DNA of 64,000 nucleotides from contig JAGHUP010000009.1 in assembly GCA_018064755.1 (NCBI GenBank), forward strand, positions 5,701-69,700, written 5' to 3'. This stretch comes from Candidatus Crickella equi (GTDB taxonomy: Bacteria; Bacillota; Clostridia; Peptostreptococcales; Anaerovoracaceae). Each line of letters opens with the position of its first letter. Positions within the stretch are counted from its first letter, which is position 1. Both the position numbers and the translations under genes were made by a program. Positions 1 through 64,000 of this stretch are shown one piece after another. The notes under the pieces were generated by a model. That model ran no database searches and was not told the origin of the DNA. It saw only the letters and a list, made by a program, of their open reading frames with translations.

Positions 1-566
1 ATGCCCTTACTCTCCAGCAGGTAAGCGATAGAGCGGTTTCTTGAGCAAGTCTTCATCTCGCTGTCGAACACATCCTCATTTAAAGTGATGTCCGGATCTG
101 AACAGATAGCTCTGGAGAATCTCAGCATATCCTGGAAGCTTACCTCAGGAAGCAGCAGTCCACAAATTGCCAGTGCGCCTGAATTAATAAGTGGATTGTA
201 AGGTCTTGAATCATTGAGGTCGAGTTCAACAAGTGAGTTAAAAGCTTCGCCTGATGGTTCAGCACCGACTTTATCAAACACCTTTTCAACGCCACAGATC
301 TCAAGAGCTACTATCAGCATAATGATCTTGGATACAGACTGCATTGTAAATCTTACATTGTAATCACCAATGCAGATTTTCTCGCCTGCTAGAGGATACA
401 GACAGATACCGAGCTGGTCAGGATTAACCTTACCGAGCTCAGGAATATATGTTGCAACAGCGCCATGAGGAATCTTCTTTCTAGCCTCTTCCATAGCCGC
501 TTCCACAATTTCCTTAGTCTTGTCTGCGGTTTGAAGTTCATAACTTCTATCAATTGTATCAGTCAT
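1..566 (-). CDS. glsA: glutaminase A, N-terminal ~188 codons (gene runs off the window start)
   Basis: Absent from the ORF track because it is open to the window edge. Reverse-strand translation from the ATG at 566-564 reads MTDTIDRSYELQ..GAVATYIPELGKVNPDQLGI..QSVSKII..EPSGEAFNSLVELD..NPLINSGAL, the conserved glutaminase core pattern. Confidence 0.85.
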   Translation of the reverse strand, partial: MTDTIDRSYELQTADKTKEIVEAAMEEARKKIPHGAVATYIPELGKVNPDQLGICLYPLAGEKICIGDYNVRFTMQSVSKIIMLIVALEICGVEKVFDKVGAEPSGEAFNSLVELDLNDSRPYNPLINSGALAICGLLLPEVSFQDMLRFSRAICSDPDITLNEDVFDSEMKTCSRNRSIAYLLESKG

Positions 567-608
567 AAATGTTACCTTCTATATATAAAAATGTTTCTTG
601 ATATCTAA

Positions 609-641
609 TAAAAAGACTCGCCAACATAAGTCAGCGAGTCT
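609..641 (-). terminator. rho-independent terminator after the NifX/SlyD-like gene
   Basis: Reverse strand: AGACTCGC-12 nt loop-GCGAGTCT followed by TTTTTA. Confidence 0.6.
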
Positions 642-698
642 AATAATACTCTTTTTTAAAGAAATTGTCAAAATTTTGTATTATTGTATACAATTTAT

Positions 699-1556
699 CT
701 AAATTTCTGCAATTTCTACCATCTCAATTTCGAATGTAAGATTCTTTCCTACCAACGGATGATTAGTATCGAATGTAATCTTATCCTCGGTCTTATCGAG
801 AACCAGTGCCTGAACCGGCTGTCCAAGAGCATTAGTCAGAACAACCTGATCTGCAATCTTAAGATCCTCTGAGCCTGGCAACTGAGCAATCTCGATTTCG
901 AATACAGCGTCTGGATTCCTAACGCCATATGCTTCCTGTGGTGGAATTGTAACAGTAACACGCTCTCCAACTTCAAGGTTAGCACATGCTTTGTCAAATC
1001 CAGGAATCATCATTCCAATACCACAGATGAACTCAAGTGGTTCGCCACGGTCATAAGATGAATCGAACTGTGATCCATCATCAAGAGTTCCCTTATAGTG
1101 AACCTTGATTGACTTACCAACGTTAGCGCCTTCCATCATTGGACCACCACCGCAGCCACCTGCGCAACCTGCACATCCGCCGCCACAGTTAGATCCGCAA
1201 CCGCCTTCGGCTTCGTGCTCATGGTCATGATGATCGCAGTTTACGCCTGCGCTCTGCAGTTCGCCTCTTAAGTATGTCATAACAGCTACATCTGTGTCTC
1301 CTTCTGCTCCAGAGAACACCTGAATACCAGCCTGTCCAAGAGCATCAGCAGCACCGGAACCACATCCGCCACAGATGAGTACATCAACTTTCTGATCTGC
1401 AAGCAATCCTGCGAGTGCCTCATGTCCTGTACCATTAGTATTTACAACCTCAGCAGACTTTACTTCACCATCTTCAACGTTGTAAATCTTGAAATTCTCT
1501 GTATGTCCGAAATGCTGGAATACATTTCCATCTTCGTAAGTAACTGCAATCTTCAT
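699..1556 (-). CDS. fusion protein: NifX/NifB-type cofactor-binding domain, His/Cys/Gly-rich linker, FKBP-type peptidyl-prolyl isomerase (SlyD-like)
   Basis: The N-terminus MKIAVTYEDGNVFQHFGHTENFKIY..VDVLICGGCG matches the NifX/NifB C-terminal family pattern. The linker is DHHDHEHEAEGGCGSNCGGGCAGCAGGCGGG. The C-terminus VHYKGTLDDGSQFDSSYDRGEPLEF..IPGFD plus an insert-in-flap region is SlyD-like. Confidence 0.75.
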   Translation of the reverse strand: MKIAVTYEDGNVFQHFGHTENFKIYNVEDGEVKSAEVVNTNGTGHEALAGLLADQKVDVLICGGCGSGAADALGQAGIQVFSGAEGDTDVAVMTYLRGELQSAGVNCDHHDHEHEAEGGCGSNCGGGCAGCAGGCGGGPMMEGANVGKSIKVHYKGTLDDGSQFDSSYDRGEPLEFICGIGMMIPGFDKACANLEVGERVTVTIPPQEAYGVRNPDAVFEIEIAQLPGSEDLKIADQVVLTNALGQPVQALVLDKTEDKITFDTNHPLVGKNLTFEIEMVEIAEI

Positions 1557-1571
1557 TAAATATCTCCTTTT

Positions 1572-2063
1572 CTACTTTCTCCAGCCGAGCTGTTCTATGT
1601 AAGGTTCTAACGAACGTCTAAGTATCTGGCCGAATAAACCAGCAGCAATCAATTCACCTACGAAAACTGTAACGGTGAAATACGCTACCGAGCCTTCGAA
1701 GTTGTACACCAAGGCCAAAACCCACGGTATTATCAGCGTGTTTGCGATAATCGGTGGCAAGCTTGCGAGGACTTTGTGGTTAGCAAGACGCTTTGTTAGA
1801 AGCGCGCCAACAAGTGTAGCTACTGTTCCACAAATAACATCCATCGGTGCACAACCTGTAATAATGTTAGAAACAAGACATCCAACACACAATCCAGGAA
1901 CTGCAGCAGGTGTAAATATAGGCAATATCGTCATTGCTTCAGATAATCTAATCTGTATTATTCCACTTGCAAGACCCAGCAGGTTGGATACCAGTGTTAG
2001 CACAATATAAAGCGCAGCAATAAGTGCTCCCTGCGCAATATTATTTGTTCTATTATTCATCAT
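1572..2063 (-). CDS. queT: queuosine precursor transporter QueT
   Basis: 163-aa multi-TM protein with QueT-like sequence (IQIRLSEAMTILPIF..), sitting directly behind a preQ1 riboswitch. Confidence 0.8.
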   Translation of the reverse strand: MMNNRTNNIAQGALIAALYIVLTLVSNLLGLASGIIQIRLSEAMTILPIFTPAAVPGLCVGCLVSNIITGCAPMDVICGTVATLVGALLTKRLANHKVLASLPPIIANTLIIPWVLALVYNFEGSVAYFTVTVFVGELIAAGLFGQILRRSLEPYIEQLGWRK

Positions 2064-2065
2064 AG

Positions 2066-2107
2066 CTCCTTAGTTTTGTTTTACGTGAGGATGGTTACGA
2101 ACTCACG
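2066..2107 (-). promoter_or_regulatory. preQ1-I riboswitch sequestering the queT Shine-Dalgarno
   Basis: Reverse strand CGUGAG-UUCGUAACCAUC-CUCACG-UAAAACAAAACUAAGGAG. This is a P1 hairpin plus an A-rich tail ending in CUAAGG, very close to the Bacillus/Thermoanaerobacter preQ1-I aptamers recalled from the literature. Confidence 0.8.
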
Positions 2108-2115
2108 AAATTAGT

Positions 2116-2207
2116 TGGCGGAGAGAGGGGGATTTGAACCCCCGCGACGGTATTACCGCCCTACCGGTATTCGAAGCCGGACCCTTCAGCCACTTGGGTA
2201 CCTCTCC
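2116..2207 (-). tRNA. tRNA-Ser (anticodon CGA)
   Basis: Reverse strand GGAGAGG..CCGGC-TTCGAAT-ACCGG..long variable arm..GGGGGTTCAAATCCCCC-TCTCTCC-G-CCA. Cloverleaf with long extra arm and encoded CCA. Confidence 0.9.
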
Positions 2208-2238
2208 ATATTGACGCCGTCAAGATTGACGGCGAGTT

Positions 2239-3588
2239 TTATTGTAGCATATTATTGCTTCTTTCTCTAGCCCTCTTCTCACGAAGTGCTGCAAGTCTCT
2301 TCTCGCGTTGTTTCCTATTATATCTGCGTATCAGCATCAGCGCTGTGGCAAGAACCACAATTGTCATTACAAGAATAATTCCAACCTTGTCTGAAATATA
2401 GATATTAGACAGAATCATACCTGTCTGAACATCCTCAGCCAGCATCACATTACGCTTAGCAACTAACTTCCTGCTGACATAGACCTCATAAGTTCCAACC
2501 TTGGTGCCCTTCTTAAGAGGAGCCTTGACCTTGTCATAGTGAATCTTTACCCTGACTTTGCCCTTTCGCATTTTCTTAGGATAAGCGTGGACTCTTTTCT
2601 CAAGGATGGTCTTTACATGAGTATGCTTTCCGTGTTTAACCCACACTTTACCGGTATCTGCTCCAGCTTCATCTACCACATATCCTGGTGTTACCTTGTG
2701 TGCAAATTTGAGTAAGTTCTCTACGTCTTCTTCTCTGCCTTCGTCAGTATCTTTCAGCAAGATTAGAATAGCAGTAAGTTCATTCTTATTATATTCAAGA
2801 GCTACTGAGCAATCGCTTGTACTCCAGAATCCACTCTTGCCGCCGAGCACTCCGGATTTCTTTTTGTCGGTCAGAGTGATATGAGTCTTCATCTTACGTG
2901 CCTCGAACTTGTTAGTTTTAGGCATTTTGTACTTTCTTGTAGTCGCAATCTTATGAAGATACTCATCATCGAACACATGCTGTGTAATAGTCAGAAGATC
3001 GTTAGCCGTCGTATAGTGATCAGCTGCCTTCCATCCTGTCGGATTAACAAAATGAGTATTCTTACAGCCCCAGTCAGCGACTGTGTCGTTCATTTCATCT
3101 ACGAAGGCGTCAATATCTCCATCGCAAGTGGCTTCAGCTAGAGCTGTTGCTGCATCATTACCAGACAATATCATAGCTCCATGGAGAAGTTGATCTACAG
3201 TTACCTTCTCCCCTGGGACCAACTTCATAGTTGAACCCTCGGAACTATCATTGGCAGCCCTCTTGGATATCACAACCACTTCATCCTTATCCAACTCCTG
3301 TGTAGCAACATAACAAGTTACTAGCTTGGTAATACTATATGGTGCATACTGAGTATCTGCATTTTTGCTGTATACAACCTGGTCGAGGTCCTCTGAATAG
3401 AGAACAGCAGCCTTAGCTCTAATATCCGGAGCTTTCGCATTTATATCACCACAAGGTATCATTTCTCCCTTGTGACCTGAAGTAAAGATAATAAAAAGTA
3501 GCACTATAATAAGGAGCAACCCTATAATGATTGCCCTCATCTTTATTCTGTTAGACTTCTTGTAATTACTTTCCTTACTTCTTGCCAT
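2239..3588 (-). CDS. D-alanyl-D-alanine carboxypeptidase (PBP5/6-type serine peptidase) with C-terminal membrane anchor
   Basis: SITK (SxxK), SGN and KSG motifs, N-terminal TM segment, C-terminal TM plus basic tail. Confidence 0.8.
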   Translation of the reverse strand: MARSKESNYKKSNRIKMRAIIIGLLLIIVLLFIIFTSGHKGEMIPCGDINAKAPDIRAKAAVLYSEDLDQVVYSKNADTQYAPYSITKLVTCYVATQELDKDEVVVISKRAANDSSEGSTMKLVPGEKVTVDQLLHGAMILSGNDAATALAEATCDGDIDAFVDEMNDTVADWGCKNTHFVNPTGWKAADHYTTANDLLTITQHVFDDEYLHKIATTRKYKMPKTNKFEARKMKTHITLTDKKKSGVLGGKSGFWSTSDCSVALEYNKNELTAILILLKDTDEGREEDVENLLKFAHKVTPGYVVDEAGADTGKVWVKHGKHTHVKTILEKRVHAYPKKMRKGKVRVKIHYDKVKAPLKKGTKVGTYEVYVSRKLVAKRNVMLAEDVQTGMILSNIYISDKVGIILVMTIVVLATALMLIRRYNRKQREKRLAALREKRARERSNNMLQ

Positions 3589-4535
3589 TAGAGATATACC
3601 ACGTTAATTGCATCTTTAATTACTTCAATTGTCAGTTTTCCAGTCTCAAACATTTCGCCATCTCCAACGTACTTCATTTTTCCGTTGTTAGGTTCAATCT
3701 CAATTTTCTTAGCCTGACGATATTTGTAGAGCTTGCCGCCCTGGTCGTCGATATCGAAGATTTTTCCGCCCTTATATTTAGGTACCATTGAAACGAATTT
3801 TGCTCTGGATATATTATTTACAACCAACAGCTCCAGCAGCCCATCGCTGAGGTCGGCTCTAGGACAGCTCTCAAATCCACCACCGCAGAATCCACCATTA
3901 CCAACTGTTGTGAGCAGCAGTGGTCCATCATGAACAAGCTCTCCATCAGCAGTAATCTTAAGGTCCTCGCCTTTCTTAAGTGCCAGGCACTGTGTTACTG
4001 CCAAGATATATGAACCTGTTCCGGATACACCTGGAAGAGTCTTAAGCTCATGAGCTCTGATACAAGCATTTCCATCAAATCCAATATTGATGCCGTTATC
4101 GCAGATATGGCTAACGTCCTTGCCATTCTCTTCCCAAGTCATCTTGATTAAGTCAATCTTCTTAACAGGAGCATCGATGTGTGCGGAAAGATTTTTGTAC
4201 TTCACACCTTCATTAAGACCACCACCGAGAGCTCTGGCAAAGTCATTACCACTTCCTACAGGAACAACTGCAAGCACTGCATTGTTGTGTCCATAAACAC
4301 CATTAACAACCTCATGAATAGTTCCGTCTCCGCCACATGCGAATACAGTAACCTTGTCTTCGGTTTCTTTTAGAATCTGATCAGCCAGAACAGTAGCGTC
4401 CTTCTCTCCTCTTGTATAGTAAATCTTAATATCCTTATCCGGATGCGCTTTCATCAACTGTTCGATGCGAGGCACGAGCTCTTTCTTATTCTTGCCCTGT
4501 CCAGATGCTGGATTAACGATAAATACATACTTCAT
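3588..4535 (-). CDS. diacylglycerol/lipid kinase family protein (YegS/DagK-like)
   Basis: NPASGQGK start and the ACGGDGT catalytic-domain motif. Confidence 0.8.
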   Translation of the reverse strand: MKYVFIVNPASGQGKNKKELVPRIEQLMKAHPDKDIKIYYTRGEKDATVLADQILKETEDKVTVFACGGDGTIHEVVNGVYGHNNAVLAVVPVGSGNDFARALGGGLNEGVKYKNLSAHIDAPVKKIDLIKMTWEENGKDVSHICDNGINIGFDGNACIRAHELKTLPGVSGTGSYILAVTQCLALKKGEDLKITADGELVHDGPLLLTTVGNGGFCGGGFESCPRADLSDGLLELLVVNNISRAKFVSMVPKYKGGKIFDIDDQGGKLYKYRQAKKIEIEPNNGKMKYVGDGEMFETGKLTIEVIKDAINVVYL

Positions 4536-4547
4536 TAATTTGCTCCT

Positions 4548-5273
4548 TTATAGATAACCACCATTGCTGTCATAGATTGCCTTAGGTATGCAACCCAGAT
4601 AATCCAGTGATACTAATTTGTATTGAATGCCTCTGTGCAAACCCTTGATTCCTGCTCCAAATGCTACCGGTCCATGCAGATGTCCGTATACGCATAACTT
4701 CACGCCGTAGTCCTCGAGTAATGCGGTAAGCTCTGTTGATTTGCCCGAGATATCGCTTGGTGGATAATGAAGTGCTACGACCAAATCGGCATCTGGTGCG
4801 AGTGACTTAGCGGCGTCAAGGCCGAGTTTTAATCTCTGCAGCTCGCGACGGTATATCTTCTCATCGTGCTCGCTATACTCATCTGAGCCAGGATAAGGCC
4901 AACCTCTTGTTGCACATACGACAATATTCTCCGACTCCACATAGTAGCAATCGTTCTGGAGGAATACGACGTCATCGTACAGTGAATTCAGATAATTGAT
5001 GCGACTCCACCACAGATCATGATTGCCTTTGGAAATCAGCTTGGTACCCGGCAGTTCATGGATCCACTTGATGTCGGTCAACGCCTCTTCAAGACGAAGT
5101 CCCCAAGAAATGTCCCCAGGTATCAGCACAATATCTTCATCAGATACTCGCTCAATCCAGGCAGCCTTAAGACGTTCCACGTGGTTCTCCCAACCAACGC
5201 CGAACATATCCATAGGCTTATCCACGCGTTCATCAAACGCGAGATGTAAATCTGCAATTGCGAATATCTTCAT
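4548..5273 (-). CDS. metallophosphoesterase
   Basis: IADLHL, GDISW, GNHD and GHLH calcineurin-like motifs. Confidence 0.75.
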   Translation of the reverse strand: MKIFAIADLHLAFDERVDKPMDMFGVGWENHVERLKAAWIERVSDEDIVLIPGDISWGLRLEEALTDIKWIHELPGTKLISKGNHDLWWSRINYLNSLYDDVVFLQNDCYYVESENIVVCATRGWPYPGSDEYSEHDEKIYRRELQRLKLGLDAAKSLAPDADLVVALHYPPSDISGKSTELTALLEDYGVKLCVYGHLHGPVAFGAGIKGLHRGIQYKLVSLDYLGCIPKAIYDSNGGYL

Positions 5274-5281
5274 TCTTTCCT

Positions 5282-6391
5282 CTACTTCAGCAAATTATCT
5301 ATTGGGCTTTCCGGCTCATCGAGAACCATAACATCCCTGAGTTTGCGATTAATCGCATTAGTTCTTGTTGTCTCGAGCTTCTCGAGTTCCTGATCCGCGA
5401 GGCGGATTTTGTCACGAGCCTTGTCGAGAACATCGGCAAAGTTAGCAAATTCCTTCTTAACCTCAGCCAGAGTCTTCCATACCTCGCTGGACTTCTTCTC
5501 AATAGCCAGAGTATTGAATCCCATCTGAAGGCTGTTAAGGAGCGCCGCCATTGTAGTTGGACCGGCGATTGTAACTTTGTATTCTCTCTGAAGTTCCTCT
5601 ACCATTCCCATATTAACGGCCTCAGCATAGAGTCCTTCGAATGGCAGGAACATGATACCAAAATCTGTTGTATCAGGCGGCGCGATATACTTGGTCTGAA
5701 TATCCTTGGCTTCTGTTTTGAGACGAGTTCTAAGTGCTGTCTTGGCCTTGGCAATCAGGTCCTTGTCAGCTGTCTCATATGCATCCATTACAGCTGCATA
5801 AGCCTCTCCCGGGAACTTAGAGTCGATAGGAAGATAAACGATATCCTCTCCATCTCCTGGAAGTCTGATAGCAAACTCAACGCGATTGGTGCTTCCCTTA
5901 ACAGTAGCAACATTCTCGTCATACTGTTCGTGATTCAGTATCTGTTCAAGAATGGCAGCAAGCTGAACCTCACCCAGAATTCCACGAGTCTTAACATTGG
6001 ACAGAATCTTCTTCAGATCTCCAACGCTACCAGCAACTGACTGCATCTCGCCGAGGCTCTTGTATACCTCGCCCAATTTGTCGTCCAAAGTCTGGCGCAT
6101 TGTGTCCATCTGAGTGTTATTCTCATTTCTCATGCGGGCAAAACTCTCTTCGAGAGCCTTGAGTCTTGTATCCTGAGCATCACTCATTGCCTTCTGGTTG
6201 GTCGCAACAAGGTCGCCATAAGCCTTGAAGTATGAGTCCAGCTTGGCATTGTTCTGATCAAGCTTACTTGACTGCTGCTCCATCTTAGTAAGAGCATACT
6301 TGGTGCGTGCCAATGACAGCAGTCCAATTAACAGTGTTGCCAGCAGAACAACTCCGCCTACTATTACGATGATAAGTGTTGTCTTATCCAT
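5282..6391 (-). CDS. rmuC: DNA recombination protein RmuC
   Basis: N-terminal TM, coiled coil, RmuC-domain pattern (..FAIRLPGD..YLPIDSKFP..MFLPFEGLY..). Confidence 0.8.
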   Translation of the reverse strand: MDKTTLIIVIVGGVVLLATLLIGLLSLARTKYALTKMEQQSSKLDQNNAKLDSYFKAYGDLVATNQKAMSDAQDTRLKALEESFARMRNENNTQMDTMRQTLDDKLGEVYKSLGEMQSVAGSVGDLKKILSNVKTRGILGEVQLAAILEQILNHEQYDENVATVKGSTNRVEFAIRLPGDGEDIVYLPIDSKFPGEAYAAVMDAYETADKDLIAKAKTALRTRLKTEAKDIQTKYIAPPDTTDFGIMFLPFEGLYAEAVNMGMVEELQREYKVTIAGPTTMAALLNSLQMGFNTLAIEKKSSEVWKTLAEVKKEFANFADVLDKARDKIRLADQELEKLETTRTNAINRKLRDVMVLDEPESPIDNLLK

Positions 6392-6401
6392 AAATCTCCT
6401 C

Positions 6402-7136
6402 TTAGTTCAGTTTGTCATCTACGAATTTGAAAATTGCATCGGTATTCTCGAGAACAATCTGAGTGAATCCATCCTTGTTGACCAGATATCTTGCCAGCTT
6501 GCCCTGCTGCAGATCAGCAAGGTCATTTGCAAGAATGTAATCCATATCGTTCTTATTGCACAGAGCTGTTGCAACATCGAAGAGTTCACCCTTCTCTACA
6601 TTATCCAGAAGTTTGCAGCCAATCAGCAGAGTCTTAGGATACCAGAATCTCAGCTTGCTGATAATCTTAGTAGTCAGTCCCAGCTTAACTGTCAGGTTCT
6701 TCTGATAGCTTGAGATCTTGCTGGAGTTATCAATCTTGCATTTAGGGTCTTCCATGATTCTAAGGATGTCCTCAGCACTCTTAATCTTAGGCAGAGCCTT
6801 ATAAATCTCATCTGCCATATCTTCCAGCAGGAAAGTGAAATCTCCCTTATAATCGCCAACAGCAGCCGCATGGATGATAGCATCGGTATCATCTAATCTA
6901 GCCTCATTCTCCAGCGCTGCGAGCATATCTTCGGTATTCTCAACGCGAACAATTCTTAAGTTGTCGCGTGGCTCCATCTTAACCATATTGTTCAGGATGG
7001 CTACCACTTCATATCCATGGCTAGCAAAAGTCTCAGCAAGAGCCACGCTAGTACCTCCTGTTGACATATTAGTAATCTTCATGACCTCATCGATTCTCTC
7101 GTTGGTAGGTCCCCCTGTGATGATAATCTTCTTCAT
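6402..7136 (-). CDS. coaB: phosphopantothenate--cysteine ligase (CoaB-type)
   Basis: MKKIIITGGPTNERIDEVMKITNMSTGG resembles stand-alone streptococcal-type CoaB. Confidence 0.7.
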   Translation of the reverse strand: MKKIIITGGPTNERIDEVMKITNMSTGGTSVALAETFASHGYEVVAILNNMVKMEPRDNLRIVRVENTEDMLAALENEARLDDTDAIIHAAAVGDYKGDFTFLLEDMADEIYKALPKIKSAEDILRIMEDPKCKIDNSSKISSYQKNLTVKLGLTTKIISKLRFWYPKTLLIGCKLLDNVEKGELFDVATALCNKNDMDYILANDLADLQQGKLARYLVNKDGFTQIVLENTDAIFKFVDDKLN

Positions 7137-7798
7137 TTTACTATCTCCTTAATTACGTAGCCCGCGAGCTCCAGTCCCATAGCACCAGGGACGTATGGCA
7201 TGCTGCCCAGTTCTCCATCTCTTGGAATAGGTTTCTCTTCTGAGAAAACAACTGGCAGGTGCTCAATACCTTCTGCTCTAAGTCTTTTTCTCATTACTTT
7301 AGCGAGCGGGCACATATTAGTTTTGCTGATATCTGCTGCTTTGAAATAGGTCTCAAACTTTCCAGCAGCCCCCATAGCCGAAATGATGTTCACTCCAGCT
7401 GCCTGTGCATTCTTGATAAGCGCTACCTTAGCATCTACATCATCTATTGCATCAATAATCCAATCGTATGATGATATGTCCAGATTTTTATCCGGATAGA
7501 AAGCAGCCATTCCGCTAGCATTACACTCCGGATTGATGTCCTTAATGCGCTCGGCCATTACAAGAGCTTTGTTCTTGCCGATGGTGGATGCCAGAGCTAC
7601 GAGTTGGCGGTTGAGGTTGCTGGCAGCAACCTGGTCACCGTCCATGACGGTGACGGTTCCTACGCCGGCACGGGATATTGCTTCGGCAGCGTAGGAACCC
7701 ACGCCGCCAACGCCGACGATTAGCACCTTCGCCTCCTTTAGCTTGGCCATCCCTGCCTCGCCTACCATCTGAATTGTTCTAGCATCTCTGTTTTCCAT
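7133..7798 (-). CDS. tcdA: tRNA threonylcarbamoyladenosine dehydratase (ThiF/HesA family)
   Basis: GVGGVGS Rossmann motif, ThiF-family layout, 4-nt overlap with coaB. Confidence 0.75.
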   Translation of the reverse strand: MENRDARTIQMVGEAGMAKLKEAKVLIVGVGGVGSYAAEAISRAGVGTVTVMDGDQVAASNLNRQLVALASTIGKNKALVMAERIKDINPECNASGMAAFYPDKNLDISSYDWIIDAIDDVDAKVALIKNAQAAGVNIISAMGAAGKFETYFKAADISKTNMCPLAKVMRKRLRAEGIEHLPVVFSEEKPIPRDGELGSMPYVPGAMGLELAGYVIKEIVK

Positions 7799-7809
7799 TA
7801 TTATCTCAC

Positions 7810-8304
7810 TTAGCTTAATTTACTATTGTCCCACCTACGCATCTCATCGAGCACGCGATAGATGTCATCACGCTTGAATCCACGGGATTCGAGTTTACGA
7901 GCCACCTTGGCTATGAGCTTATCATCTACTTCAGTGAACTCTTCCTTGCGAGCTACCTCTAGAGCGAGCTCGTACTCGTCGATCTTATTCTCATAGAGGT
8001 AATCTTCGAGTGCAAACTTAACAGTCTGCTTATCTACGCCCTTTTCCTCCAGCTCTCGCATTGCACGAAAGCTACCGCGGTGTTTTTCCGTATTATATTC
8101 ATAGTATCTGACTGCATAAGCATAGTCATCCAGGTACTTCAGCCCGATGAGATCATTAATAGTTTCCTCAATCTCATTTTCGCTGAATTCCTTCTCCTTG
8201 AGATGCTTTCTCATCTCCTCAACCGTTCTCATGCGGTTGGACAGATATGATGCTGCAACCTCCATCGCAGTCTTCTTTGCTTTGCTTTTCTCTTTATCTG
8301 CCAT
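7810..8304 (-). CDS. recX: recombination regulator RecX
   Basis: 164-aa helical-repeat protein with RecX-like YLDDYAYA and repeated three-helix units. Confidence 0.7.
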   Translation of the reverse strand: MADKEKSKAKKTAMEVAASYLSNRMRTVEEMRKHLKEKEFSENEIEETINDLIGLKYLDDYAYAVRYYEYNTEKHRGSFRAMRELEEKGVDKQTVKFALEDYLYENKIDEYELALEVARKEEFTEVDDKLIAKVARKLESRGFKRDDIYRVLDEMRRWDNSKLS

Positions 8305-8305
8305 A

Positions 8306-8800
8306 CTACAGTTCTATTATCTTAATCTCGTCTATTGTCTTGGCGCACACAGCTGCATGATCAATGCCAGGAATACTAATATCCTTCAGCTGCCATGTCA
8401 CACCCTCGTATTCAACTTCATCAGCCAAAGTACTAGGCAAGCCTGAATCTATAATTCCTGTTCCCGCTGCTTTGACCATTGCCTCGCGTCTTGTCCAGAT
8501 GCGGAAGAATGCATCTTCATCTTCAGCAACAACTGCTGACTCATCAGGATGATACCAACGCTTGGCAATCTTTAATTCATCAGCTGTTCTCTCAAACTGG
8601 ATATCCAATCCACATTCTTCATCGGCTACCAAGACCGCCCAGCTTCCCTCACTGTGGGATATCGAGAAATACCTGCCGCCAGGAATAAATGGTTTGCCGG
8701 CCTCGCTTTTTGTTAGTCCCCCAATACTACCGAGAACCTTTTCCAGCAGCTTGTGACTATCATTCCTATTCTTGAAACTGTTTGTATAGTATAATTCCAA
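8306..8800 (-). CDS. 4'-phosphopantetheinyl transferase (Sfp-type, short)
   Basis: WTRREAMVKA (W/FxxKEAxxKA motif) and GLDIQ motif. Confidence 0.7.
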   Translation of the reverse strand: MELYYTNSFKNRNDSHKLLEKVLGSIGGLTKSEAGKPFIPGGRYFSISHSEGSWAVLVADEECGLDIQFERTADELKIAKRWYHPDESAVVAEDEDAFFRIWTRREAMVKAAGTGIIDSGLPSTLADEVEYEGVTWQLKDISIPGIDHAAVCAKTIDEIKIIEL

Positions 8801-8804
8801 AATC

Positions 8805-9947
8805 TTATTTCTTCAGTTCCTTAACCGCACGTTTCAGCATTGCCTTGTCTTCATGTGCATCCTTCATCACGATATCCGGCTCAATTCCGACTTCATTAAT
8901 CTTCTTACCGCTCGGCCTGAAGAACTCCTCAATTGTTATCTTAAGAGCAGAGCCGTCCTTGAACCTTCTAGTCATCTGTGTAACGCCTTTGCCATAAGTA
9001 GTGCAACCTATCAATTTGCCGCCTTTATTATCCTTGACGGCTCCGGCTACCATCTCGCTGGCACTTGCAGAAAACTCATCTACCAAGAGAACGTACTCGA
9101 TGCCAAGCGTACTCGCATCAGACTTCTTAACAGTCTTCTCTCCCTTGGCGTTAACATATGACAACATCTCGCACTCCGGCAGTAGCATGTCCGCTATCTC
9201 ATATGCCGCATCTGTCGAGCCGCCTCCATTCTCTCTTAGGTCAATGATGATTTTGTTATAATCAGCATTCTTAAGATCCTTAACTGCCAGTCTAAATTCC
9301 TTGGCAGTGCCCTGCTTGAATCCACTAATTGCAATGTATCCAATGTGTTGTTTAGGATATAGCTCTTTATATTCAACTGACTTGTTGATGACCTTGCCAC
9401 GATTCATCACAAAGTCTTTCTTCTTACCATCCCTCTTGATAGTGAGCTTCACTTCAGTTCCATTCTCACCGGCAATTCTGTTAGTAGCATCATCAACACC
9501 ATCAACCTCGACACCATCAACAGCCACAATTATATCGCCAATCTTGAGGCCTGCTTCCTCAGCAGGAGCATCAGCCGTCACATCGCCAATAATGACTTTG
9601 CCGTTCTTCTCGCCTACCGAAATACCAATACCAACATACGACTTAGCATATTTCTTCTGGAATTGCTCGTATTCCTCAGCAGTATAGTACTCCGCATATG
9701 GATCATCGAGGCCCGCAACAACTCTCTTCAGCACCTTGTCCGTAATCTTCTGAGGATCATAATCTGCAAGAGCCTCTTCGTCAATCATAGTGATAAGCTC
9801 ATAATACTTACCGTATGCTTTGTCGAGACCTTGGTAATACTCGTTCTGAGATGGAGTTAGCAGTCTGCCACCAGTGAGCAATAGTCCTCCCACGAGCAGC
9901 ACTATGCCCACCAATATTCCAACTATGAAAGGTCTATACTTCTTCAT
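8805..9947 (-). CDS. S41 family C-terminal processing peptidase
   Basis: N-terminal TM, PDZ region (GDIIVAVDG), ENGGGS and SASASE motifs. Confidence 0.85.
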   Translation of the reverse strand: MKKYRPFIVGILVGIVLLVGGLLLTGGRLLTPSQNEYYQGLDKAYGKYYELITMIDEEALADYDPQKITDKVLKRVVAGLDDPYAEYYTAEEYEQFQKKYAKSYVGIGISVGEKNGKVIIGDVTADAPAEEAGLKIGDIIVAVDGVEVDGVDDATNRIAGENGTEVKLTIKRDGKKKDFVMNRGKVINKSVEYKELYPKQHIGYIAISGFKQGTAKEFRLAVKDLKNADYNKIIIDLRENGGGSTDAAYEIADMLLPECEMLSYVNAKGEKTVKKSDASTLGIEYVLLVDEFSASASEMVAGAVKDNKGGKLIGCTTYGKGVTQMTRRFKDGSALKITIEEFFRPSGKKINEVGIEPDIVMKDAHEDKAMLKRAVKELKK

Positions 9948-11599
9948 AATGTTCCTACCGGCAGCACATAGCTAACCACTAGCTGAACCCTGCTGGTATC
10001 TCTCCAGTTATTAATCTCTACATTTGCGAGAACATCTACCGGTTCTCCAGACTCTGCCAAAGCGTGCATCTTCTCTGCGTCGTGGAACAGTAGACAATCG
10101 ATCAGCTTGCCCTCGCTGTTACTTATCTGGAACTTCGCGTATCTATTATCGTTCTTTAGATATCTCCAGTTATTCATCTGTACTCCTCTTATCAGGAATA
10201 CAGGAGTTTCATTGTTCTTTCCACATGGTTCCAGCAGTTCAACTGCATTCGCCAGTTCCATTGTAATCTCATCTGCTGTTATCTCAGCATCATATTTATA
10301 CTCAACATCCAGAATATGTGAGTCGGCCTTAAGCATCTCAGCAATATCCGCATTGAGATTAGTTCTCAGCATCTCAATCTTAGTTTCGCTGATAGTAAAT
10401 CCACAGGCAGCCTCATGACCACCGAATGAAATGAACTCTTCCCTATACTTGTCCAACATCTCGAAGAGATTAACTGTTCCAATGGATCTACCTGTTCCCT
10501 TATAGAACTCGCCATTCTTGCTGATTACAACAACCGGTCTATTGATGGTCTCTCGAACTTTACCGGCAACAATACCGAGTACGCCCTCATGTGAGTCGTT
10601 GATCTCAAGGATAACAAAATCACCTCTCGCCATCTCCTCATCCAGAATTTTAAGACCTTTCTCGTATGCAGTATCCTGGAGTGAGCGACGCTCCTGATTG
10701 GCTTCAATCAGAAGATTGCAGTATTTCTCAATTTCATCAGGGTCTTCAGCAAGGAACAATTTAACTCCGAGCGTCGCGTCGCCAAGTCTTCCTGATGCAT
10801 TAATCTTAGGTGCAATACCGAATGAAATATCTGAAGCCTTAAGTGTCTTGTAGTCAAGTCCTGAAAGTTCGATGAGTCTTCTAAGACCCTTATTCTTGCA
10901 TCCAAGATGAATGAATCTAAGACCGCACTTAACGATGGTTCTGTTTTCTCCAAGCAGAGACATAATATCTGCAATAGTTCCGATAGTAACCAACTCAAGA
11001 ATCTCAGCCATAATGCTCTTCGGAATCTCGCGTTCTCTCGCGATAGCAAGTGCCACTTTGTAGGCAACGCCAACGCCGGCGAGCTCTGCGAACGGATACT
11101 GATCCTCAGGAAGCCATGGGTTGATGATAACACCCTCAGCTCTAATGTCCGAAACATTATGATGATCTGTTACGAGAGTCTCAATGCCCAGTGAATGTGC
11201 ATATGCTGTTTCTTCCTTACTAACAGAACCGCAGTCGACTGTAACGATGAATTCGCCGCCATCTTCATTAATTCTATCAATTGATTCGGTGTGGAGGCCG
11301 TAGCCCTCATCCAATCTTGAAGGAATGTAATATGTGACATTATCAGTTAGAGAACCAATGACCTTCATAAGAAGAGATGTAGACGTGATTCCGTCAACAT
11401 CATAGTCACCATAAATTACAATCTTCTTGCCATCATCAATCGCACTAAGCAGCAAATCCACTCCTTCTCTCATATACTTGAGTCGGAATGGATCATATGC
11501 AAGACGAGGTGTAGGAGAGAAGAACTCCTCATAGTCTTTCTCTCCTATGCCTCTCGATCTCAATATTTCAATTATTGCTGATGGCAATTCCTTATACAT
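9944..11599 (-). CDS. recJ: single-stranded-DNA-specific exonuclease RecJ
   Basis: DHH family motifs (GDYDVDG, VTDHHN, GGHEAACG). Confidence 0.9.
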   Translation of the reverse strand: MYKELPSAIIEILRSRGIGEKDYEEFFSPTPRLAYDPFRLKYMREGVDLLLSAIDDGKKIVIYGDYDVDGITSTSLLMKVIGSLTDNVTYYIPSRLDEGYGLHTESIDRINEDGGEFIVTVDCGSVSKEETAYAHSLGIETLVTDHHNVSDIRAEGVIINPWLPEDQYPFAELAGVGVAYKVALAIAREREIPKSIMAEILELVTIGTIADIMSLLGENRTIVKCGLRFIHLGCKNKGLRRLIELSGLDYKTLKASDISFGIAPKINASGRLGDATLGVKLFLAEDPDEIEKYCNLLIEANQERRSLQDTAYEKGLKILDEEMARGDFVILEINDSHEGVLGIVAGKVRETINRPVVVISKNGEFYKGTGRSIGTVNLFEMLDKYREEFISFGGHEAACGFTISETKIEMLRTNLNADIAEMLKADSHILDVEYKYDAEITADEITMELANAVELLEPCGKNNETPVFLIRGVQMNNWRYLKNDNRYAKFQISNSEGKLIDCLLFHDAEKMHALAESGEPVDVLANVEINNWRDTSRVQLVVSYVLPVGTL

Positions 11600-11607
11600 T
11601 AACGCCC

Positions 11608-12660
11608 CTAATACAATGAATATGGATTGATGGCTGAGCCATTCTTAAATACTGTAAAGTGGAGGTGTGGTCCTGTTGAGTTACCAGTGCTACCTGTATA
11701 ACCGAGGACTGTACCTCTTGTAACGAACTGTCCTGATCTGCAGGAAATCTTGCTAAGATGTCCATACAGAGCAGAGATTCCATTACCACAAGTGATTACT
11801 ACGCAGTTACCGTATCCGCCATACCACTCAGCTCTTGTAACCATCGCATCTGCGATAGCATAAATAGGACATCCTGTTGATGCTGTAATATCCAAGCCAT
11901 CATGGAATTCCTTGCCGTGGAATGGGCAAATTCTCCAACCATATCCGTCAGAAATATTGGATGTAGTTGTAGGCCAAGCGTAATTCTTAGTGTTAATCTT
12001 ACCGCCGTTTCTCTTGATTAAATCTTCTGCGGCGCCGCCGTTAGCGGCAGCTTCTGCAGCGAGAGCCTGGGATTCAGCTAAGAGCTGTTCTTCCTTTCTC
12101 TTCCACTCGTCAGCTTCCTTCTGGAATTTCTTCTTAAGTTCTGCGGTATACTCCTTGTCTGCCTCGAGCTGAACTTCCTGATCCTCGAGCTTGTTCTCGA
12201 GTTTCTTAAGTTTCTTGTGCTCTTTCTCGAGACCTCTCAGCATATCCTGATCGCTCTCTAAGATTTTCTGTACCATATTAAGATTGGAAATCAGTTCAGG
12301 AATTCCCTCTGAGGACAAGATTACGTCAATGTATCCAACGTTACCGGTCTTATCCATTGCAACAAGTCTATCGCCGAGGTCCTCTTCCTGCTGGTTGATT
12401 TCCTTTTTCTTCTTCTTGATATCCTTGCCAGTCTTCTCAATCTTTACCTGAGTTGCCTCAATCTCCGCCTGCAGCTCATGCATCTTTTCTTCAGCGTCCT
12501 TAAATTTAGCTGTAGCTGCAGCCGCTTTCTTCGCAGCTTCCTTAGCGTCCTTCATTTTGGAGGCAGCAGTTGCCTTACCGAATGATACGCAAAATGAAGT
12601 CGCAAGCAAAGCGATGATCATAATGGCAGTGATTAAAATGTTAAATTTGCGATTGCGCAT
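11608..12660 (-). CDS. M23 family peptidoglycan metalloendopeptidase with coiled-coil N-terminus (EnvC-like)
   Basis: Signal/TM segment, long Lys/Glu coiled coil, HDGLDI and GPHLHF motifs. Located downstream of ftsEX. Confidence 0.85.
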   Translation of the reverse strand: MRNRKFNILITAIMIIALLATSFCVSFGKATAASKMKDAKEAAKKAAAATAKFKDAEEKMHELQAEIEATQVKIEKTGKDIKKKKKEINQQEEDLGDRLVAMDKTGNVGYIDVILSSEGIPELISNLNMVQKILESDQDMLRGLEKEHKKLKKLENKLEDQEVQLEADKEYTAELKKKFQKEADEWKRKEEQLLAESQALAAEAAANGGAAEDLIKRNGGKINTKNYAWPTTTSNISDGYGWRICPFHGKEFHDGLDITASTGCPIYAIADAMVTRAEWYGGYGNCVVITCGNGISALYGHLSKISCRSGQFVTRGTVLGYTGSTGNSTGPHLHFTVFKNGSAINPYSLY

Positions 12661-12669
12661 ATAATCTCC

Positions 12670-13560
12670 TTACTTTCTGAGGAATCTTGCTATGGAAATG
12701 AAACTTCCGATAATACCAATTCCAACTCCCAATCCCGCAAATGTTGCGAGAATGAATCCAACCAAATCCATTGCTGGTACCAGTGATACCGATACAATCT
12801 TAGCAATGTCTGTTCCGAGAACTTCAATTATCTTGGTGTAGATGAAATATATCAGACCTGTTGAAATCAGCGCAGAGAACAGACCGATGAACATACCACT
12901 CAGTACGAATGGTGCACGTACAAAGCTATCTGTAGCTCCGAGGTATTTCATAATTCCGATTTCTTTGGCCTTGTTGAATACTGTCAGCTTGATAGTATTA
13001 GCGACGATGATAATTGATACGACTACGAGGAAGATCATGCATACCATTGAACCTACCTCGATGAAGTGTGTTACTTTGGCCAGTTTGTCAATTGTATCCT
13101 GGTAGAATACTACATCATCGACGCCTGTAATACTTGATGCCTGATTGGCAACGGTGCTAGCTGAATCCTTGTCATTTACATATACCATGAATGAATCCGG
13201 CAGAGGATTCGTCTTGAGGTTATCCAGCAGATAAGCATTATCGCCCCATCTTTCCTTCAGATTCTGGAGTGCCTGATCCTTGCTGACAAACTCCAGTGAA
13301 TCAACGCCTGTGATTGCTTGAAGCTGCTGCTGAACTTCTTGATTGGCTACATCATCGTTCTTCTCGCCCATGTAGACCTGAATGACATTGTAGTCTTTCT
13401 CGATCTCCTGAGTGAACATGTTGACGTTAACGAATGCAACGAAGAACAGTCCCAAGATTAGCATCATTGCTGTCATTGCGGCGATAGTTGTGAAATACAT
13501 TCCCTTGTTACGCCACATCTGTGAGAAGGACTCTTTAATGGAATAAGTAACTCTAGACAT
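12670..13560 (-). CDS. ftsX: cell division permease-like protein FtsX
   Basis: Four-TM FtsX layout. Start moved to MSRVTYSIKESF (ATG 13560), overlapping the ftsE stop by 8 nt. The track's longer N-terminus would overlap ftsE by 92 nt. Confidence 0.85.
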   Translation of the reverse strand: MSRVTYSIKESFSQMWRNKGMYFTTIAAMTAMMLILGLFFVAFVNVNMFTQEIEKDYNVIQVYMGEKNDDVANQEVQQQLQAITGVDSLEFVSKDQALQNLKERWGDNAYLLDNLKTNPLPDSFMVYVNDKDSASTVANQASSITGVDDVVFYQDTIDKLAKVTHFIEVGSMVCMIFLVVVSIIIVANTIKLTVFNKAKEIGIMKYLGATDSFVRAPFVLSGMFIGLFSALISTGLIYFIYTKIIEVLGTDIAKIVSVSLVPAMDLVGFILATFAGLGVGIGIIGSFISIARFLRK

Positions 13561-14326
13561 ACTTTTCCACCTCCTCCAGATAGTCGAAGGAAAGACCTTC
13601 ATCATATGAAGACAGATTGCCGTGTGAGAAGTTCTTAACTTCATCTTCCTGAATAAATCCGTAAGCGCCTTCCTCGTCTCTTACAATTCTGCCGTTCTCA
13701 ATCGCAACTACCCTCTTGCCCATTCTATCTACGATGTCCTTAGCATGAGTTACCATTACGATTGTAGTTCCTCTTATATTAATCTGCTCGAGGAGCTTCA
13801 TAATATCCATTGCTGTTACTGGGTCCAAGTTTCCAGTTGGCTCATCGCAAATCAAAACTCTAGGCTGATTAGCGATAGCTCTAGCGATACCAACACGCTG
13901 TTGCTCTCCTGCGGAAAGCTCGTGTGGATAGCGATCTGCTTTATCTGCAATGTCTACGAGATTAAGAACATAAGGAACTCTTTCAGCGATTTCCTTCTTG
14001 CTCTTGTGTACTACTTCCATAGCAAATGCTACGTTCTCGTATACAGTCTTCTTCTCCAGCAGTCTGAAGTCCTGGAACACCATTCCAATCTTCTGACGAA
14101 GATGCGGTATTTCTCTTCTCTTAAGATGTGTGATATCCTTGCCAGCAACAGTGATAGTACCGCTGTCTGGTTCAAGTTCCTTCAAGATAAGTCTAATGAA
14201 GGTTGTCTTGCCGGCACCACTTGGTCCTACTAGGAATACGAAATCTCCGCGATGAATGTGAACAGTCGCGTTATTGAGTCCCGTATTGCCGCCATAATTC
14301 TTGGTTACGTTATCAAATTCAATCAT
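13553..14326 (-). CDS. ftsE: cell division ATP-binding protein FtsE
   Basis: MIEFDNVTKNY start with upstream AAAGG, Walker A GPSGAGKTT, signature LSAGEQQRV, Walker B ICDEPTGNLD. Confidence 0.9.
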   Translation of the reverse strand: MIEFDNVTKNYGGNTGLNNATVHIHRGDFVFLVGPSGAGKTTFIRLILKELEPDSGTITVAGKDITHLKRREIPHLRQKIGMVFQDFRLLEKKTVYENVAFAMEVVHKSKKEIAERVPYVLNLVDIADKADRYPHELSAGEQQRVGIARAIANQPRVLICDEPTGNLDPVTAMDIMKLLEQINIRGTTIVMVTHAKDIVDRMGKRVVAIENGRIVRDEEGAYGFIQEDEVKNFSHGNLSSYDEGLSFDYLEEVEKYV

Positions 14327-14414
14327 TATTATACCTTTCGTTCCACGAAGAGCGGAACACTTCAATATATACTTATACAGTATTCATTATACTACAATAT
14401 ATTGTGAATATCAA

Positions 14415-14459
14415 AAGAAAAAAGGGGCTAACAGTTACATAACTGTTAGCCCCTTTTTT
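14415..14459 (-). terminator. bidirectional rho-independent terminator
   Basis: AAAAAAGGGGCTAACAGTT-ACAT-AACTGTTAGCCCCTTTTTT: a perfect 15-bp stem flanked by A and T runs. Confidence 0.9.
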
Positions 14460-14468
14460 ATTAATCTT

Positions 14469-15194
14469 CTATACTAGCACTTTAGATAAGAAATCTTGTG
14501 TTCTTGGCTGCTGAGGGTTACCAATTACATCCTTAGGTGCACCCTCTTCAACGATGTATCCGCCATCCATGAAGATAACCTTGTCAGCTACTTCCTTAGC
14601 GAATCCCATCTCGTGAGTAACTACTATCATAGTCATTCCTTCGTTAGCCAGAGCCTTCATTACATCCAGTACCTCTCCTACCATCTCAGGGTCAAGAGCT
14701 GATGTTGGCTCATCGAACAGGATAACCTCCGGATCCATCGCCAGAGCTCTCGCAATAGCTACACGCTGCTGCTGGCCACCGGAAAGGTTGCGAGGGAATT
14801 CGTTCGCTTTGTCGGAAAGACCAACTCTCTTCAGGAGCTTGTGAGCCTTCTTCTCCGCTTCTTCCTGCTTAACACCCTTAACGTTCATAGGTCCGATTGT
14901 CAGGTTCTCAAGAACTGACTTGTGTGGGAAGAGGTTGAATGACTGGAATACCATTCCCATCTTAGTTCTAATCTTATCGATGTTCTCTTCTGTGATCAGC
15001 TCACCGTCGAGATAAATCTCGCCTGCAGTAGGCTTCTCGAGATGGTTGATGCAACGAATCATTGTTGATTTTCCAGAACCGGAAGGTCCGATAATGCACA
15101 GCACTTCGCCCTTTTCAACATCCTGGTCAATGCCCTTCAGAACTTCGAGGTCGCCAAAGCTCTTCTTTAATCCTTTTACTTCGATCATGCTCAT
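14469..15194 (-). CDS. amino-acid ABC transporter ATP-binding protein
   Basis: [29 protein letters not shown]. GlnQ/ArtP-like. Confidence 0.9.
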
Positions 15195-15868
15195 TATCTT
15201 GCAGCCTCCTTCTTAGACATCTTTCTCTCATATCCGTTGATAATCTTGGACAGAGGAATTGTGAGAATCATATAAGCGATAGCTACACCGATATATGCAG
15301 GGAAAGTCTCGAAGGAACTTGAGTTCCAGAGCTGTCCGTGACGCAGGATTTCTACTACACCTACATAACCGAGTACTGATGTTTCCTTAATGAGAGTTAC
15401 GAACTCGTTGCAGAATGCAGGCAGGATGATTCTGATTGCCTGTGGAATGATGATGAGTTTCATTGCCATACCCTTGCTCATTCCGAGTGATCTTGCAGCC
15501 TCCATCTGGCCCTTATCTACAGCCTGAATTCCTGATCTAATTACCTCAGACATATATGCAGCTGAGTTGCATCCACATACGATGATTGCAGGGATTACAA
15601 GGTCAGGCCATTTGAATCCAGAACCCATTGATTGGAGGAGCTGTGGCACACCATACGCCATAACCAGTGCCTGTACCAGCATTGGTGTTCCTCTTACTAC
15701 ATCTACATAAACCTTCGCAATATAGTGCAGAGGTTTGTTTGCTGATTGGTTGCAAAGTGCGACTACAAGACCGAATCCTGCACCGATGACGATTGCCACC
15801 AAGCTTACCCAAATTGTTGTTGGAATTCCCTGACATGCAATCAGAAAACCCTTTAAATATACAGCCAT
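15194..15868 (-). CDS. amino-acid ABC transporter permease
   Basis: His/Glu/Gln/Arg-type permease with EAA-like loop ([22 protein letters not shown]). Confidence 0.9.
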
Positions 15869-15892
15869 TAATTATCTCCTTACACGCAGACA

Positions 15893-15918
15893 ATCGATGC
15901 CACATCGATGGCATCGAT
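15893..15918 (-). other. intercistronic stem-loop between binding-protein and permease genes
   Basis: ATCGATGCCA-6 nt-TGGCATCGAT, a perfect 10-bp stem with no T run. Confidence 0.4.
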
Positions 15919-15986
15919 CATCAGCAGTTTTTGTTTATTTAACTATATCGAATGGAAGCCTATGTCTCTCCCCTTTTTCATACATT

Positions 15987-16766
15987 CTAGCTAAACCACT
16001 TAGCTACGAGTTCGTCGTATGTTCCATTCTCCTTGATGTTAGCTAATCCAGCGTTCAGCTTGTCGAGCAGCTCAGTGTTGCCCTTCTTTACAGCGAATGC
16101 ATATTCTTCGTGATCGCCGAACTTCTCGCCTGCGAACTTAGCCTTGTCGCTATTGCTGTTGAGGTAAGCCTCTCCTACTGGCTTATCTACAATTACGCCC
16201 TGAACGTCGCCGTTCTGGAGCTGCAGGTAGCAGTCAGTCCACTGATTCAGAACTACGCCCTGTGCAATCTTTCCTTCTTCCTGAAGTGCCTGAACATAGT
16301 CACCACCAGTTGTTCCGAGCTGTGAAGCGAGCTTCATCTCTGAAGTTACAGCATCGATTCCAGCGAGGTCGCTGTCAGCCTTAACGAGGAGCATCAGATC
16401 TGACTCGAAGTAAGTTTCACCAAAGTCAGCCTTTTCCATTCTGTCACCAGACAGCTTGTTCATTCCGGCACAGATGATGTCGCCCTGATCTGACTGAAGT
16501 GCAGGAATCAGTGAATCGAACTCGAGGTTAACCCACTCAAGAGTGAGGCCCTGGTCCTCAGCAATTGCAGCCATCATGTCAACGTCGAATCCGATGATTT
16601 CCTCTGATCCATCTTCAGTTGACTCGAATGGTGCGAAAGTAGCTTCTGTAACAACCTTCAGTGCTTCAGCGCTCTCATCACTTGAACCACCGCAGGATGT
16701 CATTGCCAGTGTAAATGTTCCAATCATTGCTACGATAAGCAGCATTACTAACGATTTCTTCTTCAT
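15987..16766 (-). CDS. amino-acid ABC transporter substrate-binding lipoprotein
   Basis: Lipobox LAMTSC, type-2 periplasmic binding protein pattern. Confidence 0.85.
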   Translation of the reverse strand: MKKKSLVMLLIVAMIGTFTLAMTSCGGSSDESAEALKVVTEATFAPFESTEDGSEEIIGFDVDMMAAIAEDQGLTLEWVNLEFDSLIPALQSDQGDIICAGMNKLSGDRMEKADFGETYFESDLMLLVKADSDLAGIDAVTSEMKLASQLGTTGGDYVQALQEEGKIAQGVVLNQWTDCYLQLQNGDVQGVIVDKPVGEAYLNSNSDKAKFAGEKFGDHEEYAFAVKKGNTELLDKLNAGLANIKENGTYDELVAKWFS

Positions 16767-16830
16767 TGTTGTTCTCCTTAGTTACCTTAGTTAATAGCCT
16801 TTCGGCAAGTGTTTTCTTTTGACAATCAAG

Positions 16831-16859
16831 ATAATACCACCCGCAATAACCGAATGCAA
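16831..16859 (-). promoter_or_regulatory. sigma-A type promoter of the ABC transporter operon
   Basis: Reverse strand TTGCAT-17 nt-TATTAT, ~65 nt upstream of the start codon. Confidence 0.5.
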
Positions 16860-16991
16860 CACTTTTTTGCAATTTTTTACATTTTTTTGCATATTTATAC
16901 ATTTGCTGTAATTCCCATTTCCTTGTAATTTAGGAAATCTTGCAAAATGCACGTGCATTCTTTGTGTATATTTTTTCACTTTCACCTAATC

Positions 16992-17831
16992 TTACTCACA
17001 GAACAAGGCACGAAGCACCCTTCTTATTTTATTAGAATCGATAATACCCTCTTCATTGTCCATAAACGCCCACAGATTCTGTCCCAATACATATCCCTCA
17101 CTGAAGAATTCATCCAGCCTTGGATTGTTGTTCTCTCTATATTCAGCATCACTATACATTCCCATATACTCAATCGTGATAACTTCATGTGTCTTAGGGT
17201 GCAATACTGTAAAGTCTGGCCATCTCAATTTCCCGGCAATCTGCTTCGGCCATTCATAGACATAGGTCAGCCCCAATTCGTCCAAAGTATTTCCAACTAT
17301 TATCTCACCTCGGGTCCTCATCATTTCGCCGCTTGCGGATCTCAATACCAGTCTGTCTGGGTAGGGTCTATATCGCTCTAATCTCTCACGTTCCGCAAGT
17401 CCCTCTCTACGCCACTTGCTTGCACTCGAATTCTTGAATAGACTTTGCCCCACATCCGGATTGCTCGAATACGCCTTGCCGGATTCTGCAACCACAGTTT
17501 CCGGATCAATCGACTTATACTTCTCAAGCGCATCCTCCAGTGCCTTTATATTCCCTGTGCAATTCTTTAGTGCCCGCTCCAGATAATGCCTCTCCTGTAA
17601 AGCTTTCACCGCAGGCCTTGTTGCATCGCCGATGTATTTCCGCTTCTCCTTCTTATTTTTCGTCTTGTCCGTTGATGTCAGATAATAATACAGCCTTCCC
17701 TTACTTGTTCGCACCGACAGATAGTATCCATCCCAACGCTCATATTTCTTCAGCTGATGCTCAATCTTCTTTTTCGTCTTTTGCTGGAATTCCAGATCCC
17801 GGCGCATCGCCTCTTCCGATGTGATAATCAT
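16992..17831 (-). CDS. hypothetical protein with C-terminal Vsr/DUF559-like (PD-(D/E)xK-type) endonuclease-fold region
   Basis: Good SD (GGAGGG). The C-terminus ..RTRGEIIVGNTLDELGL..LRWPDFTVLHPKTHEVITIEYMG.. resembles the E..DF..IE.DG layout of DUF559/DUF2726/TnsA-N type nucleases. The N-terminal half is not recognised. Confidence 0.35.
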   Translation of the reverse strand: MIITSEEAMRRDLEFQQKTKKKIEHQLKKYERWDGYYLSVRTSKGRLYYYLTSTDKTKNKKEKRKYIGDATRPAVKALQERHYLERALKNCTGNIKALEDALEKYKSIDPETVVAESGKAYSSNPDVGQSLFKNSSASKWRREGLAERERLERYRPYPDRLVLRSASGEMMRTRGEIIVGNTLDELGLTYVYEWPKQIAGKLRWPDFTVLHPKTHEVITIEYMGMYSDAEYRENNNPRLDEFFSEGYVLGQNLWAFMDNEEGIIDSNKIRRVLRALFCE

Positions 17832-17994
17832 ATATGCCCTCCATTCATACTTCTTGAAGAATTATCATATTTGCCTCCTCTTTTGTTGCTCATGAACGCA
17901 TACTATGATGTATAACAAATAAAAACAAACGATTCTAAACCGATATCCTACATTATTTAACCGAATTTCAAAAATACAATTCAGTACAAAATTT

Positions 17995-18208
17995 CAGTTA
18001 GTTCGGTTTCCTCCAAAACCGTCTCGACCAAACTAACTTTTTTGACTACTCGCAACCTTTACGACGCGCAGTTAGTTCGAACTCCGCATATCATAATGTT
18101 ATCGAACTAACTGCGCGAAGGTAATCAGCGCCTGTGCGCAGTTTTGTGCTAAGAAAAGAAGAAAAGTTAGTTCGGATTGGCCCTCATACCGGCAGGCCGA
18201 ACTAACTT
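17995..18208. repeat. three hairpin-forming inverted repeats sharing the core AGTTAGTTCG / CGAACTAACT
   Basis: Unit 1 is 17995-18038 (one mismatch, followed by TTTTTT). Unit 2 is 18065-18117 (perfect 16-bp arms). Unit 3 is 18164-18208 (12-bp arms). In every unit the 10-nt cores are separated by exactly 23 nt of unrelated sequence. Confidence 0.8.
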
Positions 18209-18232
18209 CTCGTATCAAAATTATTTCAACTG

Positions 18233-18260
18233 AAAAAGGTGGTCTCAATGACCACCTTTA
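18233..18260 (-). terminator. rho-independent terminator after transketolase
   Basis: Reverse strand AAAGGTGGTC-ATTG-AGACCACCTTT followed by TTTC. Confidence 0.8.
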
Positions 18261-18262
18261 AC

Positions 18263-19216
18263 CTAGTCGATAATGCTGTTTTTGAGCTTTCTTACTTCTG
18301 CAACGATGTCGTTTGCTGTAAGTCCATACTTCTCGAGGAGCTCAGCTGGCTTGCCGGACTCGCCGAATGTATCCTTAATTCCGATGACAGACATCCTAAC
18401 AGGATAGTTCTGAGCAACAACCTCTGCAACGGCTGAACCGAGTCCGCCGATTACAGAATGTTCCTCTGCAGTAACGATGCATCCGCACTCCTTAGCAGCC
18501 TGAACGATAATATCTTTGTCGAGAGGCTTGATTGTGTGGATATCGATTACTCTTGCCTTGATATCTTCCTTGCTCAGAATCTCTGCTGCTTCGATAGCTG
18601 TGCTAACCATCAGTCCTGTTGCGATGATAGCAACGTCATTGCCCTTTCTTACAACACGGCCCTTGCCAAGTTCAAGGCAATCCGCTTCCTTCATTTCATA
18701 TACCTGAGGCATTCCTGATCTAGAAAGTCTTGCATAAGCCGGACCGTTCATCTCGAAGAGCTGTCTCAGCAGTTCCTTAGCAGAATTAGCATCAGCTGGG
18801 CTGATTACTGTCATATCAGGGATAACTCTCATCAGAGCGATATCTTCAACTGTCTGGTGTGTAGCACCATCCTCACCTACTGTAAGGCCTGCATGTGTAG
18901 CGCATACCTTAACGTTAGCTTTGGTATGAGCAACAGAGTTACGAATAATCTCATATCCTCTTCCTGCTGCAAACATTGTGAATGAGCTGCACGCAACAAC
19001 GTGACCGCTGTGAGCGATACCTGCTGCCTCTGCAATCATATCCTGTTCTGAAATGCCGCACTCAATGAATCTTTCAGGATAAGCTTTCTCAAATCCATCT
19101 GTCTTGTTGGAACCGGAGAGGTCTGCATTCATTACGATGAGATCCTTGCGCTTTGCACCGTATTCAACGAGGAATTCACCGTATGCTTCTCTTGTAGCCT
19201 TATTATTCTTTTCCAT
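18263..19216 (-). CDS. transketolase, C-terminal (pyrimidine-binding) subunit
   Basis: Split-type transketolase B subunit pattern (..FIECGISEQDM..GATHQ..). Confidence 0.9.
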   Translation of the reverse strand: MEKNNKATREAYGEFLVEYGAKRKDLIVMNADLSGSNKTDGFEKAYPERFIECGISEQDMIAEAAGIAHSGHVVACSSFTMFAAGRGYEIIRNSVAHTKANVKVCATHAGLTVGEDGATHQTVEDIALMRVIPDMTVISPADANSAKELLRQLFEMNGPAYARLSRSGMPQVYEMKEADCLELGKGRVVRKGNDVAIIATGLMVSTAIEAAEILSKEDIKARVIDIHTIKPLDKDIIVQAAKECGCIVTAEEHSVIGGLGSAVAEVVAQNYPVRMSVIGIKDTFGESGKPAELLEKYGLTANDIVAEVRKLKNSIID

Positions 19217-20037
19217 TATTCGTCACCTCCCAGTTCTTCGATTGCCTGAGCGAGCTGCTCATCATTAGGCGCTTTGCCATGCCATCCAGCAACGTCTTTC
19301 ATGAATGATACGCCGTTGCCCTTGAATGTCTTAGCAACGATTACTGTTGGCTGTCCAACAGTCTTCTTAGCCTCATCAACAGCATCGAGCAGTGACTGCA
19401 TATCGTGGCCATCACACATGATAGCCTTCCATCCGAATGCTTCGAATTTCTTATCAATTGGAGATACCTGGCATACATCATCAACTCTACCGTCAATCTG
19501 AAGGTTGTTCCAGTCAACGATTGCGATGAGGTTGTCAAGTTTGTATTTGGCAGCAGTCATAGCAGCTTCCCAGATGATACCTTCCTGGAGTTCTCCATCA
19601 CCTGTGATTGCGTATACCTTAGACTTGTCGCCATCGATTCTGCCGGCATTAGCCATTCCTACTGCGGCAGCAAATCCCTGTCCGAGAGATCCTGTTGACA
19701 TTTCAACGCCAGGGCAAACCATCATATTAGGATGTCCCTGCAGGCGTGTTCCGAGATGACGGAAAGTCAGCATTTCCTCTGGTGGGAAATATCCTCTCTC
19801 AGCGAGAGTCGCATAGAGCGCTGGACAAGCGTGGCCCTTGGACAGAACAAGTCTGTCTCTGCCTTCCATTCTAGGATTAGTTGGGTCAACGTTCATCTCG
19901 TTGAAATAAAGCGCAACCAGAATGTCGGTTACAGACAGCGAGCCACCCGGATGACCGGAGCCTGCTGAGTGGATGCCCTTCAGAGCATTTTTTCTGACTC
20001 TGCGAGCAATTTCATTGAGTTCAGCTACAGTTTTCAA
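19216..20037 (-). CDS. transketolase, N-terminal (TPP-binding) subunit
   Basis: SGHPGGSLS and ITGDGELQEG..NL TPP motif. 1-nt overlap with the C-terminal subunit gene. Confidence 0.9.
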   Translation of the reverse strand: MKTVAELNEIARRVRKNALKGIHSAGSGHPGGSLSVTDILVALYFNEMNVDPTNPRMEGRDRLVLSKGHACPALYATLAERGYFPPEEMLTFRHLGTRLQGHPNMMVCPGVEMSTGSLGQGFAAAVGMANAGRIDGDKSKVYAITGDGELQEGIIWEAAMTAAKYKLDNLIAIVDWNNLQIDGRVDDVCQVSPIDKKFEAFGWKAIMCDGHDMQSLLDAVDEAKKTVGQPTVIVAKTFKGNGVSFMKDVAGWHGKAPNDEQLAQAIEELGGDE

Positions 20038-20061
20038 TTTAGTACCTCCAATTGTAATATG

Positions 20062-21468
20062 TTAAATATGTAAGAATATACCAGCCATCAGGAAGTAAGT
20101 TCCCAGTGCAAGCATATCCGTTATTGATGCCATCAGCGGTCCAGCCATCAGAGCTGGGTCGATACCGATTTTCTTAGCAATCATAGGCAGCATAGCGCCG
20201 ATTAGTTTGGCAATCATGATAGCGATAATCATGGACAGGCATACCGTAACAGCTACCAAGAATGGTTCGTGTGTGATGAATACGATACGCGCTGTATTGA
20301 TAACACTGAGACAGAGACCAACAGTAACGCTGACTCTTATCTCTTTCCACGCAACCTTGATGAAATCATCAAGTTCAATATCGCCAGTTGCCATACCACG
20401 AATTACCAATGTTGATGACTGTGTGCCGGAGTTACCAGCAGTACCCATCAACAGTGGCATATATGTTACCAGGCAAATCATATCTGACAGCGCATTCTCG
20501 AAACTCGAGATGATACCGCCAGTTACGAAATACGAGCACATCAAGAGTAACAGCCACGGGAATCTCGCTTTAACGTGCGACCACACGGACATATCCAGGT
20601 AGGATTTGTCATCGTTCGAAATGACACCGCCCATACGCTCGATATCTTCGGATGTCTCTTCTTCGATGACGTCCAGGATATCGTCGACTGTTACGATACC
20701 GACAAGTCTTCCTTCATTATCTACAACAGGAATTGCCAGATAACCATAACGATTGAACAGGTCCATTACTTCCTCCTGGTCCTCATCAACGTTCACGCAC
20801 AGAGGATCGTCATGCATGATGTCGGATACCAGTAGGTTGTCGTCACAGATGACCAAAGCCCTAAGTGATACTACTCCTATGAGTTTGCGGCCACGGTCGA
20901 TTACGTAGCATGAGTATATAGTCTCGGAGTCGAGACCAACTTCTTTAATGTGGTCGAGAGCCTCTCTAACCGTCCAGCTCTTGGTAAGATTGATGTAGTC
21001 CGGAGTCATCAGTGATCCGGCCGTATCATCCTTGTATTTAAGGAACTGATTTATCTTCTTACGCTCAGCCTTAGTTGTTTTGGAAAGGATCTTATCGACC
21101 ACGTTCGCGGGCAGTTCCTCCAACACGTCGATCATATCGTCGAAGTCAAGTTCATCGATGATGAATTCGATTTCGGGATCAGTGATCATATTGATTACGT
21201 CGACCTGGTAGTCGACATCCAGATATGAGAACACTTCAACGCTGACGTCCTTAGGCAAAGTACGGAACAGAATAACTACCTTCTGTAGATCGTACTCACG
21301 GCGCACGTCGTCCAGCATTTCAGAGATCTCGACTTCATCGTGTTTTAGGAGCTCATCTCTGCATTGGAAATATTTCTTTTCTTCAATCAGCTCTAAGATC
21401 TTTTCCAAGGACTCATCATAAGCCTGGTCCATTTCTTCAGCAGTGCTGGTTAAGTTTAAATTTTCCAT
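20062..21468 (-). CDS. mgtE: magnesium transporter MgtE
   Basis: MgtE N-domain, tandem CBS domains, five-TM C-terminal domain. Confidence 0.9.
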   Translation of the reverse strand: MENLNLTSTAEEMDQAYDESLEKILELIEEKKYFQCRDELLKHDEVEISEMLDDVRREYDLQKVVILFRTLPKDVSVEVFSYLDVDYQVDVINMITDPEIEFIIDELDFDDMIDVLEELPANVVDKILSKTTKAERKKINQFLKYKDDTAGSLMTPDYINLTKSWTVREALDHIKEVGLDSETIYSCYVIDRGRKLIGVVSLRALVICDDNLLVSDIMHDDPLCVNVDEDQEEVMDLFNRYGYLAIPVVDNEGRLVGIVTVDDILDVIEEETSEDIERMGGVISNDDKSYLDMSVWSHVKARFPWLLLLMCSYFVTGGIISSFENALSDMICLVTYMPLLMGTAGNSGTQSSTLVIRGMATGDIELDDFIKVAWKEIRVSVTVGLCLSVINTARIVFITHEPFLVAVTVCLSMIIAIMIAKLIGAMLPMIAKKIGIDPALMAGPLMASITDMLALGTYFLMAGIFLHI

Positions 21469-21566
21469 TGGTCTCTCCTCCTTTCCTTTATTATTCTGTG
21501 CGGCTGATGGTCACTTCCCCGCCGCACAATAAACATAAACGATAGTTATCGTTCCGTCATTAGGCT

Positions 21567-23531
21567 CTAACCTAACATGTTTATTATCTCGTTTTCTGTT
21601 ATGACTTTAACGCCGAGTTCGCGAGCCATCTTATTCTTAGATGAACCGCTGTCCGGGTTGTTGGTGATGAGATAGTCTGTCTTGGCAGATACCTGTGAAG
21701 CTACCTTACCGCCTTCCATTTCGATTGCCGTCTTAAGATCTTTGCGGCTCGCGAAGAATTCGAGGTCGCCAGTTACTACGAATGTGAGTCCGTCAAGCTT
21801 GGTTCCAGCGAGTTCGAAAGTTTCATCCATCTCAAGTTCATTAATTATCTCATGAACGATTCTTCTCTTCTCAGGATTTGCGAAGAACTCTGTATAGTCA
21901 CGAGTCATTACATCACCAATGCCGTCGATTGAGAGAAGCTCTTCCTCAGTAAGACGCATGATTGTGTCCCAGCTGTTACGGCACTCGCGCGCAATATATC
22001 TTGCAGTATTAACACCGATGCCAGGGATGCCTAGGCCATAGAGCAGACGCTCAGGTGTTGTCCTTCTTGATCTGTTAACTGCAGCAACGAGGTTGTTAAA
22101 TGACTTCTCGCCAAAACCTTCCATTGCTACTATCTCGTCCTTGTGCTGATTAATCTCGAAGAGATCCGGCAAGTCGCGAATGATACCCGCTCCAATCAGC
22201 TTGAGAATGCCGGCCTCGGAGAGGCCTTCGATATTGAGTGCATCGCGGGATACGAAGAGGTCAAACTTCTTAACATGCTTGGCGATGCAATCCTGATTCA
22301 GGCAATGCAGAGTCTTAGTTCCGTCTTCGTCACGAATCTCAGTTGGTCCACCGCAGACCGGACATCTGTCAGGAATAACAAGATTGCCTGATTTGGTATT
22401 GTTGTGAGATACCTGTGGAATGATCATGTTAGCCTTATAAACAACGACTGTGTCGCCAATGCCCAGCTGCAGATCTTCCATAATATTAATGTTGTGAACG
22501 CTAGCTCTTGATACAGTAGTTCCCTCGAGTTCAACCGGGTCGAAAATAGCTACAGGGTTCAGCAGACCTGTACGGCTAGGACTCCACTCAATTTCTCTGA
22601 GGATAGTCTCAGCATTCTGGTCTCTCCACTTGAAAGCAATCGCGTTCTTAGGATACTTGGCAGTTGCACCAAGTGATGCGCCATATACAGTATCCTCTAA
22701 TGTCAGTACCATTCCATCTACCGGAACATCGTACTTAAATACTTCTTCACTGAAGTAATCCAGAGCATCGAATAATGTATCCGGATTAACCTTCTTGTAC
22801 ATTACAACTTCAAATCCCTGTTCCTTCATCCAGTTCATCTCGTATTCGAGGCTTCCGTGAAGGTCCTCGCCCTCAGCACTAACCAGAGTGAATGGGATGA
22901 TTGAAACGCTACGGTCTTTAGTTACATTAGGATCGAGCTGACGAATACTTCCTGAGCAGAGGTTACGAGGGTTCTTGTACTTAGCATCAGCATCGTCGAT
23001 TTCCTCGTTGATGCGTTCGAAGTCTGAATACTTGATAACAGCCTCACCTCTGATGATGCACTTGCCCTTGAATGGAATCTCCTGTGGAACATTCTTGCAC
23101 ATTCTAGCATTGTCAGTAATAAGTTCTCCCTGAACTCCATTACCACGAGTTACAGCCTGTTGCAGTTTTCCGCCCTCATAAGTCAGGACAACAGTAATAC
23201 CATCGAGCTTCCATGAGAGCAGAGCCTCATGATTGCCGAGCCACGCCTTGAGTTCGTCGCGGTCCTTGGTTTTGTTCATTGAGAGCATCTTCTTCTCATG
23301 AGTAATCTTAGGAAGTCCAGATGTTGTCTCAATACCGACGTTCTGTGATGGTGAATCCTCGCTGACGTAGCCTGTCTCCTCCTCGAGTGCGAGCAGCTCA
23401 TCGTAAGCCGCATCGTACTCATAGTTGGTCATAATCTCGCTCGCATCATCGTAGTACGCGCGGGACGCCTCGTTAAGGAGATTAATGAGTTCGTCTATTC
23501 TTGCAATTTTCTGTTCCTTAGTCATAGCCAT
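21567..23531 (-). CDS. ligA: NAD-dependent DNA ligase LigA
   Basis: SWKLDG adenylation motif, four-Cys Zn finger, HhH and C-terminal BRCT. Start placed at MAMTKEQ (GAGGTG SD) rather than the track's upstream start, which overlaps pcrA. Confidence 0.9.
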   Translation of the reverse strand: MAMTKEQKIARIDELINLLNEASRAYYDDASEIMTNYEYDAAYDELLALEEETGYVSEDSPSQNVGIETTSGLPKITHEKKMLSMNKTKDRDELKAWLGNHEALLSWKLDGITVVLTYEGGKLQQAVTRGNGVQGELITDNARMCKNVPQEIPFKGKCIIRGEAVIKYSDFERINEEIDDADAKYKNPRNLCSGSIRQLDPNVTKDRSVSIIPFTLVSAEGEDLHGSLEYEMNWMKEQGFEVVMYKKVNPDTLFDALDYFSEEVFKYDVPVDGMVLTLEDTVYGASLGATAKYPKNAIAFKWRDQNAETILREIEWSPSRTGLLNPVAIFDPVELEGTTVSRASVHNINIMEDLQLGIGDTVVVYKANMIIPQVSHNNTKSGNLVIPDRCPVCGGPTEIRDEDGTKTLHCLNQDCIAKHVKKFDLFVSRDALNIEGLSEAGILKLIGAGIIRDLPDLFEINQHKDEIVAMEGFGEKSFNNLVAAVNRSRRTTPERLLYGLGIPGIGVNTARYIARECRNSWDTIMRLTEEELLSIDGIGDVMTRDYTEFFANPEKRRIVHEIINELEMDETFELAGTKLDGLTFVVTGDLEFFASRKDLKTAIEMEGGKVASQVSAKTDYLITNNPDSGSSKNKMARELGVKVITENEIINMLG

Positions 23532-23544
23532 AGTACACCTCGTG

Positions 23545-25878
23545 CTATTTATCAACTTTCTCCATCTTTACGAATCCCTTGCCGAGCTTCTTCTGTCCAA
23601 CGCTATCGAACATGATTGTCATAGTCTTAGCGTCCTGTTCAATCAGCATGCCCTCGCCGAATTTAGGATGGCGGAGAGTGTCGCCAATTTGGAAATCTTC
23701 AACAATCTTCTGCTTGGTCTCGGCAGTCGAGCGAACCAGACTATCCGAATAGTTCGCATGCGTCAGCTTGACGCCGAATGGTTTATCTGCCGGAGCTCCT
23801 GAATATCCATCGAAGTTGCCATTGAGGCCGCTACCCCAAAATCTATCTCCGAGGTATCCGCCCTCGCCGAAGGTGCCGCCACTCTTGGCTTTGCGTTCCT
23901 TCATGGTGTCATCGCCGTCGAGATATTGTTTGTCCATTTCGTCCAGGAATATTGATTCATTCTGGAAGTCTGTCTTACCGTAGAGGGTACGCATCTGCGC
24001 ACCTGTCAGGTAGAGTTTCTTCATAGCTCTTGTGATGCCTACGTAGCAGAGTCTACGCTCTTCTTCCATCTTGGCATCGCTCTCGAAAGCCATAGCTCCA
24101 GGGAAGACTGTTGTCTCCATTCCTGGAATAAATACGATTGGGAATTCAAGTCCCTTGGCCGAATGCAGAGTCATCAGAACTACCGCATCCTCATCAGCAT
24201 TATGATTGTCGATATCCGACATCAAGGTAATGCGCTCGAGGAAAGTTCCGAGGATAGTCGGTTCGCTGGTACCGGCGGAGCCGCCGAGGATCGCGTCGCG
24301 TTCCTCGCGGATTTCATCCATGAAATCCTCCAGCGAACCGTCATCAACGCCTTTTTCGAATTCGCCGATGACAGATTTGAATTCCATTATGTTCTCGATA
24401 CGGCCGTCAGCCTCAACAGTATTAGCGGCTTCGAGGGCTGCCAGATAACCGGATCGTCTTAATACGTTGTCATAGATTGCGGAGATTGTTAGGTTCTCCT
24501 GCTCGGCTCTGATATCCTCAATCATCTCTATGAGTTGTTTAATAGCATCACGAGACTTATTGCCAAGCACAGCCTGCAGTTCTTCCTGGCAGAGCGCCTG
24601 GAACAGGCTGTAATTGTAGCTACGCGCATAGCCCTCAATAGCGGATAGAGTCTTCGCTCCGATTCCCCTCTTAGGCTCATTGATGATACGCAGCATCGAT
24701 ACATCGTCGTTAGGATTCTCAATCAGACGGAGATAAGCCATAACATCTTTAATCTCTTTGCGGTCGTAGAATCTCAGTCCCGCCAACACTCTATACGGAA
24801 TGCCTCTGAATGAGAACTTCTCTTCGAACGGTCTTGACTGAGCATTCTTACGATACAGCACTGCCATATCGCTGTACTTGTATCCCTTATCTCGCCATGC
24901 CTCAATCTCGCTGCCGATGTACCAAGCTTCCTGTTTCTCATTCTCCAGACGCTTGTATGTGATCTTCTCACCGTCCGGATGCTCAGTCCACAGGGCTTTC
25001 TCTTTACGGCTGGCATTATTCTTAATAACTGAATTAGCCAGATTCAGGATATTTGCATCAGATCTGTAATTCTGTTCCAGTCTGATTGTATATACATTCT
25101 TAAAGTCATGCTCGAAGTCCAGAATGTTTCTGATATCTGCACCTCTCCACTGATAGATGCACTGGTCATCGTCGCCGACAACACAGAGATTGCCGTGACG
25201 GCTAGCCAGCATCCTAATTAGTTTGTACTGGAGATAGTTAGTATCCTGGTACTCATCGACCATGATATATTTAAATCTATTTGAGTAGTACTCGAGGGCC
25301 TCAGGCGACTGTTCGAGGAGCTTAACGCCGTTCCATAGTAGGTCGTCAAAATCCATAGCATTGTTAGCCATCAGCAGTTCCTGATACTTCGCATACACGC
25401 GACGCAGCGCAATGTCGAGCATTTGCTCAGGGCCTTCTTCGTTTTCTTTGGCCTTGGAGATAGCTCCGATAGCAGCCGCAACCGGATACTGCTTCTCGTC
25501 GACCTCGAGTTCCTTGTAAACCTTCTTAATCAGAGACTTCTTGTCAGTCTCATCGTAAACAGTGAAACCACTCTTGTAACCAATCTTGTCTGCAGAGTAT
25601 CTCAACATTCTGAGACACAGTGCGTGGAAAGTCATAATCCACATGCCCTGAGTGTCGTCTACCAACTTCTGAACACGTTCTCTCATCTCGTTCGCAGCCT
25701 TGTTTGTAAATGTTACCGCAAGGATGTTATGTGGGTCAGTTCCCATCTCAACAAGATGGGCCATACGATGAGTCATAGTTGCTGTTTTGCCCGATCCAGC
25801 TCCCGCCAGAATCAATACCGGACCCTCTGTATGCTCAACAGCCTTATTCTGTTCTCTGTTCAAGTTCTTATAAGCCAT
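23545..25878 (-). CDS. pcrA: ATP-dependent DNA helicase PcrA (UvrD family)
   Basis: AGAGSGKT and VDEYQDTN motifs. Start placed at MAYKNLNREQ. Confidence 0.9.
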   Translation of the reverse strand: MAYKNLNREQNKAVEHTEGPVLILAGAGSGKTATMTHRMAHLVEMGTDPHNILAVTFTNKAANEMRERVQKLVDDTQGMWIMTFHALCLRMLRYSADKIGYKSGFTVYDETDKKSLIKKVYKELEVDEKQYPVAAAIGAISKAKENEEGPEQMLDIALRRVYAKYQELLMANNAMDFDDLLWNGVKLLEQSPEALEYYSNRFKYIMVDEYQDTNYLQYKLIRMLASRHGNLCVVGDDDQCIYQWRGADIRNILDFEHDFKNVYTIRLEQNYRSDANILNLANSVIKNNASRKEKALWTEHPDGEKITYKRLENEKQEAWYIGSEIEAWRDKGYKYSDMAVLYRKNAQSRPFEEKFSFRGIPYRVLAGLRFYDRKEIKDVMAYLRLIENPNDDVSMLRIINEPKRGIGAKTLSAIEGYARSYNYSLFQALCQEELQAVLGNKSRDAIKQLIEMIEDIRAEQENLTISAIYDNVLRRSGYLAALEAANTVEADGRIENIMEFKSVIGEFEKGVDDGSLEDFMDEIREERDAILGGSAGTSEPTILGTFLERITLMSDIDNHNADEDAVVLMTLHSAKGLEFPIVFIPGMETTVFPGAMAFESDAKMEEERRLCYVGITRAMKKLYLTGAQMRTLYGKTDFQNESIFLDEMDKQYLDGDDTMKERKAKSGGTFGEGGYLGDRFWGSGLNGNFDGYSGAPADKPFGVKLTHANYSDSLVRSTAETKQKIVEDFQIGDTLRHPKFGEGMLIEQDAKTMTIMFDSVGQKKLGKGFVKMEKVDK

Positions 25879-25901
25879 AGTTAGTGTTATTTTACCACAA
25901 A

Positions 25902-25936
25902 AATAAGAGTCGGTCTTCATTTCCCGACTCTTATTT
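25902..25936 (-). terminator. rho-independent terminator
   Basis: AATAAGAGTCGG-loop-CCGACTCTTATT with a T run on the reverse strand. Confidence 0.8.
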
Positions 25937-25948
25937 ATTAAAATTTTT

Positions 25949-27547
25949 TTACTCGTAATAGCTATCTGCAATCATCAACCAAGCCATAGTCACCTCAAGT
26001 CCATGAGGGAATATCAGTTTATTGATGTTGCTCTTGCTACCTTCTTCATATAGGACGCTTGCCAGAATCTGCTGATCAGACGCAAGATCCTTATCGAGAA
26101 GCTTAAGAACTGTCTCAAGTCCGCCTCCGATAGTCTTCTTAAATGAAGAATTAGCATTAAGTCCACTTGCGAATGCATTTACTACAGCCTTGTACTCCTT
26201 CTTGCTCATAGTGAGCTTGATTGAAGGATCAAGCACTTTGGAAATAACCCTTCTTCCTTCTTTAGTCTTGAAGCAATTAAGGAGAGAAGCAACAACCTGA
26301 TCCTGAACAGCCTCTTTCGCGCTATCGTTCTTACTTGTATACCACTTCATAATACCCATGAAGGACTTTTCAACTGTGGTACCGTTAACAGACTTCACGT
26401 TTGCTGAACGAGTTGAATTGTAGGCTTTACGAGAAGGAATAGTGGCTTTGAGCTTCTTGAGAAGCAGTGTCCAGAATTCTCCGGTTTCTGCCGTATATTG
26501 CTTGACGATTGGAAACTTTCCTTCTTGAATATCGGATAACTTTTGAGCTTCGTCAATTCCCAGTTTGCCTACCAACACCATTCTCTTTATCTCAGATTCA
26601 GATAATTCCGAAATAGGCAGCTTGGAAACCTTAAGAAGTACCGATGTATCCATCTTAGCCCAAGCAAAGTCCCTAGGTGATTCATACAATGATGAAACAT
26701 TTTCTTTAACCACATATTTCTGAAGCATTGACTTCATCTGCGATTCATTGCTCAGATCACCGATTTTGGCATCAACTTTTCCTGCTGTTCCAAATCCCAT
26801 ATATGAAGGCAGTACCAGAGTAACGCCATCATAAGCATTCCTTATATGATGAATATTCGCTTTCTTTCCGTTGCCCTTATTGGTCATCGGACCCTCGAAG
26901 CAGTATCCATACACTTTGGCCTTGCCATAAGTCTTGGTAAGTGATTCAGCTGCCAAGTCAGCAACGGCAGCACCGCGGCTGTATCCTACAACCCACAGTT
27001 TAACCTTCTTAGTTTTAAGCGACTTAATATATGCATTTATGTATTTACATACAGTTGAAGCCGCTGATGAATAGCCCTTAGCATCTCCGCTCTTTCCTGC
27101 ATTGAAGTTATCAACCCATTCACTCTCATAATGTGAACCTCTTATTACAACCGGAATTAAGATTGTACCATTTGCAAGCTCCTTCTTAGCGTATGAGAAT
27201 GCAATGTTTTCCTTCTTAGCATCCTTGGTACTGTAATTTGATTTAACACCGTCAAATCCCATATTGCTGAGCAAAGAGTTAATATCTTTCTCATAGCCAG
27301 CAGCAAGGCACAGTCCCATAGAAGTCGTTGCCAGATGCTCATCATATTTAGAACTTGATCCAGCAAACATATCATCTGAGTAGTAAATTGTAGTATGCTC
27401 TGTTACCGTGTCATCAAGATCGAACATATAATCAACAGTATATGCCTTAATCTCCGATGCCTGCACCTCTTCTGCAAATACAAACGAAGTGGACAGTACC
27501 ATCAGCATTGCTATGATGATTGCTATTATTCTGCTATTTCTTTTCAT
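25949..27547 (-). CDS. secreted alpha/beta-hydrolase-fold (lipase-like) protein
   Basis: Signal peptide MKRNSRIIAIIIAMLMVLSTSFVFA and a nucleophile-elbow-like VVGYSRGAAVA. The rest is not recognised. Confidence 0.45.
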   Translation of the reverse strand: MKRNSRIIAIIIAMLMVLSTSFVFAEEVQASEIKAYTVDYMFDLDDTVTEHTTIYYSDDMFAGSSSKYDEHLATTSMGLCLAAGYEKDINSLLSNMGFDGVKSNYSTKDAKKENIAFSYAKKELANGTILIPVVIRGSHYESEWVDNFNAGKSGDAKGYSSAASTVCKYINAYIKSLKTKKVKLWVVGYSRGAAVADLAAESLTKTYGKAKVYGYCFEGPMTNKGNGKKANIHHIRNAYDGVTLVLPSYMGFGTAGKVDAKIGDLSNESQMKSMLQKYVVKENVSSLYESPRDFAWAKMDTSVLLKVSKLPISELSESEIKRMVLVGKLGIDEAQKLSDIQEGKFPIVKQYTAETGEFWTLLLKKLKATIPSRKAYNSTRSANVKSVNGTTVEKSFMGIMKWYTSKNDSAKEAVQDQVVASLLNCFKTKEGRRVISKVLDPSIKLTMSKKEYKAVVNAFASGLNANSSFKKTIGGGLETVLKLLDKDLASDQQILASVLYEEGSKSNINKLIFPHGLEVTMAWLMIADSYYE

Positions 27548-27608
27548 TTCTATATCTCCCATAATTCATGAAACATATGTCGTAACAATATTACCATAAA
27601 TGAGAAAT

Positions 27609-27642
27609 AAAAAGAAACGGTTCACCGAAGTGAACCGTTTCG
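27609..27642 (-). terminator. rho-independent terminator after gdhA
   Basis: Reverse strand GAAACGGTTCAC-TTCG-GTGAACCGTTTC followed by TTTTTATTT. Confidence 0.9.
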
Positions 27643-27676
27643 CATAGTTAATGTTTCGAGTTATCTAATCTAAAGA

Positions 27677-29047
27677 TTAAACAAGACCCTGAGCCATCAT
27701 AGCTGCTGCAACTCTTTCGAATCCAGCGATGTTAGCACCCTGAACGAGAGCGTTCTTGCTTCCGAAGTACTTCTCACCAGCGTTAGCACAAGCGCTGTAG
27801 ATGTTCTTCATGATCTGGTGAAGCTGTGCATAAACGTCTTCATGCTGGAATACAGTGTGTCCGCTGTTCTGTCCCATCTCGATGCATGAGCAAGCAACGC
27901 CACCAGCGTTAGCTGCCTTAGCAGGACCTACTGCTACGCAGTTGTCCATGAGGAACTTAAGAGCGTCATTAGTTGTAGGCATGTTAGCGCCTTCGCAATA
28001 GAACTTGCATCCGCCATCAACGATAGCCTGAGCGTGCTCCATGTGAACGTCATTCTGCATTGCGCAAGGGATGAACAGGTCAACCTTGATGCCAGCATCC
28101 TGCTGTACAGTCCAAGGCTTCTTGCCTGCGAAGAACTTAGCGTTAGGGAACTTCTCAACGTAAGGTGCGCAGATGTTCTTTCCGGATGATCTGAGCTCGA
28201 GGAGTGTAGCAACCTTCTCGTCAGTGCTGATTCCGTCTGGATCGTAGATGTATCCGTCTGGTCCGGAGATAGTAACCAGCTTAGCGCCCAGTCTCTGGAG
28301 CTGCCATGCAGTACCCCAAGATACGTTACCGAATCCGGAGATAGCAACAGTCTTTCCAGCGAGCTCTTCGCCGTTAGCCTTCAGCATTTCCTCAGCATAC
28401 CATACGATACCGAATCCTGTAGCTTCTGTTCTTCCGAGCAGTCCGCCGTAAGGGATTCCCTTACCAGTGAGAACTCCACCGTCAAATCTGTCAGTGATTC
28501 TCTTGTACTGTCCGAACAGGTAACCAATTTCTCTAGCGCCAACACCGAGGTCTCCAGCAGGAACGTCAGTGTAAGGTCCGATATGTCTGTAGAGCTCAGT
28601 CATGAATGCCTGGCAGAATCTCATTACTTCTGCATCGCTCTTTCCGTTAGGATCGAAGTCAGAACCGCCCTTGCCGCCGCCGATTGGGAGACCAGTCAGG
28701 GAGTTCTTGAAGATCTGCTCGAATCCGAGGAACTTAATGATTCCTGGATATACGTTAGGTGCGAATCTCAGTCCACCCTTGTAAGGTCCGATTGCGGAAT
28801 TGAACTGATATCTGTAACCCTTGTTAACCTGTACTTTGCCGTTGTCGTCAACCCAAACTACTCTGAAAGTTACTCCTCTTTCAGGCTCTACGAGTCTCTC
28901 CAGCAGAGCGCACTCCTCATACTGAGGGTTAGCGTCCATAACTGGTGCGAGGGACATCAGTACTTCTTCTACAGTCTGGTGGAATTCAACTTCGCCAGGA
29001 TTGTTCTTCTTGCAGAGTTCGATGACTCTTTCAACATAATTTGCCAT
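27677..29047 (-). CDS. gdhA: NADP-specific glutamate dehydrogenase
   Basis: GLPIGGGKGGSDFDP active-site motif, Rossmann GFGNVSWG. Start placed at MANYVERV with an AAGGAGAG SD. Confidence 0.9.
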   Translation of the reverse strand: MANYVERVIELCKKNNPGEVEFHQTVEEVLMSLAPVMDANPQYEECALLERLVEPERGVTFRVVWVDDNGKVQVNKGYRYQFNSAIGPYKGGLRFAPNVYPGIIKFLGFEQIFKNSLTGLPIGGGKGGSDFDPNGKSDAEVMRFCQAFMTELYRHIGPYTDVPAGDLGVGAREIGYLFGQYKRITDRFDGGVLTGKGIPYGGLLGRTEATGFGIVWYAEEMLKANGEELAGKTVAISGFGNVSWGTAWQLQRLGAKLVTISGPDGYIYDPDGISTDEKVATLLELRSSGKNICAPYVEKFPNAKFFAGKKPWTVQQDAGIKVDLFIPCAMQNDVHMEHAQAIVDGGCKFYCEGANMPTTNDALKFLMDNCVAVGPAKAANAGGVACSCIEMGQNSGHTVFQHEDVYAQLHQIMKNIYSACANAGEKYFGSKNALVQGANIAGFERVAAAMMAQGLV

Positions 29048-29112
29048 AGGTATCACTCTCCTTATGTATATACATTAAGATATTGATTGGTGCATAATGC
29101 ACCTACATATTT

Positions 29113-29140
29113 ATATTACCACTTGAGAACAATAAGTCAA
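29113..29140 (-). promoter_or_regulatory. gdhA promoter
   Basis: Reverse strand TTGACT-16 nt-TAATAT. It is followed by the 15-bp palindrome GGTGCATTATGCACC (29089-29103) between the -10 and the SD. Confidence 0.55.
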
Positions 29141-29142
29141 TG

Positions 29143-29178
29143 AAAACACCACGCAGATTTGTGTTCTGCGTGGTTTTT
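29143..29178 (-). terminator. bidirectional terminator downstream of the transglutaminase-like gene
   Basis: AAAACA-CCACGCAG-loop-CTGCGTGG-TTTTTA. Confidence 0.75.
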
Positions 29179-29212
29179 ATTAATGCACATCTTGACAATT
29201 TCTTGTCTATAT

Positions 29213-29247
29213 AATGTACCAATTAGGAACGGGCTAAGTGGTGCATT
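29213..29247 (+). repeat. 35-nt conserved element, copy A
   Basis: AATGTACCAATTAGGAACGGGCTAAGTGGTGCATT. Shares AATGTACC-NN-TTAGGAACGGGCTA-NNN-GG.(A/G)CAT with copies at 54398-54432 and 50029-50062. Overlaps the stop codon at 29246-29248. Confidence 0.85.
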
Positions 29248-30595
29248 ATTTCGTACTGAGCGACTTCTTCGAAGTCCATGCTGAGTAGTAGTCAACACCT
29301 TCTACAGTCTTATATGTTCTTACCCTCACGTAATACTTTGTTTTGCGCTTGAGCTTGGTCAATTTCTTGCTGACCTTGTCGCAATCTGACACCCTAATTA
29401 TGCTTGTTGAGCCCTTGTTAAATGCACGCTTAGTTCCGTATTCAAGTTCATATCCCTTGACACCATATTGCTGTTTCGTCCATTTAACAGTAATGTAGTT
29501 CTTACCGGATTTCAGCTTGCTGATGCTAGTCTTCTTGAGCACCTTAACAATAGGAATGACTTCTCCCTGCTCATCACTGCTTGGCACATACCGGCTAGCA
29601 GCAACAGGATGATTCTTGATGTAGTCATAAATATGATAATACTTGTCATGTCCCAAGAAATCGCTATTGCCCTTGAGGAAATACAAGTACTGTCCGCTGG
29701 TGTTATTAGAAGTCGACTCCCAGGTCGTATCACCATAATAGTAATCGCCATTGAGCTTGATTAAGTTCCACGCGTGACCCTCTTCAGCTATACTGCTGCC
29801 TTGATCAGCGGCTACAATTCTGCAATCAATTCCGCACTCCAGGAGCATTCTATACATCAGCAGCGAATATCCCTGACATACAGCGGTGCCCTTGCACAGA
29901 GCTTTCCATGCAGTAAATGACTTAAACTCTCTGTTCCTCAATCCCGCATAGTCATACGAAATATTGTTTGCAATATAATCATATATTGCCCGAACAGTTG
30001 CATACTCACCCTTTCCTTCCAGGTTCATCCTACTTAGCACTTCATCTATCTTAGTTCCCACCGCAGCCTCTTGCTTGGCCGTCGTGTAGTAAACAAAATG
30101 AACACTGAAGTAATAAGTATGATCACGGTCCGATTTATTTGGATCCGTAGCAGACCAGTCATATTTCGAATACTGCCATCTGAGATACTCACCCTCGCAA
30201 GGATCCCCAGTGTGCTCGAATGCTTTCTCGCAGCTCTCATCTAGCAACTTGGTCGCATTCGCCGTATTGGCCGCAGCAGCGCTCTTGAAAGTGTATCTGA
30301 ACCGCACCGTCGTTCTCTTCTTCATCGCGCTACGGAATACTTTGGCACAGCTGTCAGTTGTAGTAACCTTGGGATAATCTTTATCTCTGTATTTGCTTGA
30401 CGAAGCAGCAAGAAGAGGCATCTCACCTCCACCGTCACCAACCGCCGGCATGCCATTCAGCACGTCCTCATACAATGGATTAACAACCGTTCCGGAGAGT
30501 ACCGATTCTCCATCGTCCGCCCAACACGAAACAGGCAGCATAGCTACCACAAGGAATGCAGATATTAATAATGAAACAATTCTATTCTTTCTCAT
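29246..30595 (-). CDS. secreted transglutaminase-like cysteine peptidase domain protein with C-terminal Fn3-like domain
   Basis: Signal peptide. Transglutaminase core GTAVCQGYSLLMY..EGHAWNLIKL..YGDTTW (Cys-His-Asp). Confidence 0.75.
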   Translation of the reverse strand: MRKNRIVSLLISAFLVVAMLPVSCWADDGESVLSGTVVNPLYEDVLNGMPAVGDGGGEMPLLAASSSKYRDKDYPKVTTTDSCAKVFRSAMKKRTTVRFRYTFKSAAAANTANATKLLDESCEKAFEHTGDPCEGEYLRWQYSKYDWSATDPNKSDRDHTYYFSVHFVYYTTAKQEAAVGTKIDEVLSRMNLEGKGEYATVRAIYDYIANNISYDYAGLRNREFKSFTAWKALCKGTAVCQGYSLLMYRMLLECGIDCRIVAADQGSSIAEEGHAWNLIKLNGDYYYGDTTWESTSNNTSGQYLYFLKGNSDFLGHDKYYHIYDYIKNHPVAASRYVPSSDEQGEVIPIVKVLKKTSISKLKSGKNYITVKWTKQQYGVKGYELEYGTKRAFNKGSTSIIRVSDCDKVSKKLTKLKRKTKYYVRVRTYKTVEGVDYYSAWTSKKSLSTK

Positions 30596-30604
30596 CCCTA
30601 TTTA

Positions 30605-31339
30605 TCAGTTATTCTTTTCTTCAGACTTCTTTTTAACAAGAGCATCCACAACTTCCTTTATATTGGATTGGTTTACTACAACGTCAGGATAAGTCTCTTC
30701 GAATTCTATCAACGCCTGCTTGTTATCAATTTCCTGTTGTCTGATTTCCTTATACTTGTCTACATAGTCTTCTTTCTCGAAAAGGTCCGTAACAAACCCG
30801 CGCATCTCCTTTGATATATAATCCCAATCACCATATAGATTTTCGGTCGCTTGTTTAACCCCTTCAAGCGTCAGTGGTTTTCCTGACAATTTATGCTCCG
30901 CTAACACACCAACAATATCCGAAAGATCATTCTTATATTTTCTTCCTGATACCAGTTTCATAGCAACCAGGTATTCCGCCTTAACCGTATATACTGAAAC
31001 AACGTTAGCGAAAGTCTTGTAATGCATAGCATATTGCCTGAGTTTTGGTGTATATGATGTAGTATTTTTAAAATGTGTATTGAGCCACTCCAATGGCAGC
31101 CCATATTTATCTCCTACGTAATTTATAGATTCCTTCATCGCCGATGAAACCTCATACATAGCATCAATGTCTGTCGTCATCTGACGAAAATCGTAGTTCA
31201 ACAATACTGATGCACCGCCTATCAATATAAGTTCAGCCTTGACCTTCTTGCCCGTTCTTTTTCTAAAATCCTTGGCAACTTCCTTAATGTAGGTGTCTAT
31301 ATTCTCTCTCGTAAATTCAAATGTAATGCTAGATGACAT
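30605..31339 (-). CDS. DUF6036/MNT-like nucleotidyltransferase-fold protein
   Basis: ELILIGGASVLLNYDFRQMTTDIDAMY fits the Pol-beta NTase hG[GS]..D.D signature. 11-nt overlap with the upstream XRE gene. Confidence 0.6.
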   Translation of the reverse strand: MSSSITFEFTRENIDTYIKEVAKDFRKRTGKKVKAELILIGGASVLLNYDFRQMTTDIDAMYEVSSAMKESINYVGDKYGLPLEWLNTHFKNTTSYTPKLRQYAMHYKTFANVVSVYTVKAEYLVAMKLVSGRKYKNDLSDIVGVLAEHKLSGKPLTLEGVKQATENLYGDWDYISKEMRGFVTDLFEKEDYVDKYKEIRQQEIDNKQALIEFEETYPDVVVNQSNIKEVVDALVKKKSEEKNN

Positions 31340-31889
31340 TTCCTATCTCCGTCTCAACAATATTGAATCTTAAAAACTCCGGTATTGCTTTCTTAATTGC
31401 TTCCTGTTTAGCCTTCTCAGTACCCAATGCAATCACTCCAGCAGGGAATACCATATGCTCAATTTTGCTCTTTCTCATTGCATCATAATCATTGCAAAGA
31501 GGTATCTTATTCTGCCGACTTAAGTAATCTATCAATGCCAATAAATACAGCGCCTCCAAATACCATTGCCACTGCCACATTGTGCGAATTATTTCATTCT
31601 GAATGGTACTCAATATAAATTCATAGCTACCCTCACGTTGAAGGTCGTGTTGCATCTGGCTCTTAAAGTTCTCGAATGATGGTCTCTCCGGTATATGCAT
31701 CTTGGAATACAGTTCATCCATTGAAATATCCAGCACACTCGCCAACTTATGTGCCGTCTCAAAAGACGCCTTCTCAATTGCCGTCTTTCCATTCACAATG
31801 TCAGAAAGTGTCGAATATGGAATGCCGCTTCTCTTGGAGCATTCATATATTGTGAGATTCTTTTCTTCGAGCAGGAAACTGTAATTCAT
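31329..31889 (-). CDS. XRE-family HTH regulator with uncharacterised C-terminal domain
   Basis: LTIYECSKRSGIPYSTLSDIVNGKT HTH. Start taken at the third codon of the track ORF (ATG 31889) because GGAGGA then lies 7 nt upstream. Confidence 0.75.
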   Translation of the reverse strand: MNYSFLLEEKNLTIYECSKRSGIPYSTLSDIVNGKTAIEKASFETAHKLASVLDISMDELYSKMHIPERPSFENFKSQMQHDLQREGSYEFILSTIQNEIIRTMWQWQWYLEALYLLALIDYLSRQNKIPLCNDYDAMRKSKIEHMVFPAGVIALGTEKAKQEAIKKAIPEFLRFNIVETEIGNVI

Positions 31890-31919
31890 ATTCATTCCTC
31901 CGTTATGTCATGTAACTAC

Positions 31920-31948
31920 ATTATAACGGCACACCGTGATAGTTTCAA
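31920..31948 (-). promoter_or_regulatory. promoter of the XRE/NTase pair
   Basis: Reverse strand TTGAAA-17 nt-TATAAT, immediately downstream of the kinase gene stop. Confidence 0.65.
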
Positions 31949-31955
31949 GATTAAT

Positions 31956-33257
31956 CTATATACTCTTAAGATAATTAACTGTCTTGCGAATCCATTCGCA
32001 GCCATATTTCAGTCTATATCCGGTAAATCCCGCATCCACCAATGCGGCATAGATCTCATCGTCTGAAATACCAAGATTCAATATTCTAGCGAATGACACT
32101 CCGGTATTCGTAATGTCATTAACGTAGTCATAATATGTTCCGCTCGCACCCCAAGTCGTGGAGTACAGCTCTATATTATCGCACGCCTTCCTTGCCGTTT
32201 CCTCCGTGTCCTCATAGAATAGGCTACGGCCGTTATCATATAACGGATAGAAAGTCTCGCCTGTGGCATTTAACAATACCGCAACATTGGACAGATGCCT
32301 GTCATCCTGTCGGGTTATGAAGTCTAGAGCAATCATTTTGATAAAATCCAGCTGATACTGCGGTCTCTTGCTGAGCAGATTGTAATACTCATTCTCGCCT
32401 CTTTCTCCGTCCATGAACAGGCGACGAGCATGAACCAGGTATTCTTGACCCCAATCATACATAAATTCAGAGAAAACAGTATCCTCATCAATGCGATAAG
32501 CCGGGCAACAAGGTACTCCGAGCAACTTCGCGATGTTGTAAACAGCGACCTCTGATTCAACATCTCCGGATAACGGATGGAGTCTTGTTTTGTAAATGCC
32601 GTATCTGCCATTAAACACGCCATATCGCTTGATATTATTACCTTCCGGCGTGCTGATACTATCCCCCTCAAGGTCGGTCTTCTGAACAAACACCGCCCTG
32701 AACACCTCATCTATTGCATCGTCCATCTTGGCATCAGAACTATCTGCAATCCACAGTAAATCACGAGAATTGATAGCGTGTGTCTTAATGCCTATTCCAA
32801 TCGCATCATACGAATTAAGTCCGCACTTCACCAAAATCTTCTCTATATCACGTCGTTCACTGCTGACAATTCGTTCAGAAACGAATCTCTCGAAATCCGC
32901 TCTGCTCCAGCGACGTTCCCCATGCGTGTAGTTTGATACAGTTTGGTTATAATCCGGATTGCGCCATAACACATCGTAATTATCGTAGATGTCTCCTATC
33001 ACATCGTCCTGCCACTTCAGGTAATACTTAACCTGATCCGTTCCGTATTGAATATCCACAGACTCAGCAACAGCCAACTTATCAAGCCGCGCAGTCTTGT
33101 ACCTGCCATCAGCTGGTTTAACCGCATCACAAGGGATGAGGTAGGTGTCATTGCTACTGATAACCCCCTCAATTCGACCCGACTTGCACAAAGTCCTGAC
33201 ACGACGATCGCTAATATTCCATTTCTCAGCCATCTCGGCCGTAGTACAATATTTCAT
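31956..33257 (-). CDS. HipA-family Ser/Thr kinase with N-terminal excisionase/MerR-like HTH (YjjJ/HipH-like architecture)
   Basis: N-terminus TTAEMAEKWNISDRRVRTLCKSGRIEG (HTH). C-terminus FITRQDDRHLSNVAVL and PLYDNGRSL match the HipA catalytic D.H..N loop and the Mg-binding YD. No HipA N-terminal coupling domain is recognisable. Confidence 0.65.
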   Translation of the reverse strand: MKYCTTAEMAEKWNISDRRVRTLCKSGRIEGVISSNDTYLIPCDAVKPADGRYKTARLDKLAVAESVDIQYGTDQVKYYLKWQDDVIGDIYDNYDVLWRNPDYNQTVSNYTHGERRWSRADFERFVSERIVSSERRDIEKILVKCGLNSYDAIGIGIKTHAINSRDLLWIADSSDAKMDDAIDEVFRAVFVQKTDLEGDSISTPEGNNIKRYGVFNGRYGIYKTRLHPLSGDVESEVAVYNIAKLLGVPCCPAYRIDEDTVFSEFMYDWGQEYLVHARRLFMDGERGENEYYNLLSKRPQYQLDFIKMIALDFITRQDDRHLSNVAVLLNATGETFYPLYDNGRSLFYEDTEETARKACDNIELYSTTWGASGTYYDYVNDITNTGVSFARILNLGISDDEIYAALVDAGFTGYRLKYGCEWIRKTVNYLKSI

Positions 33258-33263
33258 ATTTCG

Positions 33264-33306
33264 AGTATAAAATAAATGCGGAACAATATCAAGATATTGT
33301 TCCGCA
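33264..33306 (-). promoter_or_regulatory. promoter with overlapping 30-bp perfect palindrome, apparently leaderless
   Basis: Reverse strand TTGATA (33292-33287)-17 nt-TATACT (33269-33264), with only 6 nt to the ATG at 33257 and no SD. The palindrome TGCGGAACAATATC-AA-GATATTGTTCCGCA (33277-33306) covers the -35. Confidence 0.55.
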
Positions 33307-33736
33307 CATTATTCCGCATAATTTATCGACAGTCAAGTTATAGTAGGGTTGAGAACGCTAAAACACAACTTCATTGAGGACCAAGATTAGGTTTTGTCGC
33401 TATGTGACGACTCACGCCCAAAGTACATGCTTTTTCAGCTCGCCACTCCTGCGATTTGTCGCTATGCCGACCCCTCGCGCCAAAAAACCATCATCAATTC
33501 CGGGCAAACTACCGGAATCAGTGATGTACTTTTATTACATGATTCTATATAGCGACAAAAGTCGCGTTCGCTCTCGATAAAAATAATGCACTTTTCTCAC
33601 CTCTACTCGTATAGCGATACAACACAATAAGCAAAGAACGGAATTACCCTAAAAATTACGAGGAACCGGCGAACCGACTCCTTGCAGAATTAATAAATCT
33701 TCTTATACCAATTAAACGTATCTGTTTTGTAAAAAA

Positions 33737-34612
33737 CTATATACCGCTACAAATTTCATTAAATAAATCTTTTCCCGTCAGCAGTTCCTTTAGAGACGAT
33801 TTGTCTAAAACAGCAACATGTTTCTCCTGTAGAAACAATTTAGTCTCTTTTGTCTCATATGTTGAATCAACTATAAGCACAAAGTATAACCCTTTATTTT
33901 CAATATGATCTATTTCATTAATGAAGTTTACTACATCACTTTTATTTATATATCTTCCCGAATAATGTCTAATTTTAATAAGATATTTTACTCCATCTTT
34001 CTCTGCCAATATTGTATCCTCATTTTCTTTTTTTGTTAAATATCCCAAATCATTTAATAGCATGATATAAAAATCTCCTATATCAGCTATATTACAAATA
34101 TCAGTCACCAGATTCGAAAGATTATCAAACGGCACTTTTATCACGGCCGTATATTTTGACAGATTCGAATTGTTATCCAACACCATATCGAAACCTATAA
34201 ATATACCCCTGACAATGTTAAAACGACCATGCGCAATACAATTCCTTAAGTGTCGTAAAAACTCTTGTATTGTTATTCTTTTCTTTGATTTCGAAAAAAC
34301 AAGCTTCGTACAATTCAAGCATATTTCTTCTTCATAAAACTCAACATCATTTTTTGATAAGCCAGCGCTATCTGTAACAATCTTTACGTCATCTTCAGTA
34401 ACAGACAGCTTTTCCATAAGAAGTTTCATCAAATAGTCGCTATATGTATCTATGGAAAAAATAGTATTGCAATTTGCCTGTATTGAATGTGTTTCAGGCA
34501 GTCTCCACAAACAATTTAGGAGCAAGTTATTTGTTTCATTGTCAAAGCAACCGTCATGAAAAATGTTATATTCATATTTGTTTGGATTTTTACAGCAATA
34601 CTGAAAACTCAT
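33737..34612 (-). CDS. HEPN-like (RNxxAH) domain fused to a Mrr-type restriction-endonuclease-like C-terminal domain
   Basis: EFLRHLRNCIAHGRF is an Rx4H HEPN-type motif as in the AbiD/F (Abi_2) family. The C-terminus YLIKIRHYSGRYINKSDVVNFINEI..GLYFVLIVDSTY..HVAVLDKSSLKELL follows the Mrr_cat layout but has K-I-R where Q/E-x-K is expected. Very AT-rich gene. Start placed at MSFQYCC (GGAGGGG SD) instead of the track's TTG start at 34642. Confidence 0.5.
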   Translation of the reverse strand: MSFQYCCKNPNKYEYNIFHDGCFDNETNNLLLNCLWRLPETHSIQANCNTIFSIDTYSDYLMKLLMEKLSVTEDDVKIVTDSAGLSKNDVEFYEEEICLNCTKLVFSKSKKRITIQEFLRHLRNCIAHGRFNIVRGIFIGFDMVLDNNSNLSKYTAVIKVPFDNLSNLVTDICNIADIGDFYIMLLNDLGYLTKKENEDTILAEKDGVKYLIKIRHYSGRYINKSDVVNFINEIDHIENKGLYFVLIVDSTYETKETKLFLQEKHVAVLDKSSLKELLTGKDLFNEICSGI

Positions 34613-34807
34613 TTTAACCCATCCCCTCCGTTTCCTGAACAATGACGTATAATACTATATAGCAAAACTCGTAAATTGTTATTCATAAATAGCTCCATAA
34701 GTTAATTTGGAATAATTCCAGCAGCCCCCAACATTCGCCCCCAAATTAATTTGGATAAACCCCAAAATTATTTGATGAGCCATTTTCCTTTCCTTCGCCG
34801 AATAGCC

Positions 34808-34836
34808 AAAGACAGGGCCATCACAGCCCTGTCCTT
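34808..34836 (-). terminator. probable terminator after the surface-protein gene
   Basis: Reverse strand AAGGACAGGGC-7 nt-GCCCTGTCTTT followed by a short T-poor tail. Confidence 0.45.
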
Positions 34837-34891
34837 GATTGGTTTGATATGATAATCACCTTGCGATGATTAATGACTCACATTGGTTAAA

Positions 34892-36562
34892 TTACTTCTT
34901 AACCTTTACAGTGATGCTCTGAGTCTCGGATGCAGCACCATAGCCCAATCCAGCCTGAACATAAGCCTTAACCTTGATCTTGTAAGTTCCCTTCTTCAGA
35001 CCCTTCTTAAGAGTGATCTTTCCGGAAGCCTTATCAATCTTAATCTTGCTGTTAGCGTTGATCAGCTTGTAGCTTACTGCAGCGCCTGAGAGAGCCTCAG
35101 CCTTAACTGTGAAGGACTTAGCAGCCTTCTTAAGCTTCTTTGCCTTGAAAGTCTTGCTGGATGGAGCTGATGTGAACTCAACTTCATTTACAAGCTTTCC
35201 ATCAACAATGTGAAGGGTAGCATCAGCGTTGTCAAGTTCAACAGTTACATTTGCTTCAAGAGCTTTCCACTTTTTAGCGAGAGCTGCTGTCTCTTCAGAA
35301 GTTAAATCGCTCTTAATTGCAATAGCAAGATTTACATCATCAGTGTATGCTACAGGGGTAGCTGTTACGTCGTAGTTATCGGAAATGTATTCTGCAACCT
35401 CTGCCTTATGAGCATCGATAAACGCCTGAACTTTCTTGTCTGGGTTTGTGGCCTTTACAAAATCCATTGCTGTATAAGCCTGTCCTCTTACTACCTTTGG
35501 AGCATCAGATTCAAATCCGAATGTAACTACTGCCTTATTTACGTCTACTGTCAGAATATAAGGTGTAGGTGTCTGCTTATCAGCAGATACTGTAGCTTCA
35601 AACTTATAAGGCTCAGTAGGCTTATTCACAGTCTGGAACTTAGGTGCATCAACAGCCTCATATTTTCCAGCCTTGTAATTATACTGCTTCCAAGTTACTG
35701 ACAGACCCTCGAGTTCCTTCATAACGATTGTGTGCTCAGAGCCATCAAATGTAACCTGACTGTCCTTTCCTTCTTTCATTACATCGTCAATTGATGTAAC
35801 AGCATCAACCCAGAACAAAGCTTCGTTTGTCTTTGGAACCGACTTAGCAACTGTGAAATTCTTTGATACAGATCCAACGAGATCAGGCTGGTCTTTGTCT
35901 CCAAGATCAATAGCCTTCTTTGCAGCGAAAATTACTGGAACTGTGAATTCCTGCTCTGCATAAGAAGCGTCATCATAATCTTCAGGAAGTGTAAGACTGA
36001 AGTTCCAATTATCAATAGTATTTTTTGCACCATGACCGTAATTAGCACTTACCCTTACAATTTTGTTATTAGTGATAGTCTTATCCTGCTCAACATAAGA
36101 TGGAGCAACTAACTCTAATCCAGTATAGGCATATGTACCGCTCGCAAAGATACCTTTAAAGTCACTCTTGTTAAACTTTGTTGGCATAGCTGATGTGTTC
36201 TTCAGCTCACTTTGTAACACTTCACCGCCATACTGAAGCGTAGCACCATCTACGTCATAAAAATATGCCTTCAGGCTCTCCATTGCAGCCTTGACGTTTG
36301 AATCCATAGTAGTATCTGCTGCAATTTCAGCTGCATTAGGAACAGCCTGGATAGTACCATTCCACTTTGTGTTGTCACCTGTTTTTGTAACCAGTGTTCT
36401 AACAGTATTAACTGTAGCTGATTCAGTACCAACAGTTACAGTAACTGTTGCATACTTCTCGCCCCATGTTACAACAGGCTCAGCTGTTGCGAATGCCATT
36501 GCTGGCATGAATGTTACCATCATCATTGCAGACATGAGGATAGCAAATAATTTCTTGCGCAT
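34892..36562 (-). CDS. secreted protein with C-terminal bacterial Ig-like (Big_2-like) domain
   Basis: Signal peptide MRKKLFAILMSAMMMVTFMPAMAFA. C-terminus ..AVSYKLINANSKIKIDKASGKITLKKGLKKGTYKIKVKAYV is a typical Big_2 pattern. The remainder is not recognised. Confidence 0.5.
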   Translation of the reverse strand: MRKKLFAILMSAMMMVTFMPAMAFATAEPVVTWGEKYATVTVTVGTESATVNTVRTLVTKTGDNTKWNGTIQAVPNAAEIAADTTMDSNVKAAMESLKAYFYDVDGATLQYGGEVLQSELKNTSAMPTKFNKSDFKGIFASGTYAYTGLELVAPSYVEQDKTITNNKIVRVSANYGHGAKNTIDNWNFSLTLPEDYDDASYAEQEFTVPVIFAAKKAIDLGDKDQPDLVGSVSKNFTVAKSVPKTNEALFWVDAVTSIDDVMKEGKDSQVTFDGSEHTIVMKELEGLSVTWKQYNYKAGKYEAVDAPKFQTVNKPTEPYKFEATVSADKQTPTPYILTVDVNKAVVTFGFESDAPKVVRGQAYTAMDFVKATNPDKKVQAFIDAHKAEVAEYISDNYDVTATPVAYTDDVNLAIAIKSDLTSEETAALAKKWKALEANVTVELDNADATLHIVDGKLVNEVEFTSAPSSKTFKAKKLKKAAKSFTVKAEALSGAAVSYKLINANSKIKIDKASGKITLKKGLKKGTYKIKVKAYVQAGLGYGAASETQSITVKVKK

Positions 36563-36658
36563 TTCGTTTTCTCCTTTCTGTTTTTCGTTTTATTAATAAA
36601 ACTAAAATGCATTTATATGAACGGGCAGGATTGCCCGGCCATACCGATTAATTGCAAG

Positions 36659-36755
36659 AAAGGGGTTAAAATAAATTACCACCCTTTCTCTGTAATCATA
36701 TTATGCAACCCCCACCCTTTTAAGTCAATGGGGTTAAAGGGGTTTTAACCCCTTT
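36659..36755. repeat. 13-bp perfect inverted repeats bracketing a 71-bp segment
   Basis: AAAGGGGTTAAAA (36659-36671) and TTTTAACCCCTTT (36743-36755). A further direct copy GGGGTTAAA lies at 36730-36738. The enclosed segment carries TTACCA-17 nt-TATTAT on the plus strand. Confidence 0.7.
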
Positions 36756-36776
36756 TTAATGGAAGTTTAATGTTTT

Positions 36777-37637
36777 TTAGCTAACAATGCCGAGATTATT
36801 AATCTGGCGCTCCAATTCCGAACCGGAGTCCATAATGTAAACTCTGGTTGTTTCCAAGCTGGAGTGGCCTAGGACGTCGGCGAGGCGCGCGATGTCTTTG
36901 CATTTCTGGTAGTAGGTGCGGGCAAAGACATGGCGCATGTTGTGCGGGAAGACTTTGGTGCGGGCAACGCCGGCACCGCGACTGACCTCCTGCATTTCTT
37001 GCCATATCTGTCTGCGTGTCATTGGTGTACCTCTATTGGTTCTGAACAGTTCTCCTTCATCAATATCATTATCCAAGGCATACTGACACAACTTACTACG
37101 TAGCCTGTCTGGTAAGAATATGGTTCTTATCTTATTCTTAAGATCCACCTGCACTTTGTCATTTAAGATACTCTCTGCAGTAATGTATTGCAGTTCCGAG
37201 ACTCTCATGCCTGTCGCTGCCATAGTTTCCATTATTAAAGCCAGCTTGTAATTACCTTGATTCAAAGCCTCTTCTACTAGACGTCTGTACTCGATCAGAC
37301 TGAGTTCTCTACTCCTATCTGTGAATATTCTTCTCTGTATCCTGAGATATCTAATGCTAGTGTGATAATTCTTATACTTGTAATAGGCATTAATGCTTGC
37401 TAACTTGACATTAACCGATGCTGGCTTAATACCAGAATGTTTCAGATATTCTTTATAATCTATAGCCACCCTCTTGGCTGACTCCGTAGTGGCGAAAGGC
37501 AACTTCATTCCGCGTTCTTCTATCCAATCTCTAAACTTCACAATGTCACTTGCATACTTATCAATGGTCGCCTTCGACTTCTCGTTCTCTTTTAAGTATT
37601 CAATAAACCCATTTACATCAATAACGTTTCTTCTCAT
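36777..37637 (-). CDS. tyrosine site-specific recombinase (XerC/D-like, phage integrase family)
   Basis: SAM-like N-domain. Catalytic pattern ATGMRVSEL (R), HNMRHVFA (HxxR), LGHSSLETTRVYI (H..Y). Confidence 0.85.
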   Translation of the reverse strand: MRRNVIDVNGFIEYLKENEKSKATIDKYASDIVKFRDWIEERGMKLPFATTESAKRVAIDYKEYLKHSGIKPASVNVKLASINAYYKYKNYHTSIRYLRIQRRIFTDRSRELSLIEYRRLVEEALNQGNYKLALIMETMAATGMRVSELQYITAESILNDKVQVDLKNKIRTIFLPDRLRSKLCQYALDNDIDEGELFRTNRGTPMTRRQIWQEMQEVSRGAGVARTKVFPHNMRHVFARTYYQKCKDIARLADVLGHSSLETTRVYIMDSGSELERQINNLGIVS

Positions 37638-37663
37638 AACAATGTCCTCCTTAATCTAAGCAA

Positions 37664-37690
37664 AATAAAATAGGGGTTATCCCCTATTTT
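37664..37690 (-). terminator. bidirectional terminator after the glutamate-synthase-like gene
   Basis: AAAATAGGGG-TTA-TCCCCTATTTT. Confidence 0.8.
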
Positions 37691-37716
37691 ATAAGTATTT
37701 TGCCTAATTAAACGAT

Positions 37717-39219
37717 TTATTGTTCAAGCAGTCTTCTTGCCTCGTCGTTCAGTGGAATTACATCCTCCTGTCCAATTACATCAACATTGAACTTTCTGTT
37801 GAGTGCTGCAAAGTGCTGTACTCCGTATGCCATCTTTCTGAGATATGAGTAGGCTCCTACTGCACCGAGCGGAAGTTCCTTGCCTGGGTACAGGGCCTGA
37901 AGTTCTCCTTTATATAAGAAGATTTCATCTGCGCTGTTACCATACTTAGCGAGGTGCGCCGGAACCTTTCCTTCAGCCAGCTGTTTGCCTACTGTATCGC
38001 TTACCATAGCTGCTGCCATAGTTGAACGACAGAGACCAATTGACTTGATATACGGTGCTCCGATTGCCAGAGCCTTGTAAGCCTGACCCTCATCAGTGAA
38101 TCCACCAGTTAGTGAGATATATGGGATATACTTGCCTTCAGCTTCGAGCTTCTTGCACATTGGAACCAGTGCGCTCTCAATCTGAACTGCAGAATAGCCA
38201 AACTCATTCATCATCTTGGATGGGCTATATCCTGAGCCACCACCTGCTCCATCATATGTAACCATATCTACTTCAGCAGCGGAAGCGATGCGAAGAACCT
38301 TCTCCATGTCCTGCTTGTCGAATCCAGCCATCTTGAAGTATACGTTCTTAAGTCCCATTGCTCTCAGTTCATTGATTCTTGCAATGAGCTTCTCTTCTGT
38401 CCACATTGGAAGTCTGCCATATTTCCAGAATACAGGACTGCAACCATTCTGTACGTTCTTAACAACCTCAGGATCTTCTGGGTCTGGATAAACGAGGATA
38501 CCGTTCTTCTTTTCTTTAAGAGCTTCCTCAATATTCTTCAGTCGGTTAGCTGGCTGAGTTCCCTTAGCACTCTGACCGAACTTAAACTCGATTGCCTTGC
38601 AGCCACATTCTTTAATTGCATACTCAGGCAGGCCCTGCATATCGTCATCTACATTGCACTGCAGAACAATCTGACCATACCCTCTGTCATATTTGTTGAA
38701 AGCATCAAGCATCTCCTTGAGCTTTTCGAACTTCTTAATCTTGCCGTTCTCCATTACCAAATCAGGGTCCTTACTAGGTGCACCCTCTCCGATAACACAA
38801 ACAGTTCCTATCATTGCTGCTGCAGCGAAATAGTCTTTCCAGTTCAGCTTGATAAGAGCTGGCAGGTTAAACGGCACATTTACCTTAACCTTATTCTTAG
38901 AGCCGAACTCTCTGCCTAACTTCACATTGAAGATAGTTGCTGCTTCAGAAGTCTCCTCGGCGCCAACCGCACCAAAACATCTTCCATTTATATTAAAAAT
39001 AGAATAATCAATTGGATGATTCTTCTCGCCGGCTACCTGATTGGTGCCAGTGTTGGTTGGATATACCATTGCCTCGCCAAGTATTGCTGACAATCCGATC
39101 TCGCATGTTCCCATACAACCTTCTGCGCACAATGAGCACATACCCGAACATGGTGTTACCTTGTCGCTACGCAGCTTGCTATCGTTGAAAGCTGATTCAC
39201 ATGATGGACTATAAGACAT
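37717..39219 (-). CDS. FMN-binding glutamate synthase family protein (GltB domain-2-like) with N-terminal Cys cluster
   Basis: CSGMCSLCAEGCMGTCEIG, then a TIM-barrel region with YDGAGGGSG and LTGGF motifs. Confidence 0.75.
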   Translation of the reverse strand: MSYSPSCESAFNDSKLRSDKVTPCSGMCSLCAEGCMGTCEIGLSAILGEAMVYPTNTGTNQVAGEKNHPIDYSIFNINGRCFGAVGAEETSEAATIFNVKLGREFGSKNKVKVNVPFNLPALIKLNWKDYFAAAAMIGTVCVIGEGAPSKDPDLVMENGKIKKFEKLKEMLDAFNKYDRGYGQIVLQCNVDDDMQGLPEYAIKECGCKAIEFKFGQSAKGTQPANRLKNIEEALKEKKNGILVYPDPEDPEVVKNVQNGCSPVFWKYGRLPMWTEEKLIARINELRAMGLKNVYFKMAGFDKQDMEKVLRIASAAEVDMVTYDGAGGGSGYSPSKMMNEFGYSAVQIESALVPMCKKLEAEGKYIPYISLTGGFTDEGQAYKALAIGAPYIKSIGLCRSTMAAAMVSDTVGKQLAEGKVPAHLAKYGNSADEIFLYKGELQALYPGKELPLGAVGAYSYLRKMAYGVQHFAALNRKFNVDVIGQEDVIPLNDEARRLLEQ

Positions 39220-39263
39220 ATTAATCCCCCTTCCTTAGTTTCCTATTATATACATATCAACAA

Positions 39264-40667
39264 TTAATATCCGACTGCTAATCCAAGAAGTAGAACTCCA
39301 CTTGTTAAGAGCAAATTCATTAACTGGAACTTAACTGAATACTTCGCCCATCTTCCGTAGCTGACATCAGATAATCCGAGAGTAATCAGCAACGCCGGAT
39401 TGGTTGGATAGAATACATTACTGAATCCATCGCCGAATGCATATGCCAGAATGCACAGCTGTGGTGAAATGCCGAATATCTGAGCAATTGGTACGATCAG
39501 CGGAATCAGCAGAAACGCCTTGGCTGAACCCGATGGGATGAAGAAGTTCATAATCAGGCAAATCAGATATATGAACAGTATTACCTCGAATTTTGGCATA
39601 TGTTCAGCAATTCCTACCGCTCCATGCAGCATAGTGTCAAGTATCTTGGACTCGACCAGTATGTATTTAATTGATGAGGCCATCAGTATCATCAAGATTG
39701 ATGGGGATATGGCAGCAATTCCCGATGCAAAGGATTTACCCATTGCTTTACCCTTCATTCCTGCCTGATTAACTGATACCAGTCCAGCTACCAGGAACAT
39801 AAGAGCAACGATTATCATCGTAAGATCCTGCAGGAACGGAATGAATGGCGAGCTAAGCACTAGTACAATGCCGGTTCCAAGCAGGATTGCAAAACTCTTG
39901 AGTGCTTTCTCCATGCGCTCGTCACGTACAAAATCAGCCCCAACATGCTCAACCGAGATTGGCTTCTCTATTCTCTTAGCGTGGGCTCTGATAAACAGCA
40001 CAAGTAAGACATATATTAGCACAAAAGAAAGCAGTCTCATCCAGATGCCACTGAACATTGGAAGGCCCGCGAGTCCCTGCGCAACGCCGACCGTAAACGG
40101 ATTAGCAACTCCTGCTGCGAATCCGCAGCCGACCGCCAACATTGACATAGCAACGCCTGTTACTTTGTCCCAGCCCAGAGCTACTGCGAGTGCAACAACT
40201 ATAGGTGCCATAGGTACTACTTCCTCGAAGGATCCAACAAGCGAACCCATTGCCATGAAGAAGAAACTCAGCACTGCCATCAGTCTGTATTTAACATTTC
40301 CAAATTTGTTAACGATCTTGTCCAGCATGTATTTCATCAAGCCACACTCATTAAGAGCATTGAACGCCCCACCAATAACTAGCAGAAATACAATTACTGC
40401 GATGATAGTACCTGAACCCTCTACTGTCAGTACAAGGATTGGTGATAAAATCCATTTCCACAATGGCATTCCGCCCTCTACGTATTTGAAACCACCTACC
40501 GTATCGATGATGCTATTACCGTTGCTATCTACGGTCCTCGCATACTCTCCACCAGGCAGGATGAAAGTCAGCACGTAGGTTGCAATCATCAGCCCCAGAA
40601 TTATCGCAATTGCGGCGATGAATGATTTTGCACTAATATTAAGTCCCTTTTTCTCTTCTGTATTCAT
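39264..40667 (-). CDS. YfcC/DcuC-superfamily membrane transporter
   Basis: 467-aa protein with 10 or more TM segments and a YfcC-like N-terminus (..LNISAKSFIAAIAII..). Confidence 0.65.
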   Translation of the reverse strand: MNTEEKKGLNISAKSFIAAIAIILGLMIATYVLTFILPGGEYARTVDSNGNSIIDTVGGFKYVEGGMPLWKWILSPILVLTVEGSGTIIAVIVFLLVIGGAFNALNECGLMKYMLDKIVNKFGNVKYRLMAVLSFFFMAMGSLVGSFEEVVPMAPIVVALAVALGWDKVTGVAMSMLAVGCGFAAGVANPFTVGVAQGLAGLPMFSGIWMRLLSFVLIYVLLVLFIRAHAKRIEKPISVEHVGADFVRDERMEKALKSFAILLGTGIVLVLSSPFIPFLQDLTMIIVALMFLVAGLVSVNQAGMKGKAMGKSFASGIAAISPSILMILMASSIKYILVESKILDTMLHGAVGIAEHMPKFEVILFIYLICLIMNFFIPSGSAKAFLLIPLIVPIAQIFGISPQLCILAYAFGDGFSNVFYPTNPALLITLGLSDVSYGRWAKYSVKFQLMNLLLTSGVLLLGLAVGY

Positions 40668-40677
40668 GGCTTCCTCT

Positions 40678-42006
40678 CTAACAGTTAGTCATCAAATATC
40701 TATAATAATCTACAGCCGGCACGAGAGTATCTACGTCAATATTCTCATTGATGCCGTGTATTGACTCCATCTGTTCCTCTGTAATTGTGAACGGATTGAA
40801 TCTAATGCATTGGTCGCAAACCCTATCGAAGAATCTGCTGTCCGAAGCTCCGGTCATAATATATGGAACGGTTGCATCGACATTCTTCAGACTCACCTTA
40901 ACGGCTTTCTCAACCAGCTCGAAAGCAGTTCCATTGTAGTCGGTGATTCCTGATTCAAAGCCAGGATCAAGGATTTCCATCTTTAAGTCGAATTTCTCCG
41001 CTGCCTGTCTCAGTACTTCGATCGAGGATTCTCCGCCCTGATGATGAGATGTTCTTACATTGGCTATTACAGAAGCCTCAGCCGGCAAAACATTTCTGGC
41101 ATCCGAACCCTCAGCCATCGTGAATGCAACCGTAGTCTGTATTAATGCGTTAGCTGTATCGCTTATTCTAGGCAACACCTTGGATAATGTTATCTTCAGC
41201 TTCTCCGGTTTCTTCAAGAGCTTGCCAACTTTGCCCATGTATGGAGAAATTCTTCTGAACATCTCGCAGATAGTCGGCGACAGCTCTACATCGAAGAGCT
41301 TGCTGTCATCGACGTAGGTCATGAATCTACCTAATCTAACAAGCGGAGTATTCTTGCCTGGCGTCGATGCGTGACCACCGTTACCTTGGGCCGTAAATCT
41401 AATCTCCGCACAGCCTTTCTCGCCAACGCCTACCATCGCGAATGTACCATCAGCGCCTCCGATAGGATCATACATAGCCATGCCGCCCTCATCAAATGAC
41501 ATCTCCAGTCTGATGTCATTATCCTGCATCCATCTTGATATGGCATCAGCGCCATCACCAGTGGTCTCTTCGTTACATCCCGATTCAAAATATATATCTC
41601 TGCAAGGAACGACACCCTCTGCGGCAAGCTCATCCGCCGCCTGCAGCATTCCCCACAGACCACTCTTGGTGTCGAGCGTACCACGACCCCACATTTTGCC
41701 ATCAACTATCTCAGCAGAGAATGGCTCATGAAGCCACTCTCCCTCAGCAGGAACAACGTCGTGGTGATTCATGAACATGATTGGTCTCTTTACTGAATTC
41801 TCTCCACGCCACAGCAATAGGAATGAACCATCGAAATCCATAAACTCGCAGGCATCGAAAATATGTGGGAATAGCTCCCTCAGTAAATCCTGGAACTCTC
41901 TGAACTTGCTAAGATCCTGCTGATTAAATTGCGAAACAGTTTCCTTCTGTATCATCTGAGACAGATTGGATATATACAGTTCCTGTCTCTTGCCGTCTTT
42001 ACTCAT
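40678..42006 (-). CDS. M20 family metallopeptidase
   Basis: MNHHDVVP, RGTLDTK, GCNEETTGDGA metal-ligand motifs. Confidence 0.8.
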   Translation of the reverse strand: MSKDGKRQELYISNLSQMIQKETVSQFNQQDLSKFREFQDLLRELFPHIFDACEFMDFDGSFLLLWRGENSVKRPIMFMNHHDVVPAEGEWLHEPFSAEIVDGKMWGRGTLDTKSGLWGMLQAADELAAEGVVPCRDIYFESGCNEETTGDGADAISRWMQDNDIRLEMSFDEGGMAMYDPIGGADGTFAMVGVGEKGCAEIRFTAQGNGGHASTPGKNTPLVRLGRFMTYVDDSKLFDVELSPTICEMFRRISPYMGKVGKLLKKPEKLKITLSKVLPRISDTANALIQTTVAFTMAEGSDARNVLPAEASVIANVRTSHHQGGESSIEVLRQAAEKFDLKMEILDPGFESGITDYNGTAFELVEKAVKVSLKNVDATVPYIMTGASDSRFFDRVCDQCIRFNPFTITEEQMESIHGINENIDVDTLVPAVDYYRYLMTNC

Positions 42007-42199
42007 AAATGATCTCTCCTATTTTCTTGACATCTTCATTCTCTCCATTTCGGAGTCTATATTAAGGAATAAAACTACAACAATAATAGCTACTCCAAAG
42101 AATGCCGGAACAATAGAACGGGATTGTCCTCATTCAAAGTCTTAATATGCACCTTCTGTGCAAAGTCACCAAGAAGAATCTTTTTCTTGAAATCCAGCA

Positions 42200-43462
42200 T
42201 CAGTATCTCCTCATAATACTATCCTTTATTGATATAGCATATCGATATCCTATATCTGCTAACTCCTCAGCCGATTCATTCAATGCATCGGTAAATCTTT
42301 CAGACATCATATCGAATCGTCCGAGCGCAGCTCTCTCTGAAATGCCTGCATCTACTGAAGCCCGCTTGAAGCATTCCCGGTCTATATTATCTATCAGCGT
42401 CTCGCCTCCGATATTAAACGCCATATTGCGTGAGGTGCTCTCGTATATAGTTGTACATACTAGGTCATATGCAGGTGCAAGCCTCACTGAATTCATATCC
42501 TTGTCATATAACAGCGAGAAATTCTTGATGTGACCATCAGTATTTCCAATAAGATAATTGAAAACGATAATGTCCCACAATTTTAGCTGATCTTCGATAG
42601 GATTTGAAGATTGTTTTCTCAGAAGTGTGAACATATCTTTCAGATACTCTTCTCCTTCACGCTCATACTTTCTGAAAGAATTTATACCCATTGCCTGAGC
42701 AAAATCCTCTTGATGCAGTCTCAATGGTGCTTGCATTCCGCTGATCTGCCGTGATTCCTTCGAGAATAGCCTGTCATATCTTTCGGTTGCAAGCAAAACA
42801 TCAGCATCACTATTACCACCAGTACTGAAAATAAAACTGCGCGGAATGTCTATCCCCAGCTTCTCTGCTGTTTTGAGCGCAAGCTGTTCGTTTACAACGA
42901 TTCCCGATAACCTTACGTGACTTTGCTTTACTATATGTGTACTTGGCGCGCTTCCCTTTGGGAGATACCAGGTCTCATTATCAGCATCGTAATACAGTCC
43001 CGTTTTACCTGATGCGCCGGTAAGAGACAAGTGCGATTTGGTTACCAGTTCTGCCGTAGCCGAAGCTCCCTCCGCAGCCAAAGCCTTCACTCTTGCAAGT
43101 TCCAGTCGTTCGTATGTCGGCTCTTCGTATGCAGGATCATCGGTAGCTGTGACTTTAATAGCTCCCAGGCACTCCTTTCCTAATGCAGACAAAATACCAA
43201 TATAATCATTTGCATCCACATGGATAGATCTTGCTACCTCGCCTCTTGTAAAACCTTCCGGTAGCAATCCTTCAAAATAGATTTGTGTTTGAGTCGGAGA
43301 GAACTTTCTTTCATCCGTCGGCAAACTTATTGATATAGGTTTGTTTCCTTCAGAAATATACTCATCAGAGTATTCAAACCGAGCATCTGCTGCAGTTGAT
43401 CCGGATATATAACCTGCAGTGATCATTATTCCGTTTTTTTCTATTTCAACTCTCAGTTTCAT
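42200..43462 (-). CDS. hipA: type II toxin-antitoxin system HipA family kinase toxin
   Basis: HipA N-terminal coupling domain (..ISISLP..FEGLLPEG), LIGNTDGHIKNFSLLYD catalytic loop, LAPAYDL. Confidence 0.85.
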   Translation of the reverse strand: MKLRVEIEKNGIMITAGYISGSTAADARFEYSDEYISEGNKPISISLPTDERKFSPTQTQIYFEGLLPEGFTRGEVARSIHVDANDYIGILSALGKECLGAIKVTATDDPAYEEPTYERLELARVKALAAEGASATAELVTKSHLSLTGASGKTGLYYDADNETWYLPKGSAPSTHIVKQSHVRLSGIVVNEQLALKTAEKLGIDIPRSFIFSTGGNSDADVLLATERYDRLFSKESRQISGMQAPLRLHQEDFAQAMGINSFRKYEREGEEYLKDMFTLLRKQSSNPIEDQLKLWDIIVFNYLIGNTDGHIKNFSLLYDKDMNSVRLAPAYDLVCTTIYESTSRNMAFNIGGETLIDNIDRECFKRASVDAGISERAALGRFDMMSERFTDALNESAEELADIGYRYAISIKDSIMRRY

Positions 43463-43463
43463 G

Positions 43464-43676
43464 CTATCCTCTCGATATCAGCTCTATATCCATTCCCAGA
43501 AGATTTGCCAGATATATGGACTTCCCAAGTTCTATTGTTTTCTTTCCGTTTTCAACATCAGAAATAAAGCTCACACTAAGACCGCTGAACTCCGAAAGAT
43601 ACGCCTGAGTGTATCCCAGTTCTCTTCTCCTTGCTCTGATAGCTTTTCCAAATTCTGTAGTTTCACTTATTTTCAT
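43464..43676 (-). CDS. hipB: HipB-like XRE-family antitoxin
   Basis: FGKAIRARRRELGYTQAYLSEFSGLSVSFISDVENGKK HTH. Stop lies 1 nt before the hipA ATG. Start placed at MKISETTEF (GAGGGA SD). Confidence 0.8.
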   Translation of the reverse strand: MKISETTEFGKAIRARRRELGYTQAYLSEFSGLSVSFISDVENGKKTIELGKSIYLANLLGMDIELISRG

Positions 43677-43693
43677 GATATCCCTCACGCAAA

Positions 43694-43753
43694 TTAGCCG
43701 TTCGGCTAAATATCGTTGCAATCATTATAAAATAGTTCGTACGGCGAAGTCAA
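43694..43753 (-). promoter_or_regulatory. hipBA promoter and candidate operator
   Basis: Reverse strand TTGACT (43753-43748)-18 nt-TATAAT (43729-43724). The palindrome TTAGCCG-AA-CGGCTAA (43694-43709) lies between the -10 and the SD. Confidence 0.6.
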
Positions 43754-43756
43754 TTC

Positions 43757-45622
43757 CTACAGCATATTCTCTGGCTTACTCTTTCTGCCCGTCCAGCCTT
43801 GCATTCTTGCCCATTCACGCATTTCTCTAGCTTCTTCAGGATCATCGCCGTGTATCGTCTCAAGGAAGTTAACGTAACCACCTACACCGCCTACATCGTC
43901 CATTACGCTCAATCCATCTGTTTCTATGCACAATGGTGTTCTGCACATCACGACCTCATTAAATGTATCGCACATATCCTCAGGGAGTCTGTTGCCATAA
44001 ACATCTCTGAATGTATATTCTTCTTCAAGTTCCATGATGTGCTCCATCATAGTATCGAAGTCACAATTATCATAATCGAAATCATCCTCTATTTCATCGA
44101 TGTAGTATCCATCAGTACATGTAATCTTTACAGCCCAGCCATCACCGTAATCGTAGTGATACATCAAAGTATCGGAAACCGGAACAATCGCTGGATTGAA
44201 TTCATTAATATAGTCATAGCAAGCATCTTCAAGCTCAACTATTCTTCCGAGCTGACTCATCAGTATCCTCTCGGGATTCCTGCCCATCTGCTCTCTTAAA
44301 TATCGCGGATCATAATAGTTCATCTTCTCCATGCTAGAATACGATTCACGAACTGTTCTCAGCTCATCAGCATCTACAGCAAGCTCATCAAAATAGCCTG
44401 ATTCGTAATCATCATCATAGACCTCATGATAAGAATTCAGTATGTCTAGCAGGTCACCTTTTACTCTTCTGATGTCTCTATACTCGCTCTGACCATTCTG
44501 CGCGTACAACAAATATCCTATCGGCAATCTTTCCAGAAGATGATCTGCTTCAGCGTGAATTTCCGGAATCTTCTCTAAATCTTCCATGGTGAGAGATGTC
44601 ATCCTAGCTCCATTAAAAATTTGCTTTCCTCTTTCGTCATCCTCAATCCATTCTCTAAATTCCTCCACCTTGCGGAGATTATCAGGATATGCATCGCCTA
44701 CGCTAAAAGTATCCCATTCGACATCTGCATACTTTCTCCGTAGCCAAGATTTAACGCTGAGACCATTGTCATAATCTTCATCCCAGTATTTATCACTGAA
44801 TTCGCCAGGTTCCGGGAATCTGAACAACACACCGCACAATTCAGTCCATTTGCTTACTTTATTTTCGACCAAAGCATCAAAGTCGTCCTCGCGCAACGTG
44901 AAGTCATGCAGATGACTGTTCTGCCATCCGAACAAGCGGTTGATCATATAATGCATCGCGTGAAGACTCATACCGCCTGGCACCAACACATCTCGAGTAA
45001 TACCTTCCTTGGCTTTGCCATATTTGTGCAGAACACGTTCGCTATCTTCATCCCACCACAGTGAAACTCCATCATCCCACTCAGTAACCAGTTCAAGATG
45101 CAACCTCATTACAGCAGGCCTCTCAAATCCGGGTTCCAGATCATCAAGATAATTCCACTCAGAAATCATCGAATCATAATCAAGGATGTTATCACTCTCG
45201 ACTTTCTCTTTCTTGTAATCGTCCAAAAATATTGTGTTGCTCATTTCTTTAACCCTCGCAATATCAGAATCATCAAATACACTATACGGCGCCTGTTGTT
45301 CCGCAGCCCTCTGGTTACGTTTTCTGTAATTATCACATCTTATAGCTTCCTGCGACTTCTCCTCGGCACCATAAGTTCCTCTTGTATAAGGTAGATATGA
45401 TTGAACATTCTTTTCAGACGTGTAAAGTTGCGCTGCAATCTCAGCTGTAGATAAGCCCTGTGAAAAAAGCTCTCCTATTGCATCACTAGTATCACTTCGC
45501 CACAGTCCTTCAGTAATTAAAACTCGACGGACTTTAATTGGATATGTATTACAACGCTTTGCAGTCTCCTTGACCGAATTGCATTTCAAGTATTCATCGA
45601 TTATATTCTGATATTCACTCAT
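43757..45622 (-). CDS. PRiA4_ORF3-domain (plasmid pRiA4b ORF-3 family) protein with N-terminal HTH region
   Basis: MRLHLELV..ITRDVLVPGGMSLHAMHYMINRLFGWQNSHLHDFTL and, far downstream, YHYDYGDGWAVKITC match the two conserved blocks of that family. The N-terminus has two HTH-like segments (..SVKETAKRCN.., LSTAEIAAQLYTSEKNVQSYL). Confidence 0.6.
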   Translation of the reverse strand: MSEYQNIIDEYLKCNSVKETAKRCNTYPIKVRRVLITEGLWRSDTSDAIGELFSQGLSTAEIAAQLYTSEKNVQSYLPYTRGTYGAEEKSQEAIRCDNYRKRNQRAAEQQAPYSVFDDSDIARVKEMSNTIFLDDYKKEKVESDNILDYDSMISEWNYLDDLEPGFERPAVMRLHLELVTEWDDGVSLWWDEDSERVLHKYGKAKEGITRDVLVPGGMSLHAMHYMINRLFGWQNSHLHDFTLREDDFDALVENKVSKWTELCGVLFRFPEPGEFSDKYWDEDYDNGLSVKSWLRRKYADVEWDTFSVGDAYPDNLRKVEEFREWIEDDERGKQIFNGARMTSLTMEDLEKIPEIHAEADHLLERLPIGYLLYAQNGQSEYRDIRRVKGDLLDILNSYHEVYDDDYESGYFDELAVDADELRTVRESYSSMEKMNYYDPRYLREQMGRNPERILMSQLGRIVELEDACYDYINEFNPAIVPVSDTLMYHYDYGDGWAVKITCTDGYYIDEIEDDFDYDNCDFDTMMEHIMELEEEYTFRDVYGNRLPEDMCDTFNEVVMCRTPLCIETDGLSVMDDVGGVGGYVNFLETIHGDDPEEAREMREWARMQGWTGRKSKPENML

Positions 45623-45893
45623 AATTAACCACCTTCAGCTGAACAATAATTGATGTAAGAATCATATAGTGAAGTTGATGTCGTGTCAACCTTACCTTTT
45701 GCGGTGTAAATAGGACGGTGCTGTTACACACCGTCTTGTCAGCCAATTCTGCTCTCATAGCGTCAAATGCTGCATAATAAGCTCTGTTAATTGCAAAATT
45801 ATAGAACTCATCCTCAAGCAGGCAATCTACAACTTCCAGATTTCTCTTAGCCTTTTACAGTCTATATTTCGTTAATTCTTCTATGCCTGCCAT
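45615..45893 (-). pseudogene. decayed HEPN toxin gene of an MNT/HEPN pair
   Basis: Reverse strand ATG at 45893 overlaps the MNT gene end. It reads MAGIEELTKYRL-TAA(45857-45855)-KAKRNLEVVDCLLEDEFYNFAINRAYYAAFDAMRAELADK, then unrelated sequence into the next gene's start. The YY.AF helix pattern is typical of small HEPN proteins, and no Rx4-6H motif remains. Confidence 0.65.
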
Positions 45894-46414
45894 AATACAA
45901 TTCCTTCTCTCTTGATATTTATATAGAATGGTACAATATCTTTCCACTCATTGAACTTATCACTATCTATATCTATTACGGATAACACCTTACCACATTC
46001 TAATTCTTTTTCAGCAACACAATCAATCATTTGATTGTATTGAGTTCTATTATATCCTGGTGTAAGCTTCAGTGCTATATCCACATCTGATTCATACGTC
46101 TGTTCTCCACGAGCATATGATCCGTATAAGATTACGCTTTCCAAACAACCGCCATAGATTTTTCTCAGTTCCCTAACCAATGACCGAACGGTCTTTGCTA
46201 AGTTCCTGCTAGAATTTAAAACAGAATAGTTTCTCCAGCCTTTATAATCTCCTGTTCGAATTCTCTTATCCTCAGGGAACACTTCACTTTCATCTATGGC
46301 CCACTGATTGCCGATTTTGGAGCCATTTAATCTACCGGACGCTAACAATTTTCTGATAGTTCCCGGATCTTTTCCCGTCATCATTGAATACTCTGTAACT
46401 GAAACTAATGACAT
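45881..46414 (-). CDS. minimal nucleotidyltransferase (MNT) with N-terminal HTH
   Basis: ILYGSYARGEQTYESDVDIAL NTase signature. The N-terminus VTEYSMMTGKDPGTIRKLLASGRL is an excisionase-like HTH. Confidence 0.8.
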   Translation of the reverse strand: MSLVSVTEYSMMTGKDPGTIRKLLASGRLNGSKIGNQWAIDESEVFPEDKRIRTGDYKGWRNYSVLNSSRNLAKTVRSLVRELRKIYGGCLESVILYGSYARGEQTYESDVDIALKLTPGYNRTQYNQMIDCVAEKELECGKVLSVIDIDSDKFNEWKDIVPFYINIKREGIVLWQA

Positions 46415-46436
46415 AGTGTTTCCCTCCTATTGCTTG

Positions 46437-46465
46437 AACATTATCACAATATCGTGAAGATGTCA
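46437..46465 (-). promoter_or_regulatory. promoter of the MNT gene
   Basis: Reverse strand TTGACA-17 nt-TAATGT with the near-palindrome CACGATATTGTG in the spacer. Confidence 0.55.
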
Positions 46466-46737
46466 ATTAAGGAATATAATCGGGTATTCGTTTTCTCAAA
46501 GAAGGAATAAAATCGGAACATTTACCCTCTCCAGTGCTTTTTCTTTTGGCTCTGTCGTGTCTGCTACTGAAGAAGTCAATCAATGCGTGCGATTCGACTA
46601 CTTTGATCCGGCCGTAGTCTGCTGATGGGAATGCTCGTCGTAACAACTCCGGCTATATGGGTATCTCGTACGCAATGCGGATCCCGGGCTCGGTAGATGT
46701 TCTATATTGGTCGTCGTCATGGCTTACTTCGTTGGGT

Positions 46738-46765
46738 ATTATATAAACGGACACGTGTTCGTCAA
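46738..46765 (-). promoter_or_regulatory. orphan near-consensus promoter
   Basis: Reverse strand TTGACG-16 nt-TATAAT with ACACGTGT in the spacer. It points into an ORF-poor stretch of ~250 nt. Confidence 0.5.
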
Positions 46766-46832
46766 CAGTTTTTTATAAATTTCCTAAAAATTTTCTGCAA
46801 GAAAAAACCGCTGGCCTAAACCAACAGCTCTT

Positions 46833-46867
46833 CAGTCCTTCTCTCATTATCTGTATCTGATTCTCTG
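46833..46867. repeat. 35-bp direct repeat, copy 1 (remnant of a ycxB-like gene 3' end)
   Basis: CAGTCCTTCTCTCATTATCTGTATCTGATTCTCTG matches 47797-47831 at 32/35 positions. Confidence 0.85.
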
Positions 46868-46895
46868 TCGCGCGATGATACAATGCAATGCCCTA

Positions 46896-47747
46896 TCATT
46901 CTTCTGTTTCATAATAATAGGAATAGTCAATGCCCTTCATAATGATTTCTCGATTATCGATATCATCGGTAAGTGCATTCTGTATCAGTTTAAATATCCT
47001 CTGTGAATCAACCACGCTTTCTCTCATAGCATCGAAATAATCTGTTTTGTCTATCTTGCTCCAGTCAACGCAATTCTTCAGGTTCTTCTTTAGAATGAGA
47101 TCCAGCCATATACGTGTGCTACGACCATTGCCTTCCATGAATGGATGTGCAACATTCATCTCCACATACTTATCAACGATATGCTCCAATGTATCCTCAG
47201 GCATTGCTTCTATCTTGGCAAGGCTCTCTGGAAGATACATCGCCTGTGCAAAAGCAAATCCACCTTTGGCAATATTCATAGTGCGAATCTGTCCGGCAAA
47301 GTCATACAAACCGCCAAAGATATAACTGTGAATCTGTTGCAGTCCTTTAATAGTTCCTACCTCGATATTATCAATGAAGCCGCTCTCGAATAATTCATAC
47401 GCCTTCTGCTTGCTCTTTTCATCAAGCGAAGTCTCCATATTCTTCATCCATTTAGCGAAGACATCTGATTTCTTACTTGGAATTAAAGCAATCAGTGTAT
47501 TCAGGCCGTCCTCATCCACAACGTCTGTGTTATAGAACTTGCCATCCTTAGCTTTTAATTTCAGTTGTCCACAAATTGAGGACAACTCAATGTTTCTAGT
47601 TTTCAGTGTATTCCAATATCTTCTTGAATTAGTAGAACTAGTTATTGCCTCGACAACATCTGCAGCACAAAACCACCATTTGGAACTCTCGTCATCCCAA
47701 ACAGCACGTACCGGCACATCTTCAAAAAAACGTATTGAAGTTTTCAT
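46896..47747 (-). CDS. BRO-N-like DNA-binding domain fused to Fic (AMPylase-type) domain
   Basis: The N-terminus [31 protein letters not shown] is BRO-N-like. The Fic motif is [12 protein letters not shown]. The C-terminus ends ..[10 protein letters not shown]. Confidence 0.8.
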
Positions 47748-47793
47748 ATAGCGTATCTCCTATGTGGATATTGTACTAAATCAACCAGCAGTT

Positions 47794-48333
47794 TTACAGT
47801 CCTTCCTTCATTATCTGTATCCGATTCTCTGCCAGGTACTCTGTAATCTCATCTTTGTATGTCGTAGACACAGCCAATATAAAGCCTGTTGCATCAGAAT
47901 CCAGAAAGCAGACCGACGATTTGAACGCTCTGACGAAAGCGATGTGATCCCAACCCAGGCGAGCCGACTTCGAGTCGCCCTTGCGTAGTTCGACACCGTT
48001 CTCATCAAGAATCAGCTGCGACGGTCTACTATCCGCAAGCAGCGTTTTGTACAGCTTCATTATTCCCGGATATGTAGCCAGCAATAGGACTAGACTGAGA
48101 ATTGCGAATGCCAATGTCACAATCAATAGAGCAGCTCGCTCTCCCCTGATAAAGTCTGCGCCAAACATAACCAGCAATATAACATCCATGCATAGGAGCA
48201 CCCTGTACAAACGAATGGTATCATTAATCTTGCGCTCCGGCTTCCGTAGCAACGCCTTGTAATTAGTTGTCACGCTAACCACATCTCTGCAGAACGCATC
48301 CGTATTCTTTTCCTGAATATCAATAATCTTCAT
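47794..48333 (-). CDS. YcxB-like membrane protein
   Basis: Two central TM helices followed by a bPH-like C-terminal region. The call rests on overall YcxB-family architecture only. Confidence 0.4.
   Translation of the reverse strand: MKIIDIQEKNTDAFCRDVVSVTTNYKALLRKPERKINDTIRLYRVLLCMDVILLVMFGADFIRGERAALLIVTLAFAILSLVLLLATYPGIMKLYKTLLADSRPSQLILDENGVELRKGDSKSARLGWDHIAFVRAFKSSVCFLDSDATGFILAVSTTYKDEITEYLAENRIQIMKEGL
47797..47831. repeat. 35-bp direct repeat, copy 2 (authentic 3' end of the ycxB-like gene)
   Basis: CAGTCCTTCCTTCATTATCTGTATCCGATTCTCTG. Confidence 0.85.
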
Positions 48334-48343
48334 AATAGGCTCA

Positions 48344-48715
48344 CTATCCTACTCGTCTGACGAAATTAATCGTCTCCATATCCCTGCTCTCAATCTCGAA
48401 CCCCAGGTTCTCATATATCTGATACGCCCAGTGCTCCACCGAGATACTATACCTGACAATACTGCAACCGGACTCAATCAGATAATTCATGAGCTTGTGC
48501 AACAACTCAGTGCCTATCCCGTATTCCTTATAGTCAGGCTTGAGATTCATATGCATCACAGCCTCGCCGTCGAATACATCAGCCCAAGCCAAACCGGCAA
48601 CATTCCCATCAATCTTAGCCACGAATCCATTCTCACCAAAACGATCAACGGTATATCGCCCATCATACGGCCAACCCACACGCCTCGTATTCAGATAGTC
48701 AGAGATGTATGACAT
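48344..48715 (-). CDS. GNAT family N-acetyltransferase
   Basis: KEYGIGTELLHKLMNYL (R/Q-x-x-G-x-G/A acetyl-CoA motif), 123 aa. Confidence 0.7.
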   Translation of the reverse strand: MSYISDYLNTRRVGWPYDGRYTVDRFGENGFVAKIDGNVAGLAWADVFDGEAVMHMNLKPDYKEYGIGTELLHKLMNYLIESGCSIVRYSISVEHWAYQIYENLGFEIESRDMETINFVRRVG

Positions 48716-48824
48716 TATAACTCCTCGTTGGTCGGCAATACCACAGAATCAATCACTGATATGTAATAGCGTACCCTATAAAGAATATCATACTAATAAG
48801 TTGTTCAAAACAATAATATCATAA

Positions 48825-49031
48825 AGTGTCAAGGAAAGGAGATTAGTATGCAACGTCAACACTGAAGAACTGTATCGATGGAAGAATTTATCTGTTCGAC
48901 AGATGAAAGAATCTGTTGCTGAATACATAGAAAAATACAATCGCGAGAGACCGCAATTACTACTGGGCAACATACCTCCAGCCGTGTATGAAGCAAATTA
49001 TTACAGCAATCACAAGGATTGCGGCAAATAA
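48825..49031 (+). mobile_element. IS3-family transposase C-terminal remnant
   Basis: The open frame without a start codon reads ..TEELYRWKNLSVRQMKESVAEYIEKYNRERPQLLLGNIPPAVYEANYY.., the typical tail of DDE integrase-core transposases (..Y.YN..RP...L....P..). Confidence 0.6.
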
Positions 49032-49043
49032 TCTAACAGCCTT

Positions 49044-49067
49044 GTGGGTTCGCGCCCCACGGTTTTT
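49044..49067 (+). terminator. short GC hairpin plus T run after the transposase remnant
   Basis: GTGGG-TTCGCGC-CCCAC-GGTTTTT. Confidence 0.35.
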
Positions 49068-49189
49068 GAAGTTTTGAAACGTTTTTTCAGAAATATTAAA
49101 CTCCGCCTGTTTTCTAAAACCTTTGAAAACACTAAAAATGAGAGGTGCTAACGGACTTTCATGTTCGTATAGCTTACCTCTCATCACTG

Positions 49190-49277
49190 TGGCGGAGGAC
49201 ATGGGACTCGAACCCACGGGGCTGTTACACCTTACCTGATTTCCAATCAGGCTCCTTAGCCGCTCGGTCAATCCTCC
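49190..49277 (-). tRNA. tRNA-Ser (anticodon GGA)
   Basis: Reverse strand GGAGGAT..CCTGA-TTGGAAA-TCAGG..long variable arm..GTGGGTTCGAGTCCCAT-GTCCTCC-G-CCA. Confidence 0.9.
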
Positions 49278-49355
49278 ACATCGGCTAATTATAATAATAT
49301 ATGTAACGCTTGCGCGCTCAATTAAGATACCATAATTGAGCGCTAATTGCAAGGC

Positions 49356-50030
49356 TTAAATGCGTTTGAAGCGTGGAACTTCCTCGCCATCTACGATGAC
49401 GGTTTCATTCCACATTGTTGCCGGACGAGCCCAGACTCTACCCTCTCCGTAGAGCGCGCGGTAGATGACCATTGCTTCAAGGTTCTCGCTGTGTCTGGCC
49501 ATACAGATTACCTCGTACTCATTGCCCTTGTAGTGTCTATAACGACCAGGCTCAATCTCAATAAATGCATCGAGGAATCCTCTGCATCCGGTCACTATAT
49601 CCTGATATGTCTGCTCAAAATCACCAGTGTACCAAGGATCTGCAACGTCGTCCTTCCTGCCATGAACATAATCAGGATGCGCCCAGTTAAGCATCTTGCT
49701 AATCTTGTGTTGTGGATCAGCTGGGATGATTCTCTTCAGATTGCGCATATTGTTCTCATCCATGCAGATGATGTAGTCGAACTTGTCGTAATCCTCCGGG
49801 GTTACAAGGTGCGCCTTGCGTGCCTTGTAAGGAATTCCGTGGGAATCCATGCAACTCTTAGCCGGTGGATAGATATCGTTACCTATCTCCTCACGACTAG
49901 TCGCTGCTGACTCCACGTGAAAATTCTCAGCCGAATGATTGCTCGACTCGTGGATCATATGATTCATAATAGCTTCAGCCATCGGCGATCTACAGATATT
50001 GCCGTGGCATATGAATAATATTTTCTTCAT
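49356..50030 (-). CDS. low-molecular-weight protein-tyrosine phosphatase fused to a DUF1653-like C-terminal domain
   Basis: FICHGNICRSPMAE (CX5R-S P-loop) and DP. The C-terminus RYRHYKGNEYEVICMARHSENLEAMVIYRALYGEG matches the DUF1653 pattern. Confidence 0.75.
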   Translation of the reverse strand: MKKILFICHGNICRSPMAEAIMNHMIHESSNHSAENFHVESAATSREEIGNDIYPPAKSCMDSHGIPYKARKAHLVTPEDYDKFDYIICMDENNMRNLKRIIPADPQHKISKMLNWAHPDYVHGRKDDVADPWYTGDFEQTYQDIVTGCRGFLDAFIEIEPGRYRHYKGNEYEVICMARHSENLEAMVIYRALYGEGRVWARPATMWNETVIVDGEEVPRFKRI

Positions 50031-50062
50031 GTCCCTCTTAGCCCGTTCCTAACGGGTACATT
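50029..50062 (-). repeat. 35-nt conserved element, copy C
   Basis: Reverse strand AATGTACCCGTTAGGAACGGGCTAAGAGGGACATG. Its 3' end supplies AAGAGGGA plus the ATG of the phosphatase gene. Confidence 0.85.
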
Positions 50063-50064
50063 TT

Positions 50065-50553
50065 TTACATTTTTACGAAGTGTACTTCATTTCCGTTCTT
50101 CTTGATGAGCTTCACGACGTCGCGGCAGTTGACGTATACAGTCGCAGTATTGTCGCATGGGTGAATGCCCATTGTTTTGTTCTCGAAATCCTTGTCAAGG
50201 AAGAAGATAACATCATGTGGCTCGTTGTTCAGCAGGCCGAATGGTGTTACTGCTCCTCGATAGAGTCCGAGCTTGTCCATCAGGTCGTCTTCTGATGCGA
50301 AGGACAGTGGACGAGTTCCGTGCTCATTTCTGAATTCCTTGAGATTCATCTTCTTGTCCTCGAGGCAAGTGATCAGATAATACTTCTGCTTCTTGTCATC
50401 GCGAACAAAGAGGTTCTTGGCAATTTGCTCAGGATGAGGAAGGCCACACTCGAGCATCTCGTCAATTGTGAACACAGCTTTGTGCTCTACGATTTCATAT
50501 TTAATCTTGTTGCTGTCAAGTAGCTCAATAATGTCTTGTTTAGTCAATGCCAT
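50065..50553 (-). CDS. YbaK/ProX-type aminoacyl-tRNA editing domain protein
   Basis: MALTKQDIIELLDSNKIKYEIVEH.. and ..GAVTPFGL.. fit the prolyl-tRNA editing family. Start placed at the AAAGGAG-preceded ATG. Confidence 0.7.
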   Translation of the reverse strand: MALTKQDIIELLDSNKIKYEIVEHKAVFTIDEMLECGLPHPEQIAKNLFVRDDKKQKYYLITCLEDKKMNLKEFRNEHGTRPLSFASEDDLMDKLGLYRGAVTPFGLLNNEPHDVIFFLDKDFENKTMGIHPCDNTATVYVNCRDVVKLIKKNGNEVHFVKM

Positions 50554-50620
50554 AAGGATGCTCCTTTCAAGTGTGTCCCCTTGTTGCAATTCTGCAATTT
50601 AGGTCTGACCCGTTGTTGCA

Positions 50621-51355
50621 TTAGATAAACGCCGCAGCTACTGCAAAGATGATTGCCGGCATCAGGTTAGCTACCTTGATGCGGCCGCGGCCGTCGATGA
50701 TGATGTTAATTCCGATACAGAATATCAGGATATTGCCGACAAGGCCAAGATTGCTCAAGGCCGCATCAGTCATGATTGGCTCGAGGGCTTTGGCGAGGAG
50801 CGTGATTGAGCCCTGCCAGATGCCAACTGGGATAGCTGCGAACATACAGCCCTTGCCCATTGAAGATGTCATTACCATGATGATAACAAAGTCGAGGATG
50901 GCTTTGGTGATGAGCAGCGTATGGTCGCCACTTACTCCATCCATAATCGCTCCGAGCACAGCCATTGCACCAATACACACTGTCAGCGATGCAGTAACAA
51001 ATCCATCTACGAAGGCGATATCCTTAGCACTACCTGACTTTATCTTGAGCCAAGTTCCAAGACGCTCCATCTGGCTCTCGATGTCGATTATCTCACCGAC
51101 AATTCCGCCGAGAACAAGCGACGCGATAATCACATAAGTTCCCTGCGTTGTGATGTCGAAGGTCGAACTAGCACCACTGCCATTCTGAGCAATGTTCAAC
51201 ATTTCCGCTACGAATCCGGAGATTGCAAGTGCGATAATGCTGAGACCCATTGCCAGGTTGATGGTCTTCTGGAATCTTTCATTAAGGAGTTTGCCGGCAA
51301 CCAGACCTACAAGTCCGCCGCCGACAATTGCTACTACATTAATTAGTGTTCCCAT
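50621..51355 (-). CDS. DUF554 family membrane protein
   Basis: MGTLINVVAIVGGGLVGL.. start and a ~7-TM layout typical of YdfK/DUF554. Confidence 0.7.
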   Translation of the reverse strand: MGTLINVVAIVGGGLVGLVAGKLLNERFQKTINLAMGLSIIALAISGFVAEMLNIAQNGSGASSTFDITTQGTYVIIASLVLGGIVGEIIDIESQMERLGTWLKIKSGSAKDIAFVDGFVTASLTVCIGAMAVLGAIMDGVSGDHTLLITKAILDFVIIMVMTSSMGKGCMFAAIPVGIWQGSITLLAKALEPIMTDAALSNLGLVGNILIFCIGINIIIDGRGRIKVANLMPAIIFAVAAAFI

Positions 51356-52440
51356 TATAATAATACAAATCTCATCTGTACCGGGTTGTGATCCGAATAC
51401 TTGAACTCCTCATTCAGTACCTCGGATGAAACCACCCATACGTTATCTGTTGTCAAGAATCCATCGACAGTGCACTCGAAAGTCTTACCCTTCTTGTACG
51501 GCATATCGTTATTTCTGCAACTTGCAATTTTCTTATCTCTATCGAATGGAGCAATTAGCTTGATGTGCTGCGGAATATCCTCAACCGGATATGGATTACA
51601 CCAGCTTGAGAAAGCATTCAGTGGCACTCCGAATATCTTAGGTGATTCTCCGAGCAAATCCATGTTGAAGTCGCCACTGGCAACCACATAGTTGCCCTTT
51701 TCATACTCCTCCAGCATCGTATCGTACACCATCTTAACCTGTCTCTTGACGATTGACGGGTCAGTTGTGTAAGCGGACAGATGCAGGTTAATCAGCACGA
51801 GTTCCTTGCCGTTATCAGTTGGCATTCTGCTAACGCTGAAACATCTGTCAAGGTCCAAAACCTTCGCGAAGTCCGTCTGAATCGGCAGGCTGCGACGCAG
51901 CGAATCTGTAAGATTCGTGCGGCTCAAGGTAACGAGGCCCGCTTTGTTCGCACCATGTGGTCTAGTGATTGGGTAGAACAGATACGGTGAATCGTAGTTC
52001 TGCGCAAAGACGTAAGAGTAATCGCGCATCGCTGAGCGAATGAGCTCGCGCTCGTCTACTTTGTAGGAACGAGTCGCATCGAAGTCGACCTCCTGAATGT
52101 TGTAGAAGTCAGAATCCTCCTCTCTCAGACGCGTGTCGATGTAGTTCATGCTGTCGAGAACCGCCTGTTCAGAACGCGCACGGGACTCCTTGCCGCCATC
52201 CATGAAGAAGGTGTAGTCCTGCAGGTAAGCCGCAAAACCAATATTCCAGGATGTCAGCTCGAGTGTCTTGTAAGTGTGAACAGCGTCGGTCGACTCTCTC
52301 GCATTATGAATGTCGAGCGCCAAGTTGTCCTCAAGCCTGTCATAGGACAAGAAGACGTACGCAATATAACCAACAGCGATAATTATTATCGCGATGAGTA
52401 TGTTAAGAGCTATTCCAATTGCACGTTTTTTAATCTTCAT
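51355..52440 (-). CDS. endonuclease/exonuclease/phosphatase (EEP) family protein, membrane anchored
   Basis: N-terminal TM, LTSWNIG.., GDFN, and C-terminal SDHNPV motifs. Confidence 0.8.
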   Translation of the reverse strand: MKIKKRAIGIALNILIAIIIIAVGYIAYVFLSYDRLEDNLALDIHNARESTDAVHTYKTLELTSWNIGFAAYLQDYTFFMDGGKESRARSEQAVLDSMNYIDTRLREEDSDFYNIQEVDFDATRSYKVDERELIRSAMRDYSYVFAQNYDSPYLFYPITRPHGANKAGLVTLSRTNLTDSLRRSLPIQTDFAKVLDLDRCFSVSRMPTDNGKELVLINLHLSAYTTDPSIVKRQVKMVYDTMLEEYEKGNYVVASGDFNMDLLGESPKIFGVPLNAFSSWCNPYPVEDIPQHIKLIAPFDRDKKIASCRNNDMPYKKGKTFECTVDGFLTTDNVWVVSSEVLNEEFKYSDHNPVQMRFVLL

Positions 52441-52449
52441 AATTTTACA

Positions 52450-55400
52450 TTATTGCTGATCTTCGAGGCGGGCGATGAGCTGGCCGCTCTTAACGCTGTC
52501 GCCTTCCTTGACGTAGATGTTGGAGATGAGGCCAGTGCCTGTGGAGATTACGTTGGTCTCCATCTTCATGGCTTCGATGATAGCAACCGGCTGACCCTGT
52601 TCTACCTTGTCGCCCTTCTGAACGAGGACTTTGATGATAGTTCCAGGGATGTTCGCGCCAATCTCGTGACCGTCATCCTGCTTAGCAAACTGTATCTGAG
52701 TGCCGGCAACTGACTTAGTCAGAGCCTGCTTGTCCTTAATTGTTACGACACGGCTGTAGCCATTAACTGTGAACGAAAGGTCACGATTGCCGGCTTCATC
52801 GGCTTTGCCGATACGGTCGAGAGTAACAACAAGAATCTTACCTTCTCTCATTTTAATCTCGACGGTCTGTCCAACTGCAACTCCGTGGAAGAATACATCA
52901 GATCCCATGTTACGGAAGTTACCCTGTGTCTCGAGCTTCTTGATGTACTCATCGAACACCTTGTTGTACATTGAGTAAGAAACCTGCTCCTGATCTGTTC
53001 CCTCGAGTCCGAGGTCATCAACGAGGTGCTTCTTGATTGCGTCGAAGTCATCTGGTGGCAGGAGCTCGCCAGGTCTGCAAGTGATTGGTTCTTTGCCCTT
53101 GAGAACAACCTTCTGAAGGTCCTCAGGGAAACCGAATTCAGGTTGACCAATCATTCCCTCGAAGTATGAAACCGTGCTGTCTGGGAAGTCCATGTTAGCG
53201 CCCTTCTCGCAGATATTCTCCGGTGTCAGATCGTTCTGAACCATGAAAATTGCGAGGTCGCCAACTACTTTGGATGATGGAGTTACCTTAACGATATCTC
53301 CGAGCATCTGGTTAACCTTGACGTACATTTCCTTAACTTCATCGAACTTGTATCCGATGCCGAATGACTCGACCTGTGGCTTTAAGTTGGAGTACTGTCC
53401 GCCAGGAATCTCGAGGCGGTAGATCTCTGCGCTGGCTGCCTTAAGGTCTGACTCGAAATCGCAGTAAACCGGTCTAATATCTGTCCAGTAGTCTGAGATG
53501 AGCTGCAGTCCTCTCTGGTCGAGACCAGTATCTCTCTCTGAATTCTCGAGTGCTGCGATTACGGAGTTCAGCGCTGGCTGTGAAGTCAGTCCTGACATTG
53601 AGTTGAACGCAGCGTCGATAATGTCTACTCCTGCAGCTGCTGCCATCAACAGTGTTGCAACTCCGTTACCGGATGTGTCGTGAGTGTGAAGGTGGATAGG
53701 AACAGCAACTTCGTTCTTAAGCGCTGTTACGAGTTTGGATGCAGCCATTGGCTTGATGAGGCCTGACATATCCTTGATGCCGATGATGTGAGCACCCATC
53801 TTCTCGAGTTCCTTAGCCTTCTTAACGTAGTACTCGAGTGTGTATTTGTCTCTAGTCTCGTCTAAAATATCGCCTGTGTAGCAGATCGCAGGTTCAGCGA
53901 TACCGCCAACATTCAGCACTTCGTCGAGAGCTACTTCAATTCCCTTAGTCCAGTTCAGCGAGTCGAAGATACGGAATACATCTATCCCTGCCTTTTTGGC
54001 CTCCTGAACGAACTTGCGAATAGTGTTATCTGGATAGTTCTTATATCCAACTGCGTTAGCTCCTCTGATGAGCATCTGCATCAGAACGTTAGGAATCTCT
54101 TCTCTCAAGAGCTCGAGTCTCTCCCATGGGTCCTCACCGAGGAATCTCATAGAAGTATCGAAAGTAGCTCCGCCCCACATCTCGTAAGAGAACATGTCCT
54201 TACCGTAGTAAGCCATTGCTGGCGCGATTCGCTCCATATCCTTAGTTCTAACACGTGTAGCCAACAGTGACTGCTGAGCATCACGCAGTGATGTATCTGT
54301 TACGAGAACCTTCTTCTGAGCCAGTGCCCAATCTGCCAGTCCCTTAGCGCCCTTTTCATCGAAAATCTGTTTGGTTCCATAGAGCGATTTTTTGGAAAAT
54401 GTACCATTTAGGAACGGGCTAGGAGGTACATTAGGGGCGTTGAAGGTGCCCGCTTTGGTCTTGTGTTGGTTGACAGCCATGTCGCCGAGGAATTCGAGGA
54501 CCTGAAGTTCCTTGTTAGGAACGGCTCTGATGTCGAGCAGACTTGGATTGTTCTCAATGAATCCTGTGTTGCACTCACCCTTACGGAAAGTTGGGTGGTT
54601 CAGGAGGTTCAGCAGGAAGCCGATGTTAGTCTTTACTCCCTCAATCTTCATCTCCTTGAGAGCACGAACGGCTTTGCGGCACATACCTTCGAAAGTACGG
54701 TCGTGTGCGCACACCTTAACAAGCAGGCTGTCGTAGTAAGGTGAAATAACGGAACCTGTGAATCCGTTACCACCGTCCAGTCTGATACCGTTACCAGAAG
54801 CGGATCTATACTGAGTGATAGTTCCTGTGTCCGGTGCAAAATTATTAGTAGCATCCTCGGTAGTTACACGACACTGAATTGCATAGCCATTCAGTGTGAT
54901 GTCTGACTGTTTGCGGATGTTAATCTGTGGTGAATCAAGTGCGTAGCCCTCAGCGATGAGAACCATTGCCTGAACCAGGTCAACGCCTGTAACCATTTCA
55001 GATACAGTGTGCTCAACCTGAATACGAGTGTTCATCTCGATGAAGTAGTGGTTGCCTTCCTTGTCTACGAGGAACTCAACTGTTCCTGCAGATCTATAGT
55101 TAACAGCCTTGGCAATCTTGATTGCGTCATCGCAGATAGCCCTGCGCTGCTGATCTGTCAGTGTCAGGGATGGGGTAAATTCAACTACCTTCTGATGTCT
55201 TCTCTGTACTGAGCAGTCTCTCTCGTAGAGATGTACGATATTGCCGTACTTATCTCCGAGGATCTGAACTTCGATATGTTTTGGCTCTTCGATGTACTTC
55301 TCGATGAAGATATCACCATTGCCGAATGCCTTAACTGCTTCGCTCTGTGCGCTCTTGAACTGAGAGATAAGGTCTTCTTCCTTACGAACGATTCTCATAC

Positions 55401-55926
55401 CACGTCCGCCGCCACCTGCTGCAGCCTTGAGCATTACAGGATAGCCTGCCACTTTGGCAAACTTCTTAGCCTCTTCTTCGCTAGTGATAGCAGCTTCAAC
55501 GCCAGGAATGCATGGAACGTTAACCTCGTTAGCAACCAGCTTGGACTGAATCTTGTCGCCGAGGCGATTCATCATTTCATGAGTTGGTCCGATGAAGGCA
55601 ATGCCCGCATCCTCGCAAGCTTTCGCAAAGTCAGCGTTCTCGGACAGGAAGCCATATCCTGGATGGATGGCATCGCAGCCCTTGATTTTGGCCATGTGAA
55701 TAATCTCATCGATGTCCAGATAAGCGTCGATAGGGTTCTTGCCCTCACCGATTTCATAGGACTCGTGAGCCTTAGTTCTGAACAGAGAATTTCTATCCTC
55801 TGCAGAATAAATCGCTACCGTTCTGATTCCGAGTTCGCGGCATGCTCTGATAATACGAATTGCAATCTCGCCACGGTTGGCGATGAGCACCTTCTTGAAC
55901 TCTGTGATCTTAGCTTGTTTAGCCAT
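52450..55926 (-). CDS. pyc: pyruvate carboxylase
   Basis: Biotin carboxylase N-domain, carboxyltransferase TIM barrel (HTHDTSG), C-terminal biotinyl domain EAMKMET. 1158 aa. Confidence 0.95.
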   Translation of the reverse strand: MAKQAKITEFKKVLIANRGEIAIRIIRACRELGIRTVAIYSAEDRNSLFRTKAHESYEIGEGKNPIDAYLDIDEIIHMAKIKGCDAIHPGYGFLSENADFAKACEDAGIAFIGPTHEMMNRLGDKIQSKLVANEVNVPCIPGVEAAITSEEEAKKFAKVAGYPVMLKAAAGGGGRGMRIVRKEEDLISQFKSAQSEAVKAFGNGDIFIEKYIEEPKHIEVQILGDKYGNIVHLYERDCSVQRRHQKVVEFTPSLTLTDQQRRAICDDAIKIAKAVNYRSAGTVEFLVDKEGNHYFIEMNTRIQVEHTVSEMVTGVDLVQAMVLIAEGYALDSPQINIRKQSDITLNGYAIQCRVTTEDATNNFAPDTGTITQYRSASGNGIRLDGGNGFTGSVISPYYDSLLVKVCAHDRTFEGMCRKAVRALKEMKIEGVKTNIGFLLNLLNHPTFRKGECNTGFIENNPSLLDIRAVPNKELQVLEFLGDMAVNQHKTKAGTFNAPNVPPSPFLNGTFSKKSLYGTKQIFDEKGAKGLADWALAQKKVLVTDTSLRDAQQSLLATRVRTKDMERIAPAMAYYGKDMFSYEMWGGATFDTSMRFLGEDPWERLELLREEIPNVLMQMLIRGANAVGYKNYPDNTIRKFVQEAKKAGIDVFRIFDSLNWTKGIEVALDEVLNVGGIAEPAICYTGDILDETRDKYTLEYYVKKAKELEKMGAHIIGIKDMSGLIKPMAASKLVTALKNEVAVPIHLHTHDTSGNGVATLLMAAAAGVDIIDAAFNSMSGLTSQPALNSVIAALENSERDTGLDQRGLQLISDYWTDIRPVYCDFESDLKAASAEIYRLEIPGGQYSNLKPQVESFGIGYKFDEVKEMYVKVNQMLGDIVKVTPSSKVVGDLAIFMVQNDLTPENICEKGANMDFPDSTVSYFEGMIGQPEFGFPEDLQKVVLKGKEPITCRPGELLPPDDFDAIKKHLVDDLGLEGTDQEQVSYSMYNKVFDEYIKKLETQGNFRNMGSDVFFHGVAVGQTVEIKMREGKILVVTLDRIGKADEAGNRDLSFTVNGYSRVVTIKDKQALTKSVAGTQIQFAKQDDGHEIGANIPGTIIKVLVQKGDKVEQGQPVAIIEAMKMETNVISTGTGLISNIYVKEGDSVKSGQLIARLEDQQ
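54398..54432 (+). repeat. 35-nt conserved element, copy B, in frame inside pyc
   Basis: AATGTACCATTTAGGAACGGGCTAGGAGGTACATT with perfect 8-bp terminal arms. On the coding strand it encodes NVPPSPFLNGTF in the BC-CT linker. Confidence 0.85.
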
Positions 55927-57808
55927 TGTTATGTCTCCTGTTATAATCCTTTCTTCTTTCCAGTTCAGTCAGGATCTTCTTACGAATTCTAATATCTGTT
56001 GGAGTTACTTCTACGAGCTCGTCATCGTCGATGAACTCGAGTGCTTCTTCCAAAGTAAACCATCTCTTAGGTGTGAGTTTGATGGTATCGTCGGAACCTG
56101 CAGCTCTCATGTTAGTTGCCTTCTTGGCTCTGCAAGGGTTAACTACCATGTCGTCGGATCTTGCATTCATTCCCACAATCTGGCCCTCATATACGTGATC
56201 GCCAGGCTCTACGAACATCTGAACTCTTTCCTGGATAGTGAAAATTGCATATGCTGTGCAGCTGCCTGCTTCCTGAGCTACAGCTACTCCGTTGATTCTA
56301 TCTGGAATGTCGCCCTTCCATGGCTCAAATCCAGCGAATCTTCTTACCATAGTTCCTTCTCCGTGAGTCTCGTTGATGAACTCAGTTCTGTAGCCCATCA
56401 GACCTCTTGTTGGAGCTGTGTAGATGATTCTTGTGTATCCCTCGGACTCGGACATCATCTGCTGCATCATTCCCTTACGGAGATTGAGCTTGCTGATAAC
56501 TGTACCGGAGTATTCATCAGGAACACTGATTACAACCTCTTCAACAGGCTCGAGAGTCTCACCGTTAGGGCCCTTCTTCAGAACTACTTCTGGCTTGGAT
56601 ACTGCGAGTTCATATCCTTCTCTTCTCATGTTTTCGATGAGAATTGAGAGGTGCAGCTCGCCACGTCCACTAACCTTGAAGCAATCTGTTGAATCTGTCT
56701 CTTCAACTACGAGACCAACGTTGACCTCAAGCTCCTTCATCAGTCTTTCTCTGATGTGTCTTGAAGTTACATACTTACCAACTTTACCTGCCATAGGTGA
56801 AGTGTTAATCATAAAGTTCATGGACAGAGTTGGCTCTTCGATACTGATTGTACCGAGTGACTCTGGATTGTTAGGATCGCAGATTGTCTCTCCAATGGAG
56901 ATATCTGAGATACCGGATACAACTACGATGTCTCCGCACTCAGCCTCAGGAACGGCAATTCGTGACATACCCATGTAACGGAAGATCTGGTTGATTTTGC
57001 ACTTAGCAGCTGAGCCGTCTTCCTTAGTTACAGCAACCTGCTGAGCTTCCTTCATCTTACCTCTTGTGATACGGCCGATACCAAGTCTTCCGATATAGTC
57101 GTCGTAAGCGAGTGAGCTAACCTGCATCTGCAGTGGCTCGTCATTGAGGTCTGGATATGGATCGCAGTGGTTGATAATGCATTCCAGCAGAGGTGTGATA
57201 TCCCAGTCCTTGTAACCCTTAGGGCTCTTCTTAATCTTGGAACCCTCTTCACCAACGAATACGCTAGCAACTTCTGTTGGATCTGTTACAGCGATACCCT
57301 GTCTTGCGATACCGTAGAGGATAGGGAAATCGAGCTGTTCATCGTTAGCCTCAAGATCCATGAAGAGTTCGTAAACCTCGTCAACTACTTCGTCGATACG
57401 AGCATCCTTCTTGTCAATCTTGTTGATGAACAGGATAGGATTGATGCCCTGCTGCAGAGACTTGTTAAGTACAAATCTTGTCTGTGGCATTGGTCCCTCG
57501 CTGGAGTCTACGAGCAGAATAACTGTATCTACAGTCTTCATGATACGCTCAACCTCTGACGAGAAGTCGGCATGTCCCGGTGTGTCGACAATGTTGATTT
57601 TGTAATCCTTGTACATAATCGAGCAGTTCTTGGAATAAATAGTGATTCCTCTTTCTCTCTCGATTGCGTCACTGTCCATTACGCAGTCAACAACCTGTTC
57701 GTTGTCTCTGAATACGTGGGACTGACTGAGCAGAGCATCTACAAGTGTAGATTTGCCTGCGTCTACGTGTGCGATAACTGCAATGTTAATAATCTTCTGT
57801 TTAGCCAT
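55919..57808 (-). CDS. typA: translational GTPase TypA/BipA
   Basis: AHVDAGKST, DTPGHADF, NKID motifs. 8-nt overlap with the pyc start. Confidence 0.95.
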   Translation of the reverse strand: MAKQKIINIAVIAHVDAGKSTLVDALLSQSHVFRDNEQVVDCVMDSDAIERERGITIYSKNCSIMYKDYKINIVDTPGHADFSSEVERIMKTVDTVILLVDSSEGPMPQTRFVLNKSLQQGINPILFINKIDKKDARIDEVVDEVYELFMDLEANDEQLDFPILYGIARQGIAVTDPTEVASVFVGEEGSKIKKSPKGYKDWDITPLLECIINHCDPYPDLNDEPLQMQVSSLAYDDYIGRLGIGRITRGKMKEAQQVAVTKEDGSAAKCKINQIFRYMGMSRIAVPEAECGDIVVVSGISDISIGETICDPNNPESLGTISIEEPTLSMNFMINTSPMAGKVGKYVTSRHIRERLMKELEVNVGLVVEETDSTDCFKVSGRGELHLSILIENMRREGYELAVSKPEVVLKKGPNGETLEPVEEVVISVPDEYSGTVISKLNLRKGMMQQMMSESEGYTRIIYTAPTRGLMGYRTEFINETHGEGTMVRRFAGFEPWKGDIPDRINGVAVAQEAGSCTAYAIFTIQERVQMFVEPGDHVYEGQIVGMNARSDDMVVNPCRAKKATNMRAAGSDDTIKLTPKRWFTLEEALEFIDDDELVEVTPTDIRIRKKILTELERRKDYNRRHNNG

Positions 57809-57823
57809 TGTTCCGTCCTTAGT

Positions 57824-59668
57824 TTAGTTCTTGCGACGCTTGTTCCTTGCGTGGTAAGCGTCATCTATTGTTCTCACGAAAGCCTTAATATCTCTCGCAT
57901 AATCTACTACTGTTTCTGTCTCAGTTCTTAAGTTACTAATTGCGTTGCCTTCGATGTCGTCTGAGTACCAATCTGGAGCAGGTACCGGCAGTGACAGGAA
58001 GCTGATCGCCCATGTCTCAAGTCCGCTGAAGAGCAGTGCATAAGGCATAATCTCGTAATAGTAATTAATATCTCTAAATGCATTCTCTGCGATATCCTTG
58101 GCAGCTGGATGGTAGATGTGATGTCTCAGCTGCATGAATCTATTAGCCAGTGAAGCGTTACCCTTAGCTCTTGCTCTCATGATGATAACCATGAATGCTG
58201 ATAAGAGCATCAATGCTGCACAGAGAATTGCTATGAACACCTGACCTGTCAGCAGGATAGTCTGCACTGCCAGGTAAATTGGGATTAGCGCGAAAGCTAC
58301 GCTGAGCAGTATGAGTCTGATGGTGAAGTCGCGCTGCTCTGCATAGTAGTATCTATCGAACTGTTTGCAGAGTAAGGTCAGGAGGAATCCTGCGAGCAGC
58401 GCTACCGCGATGGCTTCGAAATAATTCGGAGTCTGATAAGCGTAGCTGTAGCGCAGCAGATCGGACATTCCTGCCAGCAGTGCAACCAGCACTGTTCCTA
58501 CTGTTCTGAAGATTTTGGAAAGTGGTGTATATGCCAGCATTTCAGGTGAGCTGAATCCGGCTGCTACGTCATCTCCAATGCTCTTCTTAATCTGTCTCAG
58601 TCTTGGAAGAACCTGCTCCATATCTATTCCTCTATCTTGAGGGACATCTTCGAATAAGATGTCGTAAGCAGATCTGATGTACTTTTCCTCTCCTTCCGGA
58701 TAGCTGAGTCTGATTAAGTTGTATTTCTTAGGCGCATACTCGGAAATCTTAAGATAGCCCTTAATGCCGAGATGCACGATAAGTGCAATGACGTCTTTAA
58801 TTCTTACACGTCCGATGAAGATATATCCCATCTCAACAGGAGTGATGCCTTCAATCGGATGAACCTGTTTAACCTTGGTGAACTTAGGATCTCGACCTCC
58901 AATTAACCAGAGGATGAGGAGTACTACCGCGACCGCAGCCGCCAGGATAAGTGCAAATCTTGTTGCCCATGCTCCGTCAAGTGCTCCTTCCCAATAGTTG
59001 TTAGGAAGGTCAGACTGAAGTGTAATACCAAAGTTCTCAGGGATGCGGTCGCCCGTAATTGTTACGGTCTTGCTCTGTTCATCAGCTATGTAATCCAGTT
59101 TGGTATCAACGTTCTGAACACCGAACTGTCCTGCAAAATACTGAATGTCATCCCATGGAAAGTCTAGTGGGAACTGCACGCTGATGTTAACCTTGGTGAT
59201 AGGCTGCATCCAGCTAGGCATCAGGAGGTTAAAATAGAATACGTCCTTGAGCTCGTCTCTGTCTGCAAATTCTCTCAGCGTGTAATCAATCTCGAAAGTA
59301 TGCTGGCCCTTGGTGAGTTGCTCGGCGTCGTTGATTGTAATGAATCTTTCGTCGCCCTTAACCGTCTCTAGATATTCAGCATTCTTAACCGCTAGTCCAT
59401 CAAGTCTGAAGTTGCCATTAGGTACTGCGAAGGACACGCTCTGAACTGCATCCGGTAAGTTTACAGTAATGTTCTCGACTACATTGTATGAATGAGTCTT
59501 GTCTACTGTAGCGCGAAGATTGTACTCAACTACTTCGTATGCACCATTAACTACAGGAGCAGTGTCCGTAGCGGCATAAGCCGCGAGCGGTGCTGCGAGT
59601 GTGAGTGCGAGCAGTGCCGCGAGCAATACTGCTATATTGAATTTTCTAGTTCTAATTCTTTCTCTCAT
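57824..59668 (-). CDS. DUF2207 domain-containing membrane protein
   Basis: Signal peptide, extracellular N-domain, then multiple TM helices. Architecture typical of DUF2207. Confidence 0.6.
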   Translation of the reverse strand: MRERIRTRKFNIAVLLAALLALTLAAPLAAYAATDTAPVVNGAYEVVEYNLRATVDKTHSYNVVENITVNLPDAVQSVSFAVPNGNFRLDGLAVKNAEYLETVKGDERFITINDAEQLTKGQHTFEIDYTLREFADRDELKDVFYFNLLMPSWMQPITKVNISVQFPLDFPWDDIQYFAGQFGVQNVDTKLDYIADEQSKTVTITGDRIPENFGITLQSDLPNNYWEGALDGAWATRFALILAAAVAVVLLILWLIGGRDPKFTKVKQVHPIEGITPVEMGYIFIGRVRIKDVIALIVHLGIKGYLKISEYAPKKYNLIRLSYPEGEEKYIRSAYDILFEDVPQDRGIDMEQVLPRLRQIKKSIGDDVAAGFSSPEMLAYTPLSKIFRTVGTVLVALLAGMSDLLRYSYAYQTPNYFEAIAVALLAGFLLTLLCKQFDRYYYAEQRDFTIRLILLSVAFALIPIYLAVQTILLTGQVFIAILCAALMLLSAFMVIIMRARAKGNASLANRFMQLRHHIYHPAAKDIAENAFRDINYYYEIMPYALLFSGLETWAISFLSLPVPAPDWYSDDIEGNAISNLRTETETVVDYARDIKAFVRTIDDAYHARNKRRKN

Positions 59669-59673
59669 ATACC

Positions 59674-60468
59674 TTACAGCTGTACAGCGTCGCTAATTAC
59701 ATAGCTGCCCTTAGGCTGTTTAACAATCCATTCGCAAGCATCAACTGCTCCGCTTGCAAAACATTTCCAGTTAATTGAGTGGTGAGCAATCTCAAGACGC
59801 TCGCCTGTACCCATGAAGTAAACGATATGGCTGGATGGTGTGTCTCCACCTCTCATTGAGTGGTATACAACGTTACCCTTGTTTCTTACGCCTCTTCCGG
59901 CATGACCATACTCGACGTCTTCGAACGATGTGCCGCTAGCCTCGCAGATAGTCTCAGCGAGTTCTTTGGCAGTACCACTTGGTGCGTCAAGCTTCTTGTT
60001 GTCGTGCATATCGAGGATCTCGATATCGCATGTCTCGTGAAGAGCACCTGCTGCCATCTCGAGTAACTTGCTCATTACGTTAACCATTCTTGAAGTGTTG
60101 GCTGCGAGCATTACTGGTATATCCTTGCCGGCATCAACGAAAGCCTGTCTCTGCTCAGGTGAGAATCCTGTTGTTCCGCATACGAGAGCCTTGCCATGCT
60201 TATTGCAGATGTCAAGAACTTCCATTCCCATTTCTACTGTTGAGAAATCGAGCACGCAGTCGCACTGGTCGATGATGTCCTCAAGGTTGTCATAAACCTT
60301 AACGCCGAGATCCTTGCCGATTCCAGCAGCAGCTCCAAGGTCAGTTCCAATGTATGGACGACCCTTAGGTCCGATGCCACCAACGATTTCGATGTCGTCT
60401 CTCTCAGCAGCGATTAATGTGTTAAGTGATCCCATTTTGCCCTTAGGCGCTGTGATTATCAGTTTCAT
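59674..60468 (-). CDS. dapB: 4-hydroxy-tetrahydrodipicolinate reductase
   Basis: ..ILDMHDNKKLDAPSGTA.. substrate-binding motif and N-terminal Rossmann region. Confidence 0.85.
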   Translation of the reverse strand: MKLIITAPKGKMGSLNTLIAAERDDIEIVGGIGPKGRPYIGTDLGAAAGIGKDLGVKVYDNLEDIIDQCDCVLDFSTVEMGMEVLDICNKHGKALVCGTTGFSPEQRQAFVDAGKDIPVMLAANTSRMVNVMSKLLEMAAGALHETCDIEILDMHDNKKLDAPSGTAKELAETICEASGTSFEDVEYGHAGRGVRNKGNVVYHSMRGGDTPSSHIVYFMGTGERLEIAHHSINWKCFASGAVDACEWIVKQPKGSYVISDAVQL

Positions 60469-60480
60469 GGTGTCTCCAAT

Positions 60481-60966
60481 CTATTTATCAACTACATAGT
60501 TAAGTGTCAGTTCGTCTCTCTCTAGCTTGAGCTGGAACATTTCAACGCCAGCTGAACGGAGCATTAGTTTGCTAGCCTGAGTGCCCGGTGTGTCTGCATA
60601 CTTGTCAGAGAGATACACAACCTCTCTTATGCCGGACTGAATGATTGCCTTAGCGCACTCGTTGCATGGGAACAAAGCGACATAGATTCTTGCGCCACGC
60701 AGCGACTTGCCGGAAGCATTCAGAATTGCGTTAAGTTCTGCATGAACTACGTAAGGGTATTTAGTCTGCTCACCCTCTCTGTCCCAAGGGAATTCATCGT
60801 CAGAACAACCAATCGGGAATCCGTTGTAACCAGTTGAAAGAATAACGTTATTCTCATCAACGATACAAGCTCCAACCTGTGTATTTGGGTCCTTACTTCT
60901 CTTGGCTGCAAGCAGTGCAACGCCCATAAAATATTCGTCCCAAGTTATATAGTCAGTTCTTTTCAT
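60481..60966 (-). CDS. comEB: dCMP deaminase (ComEB-type)
   Basis: VHAELNA and PCNECAK zinc motifs. Start placed at MKRTDYITWDEYF (AAGGAGA SD). Confidence 0.85.
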   Translation of the reverse strand: MKRTDYITWDEYFMGVALLAAKRSKDPNTQVGACIVDENNVILSTGYNGFPIGCSDDEFPWDREGEQTKYPYVVHAELNAILNASGKSLRGARIYVALFPCNECAKAIIQSGIREVVYLSDKYADTPGTQASKLMLRSAGVEMFQLKLERDELTLNYVVDK

Positions 60967-61122
60967 AAGTGTCTCCTTATACCGGCTCATGACCCTTCTC
61001 CGCCATAATGCCATAGATAATATATTTTACAACGGTTTGCTTGATTTTGCAATGCTTTGGACACAGAGAGGCACTTTACTAATGTCGACATATTTGAGCA
61101 CAGATGATATACTGTTAAACGT

Positions 61123-62706
61123 ATGAAACACTATAGGATAAGTGAGATTAAAACCAATATAGATGAGCCAACTTCTTCCCTTCCTGGTAAGGTTGCTAAG
61201 AAGTGCTTGTTGAATGCCAGCGACATCGCGAAGTGGGAGCTTCGTCGTAAGTCGATTGATTCAAGACACAAGCCGGATATCAAGTGGGTATACACGGTAG
61301 ATTTCTGGTGCGAGAAAAACCTCGACAAAGCTATGAAAAAGCTCGGCAAGAATCTTCAGAAGGTCGATGAAGCAGCTGAGAGAACCGATGAGCCTATTAT
61401 GGGAAGCAAGAAGCTGACTGGAAGACCTGTTGTTGTAGGTATGGGGCCTTGCGGAATCTTCGCGGCTCTTGAGCTCGCGAAGCGCGGCTACAAGCCGCTG
61501 GTTCTCGAACGCGGTCCTGCTATGAATGAGAGAATTGAAGCGGTCGAGAACTTCCGCAAGAACAGAGTGCTTGATCCGGAGGCCAACATGCTCTATGGAG
61601 AAGGTGGCGCCGGAACATTTTCAGACGGCAAACTCGGAACCGGAATCAAAGATGGACATATTAGAGATGTGCTTAAGGCTTTTGCTGATGCCGGCGCCGG
61701 AGAAGATATCACCTATCTGGCCAAGCCACATATCGGAACTGATGTCCTAAGAACTACAATAGTTAATCTAAGAAAACAGATTGAACAACTCGGTGGTGAG
61801 GTTAAATTCAACACCAAGGTTGAAGCCTTCAATATCAAGGACGGAGAACTCGAATCAATTGAAATAAAGACCGGTGCGAACGCATCAATCATTACTACAA
61901 ACGCGCTCATTCTGGCTATAGGCCACAGTGCGAGAGACACTTTCAAGACTATCAATGAAGCTGGCCTGGATATGGAGCAGAAAGCTTTCTCTATAGGCGT
62001 TCGCATGGAGCATCCACAATTCATGATTGATCAGGCTCAGTATGGATCAGAAGCAATTGAAAAGTACGGCGATCTGCTGCCACCAGCTGATTACAAGCTT
62101 TCTACAACCGCATCCAATGGACGTGGCGTCTACTCATTCTGTATGTGCCCGGGTGGTGAAGTCGTAGTATGCTCTACCAAGGATGGCGAGCTTTGCGTCA
62201 ATGGAATGAGTAATAGAAAACGTGATAGTGGAACTGCGAACAGCGGCATTCTCTGCACTGTTAATGTTGAAGACTATAACAATGGCGATGCTAGCGATAT
62301 TCTTGCCGGTGTTCGCTATCAGGAGAAGTACGAGAAGCTCGCTTATAAGAATGGCGGCGGCGACTTCAATCCGCCATCAGCTATCATGGGAGCCTTCCTT
62401 GCAGGACGCGCGGAACCGATAGATAAATCACTTCCGGATTTTGCCGCCGTAGCATTAAAAGATGCTGTCCCAGACTTCGCCCGTAAGATAAAAGGATACG
62501 ACAATCCGGCTGCAATTGTTACAGCAGTCGAGACCAGAAGTTCATCTCCGGTACGTATCGTGCGCGGCATCACAGGAGAGTCCAACATCAGAGGAGTCTT
62601 CCCGGCAGGTGAAGGCGCTGGATATGCAGGAGGCATTACTTCTGCAGCGTGCGATGGCATCAAGGCCGCGCACCACCTCATCGCTAAATTCGCCAAAAAC
62701 AATTAA
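61123..62706 (+). CDS. FAD-dependent oxidoreductase (COG2509-like)
   Basis: VVVGMGPCGIFAALELAKRG dinucleotide-binding motif, 527 aa. The only convincing plus-strand gene. Confidence 0.7.
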   Translation: MKHYRISEIKTNIDEPTSSLPGKVAKKCLLNASDIAKWELRRKSIDSRHKPDIKWVYTVDFWCEKNLDKAMKKLGKNLQKVDEAAERTDEPIMGSKKLTGRPVVVGMGPCGIFAALELAKRGYKPLVLERGPAMNERIEAVENFRKNRVLDPEANMLYGEGGAGTFSDGKLGTGIKDGHIRDVLKAFADAGAGEDITYLAKPHIGTDVLRTTIVNLRKQIEQLGGEVKFNTKVEAFNIKDGELESIEIKTGANASIITTNALILAIGHSARDTFKTINEAGLDMEQKAFSIGVRMEHPQFMIDQAQYGSEAIEKYGDLLPPADYKLSTTASNGRGVYSFCMCPGGEVVVCSTKDGELCVNGMSNRKRDSGTANSGILCTVNVEDYNNGDASDILAGVRYQEKYEKLAYKNGGGDFNPPSAIMGAFLAGRAEPIDKSLPDFAAVALKDAVPDFARKIKGYDNPAAIVTAVETRSSSPVRIVRGITGESNIRGVFPAGEGAGYAGGITSAACDGIKAAHHLIAKFAKNN

Positions 62707-62803
62707 GCATATTATCATTTATGCTAAAAATGCTAACCTGTCTCTCAATTTAAAGATAGGTTAGTCTACATTTAGAATCTGTTTAACATAATTCAGAAGA
62801 AAA

Positions 62804-62849
62804 AGTGTGACTTATCCGATGTATTCATCGTGATAGGTCACACTTTTTA
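62804..62849. terminator. bidirectional terminator between convergent genes
   Basis: AAAAGTGTGAC-25 nt loop-GTCACACTTTTT. Confidence 0.6.
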
Positions 62850-62995
62850 TCATTACTTTTCACTCAAGTTCTCGAATATGAACTCAGCCTTGCGACTGTC
62901 GCTAATAAACGAGTACTAACCACCCTCTTTTTTGTGAGACAGGAGCGCATTTTTGGCATAAACTGGTCTGGCACCCTTGAATTTCAACAATCGAT

Positions 62996-64000
62996 CTATT
63001 CTGCAATCGCTCTAGCAGCCTTGAGTCCCGTTAGCCAGGCATTACTCAGATTGTATCCACCGCAAGGTCCATCATAGTCCAGCAACTCGCCAGTGATGAA
63101 CAAACCCTCATTCAGCCTTGATTCACATGTCTCAGGGTCAATCTCTCCAAGATCAACTCCGCCGGCAGTTGCCTGCGCGTCCTTCCATCCTCTAATAGCC
63201 GATGGTGTGAACGTCAGATTGTGAATCGACTCAATGCCATGCGCCATAACGTAGTCAGCCAGTTCTTTCTTAACAACTGTCCTTAGCGCATCTCTGCCCT
63301 CAGTTCCTGTAACAGACATCAGCTCGCTGATGTCACCCTCTGGGAACAGGTTCAAACTAATCTTGAACTGATCAAGTTCTTCGCCTTCAGCTCTATTATA
63401 TCTCATGAATCTTGTCATATTGAAAATGCAGATTCCTGACAGTCCATACTTGGTGAACTGGATTTCTCCAGCCTCCTCGAACAGCTTGCTGCCCTCGCTG
63501 TACAGGCTAACAACACCTCTTGCCCTAACGCCTGCCAGAGAGCTTGCGCTTGGTCTTGCCTCCTTGTCCCACTCTTCGCATTCAACCGAAGTCAGAACTG
63601 GAATAGGCGTAACAACAGTGTGCCCCAGTTTGCGGGCTATAGCATAACCATCACCGGTCGTTCCGAACGCCGGACCAGCTTTGCCGCCTACCGCCAAAAC
63701 AACTTTGGCCGCGTCGATAGTTCCGTGACCATACTTAATTGTAAAGCCTGAGTTATTCTTCTCAACATCGGTTACAGTTGCGTTGAGGATAACGTCAACA
63801 CCAAGTTCGTTCACTCTATCTATCAGCAATTCAACAACATCAGCCGCTGATTCGGAATAAGGATAGACGAGGTCGCCATCGCAAGAACGAGTCATGATGC
63901 CGACCTTAAGCAGCCACTTCATAATCTCGAGGTAACCATTAGCGTTCTTATTTGTTATATTGCATCGTCCGTTGCCAGTAGCACGGATTTTGCGGCCCAG
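62996..64000 (-). CDS. HI0933/BaiN-like flavoprotein, C-terminal ~334 codons (5' end beyond the window)
   Basis: The frame stays open upstream of the track's start to the window edge (..GRKIRATGNGRCNITN..). The C-terminus GGVDLGEIDPETCESRL..GLFITGELLDYDGPCGGYNL is typical of this family. Confidence 0.75.
   Translation of the reverse strand: MGRKIRATGNGRCNITNKNANGYLEIMKWLLKVGIMTRSCDGDLVYPYSESAADVVELLIDRVNELGVDVILNATVTDVEKNNSGFTIKYGHGTIDAAKVVLAVGGKAGPAFGTTGDGYAIARKLGHTVVTPIPVLTSVECEEWDKEARPSASSLAGVRARGVVSLYSEGSKLFEEAGEIQFTKYGLSGICIFNMTRFMRYNRAEGEELDQFKISLNLFPEGDISELMSVTGTEGRDALRTVVKKELADYVMAHGIESIHNLTFTPSAIRGWKDAQATAGGVDLGEIDPETCESRLNEGLFITGELLDYDGPCGGYNLSNAWLTGLKAARAIAE

Follow-up and report, generated by a model that had tools for sequence, protein, structure and literature searches.

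The four co-oriented genes g1 to g4, located on the minus strand of a 64-kb stretch of DNA (the window) from Candidatus Crickella equi (Anaerovoracaceae), a horse-gut member of the Clostridia, probably represent three independent conflict-type modules gathered at a single site that varies between strains. These would be a solo HEPN/REase-fold protein (g1), a solo HipA/CtkA-fold kinase (g2) and an operon of an XRE regulator and a nucleotidyltransferase (g3-g4), with toxicity, neutralisation, operator binding and substrates all being predicted properties. It is likely an insertion hotspot, and not a joint function, that has made the modules neighbours. All four open reading frames of the cassette proposed in an earlier sequence-only reading were recovered, the g4 stop codon was 9 nt away from the ATG (30595) of the transglutaminase-like gene, as described there, and a conserved transglutaminase-GDH-UvrD-LigA block lies directly downstream of the four-gene site. 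That reading had not recognised the combination as a named system, which agrees with PADLOC matching no named defence system, and it had left open whether the cassette works as a single unit or stacks three modules. The former is contradicted by co-occurrence across homologue loci, while the latter is supported by separate neighbourhoods, operators and site history. The features of the locus, in window coordinates, are:

30605..31339, minus strand: g4, DUF6036 Pol-beta-fold nucleotidyltransferase of 244 aa, predicted toxin
31329..31895, minus strand: g3, XRE-type HTH (residues 1-65) and conserved C-terminal domain of ~120 aa, predicted antitoxin/autorepressor
31920..31948, minus strand: predicted g3-g4 promoter and operator (promoter scan 11/12)
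31956..33257, minus strand: g2, 433-aa solo kinase with HTH_17 (residues 1-50), linker, beta-rich N-domain and HipA/CtkA-fold Ser/Thr kinase core
33264..33306, minus strand: predicted g2 promoter and operator (promoter scan 10/12)
33328..34978, no strand: hypervariable slot of 1.65 kb; homology to syntenic relatives ends at both edges (blastn and tblastn against L167-L170)
33386..33628, no strand: box array, four 12-mers of the TTTGTCGCTAT type
33661..33682, minus strand: terminator-like hairpin and T-run (consensus scan), 55 nt past the g1 stop codon
33737..34612, minus strand: g1, 291-aa solo protein with Cys4, HEPN and a C-terminal PD-(D/E)xK-fold domain

The domain and superfamily assignments made in the sequence-only reading were correct. 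The match of g4 to DUF6036 was above the Pfam cutoff (44.4 bits versus 23.6, E=2e-11), g3 matched HTH_3 (E=9e-9) and HTH_26, and g2 matched HTH_17 (E=3e-6), while the kinase and HEPN assignments were backed by other data. The HipA_C match of g2 was below the Pfam cutoff (17 bits versus 30.5), but the assignment is rescued by the fold match and the catalytic motifs. The AF2 model of g2 (pLDDT 83) matched CtkA first in Foldseek (E=2e-7, TM 0.6), followed by HipA and HipT, and the core contains the P-loop T203-P-E-G-N-N-I-K210, the catalytic D319-R-H321-L-S-N324 and the Mg ligand D341. The match of g1 to the Pfam HEPN family pEK499_p136 was also below the cutoff (E=0.003), and it is rescued by the PD-(D/E)xK fold match and by the invariant R-N-x-x-A-H-G motif, which is intact in g1 (R123-N-C-I-A-H128-G). 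Both this motif and the four conserved cysteines (C6, C7, C98 and C101 in g1) vary little or not at all among 36 members of the g1 family.

The pair of g3 and g4 looks like a new toxin-antitoxin family, as judged from gene organization and distribution. In a sample of 80 DUF6036 loci a g3 homologue was found immediately upstream of g4 in all 63 loci with enough upstream sequence (77/80 overall), usually with an 11-nt overlap, and all other neighbours were variable. In the window the g4 ATG overlaps the g3 stop codon by 11 nt (ATGTCATCTAG, 31329-31339), and this overlap is predicted to couple the two genes translationally. The likelier start of g3 is the ATG at 31889, located 7 nt after GGAGG; gene callers and NCBI give a protein of 186 aa. 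The predicted promoter is of the sigma-70 type, with -35 TTGAAA and -10 TATAAT separated by a 17-nt spacer, and the spacer contains the inverted repeat ATCACGG-TGTG-CCGTTAT, which extends into the -10 element. Of 57 independent g3 loci, 54 share this layout of -35, inverted repeat and -10, and the 64-kb window has it only once. The g3 C-terminal domain has no family match, and comparison with PDB sequences gave matches to the HTH only, but many of its polar residues are invariant (R71, E75, K78, H83, E114, D123, N129, E173, E181 and E183). The g4 protein, whose family has >1800 members, contains the motifs G41-G42...D57-x-D59 and the cluster K128...R133..K136.D138..D141. Its match to AbiEii in PADLOC (E=0.03) covers the N-terminal motifs only, there was no family-level match to DUF1814 (PF08843), and a sequence-profile search returned no solved nucleotidyltransferase. 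According to the proposed mechanism, the XRE HTH of g3 would repress the operon at the spacer palindrome, the g3 C-terminal domain would neutralise g4, and g4 would be a growth-arresting, AbiEii/MenT-like enzyme nucleotidylating an RNA target, for example tRNA 3′ ends.

An antitoxin-first arrangement agrees with the order of the genes, with their overlap and with the operator, and the argument for this polarity comes from only two cases, a deletion and a recombinant. L168 has lost g4 beyond codon 19 but retains an intact g3. The comparison of L167 with the window showed 95% identity in g3 residues 1-90, 47% in residues 91-188 and 45% in g4. As this is the sole discordant pair among 1711, it suggests that the g3 C-terminal domain travels with g4. 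Alternatively, g3-g4 could be an XRE-regulated nucleotidyltransferase with a role other than toxin-antitoxin, for instance one that modifies small molecules or antibiotics or that acts in signalling or defence, and the g3 C-terminal domain could then sense a ligand or be another enzyme. This could be suggested by the membership of g4 in DUF6036 rather than DUF1814, by the invariant polar residues of a g3 domain that has no known fold match, and by the fact that no mention of DUF6036 was found in a literature search. We consider it rather unlikely, because several features are typical of type II/IV toxin-antitoxin pairs, namely the 11-nt overlap in which the HTH gene comes first, the autoregulatory palindrome, the patchy and mobile occurrence among changing neighbours, the retention of g3 where g4 was lost, and the joint exchange of g4 and the g3 C-terminal domain. 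Additionally, distant DUF6036 genes on plasmids have a small ORF upstream, abutting or overlapping, and one of them lies amid RES-Xre and PIN toxin-antitoxin genes. Whether or not the toxin-antitoxin assignment is the right one, the XRE/DUF6036 gene pair is widespread and uncharacterised.

The kinase g2 belongs to a family of >1100 members from Clostridia, Coriobacteriia, Spirochaetes and Synergistaceae, and it appears to have a regulatory region of its own. Its predicted operator is a perfect palindrome, TGCGGAACAATATC-TT-GATATTGTTCCGCA (33277-33306), which overlaps the -35 element TTGATA (33287-33292). The -10 element TATACT (33264-33269) ends only 6 nt ahead of the ATG at 33257, which implies that the mRNA would be leaderless in the window clade. 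About 65 nt of this promoter region are conserved in 5/5 syntenic loci, and the inverted repeat CGGAAYAAT-N-ATTRTTCCG was found in 63 of 69 g2-family loci, compared with 0.005 per 150 nt in the background. The operators of g2 and g3-g4 differ in sequence, and the two units are thus predicted to be separately regulated, each by its own promoter and palindromic candidate operator. The HTH of g2 would bind its palindrome and repress its own gene, which would make g2 a one-gene toxin kinase similar to HipH (YjjJ), and T203 in the P-loop would be the likely autophosphorylation switch. Among 80 species-level kinase loci, each from a different species, there was no neighbour cluster common to the family and no conserved small ORF (25-130 aa) flanking the kinase. 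The sequence-only reading had named unrelated neighbours and the lack of conserved co-localisation as grounds against a single unit; this is what was found for g1 and g2, but not for the obligate g3-g4 pair.

It could also be considered that g2, g3 and g4 form a functional triad, in which, for example, the kinase phosphorylates or is controlled by the XRE/nucleotidyltransferase pair. Two sources report that phosphorylation regulates the nucleotidyltransferase toxins MenT and AbiEii (PMC11375011; bioRxiv 10.64898/2026.01.19.700257). Moreover, g3-g4 follows g2 after 60 nt in the window clade (window, L167 and L168), a kinase adjoins g3-g4 in divergent orientation in L015 and, as a truncated copy, in L094, and in L115/L134 and L132/L137/L150 other kinases of the HipA_C type follow g4 at a distance of 0.3-0.7 kb. 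On the other hand, g3/g4 homologues were present in only one of the 80 kinase loci (L015), and 74 of the 80 g4 loci had no kinase match. The cases with a kinase near g3-g4 differ in orientation, distance and kinase family, and these loci also contain HicAB-like genes, recombinases and IS elements, as would fit toxin-antitoxin islands or mobile elements. Together with the independent promoters and operators, and with the presence of the kinase without g3-g4 in L169/L170, these data make a triad quite improbable.

The preferred reading of separate modules is further consistent with the history of the site. In L169/L170 the gene order is integrase-545aa-kinase-TGase-GDH, and both g1 and g3-g4 are absent. 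The comparison of the syntenic relatives L167-L170 indicates that the kinase is ancestral at this site, while g3-g4 and g1 are AT-rich insertions. The base composition agrees with this history. The whole cassette had been described as more AT-rich than its flanks, and when set against a mean GC of 0.452 (sd 0.027) in 48 other window genes this holds for g1 (0.306, z -5.4), g4 (0.378, z -2.75) and g3 (0.397, z -2.1), but not for g2, whose GC of 0.450 (z -0.08) cannot be distinguished from the flanks. The hypervariable slot has a GC of 0.353 and in the window contains g1 and the box array. In L167 it contains ThsA_Macro, RelB and ParE/YafQ, in L168 a different ORF of 150 aa, and in L169 about 420 bp with no called gene.

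The g1 protein is probably a horizontally acquired solo effector. Its family has 142 representatives at 50% identity, and its genomic context was sampled on only two short contigs. The AF2 model (pLDDT 71.7) gave Foldseek matches to AF1548, Cdn1, MspJI, NucS and XisH (E about 1e-4), and the family profile weakly matched Hjc resolvase and AF1548. The PD-(D/E)xK site of the family is D...E-x-K, while the window copy reads D/T...K213-I-R215, so that the consensus acidic residue of the REase-fold domain is lost. The g1 protein may be an Abi-type RNase, with its REase-like domain having a role in sensing or binding. The terminator-like hairpin and T-run after the g1 stop codon suggest that g1 is its own transcription unit.

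Related boxes had been described upstream of both g1 and g2 and attributed to a shared regulator. The data showed that all copies of ATAGCGACAA are confined to the g1-g2 intergenic region, with exact copies at 33394, 33456 and 33549 and a fourth, degenerate one at 33610. The TATAGCGA at 34437-34444 is located within the g1 ORF, and the sole match upstream of g1 (34655-34668, 3 mismatches) is at chance level. Two direct copies 62 nt apart face two inverted copies, also 62 nt apart, around a central hairpin (33482-33533, RNA fold z -3.4) that matches no Rfam family. The boxes are strain-specific, being absent from all relatives but an identical Logan contig, and matches to the box pattern in viral contigs were unrelated repeats. 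An operator common to g1 and g2 was therefore rejected, and the shared regulator does not agree with the different family-wide operators of g2 and g3-g4. That the four genes together make up a single composite defence or toxin system with such a regulator is highly improbable: they are tightly packed, co-oriented and all of conflict-type superfamilies, and the identical arrangement recurs on one more contig (L001), but L001 is the same strain-level sequence (100% nucleotide identity), g1 homologues were found in 0/80 kinase loci and 0/80 DUF6036 loci, g3-g4 was missing from 79/80 kinase loci, close relatives have the kinase with other genes or with none where g1 stands, and the separate conserved operators and the terminator-like site past g1 point to separate units.

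The locus resembles HEPN/MNT (HepT/MntA) toxin-antitoxin pairs in that a HEPN gene, g1, lies within 4 kb of the nucleotidyltransferase gene g4; however, g1 and g4 are not adjacent and were never together in the 160 loci examined, and g4, with 244 aa and the obligate partner g3, is not a minimal nucleotidyltransferase. HEPN domains fused to REase-fold domains are known, for example the EC042_2821 and DUF4145-REase architectures, and so is the pEK499_p136 HEPN family (Anantharaman et al. 2013, PMC3710099). Similarly, g1 combines a HEPN Rx4H motif and a Zn-ribbon-like Cys cluster with a domain of the restriction-endonuclease fold, and it occurs as a solo gene, in a variable slot of the defence type, with no linked restriction-modification genes seen. 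It differs from these in falling below the Pfam cutoff for pEK499_p136, in the small size of its own family and in that the window copy has K213/R215 at the E-x-K of that family. The kinase g2 shares its fold with CtkA (JHP940) of Helicobacter pylori and with HipA/HipT, and comparison with E. coli HipA showed that it has the P-loop [ST]xxGx[QN]xK, the catalytic DxHxxN and the Mg-binding Asp. It is closest in organization to HipH (YjjJ) of E. coli K-12, which has an N-terminal HTH and a HipA-type kinase core without an adjacent antitoxin gene (PMC8262856), as g2 is likewise monocistronic, with the same arrangement and no neighbouring antitoxin gene. Beyond the motifs, however, there is no detectable sequence relationship of g2 to HipH/HipA (hhalign probability < 1%), the g2 HTH is of the HTH_17 (MerR/excisionase) type, and the g2 family has a family-wide palindromic operator over the -35 element, while none was found described for HipH in the literature consulted. 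Finally, g3-g4 resembles the nucleotidyltransferase toxin-antitoxin systems AbiE (AbiEi/AbiEii) and MenAT, which contain DUF1814 (PMC7450476), in being a two-gene operon of a DNA-binding antitoxin gene followed by a Pol-beta-fold nucleotidyltransferase gene, in its seeming autoregulation and patchy, mobile distribution, and in the N-terminal GG...DxD motifs. It differs from these systems in that g4 belongs to DUF6036, without a PF08843 match, and from AbiE in that the partner of g4 combines an XRE HTH and a novel C-terminal domain and is not a COG5340 AbiEi.

The region 30605-34642 of the window encodes four open reading frames, all on the minus strand, as the sequence-only reading had described. 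These are a HEPN/PD-(D/E)xK-fold protein (g1), an HTH_17-fused HipA/CtkA-fold kinase (g2), an XRE regulator (g3) and a DUF6036 nucleotidyltransferase (g4).

Features of the cassette region, window coordinates
33328-34978: hypervariable slot, 1.65 kb, GC 0.353, where homology to the syntenic relatives breaks
33737-34612, minus strand: g1, 291 aa
33386-33628: box array between g1 and g2, four TTTGTCGCTAT-type 12-mers with a central hairpin at 33482-33533
33277-33306, minus strand: perfect palindrome of g2, TGCGGAACAATATC-TT-GATATTGTTCCGCA, overlapping the -35 TTGATA
31956-33257, minus strand: g2, 433 aa
31920-31948, minus strand: promoter/operator of g3-g4, with -35 TTGAAA, inverted repeat ATCACGG-TGTG-CCGTTAT in the 17-nt spacer, and -10 TATAAT
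31329-31895, minus strand: g3, 188 aa, or 186 aa if read from the more likely start at 31889
30605-31339, minus strand: g4, 244 aa

The exact proteins carry the locus tags KBS56_04040 to KBS56_04055 in the Candidatus Crickella equi MAG (Anaerovoracaceae, Clostridia), where the NCBI annotation has one HTH regulator and three hypothetical proteins. Searching for exact copies of the g1, g2 and g4 proteins brought up one further contig only, which is identical in sequence. The second ATG of g3 (31889, 186 aa) is more likely to be its start than the first (31895), because it lies 7 nt past a GGAGG (region 31887-31901) and is the choice of both the gene callers and NCBI. The superfamilies proposed from the sequence were supported by Pfam for g4 (DUF6036), g3 (HTH_3) and the N-terminus of g2 (HTH_17); HipA_C in g2 and the HEPN model pEK499_p136 in g1 scored under the Pfam curated cutoffs, but both calls are backed by models, folds and conserved motifs. 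An NCBIfam scan of the proteins added nothing and PHROGs gave nothing specific, while PADLOC returned no named-system match, in agreement with the initial impression that the combination is not a named system.

The gene neighborhoods were compared in two sets of loci: 80 loci encoding relatives of g2, one per species, with 10-kb flanks and clustered neighbors, and 80 metagenomic loci encoding relatives of g4. The data showed that no neighbor was conserved beside the kinase across its 80 loci. The commonest one, an unrelated ATPase, was present in 10 of them at varying positions; homologues of g3 and g4 were found in a single one (L015, on the opposite strand), and those of g1 in none. A g3 gene stood beside the kinase only in the window clade and in L015, and no small ORF of 25-130 aa was common in the 600-nt kinase flanks beyond near-identical genomes. 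At the g4 loci a g3 homologue was located directly upstream of g4 in 77 of 80 cases, and in all 63 of the loci whose sequence extends 570 nt or more upstream, with an overlap of usually 11 nt; the remaining neighbors of the pair were variable and included recombinases or IS elements. These surveys indicate that g3 and g4 form an obligate pair, that g2 is a solo gene, and that g1 is unrelated to both. Hence, the composite four-gene system that had been suggested is not real, since the neighbors of g2 vary and g1 is absent across the 80 kinase and 80 g4 loci, and no new multi-gene defense system is to be claimed here. Of the two interpretations offered by the sequence-only reading, it is the one of three stacked modules that is supported, and not that of one composite unit.

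The history of the site is visible in contigs carrying close relatives of the kinase (L167-L170), which are syntenic with the window. Both L169 and L170, whose kinases are 65% identical to g2, have the order integrase, 545-aa protein, kinase, transglutaminase-like gene, GDH, 620-aa protein, UvrD, LigA, and contain neither g1 nor g3-g4. L167, with a kinase 82% identical, contains the kinase, g3, g4 and the transglutaminase-like gene, and in the place of g1 (L167:1688-3127, corresponding to window 33328-34978) it encodes a ThsA-Macro protein together with RelB and ParE/YafQ. L168 (97% nucleotide identity) has a different ORF again in the place of g1, while the slot of L169 is about 420 bp long and holds no called gene. 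The homology of the window to all these relatives ends at about 33319-33327 and returns at about 34979. The cassette had been described as AT-rich as a whole; this is true of g1, g4 and g3 (GC z of -5.4, -2.75 and -2.1 against 48 other window genes), but the kinase gene has the GC of the other window genes (z -0.08). Taken together, the GC pattern and the site history show the AT-rich cassette as two foreign insertions flanking a resident kinase gene. The slot, flanked by a surface-protein gene on one side and the kinase on the other, is a small hotspot for insertion of defense and toxin-antitoxin genes, and the locus provides a clean natural case of such a hotspot, with a cargo that depends on the strain: HEPN-REase, ThsA-Macro with RelBE, or nothing. 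At the other end of the cassette the g4 stop codon is placed 9 nt (30596-30604) before the ATG at 30595 of the transglutaminase-like gene, which encodes a secreted protein, and this spacing is as first noted; in relatives without g3-g4 the kinase stop abuts that start (L169:9278-9284). Transcription of the transglutaminase/fn3 gene probably comes by read-through from the gene upstream, whichever that is. Among the kinase loci surveyed, the linkage of the kinase to this gene was not seen outside the window clade.

The short repeats that had been placed upstream of both the HEPN and the kinase genes are all located between g1 and g2 and are absent from relatives. Three boxes of the array match ATAGCGACAA exactly and the fourth is degenerate; two are in direct orientation and face two inverted ones, each pair being spaced at 62 nt. 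No box was found upstream of g1, where the nearest match has 3 mismatches, which is the chance level, and TATAGCGA at 34437 falls within the g1 ORF. An operator shared by g1 and g2 was rejected, because the boxes are strain-specific and do not precede g1. A type III antitoxin RNA was likewise rejected, because the 12-mers alone repeat, while the 62-nt units do not, and because the array lies 3' of g1, past a terminator-like hairpin (33661-33682, consensus scan). The array fold has a z of -3.4 versus shuffled sequence, as expected of any inverted array, and Rfam gave nothing credible in the g1-g2 spacer. The sole matches at the Rfam gathering threshold or with ARAGORN were tRNA-Ser genes (anticodons CGA, GGA) at 2116-2207 and 49190-49277, far from the cassette. 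In viral contigs the box pair was matched 4 times, in each case by unrelated tandem or coding repeats. Possible explanations of the array are a MITE-like remnant, a group of protein-binding sites, or a structured RNA.

The g3-g4 pair is built like a generic type II/IV toxin-antitoxin operon, being an obligate pair with the HTH (antitoxin) gene first, coupled translation, and a predicted autoregulatory operator. Of 57 independent g3 loci, 54 share the layout of its promoter/operator, which occurs once in the 64-kb window and differs from that of the g2 unit. The g4 protein matched DUF6036 (PF19502) with 44.4 bits against a cutoff of 23.6 (E=2e-11), and its homologues are annotated as DUF6036 family nucleotidyltransferases. 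Conserved in g4 are G41-G42...D57-x-D59 and the cluster K128/R133/K136/D138/D141. The protein contains Pol-beta motifs I and II, and it may also bear some likeness to motifs III and IV of AbiEii. There was no match of g4 to PF08843 (DUF1814) at E<=0.1, and PADLOC AbiEii aligned with E=0.03 over profile positions 12-65 only, which places g4 outside the AbiE/MenAT (DUF1814) family. The partner is also different, because the AbiE antitoxin is of the COG5340/AbiEi type, while g3 joins HTH_3/XRE to an unclassified C-terminal domain (CTD). PDB sequence-profile searches found no relatives of g4 and matched only the HTH of g3. No match to g4 was obtained in phage records, and plasmids contained only distant DUF6036 genes; those of actinobacterial and Brevibacillus plasmids have a small upstream ORF, abutting or overlapping, and one plasmid gene is set among RES-Xre and PIN modules. 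The XRE/DUF6036 family comprises more than 1800 clusters at 90% identity, and we found no paper mentioning DUF6036.

Two of the syntenic relatives bear on the polarity and specificity of the pair. In L168 deletions (L168:2625-2845 versus window 29254-31296) have taken g4 past codon 19 and the whole transglutaminase-like gene, leaving g3 intact, orphaned and joined to the GDH gene. The g3 gene of L167 has a recombination breakpoint in its middle, with residues 1-90 being 95% identical to the window and residues 91-188 only 47%, and the g4 of this contig is 45% identical. This was the only discordant pair among 1711 comparisons, and in none of them was either g4 or the g3 C-terminal domain conserved while the other had diverged. 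AbiEii/MenT toxins add nucleotides to the acceptor ends of tRNA and in this way block translation (PMC7450476). By analogy, g4 would be a nucleotidyltransferase toxin working in a similar manner, which concerns mechanism rather than family membership, and the novel C-terminal domain of g3 would neutralize it. We consider it reasonably likely that the XRE-CTD/DUF6036 pairs of gut Clostridia constitute a new and widespread family of toxin-antitoxin or abortive-infection systems, with a toxin outside DUF1814 and a novel antitoxin domain.

A further possibility is that such a family is in addition functionally connected to the kinase, for example by trans-phosphorylation control, an idea modeled on the auto-phosphorylation of MenT/AbiEii. 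The regulation of these toxins by phosphorylation is described in two reports (PMC11375011; bioRxiv 10.64898/2026.01.19.700257). HipA-like kinases are found near g3-g4 in several arrangements, namely in the window clade, in L015, in L094, where a g2-type kinase is truncated, and in L115/L134 and L132/L137/L150, where the kinases belong to other HipA_C families. In unrelated contigs, such a kinase and an XRE/DUF6036 pair or nucleotidyltransferase fragments lie no more than about 1 kb from each other (L094:3354-3839, L115:7049-8299, L137:4111-5298, L015:2864-4099 and L177:2821-4730), and on a C. butyricum megaplasmid a short HipA-domain gene is followed by nucleotidyltransferase fragments. However, the orientation, the distance and the kinase family all differ between these cases, and the same regions hold HicAB-like genes, recombinases and IS elements, which is why we read them as clustering of toxin-antitoxin genes in islands. 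While the recurrence may reflect either such clustering or a real kinase-nucleotidyltransferase association, a new family with a functional kinase connection appears highly improbable. The XRE/DUF6036 pair taken by itself, whose two genes form an obligate module with a defined operator and are abundant in gut/rumen Clostridia, is a candidate new nucleotidyltransferase toxin-antitoxin family, and its predicted features make it worth experimental follow-up.

The g1 family numbered 4 proteins in a word-indexed search and 142 in a full HMMER search. In the family alignment R123 and H128 of the HEPN motif R-N-x-x-A-H-G are invariant (36/36) and N124 is kept in 34/36, and this region is helical in the structure model, so that g1 has the Rx4-6H motif in a helical domain that marks the HEPN superfamily, even though its score against Pfam pEK499_p136 was 17.9 bits, under the cutoff of 26.6. 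The protein also has four conserved cysteines. Foldseek matched its C-terminal domain to 1y88, 8z4i, 4f0p, 2vld and 2inb (E=1e-4 to 6e-3), which are folds of the PD-(D/E)xK type, e.g., AF1548, Cdn1, MspJI, NucS and XisH, and the sequence profile weakly matched 1gef and 1y88; the domain thus has an REase fold. The catalytic D...(D/E)-x-K is conserved in the family (D in 32/36, E/D in 28/36, K in 30/36), but the window copy lacks this site, having T200, with D199 adjacent, and K213-I-R215. Because the D...E-x-K of the family reads K213-I-R215 here, the nuclease site of g1 is probably degenerate, with the HEPN motif intact. The family alignment had no match in viral contigs. The closest homologue with genomic context (L171:1-786, 44% identity) is on a short contig, where the gene of a GIY-YIG nuclease-domain protein lies 43 nt upstream on the same strand. 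HEPN-REase fusions have been catalogued as Abi- or R-M-linked effectors (PMC3710099), and g1 fits this group. HEPN/MNT toxin-antitoxin pairs are defined by adjacent, co-inherited genes of HEPN and minimal nucleotidyltransferase proteins; g1 and g4 are different in this respect, as they did not co-occur across the 80 kinase and 80 g4 loci.

The AlphaFold (AF2) model of g2, built on 62 homologues, has a pLDDT of 83, and its best Foldseek match was H. pylori CtkA (E=1.8e-7, TMt 0.58-0.62), followed by HipA and HipT (E=1e-5 to 1e-3), which identifies a HipA/CtkA kinase fold. The catalytic motifs are present as T203-P-E-G-N-N-I-K210, D319-R-H-L-S-N324 and D341; G206, N208, K210, D319, H321, N324 and D341 are invariant in 62/62 aligned kinases, and T203 is kept in 90% or more. 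Their counterparts in E. coli HipA are the P-loop S150-VAGAQEK, TDGHAKN with D309-x-H-x-x-N, and FYD with D332, while g2 differs from the superfamily P-loop S-x-x-G-x-Q-x-K by having N in place of Q. The Pfam HipA_C score was 17.1 bits, below the gathering cutoff of 30.5 (E=0.0046), and HTH_17 covers residues 3-46. A PDB sequence-profile search returned no relatives, and the matches in plasmids and phages were all partial, covering either the HTH or the kinase core. The PADLOC candidate PDC-M03A partially matched residues 297-361, in the catalytic region (E=1e-10), and component B of PDC-M03 weakly matched g2 itself (E=0.016) with no separate gene; g2 was not assigned to PDC-M03, because a full-length A match and a separate B gene are absent.

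In all syntenic loci the 65 nt that precede the kinase ATG are near-identical, despite proteins diverged to 65% identity. The -10 TATACT ends 6 nt before the ATG (33257-33269) and the window clade (also L167, L168 and L169) has no Shine-Dalgarno, which suggests that its g2 mRNA is probably leaderless, while in most of the other family members the leader is 25-45 nt long and contains GGAGG. Of 69 family loci from several phyla, 63 have an operator of the type CGGAAYAAT-N-ATTRTTCCG over the -35 in the 150 nt preceding the kinase, against a background rate of 0.005 per 150 nt. As the only conserved DNA-binding element at the kinase loci is the kinase's own HTH_17, self-repression through binding of this domain to its own palindrome would be a natural explanation, and the putatively self-regulated solo kinase family appears worth experimental follow-up. 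No HipB and/or HipS partner of the hipBA/hipBST type is conserved at the 80 kinase loci. The best comparison by analogy is with HipH (YjjJ), a monocistronic HTH-fused Hip kinase whose control is listed as unknown in a Hip phylogeny (PMC8262856). Both have an N-terminal HTH, are monocistronic and are without a linked antitoxin, the latter judged for g2 from the 80 loci, but the g2 family and E. coli HipH align only in the catalytic motifs (hhalign probability 0.3%, E=0.22). The one-gene HipA-like kinases with a fused HTH make up a large family that shares its palindromic operator throughout, and they provide a testable model of how solo Hip kinases such as HipH may be controlled.

Follow-up and report, generated by a model that had tools for sequence, protein, structure and literature searches.

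The window analysed here, a 64,000-nucleotide stretch of Candidatus Crickella equi DNA, contains a complete coding sequence on the minus strand at 33737..34612, which encodes 291 amino acids plus the stop codon and is deposited as MBQ0041181.1, a 'hypothetical protein' of a Candidatus Crickella equi MAG. The longest frame (33737..34642, minus strand) opens at a TTG, the ATG at 34612 yields the 291-residue protein beginning with MSFQYCC, and the alignment, in which the window protein and 67 homologues are aligned over their full length, shows that the homologues share this start point. A GGAGG sequence lies at 34625-34629, 12 nt 5' of the ATG. The promoter-like site that precedes the ATG by about 40 nt, ATAACA-17-TATAGT (34654..34682, minus strand), is a consensus match only, of a class whose regional count is not above the shuffled expectation. 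On the other side, a terminator-like hairpin (33661..33682, minus strand) occurs about 55 nt past the stop codon, which gives the gene a monocistronic look. The Rfam scan of the 29-38 kb part of the window returned only a sub-threshold RAGATH-12 match.

The GC content of the gene is 30.6%, with a GC3 of 28%, whereas the window as a whole reaches 44.4% and the neighbouring genes 38-50%. It is thus very AT-rich, as the original prediction, made from the letters alone, had described it, and its base composition is foreign. The gene is intact and horizontally acquired.

Two features of the neighbourhood could point to a partner, more specifically a gene for an HTH-HipA-like kinase (31956-33257, minus strand), separated from the target by a 479-nt spacer, and an Xre/DUF6036 nucleotidyltransferase pair (30605-31895, minus strand), both on the strand of the target and within 4 kb of it. 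In HEPN-MNT systems, HEPN toxins are neutralised by MNT-type nucleotidyltransferases, and by analogy the target, which carries a HEPN-like motif (see below), might act as a toxin that the kinase or the Xre/nucleotidyltransferase pair controls within a toxin-antitoxin or multi-gene module encoded at this place. We find this hardly credible. The terminator-like hairpin stands together with the spacer between the target and the kinase gene, and the DUF6036 nucleotidyltransferase gene, 2.4 kb from the target, overlaps its own Xre partner. We rejected both neighbours as partners because they are missing at every other family locus (0/46), and none of these 46 loci has an adjacent nucleotidyltransferase gene. 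The GC content of the target and that of its window neighbours are also strongly different, so they were not acquired together.

Family and distribution

The family of the target is small and uncharacterised. Clustering at 50% identity gives about 100 clusters, chiefly from Anaerococcus and Peptoniphilus, and the family is centred on Peptoniphilaceae; most Bacillota lack it. We found no description of the family in the literature; some sources label its members 'restriction endonuclease'. Searches with the window protein alone against Pfam, PADLOC, NCBIfam and, by phmmer, the PDB yielded only a sub-threshold HEPN match, and family-level profiles were required because such single-sequence searches were uninformative. 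NCBIfam gave no match, and no family member occurs in the phage, plasmid and IMG/VR collections or in PHROGs. With PADLOC 2.0, the window protein, the consensus and four members gave no significant match, the weak matches to CARF_HEPN, RTasHEPN and HEC-02B being at the level of the motif. Conservation was counted on an alignment of 68 members, including the window protein, whose mean column identity is 27% and whose sole invariant columns are R123 and H128.

In Anaerococcus, Shango defence loci carry the gene at their 3' end, often with a Macro-domain gene directly upstream of it. Such an upstream Macro-domain gene is found in 15 Anaerococcus and Peptoniphilus loci. A single syntenic locus, consisting of Shango followed by variable inserts, accounts for about 37 Anaerococcus species. 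The gene that is conserved downstream of the family member there ('cluster 1', 37 loci) was considered as a partner and rejected, being restricted to Anaerococcus and unrelated to the gene downstream of the target in the window; its product resembles a membrane or low-complexity protein. Outside Anaerococcus the contexts are mutually unrelated and, among the 46 other family loci, no conserved neighbour was found there. One copy lies in a prophage beside methyltransferase genes, and another has fragments of type I R-M genes and an integrase in its vicinity.

The single syntenic locus, the lack of any antitoxin or partner gene, and the absence of the family from phage, plasmid and viral-contig collections would also fit a domesticated housekeeping or stress enzyme of Peptoniphilaceae that processes RNA or DNA, of which the window copy would be a transferred passenger. 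We consider this very unlikely, since the syntenic locus, with Shango and variable inserts, is a defence island in its own right, the contexts outside Anaerococcus are unrelated and include a prophage, and most Bacillota do without the family. In addition, the REase site has degenerated in 17 of the 68 members (see below), which would be unusual for a core enzyme.

The N-terminal module and its RNxxAH motif

The AF2 model of the whole protein has a pLDDT of 95.4 and a pTM of 0.90. Residues 1-177 (34082..34612, minus strand) form an alpha+beta module (pLDDT 95.4, pTM 0.91), with main helices at 25-36, 55-68, 114-127 and 162-176 together with seven strands. The module appears in the model to be one compact unit, in which the Cys-rich part is not a separate domain. 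This part, the first 110 residues, includes seven Cys, among which C6, C7, C98 and C101 are conserved family-wide, as is H19. The first half of the putative zinc cluster, C6-C7...H19 (34556..34597, minus strand), is conserved in 60/65, 64/65 and 66/67 members for the three residues, respectively. The second half is a C98-x-x-C101 knuckle (34310..34321, minus strand; C98 in 66/68 and C101 in 65/68 members), which is flanked in the AF2 model by strands 96-98 and 103-107 and followed by K103, conserved in 65/68. These near-invariant positions suggest a putative zinc site, and the module is probably zinc-stabilised.

The segment EFLRHLRNCIAHGRF corresponds to residues 117-131 and contains the Rx4H dyad formed by R123 and H128 (R123-N-C-I-A-H128; 34229..34246, minus strand), at the C-terminal end of helix 114-127. 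R123 and H128 are present in 68/68 members, N124 in 66/68, A127 in 67/68, and G129 in at least 97%. The HEPN superfamily has a conserved Rx4-6H motif, in which a polar residue often comes after the R, as N124 does here. HEPN domains carry this motif where helix-3 ends, ahead of the link to helix-4 (PMC3710099). The placement here agrees with this, as in the AF2 model the motif closes helix 114-127, and a beta-hairpin and then helix 162-176 come after it. A motif at a helix end with a beta-hairpin behind it is also what descriptions of HEPN and Csx1 give.

The profile comparisons delimit a HEPN-homologous segment at residues 111-171 (34100..34282, minus strand), comprising helix-3, the motif, the beta-hairpin and helix-4. 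With hhalign, the family aligns with 50 genuine pEK499_p136 proteins at 86% probability (E=5e-6) over 54 columns, restricted to residues ~111-171; greedy and global alignments aimed at residues 1-110 were of low confidence only. The corresponding Pfam model, PF18736, scores 26.6 bits on the family consensus, equal to the Pfam cutoff, over profile positions 45-147 of 152, and matches 34 of the 68 members at E<0.01, with 17.9 bits on the window protein itself (cutoff 26.6). Homology of residues ~111-171 to the pEK499_p136-type HEPN domain is thus supported, at the profile level only.

The structural comparison neither confirms nor refutes the HEPN fold. Foldseek retrieved neither a HEPN nor any other fold for residues 1-177 (best PDB E=0.37; best BFVD E=0.02, probability 0.18), and hmmsearch of the N-module profile against PDB sequences returned only noise. 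The four helices follow the order expected for the four-helix up-down bundle of HEPN, but the module also contains seven strands. Foldseek thus gives no structural confirmation of a HEPN fold, although the module is modelled with a pLDDT of 95.

The original prediction had placed an RNxxAH motif of HEPN type, in the style of AbiD/AbiF, in the middle of the protein, after a Cys-rich N-terminal part of about 110 residues that it did not recognise. The motif itself is conserved beyond chance, and the Cys-rich part still matches nothing. The HEPN-type identity is borne out by the sequence profiles (hhalign, family consensus) and not by Foldseek, whose comparison of the AF2 model, which the prediction had proposed, recovered a fold for the C-terminal domain only (see below). 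AbiD/AbiF proteins (PF07751) are single-gene effectors with an RNxxAH-style motif, which they have in common with the window protein, itself a proposed single-gene effector. Nevertheless, the Abi_2 profile PF07751 matches neither the window protein nor any of the 68 members, and the family is for this reason better described as pEK499_p136-like than as AbiD/AbiF-like.

Anantharaman et al. 2013 (PMC3710099) described the pEK499_p136-like HEPN family PF18736. Its prototype, WP_000528932.1 ('HEPN family nuclease', E. coli plasmid pEK499), is a single-domain protein of about 166 aa. The R-N-x-I-A-H motif, the hydrophobic beta-hairpin and the helix are common to this family and the window protein, whereas the first ~110 residues of the latter, which carry the Cys/His cluster, cannot be aligned with the prototype. 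The association with Macro-domain genes reported for the pEK499_p136 family (PMC3710099) recurs at the 15 loci mentioned above. The HEPN-like module is probably an RNase, predicted from the conserved dyad and the profile homology to cut RNA, which HEPN RNases do independently of metal and by means of the R and the H.

The Mrr_cat-type domain and its degenerate active site

The C-terminal domain, residues 178-291 (33740..34081, minus strand), has a Mrr_cat-type PD-(D/E)xK fold, as indicated by Foldseek, the family profile and Pfam. Foldseek matches it to 1y88 (AF1548), with an rmsd of 2.8 over 103 aligned columns and a probability of 1.0, and to MspJI, Card1/Can2, NucS, AspBHI, HamA and FokI. 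The family profile also retrieves 1y88 from the PDB at E=0.003. The Pfam model Mrr_cat PF04471 (cutoff 21) scores 48.2 bits on the family consensus, 37.3 on P0112, 31.1 on P0059 and 26.6 on P0145, with no match at E<=1 for the window protein alone. Since the consensus and members pass the cutoff and the window protein alone does not, its membership is established by transitive homology. The alpha-beta-beta-beta-alpha-beta order of the core is present in both the AF2 secondary structure and the Foldseek alignment, in agreement with the earlier proposal that the C-terminal ~110 residues follow the Mrr_cat order of elements.

The same proposal read LIKIRHY (residues 211-217) as a non-canonical triad; this is true of the window protein, and the family shows the state to be derived. 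In 51 of the 68 members the canonical D-x12-(E/D)-x-K is found, placed equivalently to that of the Mrr_cat enzymes (AF1548 1Y88, Mrr, MspJI, AspBHI), with which the core fold and element order are also common; the other 17 deviate. In comparison with the family consensus, the window protein has a degenerate active-site segment, D199...K213-I-R215 (33968..34018, minus strand), in which D199 is shifted by one (a spacing of 14 rather than 13), K213 occupies the E position and R215 the K position, to give a K-x-R instead of an (E/D)-x-K, and G is found at column 179, where the helix-1 E is expected. In contrast to Mrr-type enzymes, it also lacks a winged-helix or SRA-like reader. Together with its three closest relatives, the window protein makes up a monophyletic, nested sub-clade, whose sister, P0005, is canonical. 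All four lack the helix-1 E and have the D displaced by one position, with the E position replaced by K/V/Y/Y and the K position by R/K/R/K. The loss of the catalytic site is thus derived and restricted to this four-member sub-clade. The canonical members, given their intact motif, probably cut DNA with their Mrr_cat domain.

The domain is not decaying in the sub-clade. The ratio of C-domain to N-module identity is 1.05 within the sub-clade (n=4), compared to 0.66-0.75 in canonical members, and D180, H216, D226 and E233 are invariant within the sub-clade (n=4) and not conserved elsewhere in the family. As D180 is next to the lost E179 and H216 next to R/K215, these residues are candidates for a rewired site, with which the REase domain may still be active. 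Active-site migration is established in the PD-(D/E)xK superfamily, and some of its enzymes take the acid from a neighbouring helix. Together with the strong conservation of the domain, this would fit a dual nuclease whose C-terminal domain remains catalytic in the sub-clade through relocated residues, cutting both RNA and DNA. We regard this as unlikely, because the loss of the helix-1 E, the shift of D, the replacement of E and the presence of R instead of K in two of the four members all occur together. Since the E position itself varies within the sub-clade, a new fixed catalytic arrangement is not favoured.

The annotation of members as restriction endonucleases, the lack of a HEPN fold match for the N-terminal module, and the appearance of MspJI and AspBHI among the top Foldseek matches could also indicate a type IV-like restriction enzyme. 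Such an enzyme would have the layout of Mrr, MspJI and AspBHI, in which an N-terminal specificity module, here a nucleic-acid reader, precedes a Mrr_cat domain acting as sole effector, dead or repurposed in the window lineage. This is quite improbable. The MspJI and AspBHI alignments have an rmsd of 18-21 A and are carried by the C-terminal domain, and neither Foldseek nor the PDB profile search detected an SRA or winged-helix reader in the N-terminal module. Type IV enzymes of the Mrr/MspJI kind pair a modified-DNA reader with a catalytically competent Mrr_cat domain, and that of the window protein has a degenerate triad. Moreover, the only invariant residues of the N-terminal module are those of the HEPN catalytic dyad, R123 and H128, which are kept in all 17 members with a deviant REase triad, indicating that the function of this module is independent of DNA cleavage.

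Comparison with HEPN-REase fusions and proposed function

Anantharaman et al. 2013 (PMC3710099) described HEPN-REase fusions, namely DUF4145-REase, the wHTH-HEPN-REase-ZnR protein EC042_2821 and MTES_1575, and their survey lists no REase fusion for the pEK499_p136 HEPN family. These fusions join a HEPN RNase to a REase-fold DNase, sometimes with zinc-binding elements, and occur in defence contexts. Like them, the window protein combines a HEPN-like and a REase-fold module in one polypeptide. Unlike them, its family uses a pEK499_p136-like HEPN and a Mrr_cat REase, and the window protein is small, without helicase or wHTH. The EC042_2821 and DUF4145 models did not match the family members or the consensus, for which MTES_1575 gave a weak match. 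A parallel for the C-terminal domain is found in inactive REase sensor domains such as NA-iREase1, the NACHT-associated inactive restriction endonuclease, in which a PD-(D/E)xK fold without its catalytic residues likewise lies beside another effector, the partner being a STAND NTPase there and a HEPN-like domain here. The NA-iREase1 model PF22722 scores 25.7 bits on the family consensus (cutoff 27) and does not match the window protein. The window protein is thus a variation on a known theme, the HEPN-REase fusion, with HEPN and REase families that differ from those of the described fusions.

We propose that the product of this horizontally acquired gene is a stand-alone nuclease of two modules, in which a HEPN-like RNase is joined to a non-catalytic Mrr-type module and which acts as a single-gene toxic effector, a reading to which we assign a probability of about 0.55. 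The N-terminal module would be a catalytic RNase and, like other HEPN enzymes, would become active once dimerisation or oligomerisation lets two motifs meet. In the window lineage, in which the metal-binding acids are gone, the C-terminal domain would have no catalytic role and would instead bind DNA, mediate dimerisation or act as a sensor. It would govern the HEPN RNase, and the protein would work as a single-gene effector of the abortive-infection type. A predicted role as a stand-alone phage-defence or toxin effector is the most likely one. The original prediction had likewise considered a stand-alone abortive-infection effector plausible, and this reading suits a gene that looks monocistronic, has no conserved partner and occurs in defence islands. 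The HTH-HipA-like kinase gene and the Xre/nucleotidyltransferase pair beside the target in the window also count as a defence-type context.

Several observations count against this proposal. The HEPN homology extends over no more than about 60 residues at 86% probability, the confidently modelled N-terminal module has no structural neighbour in Foldseek, and the window protein falls below both Pfam thresholds. There is no match in PADLOC or NCBIfam, nor in the phage, plasmid and IMG/VR collections, the sub-clade has four members, and the synteny over about 37 Anaerococcus species is more like vertical inheritance than the patchy spread of defence genes.

A more specific version, which we put forward tentatively and hold to be doubtful, is that the dead Mrr-type domain senses invader or damaged DNA and thereby assembles or activates a zinc-bearing, structurally novel HEPN-variant RNase, whose N-module fold would be a variant absent from the PDB. 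The whole family, with its canonical members, would then be the missing nuclease arm attached to Shango loci in Anaerococcus.

To our knowledge, almost none of the HEPN-REase fusions have been studied. They were predicted computationally in 2013 as effectors of conflict systems (PMC3710099). This family of proteins of about 300 aa represents a natural experiment in this respect, because both the HEPN dyad and the Mrr-type site are intact in most members, and in the sub-clade the dyad is kept and the DNase site dismantled in a domain that is still conserved. Comparing the two forms could reveal how a restriction-nuclease domain becomes the regulatory or sensor domain of an RNase, and a structure of the N-terminal module would reveal what a pEK499_p136-type 'HEPN' truly looks like. 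Finally, the recurrent position of the gene at the end of Shango provides a testable lead on the mechanism of this defence system.

The gene and its family

The target lies in a minus-strand ORF (window 33737..34642) with a TTG start. An ATG at 34612 has GGAGG 12 nt 5' of it and gives the same N-terminus as in all homologues (MxFxxCC), indicating a product of 291 aa and a gene span identical to that of the original prediction. This product is MBQ0041181.1, a "hypothetical protein" of the Candidatus Crickella equi MAG (Anaerovoracaceae, Peptostreptococcales), as found by exact-match look-up. The gene has a GC content of 30.6% (GC3 28%), with 44.4% for the window and 38-50% for neighbouring genes. 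It looks monocistronic, due to a promoter-like site ~40 nt 5' and a terminator-like hairpin ~55 nt 3' of it. At window 34699-34764, 5' of the promoter-like site, we observe two ~22-nt direct repeats (AAGTTAATTTGGAATAATTCCA / AAATTAATTTGGATAAACCCCA), which double as an inverted pair (AAGTTAATTTGG / CCAAATTAATTT) and could represent an operator or the scar of a recombination event.

Searched alone, the protein matched HEPN pEK499_p136 in Pfam at 17.9 bits, under the cutoff of 26.6; it had no Mrr_cat match in Pfam, and PADLOC, NCBIfam and the PDB sequences gave no match at all. Among 5.8 billion proteins, a word-indexed search returned three relatives only (40-44% identity); scanning 1.84 billion cluster representatives exhaustively with HMMER gave 107 matches, 86 of them below 1e-10. 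Most of these are full length (290-310 aa), and the whole architecture is therefore conserved. Members found by profile search come chiefly from Anaerococcus, Peptoniphilus, and other Tissierellia, and are annotated as "hypothetical protein" or "restriction endonuclease". Scanning 185,579 species genomes located 41 family loci, almost all in Anaerococcus or Peptoniphilus and all with at most 29% identity to the window protein, and no close relative of it in any isolate genome. One full-length member (29% identity; L011:7956-8918) lies on the chromosome of the gut methanogenic archaeon Candidatus Methanogranum (OY780938.1); since the remaining members all belong to Bacillota, this suggests passage of the gene from bacteria to archaea in the gut. 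At the sensitivity used, the family was not found in PADLOC 2.0, PHROGs, sequenced phages, plasmids, or IMG/VR, and we found no published description of it in the literature.

The HEPN-like N-terminal module

In the alignment of 68 family members (mean column identity 27%), the only invariant columns are R123 and H128, which form the Rx4H motif in EFLRHLRNCIAHGRF (residues 117-131); N124, A127, G129, and F131 are conserved in at least 95% of sequences. The 17 sequences in which the REase triad deviates all keep both R and H. These data fit less well with a type IV-like restriction enzyme, in which the N-terminal module would be a reader.

This motif had been described as AbiD/AbiF-style, a sub-family assignment that proves imprecise, as the profile matches point to HEPN pEK499_p136 (34/68 members; RiboL-PSP-HEPN is matched by 5 and MAE_28990 HEPN by 4). 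The family consensus scores 26.6 bits against pEK499_p136, exactly the Pfam cutoff, over profile positions 45-147 of 152; the prototype from plasmid pEK499 (WP_000528932.1) scores 168 bits to PF18736. Compared by hhalign with a 50-sequence alignment of genuine pEK499_p136 members, the family aligned with 86% probability (E=5e-6) over 54 columns comprising helix-3, the motif, the beta-hairpin, and helix-4, and no confident extension into residues 1-110 was obtained. A separate model of residues 1-177 (pLDDT 95) had no significant structural neighbour in PDB (best E=0.37) or BFVD, and the module profile matched no PDB sequence, so that the putative HEPN assignment rests on sequence profiles and the position of the motif.

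Residues C6/C7, H19, C98, and C101 are near-invariant, with C98-x-x-C101 in a turn between two strands, from which we infer a putative zinc site tying the N-terminus to the helix-2/helix-3 insert. Further near-invariant polar residues of the module are S43, Q45, D75, K103, and K159.

The Mrr-type domain and its active site

The C-terminal domain has an Mrr_cat-type PD-(D/E)xK fold. Mrr_cat is matched individually by 11 of the 68 members (best E=3e-8), further members among the 68 match Hjc or PDDEXK families, and three members tested singly scored 26.6-37.3 bits (cutoff 21). The family consensus reached 48.2 bits over profile positions 10-115 of 115, and the family profile matched AF1548 (PDB 1Y88, E=0.003). 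The AF2 model of the window protein (pLDDT 95.4, pTM 0.90) recovered 1Y88 with an rmsd of 2.8 over 103 aligned columns, together with MspJI, AspBHI, Card1/Can2, Cdn1, NucS/EndoMS, HamA, and FokI. These results bear out the Mrr-like order of elements that had been proposed. The original observation is confirmed, and its interpretation is for the most part correct on the two domain identities: the Mrr-type fold is recovered by profile and by structure, and the HEPN-like module by sequence profiles, with no HEPN neighbour in the structure search.

Column statistics over the family alignment (67-68 sequences per column) show the states of the active site. The helix-1 E (column 179; E in 41/68) is G in the window protein and T, V, and V in its three closest relatives. 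The catalytic D is found in 60/67 sequences, 13 residues before the acidic position in 60/60; the window protein (D199) and the three relatives keep it with a spacing of 14. The acidic position (column 213; E or D in 58/68) becomes K213 and, in the relatives, V, Y, and Y, and the Lys of column 215 (K in 58/68) becomes R215 and K, R, and K. While 51/68 members have the full canonical triad, the window protein, reading LIKIRHY at residues 211-217, has D199, K213, and R215, and the triad is indeed non-canonical, as predicted.

These four sequences group as a single clade in an NJ tree, with the canonical family member P0005 as sister, and are nested in an 8-member clade already without the helix-1 E, which indicates a derived, stepwise degeneration of the site. 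There is no decay of the domain in this sub-clade, where it is conserved equally to the N-terminal module: the C/N identity ratio is 1.05 within the sub-clade, compared to 0.66-0.75 among canonical members. Invariant residues particular to the sub-clade are D180, H216, D226, and E233. The simplest interpretation is that the domain has been kept for a non-catalytic role; it may instead be a still active DNase with a rewired site, though this fits the data less well.

Genomic contexts and proposed role

Over the 46 family loci compared, recurrent neighbours are restricted to Anaerococcus. There, a ~370-aa membrane or low-complexity protein is encoded downstream at 37-39 loci, and a Shango system lies upstream on the same strand, with the family gene at its 3' end. 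At one such locus (L005, 1-6921), PADLOC identified SngB (1e-143) and SngC (2e-170), with a TerB protein as SngA; SngC lies at most 8 kb upstream at 23 Anaerococcus loci (L005 and 22 more, e.g. L021, L031, L033, L040, L041, L043) and directly adjoins the family gene at 7. At 12-15 loci, SngC and the family gene are separated by genes for a transglutaminase, a 138-aa protein, and a Macro-domain protein, the Macro gene of L005 ending 2 nt before the family gene's ATG. To our knowledge, no nuclease effector is known for Shango, and a functional link with the family gene in Anaerococcus is therefore possible; the arrangement occurs neither in the window nor at loci outside Anaerococcus. The Anaerococcus loci also echo the Macro association reported for pEK499_p136-type HEPN genes (PMC3710099).

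Genus-wide synteny in Anaerococcus would favour a domesticated housekeeping enzyme, which is less consistent with the data as a whole. No partner gene is conserved across taxa among the 46 loci, which argues for a stand-alone unit. Outside Anaerococcus, the family gene stands by itself between metabolic genes or close to fragments of type I R-M genes and an integrase. The sole prophage-borne member (P0028, L003:6001-6930), where N replaces the catalytic D, lies between HNH and small-terminase genes and adjoins ParB-N6 methyltransferase and Dcm methyltransferase genes; no relatives of it were found in 50,697 phage genomes or IMG/VR.

The target's neighbours in the window are an HTH_17-HipA-like kinase gene, an overlapping Xre/DUF6036 pair, and genes for a secreted 556-aa protein and a tyrosine recombinase. 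None recurs at other family loci and their GC is unlike the target's; control of the target by a local neighbour is less consistent with these data. The target, the HipA-like gene, and the Xre/DUF6036 pair form a small accessory cluster between glutamate dehydrogenase and tyrosine recombinase genes. The 433-aa HipA-like protein (31956-33257, minus strand), with an HTH_17/excisionase-like N-terminal domain and a short sub-threshold HipA_C kinase-core match (residues ~298-352), may be an unusual HTH-kinase fusion. It matches PADLOC PDC-M03A at 9e-11, and because the canonical HipA at 42200-43462 matches the same models, its PADLOC matches reflect the kinase core only. The pair (30605-31895, minus strand), an Xre-type HTH protein (188 aa, weak PADLOC PDC-M69A match) and a DUF6036 nucleotidyltransferase (244 aa), looks like a toxin-antitoxin module or a defence candidate. 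The next gene upstream of the target (34892-36562, minus strand), which ends in a hairpin at 34807-34837, encodes the 556-aa protein; its N-terminus resembles a signal peptide, Pfam gave no significant domain, and the protein is likely to be located at the cell surface. The stretch that separates the HipA-like gene from the target contains, at 33392-33622, four copies of a ~40-60-nt unit (core TTTGTCGCTAT(G/A)...AAAAGTACAT), two direct and two inverted, with 62-nt spacing within each pair. The 11-mer of this unit has no other exact occurrence in the window, and folding of the region is more stable than that of shuffled sequences (z=-3.0); a MITE-like remnant, a protein-binding array, or an RNA are candidates.

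Fusions of HEPN to REase domains are well known from computational work, in which several independent cases have been described (PMC3710099). The present family differs in joining a pEK499_p136-type HEPN segment, not listed as REase-fused in that survey, to Mrr_cat, in an N-terminal elaboration with a Cys/His cluster and no structural relative, and, in the window sub-clade, in a REase site that is dismantled but conserved. With a probability of roughly 55%, slightly better than even, we propose that the target is a stand-alone two-module nuclease whose gene would have been acquired from a low-GC donor, and in which the invariant HEPN-like dyad would be the essential catalytic element. The Mrr-type domain would be a DNase in most relatives and, in the window lineage, a conserved and probably non-catalytic module for DNA binding, dimerisation, or sensing. 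In view of the genomic contexts, we consider defence or genetic conflict its more likely role.
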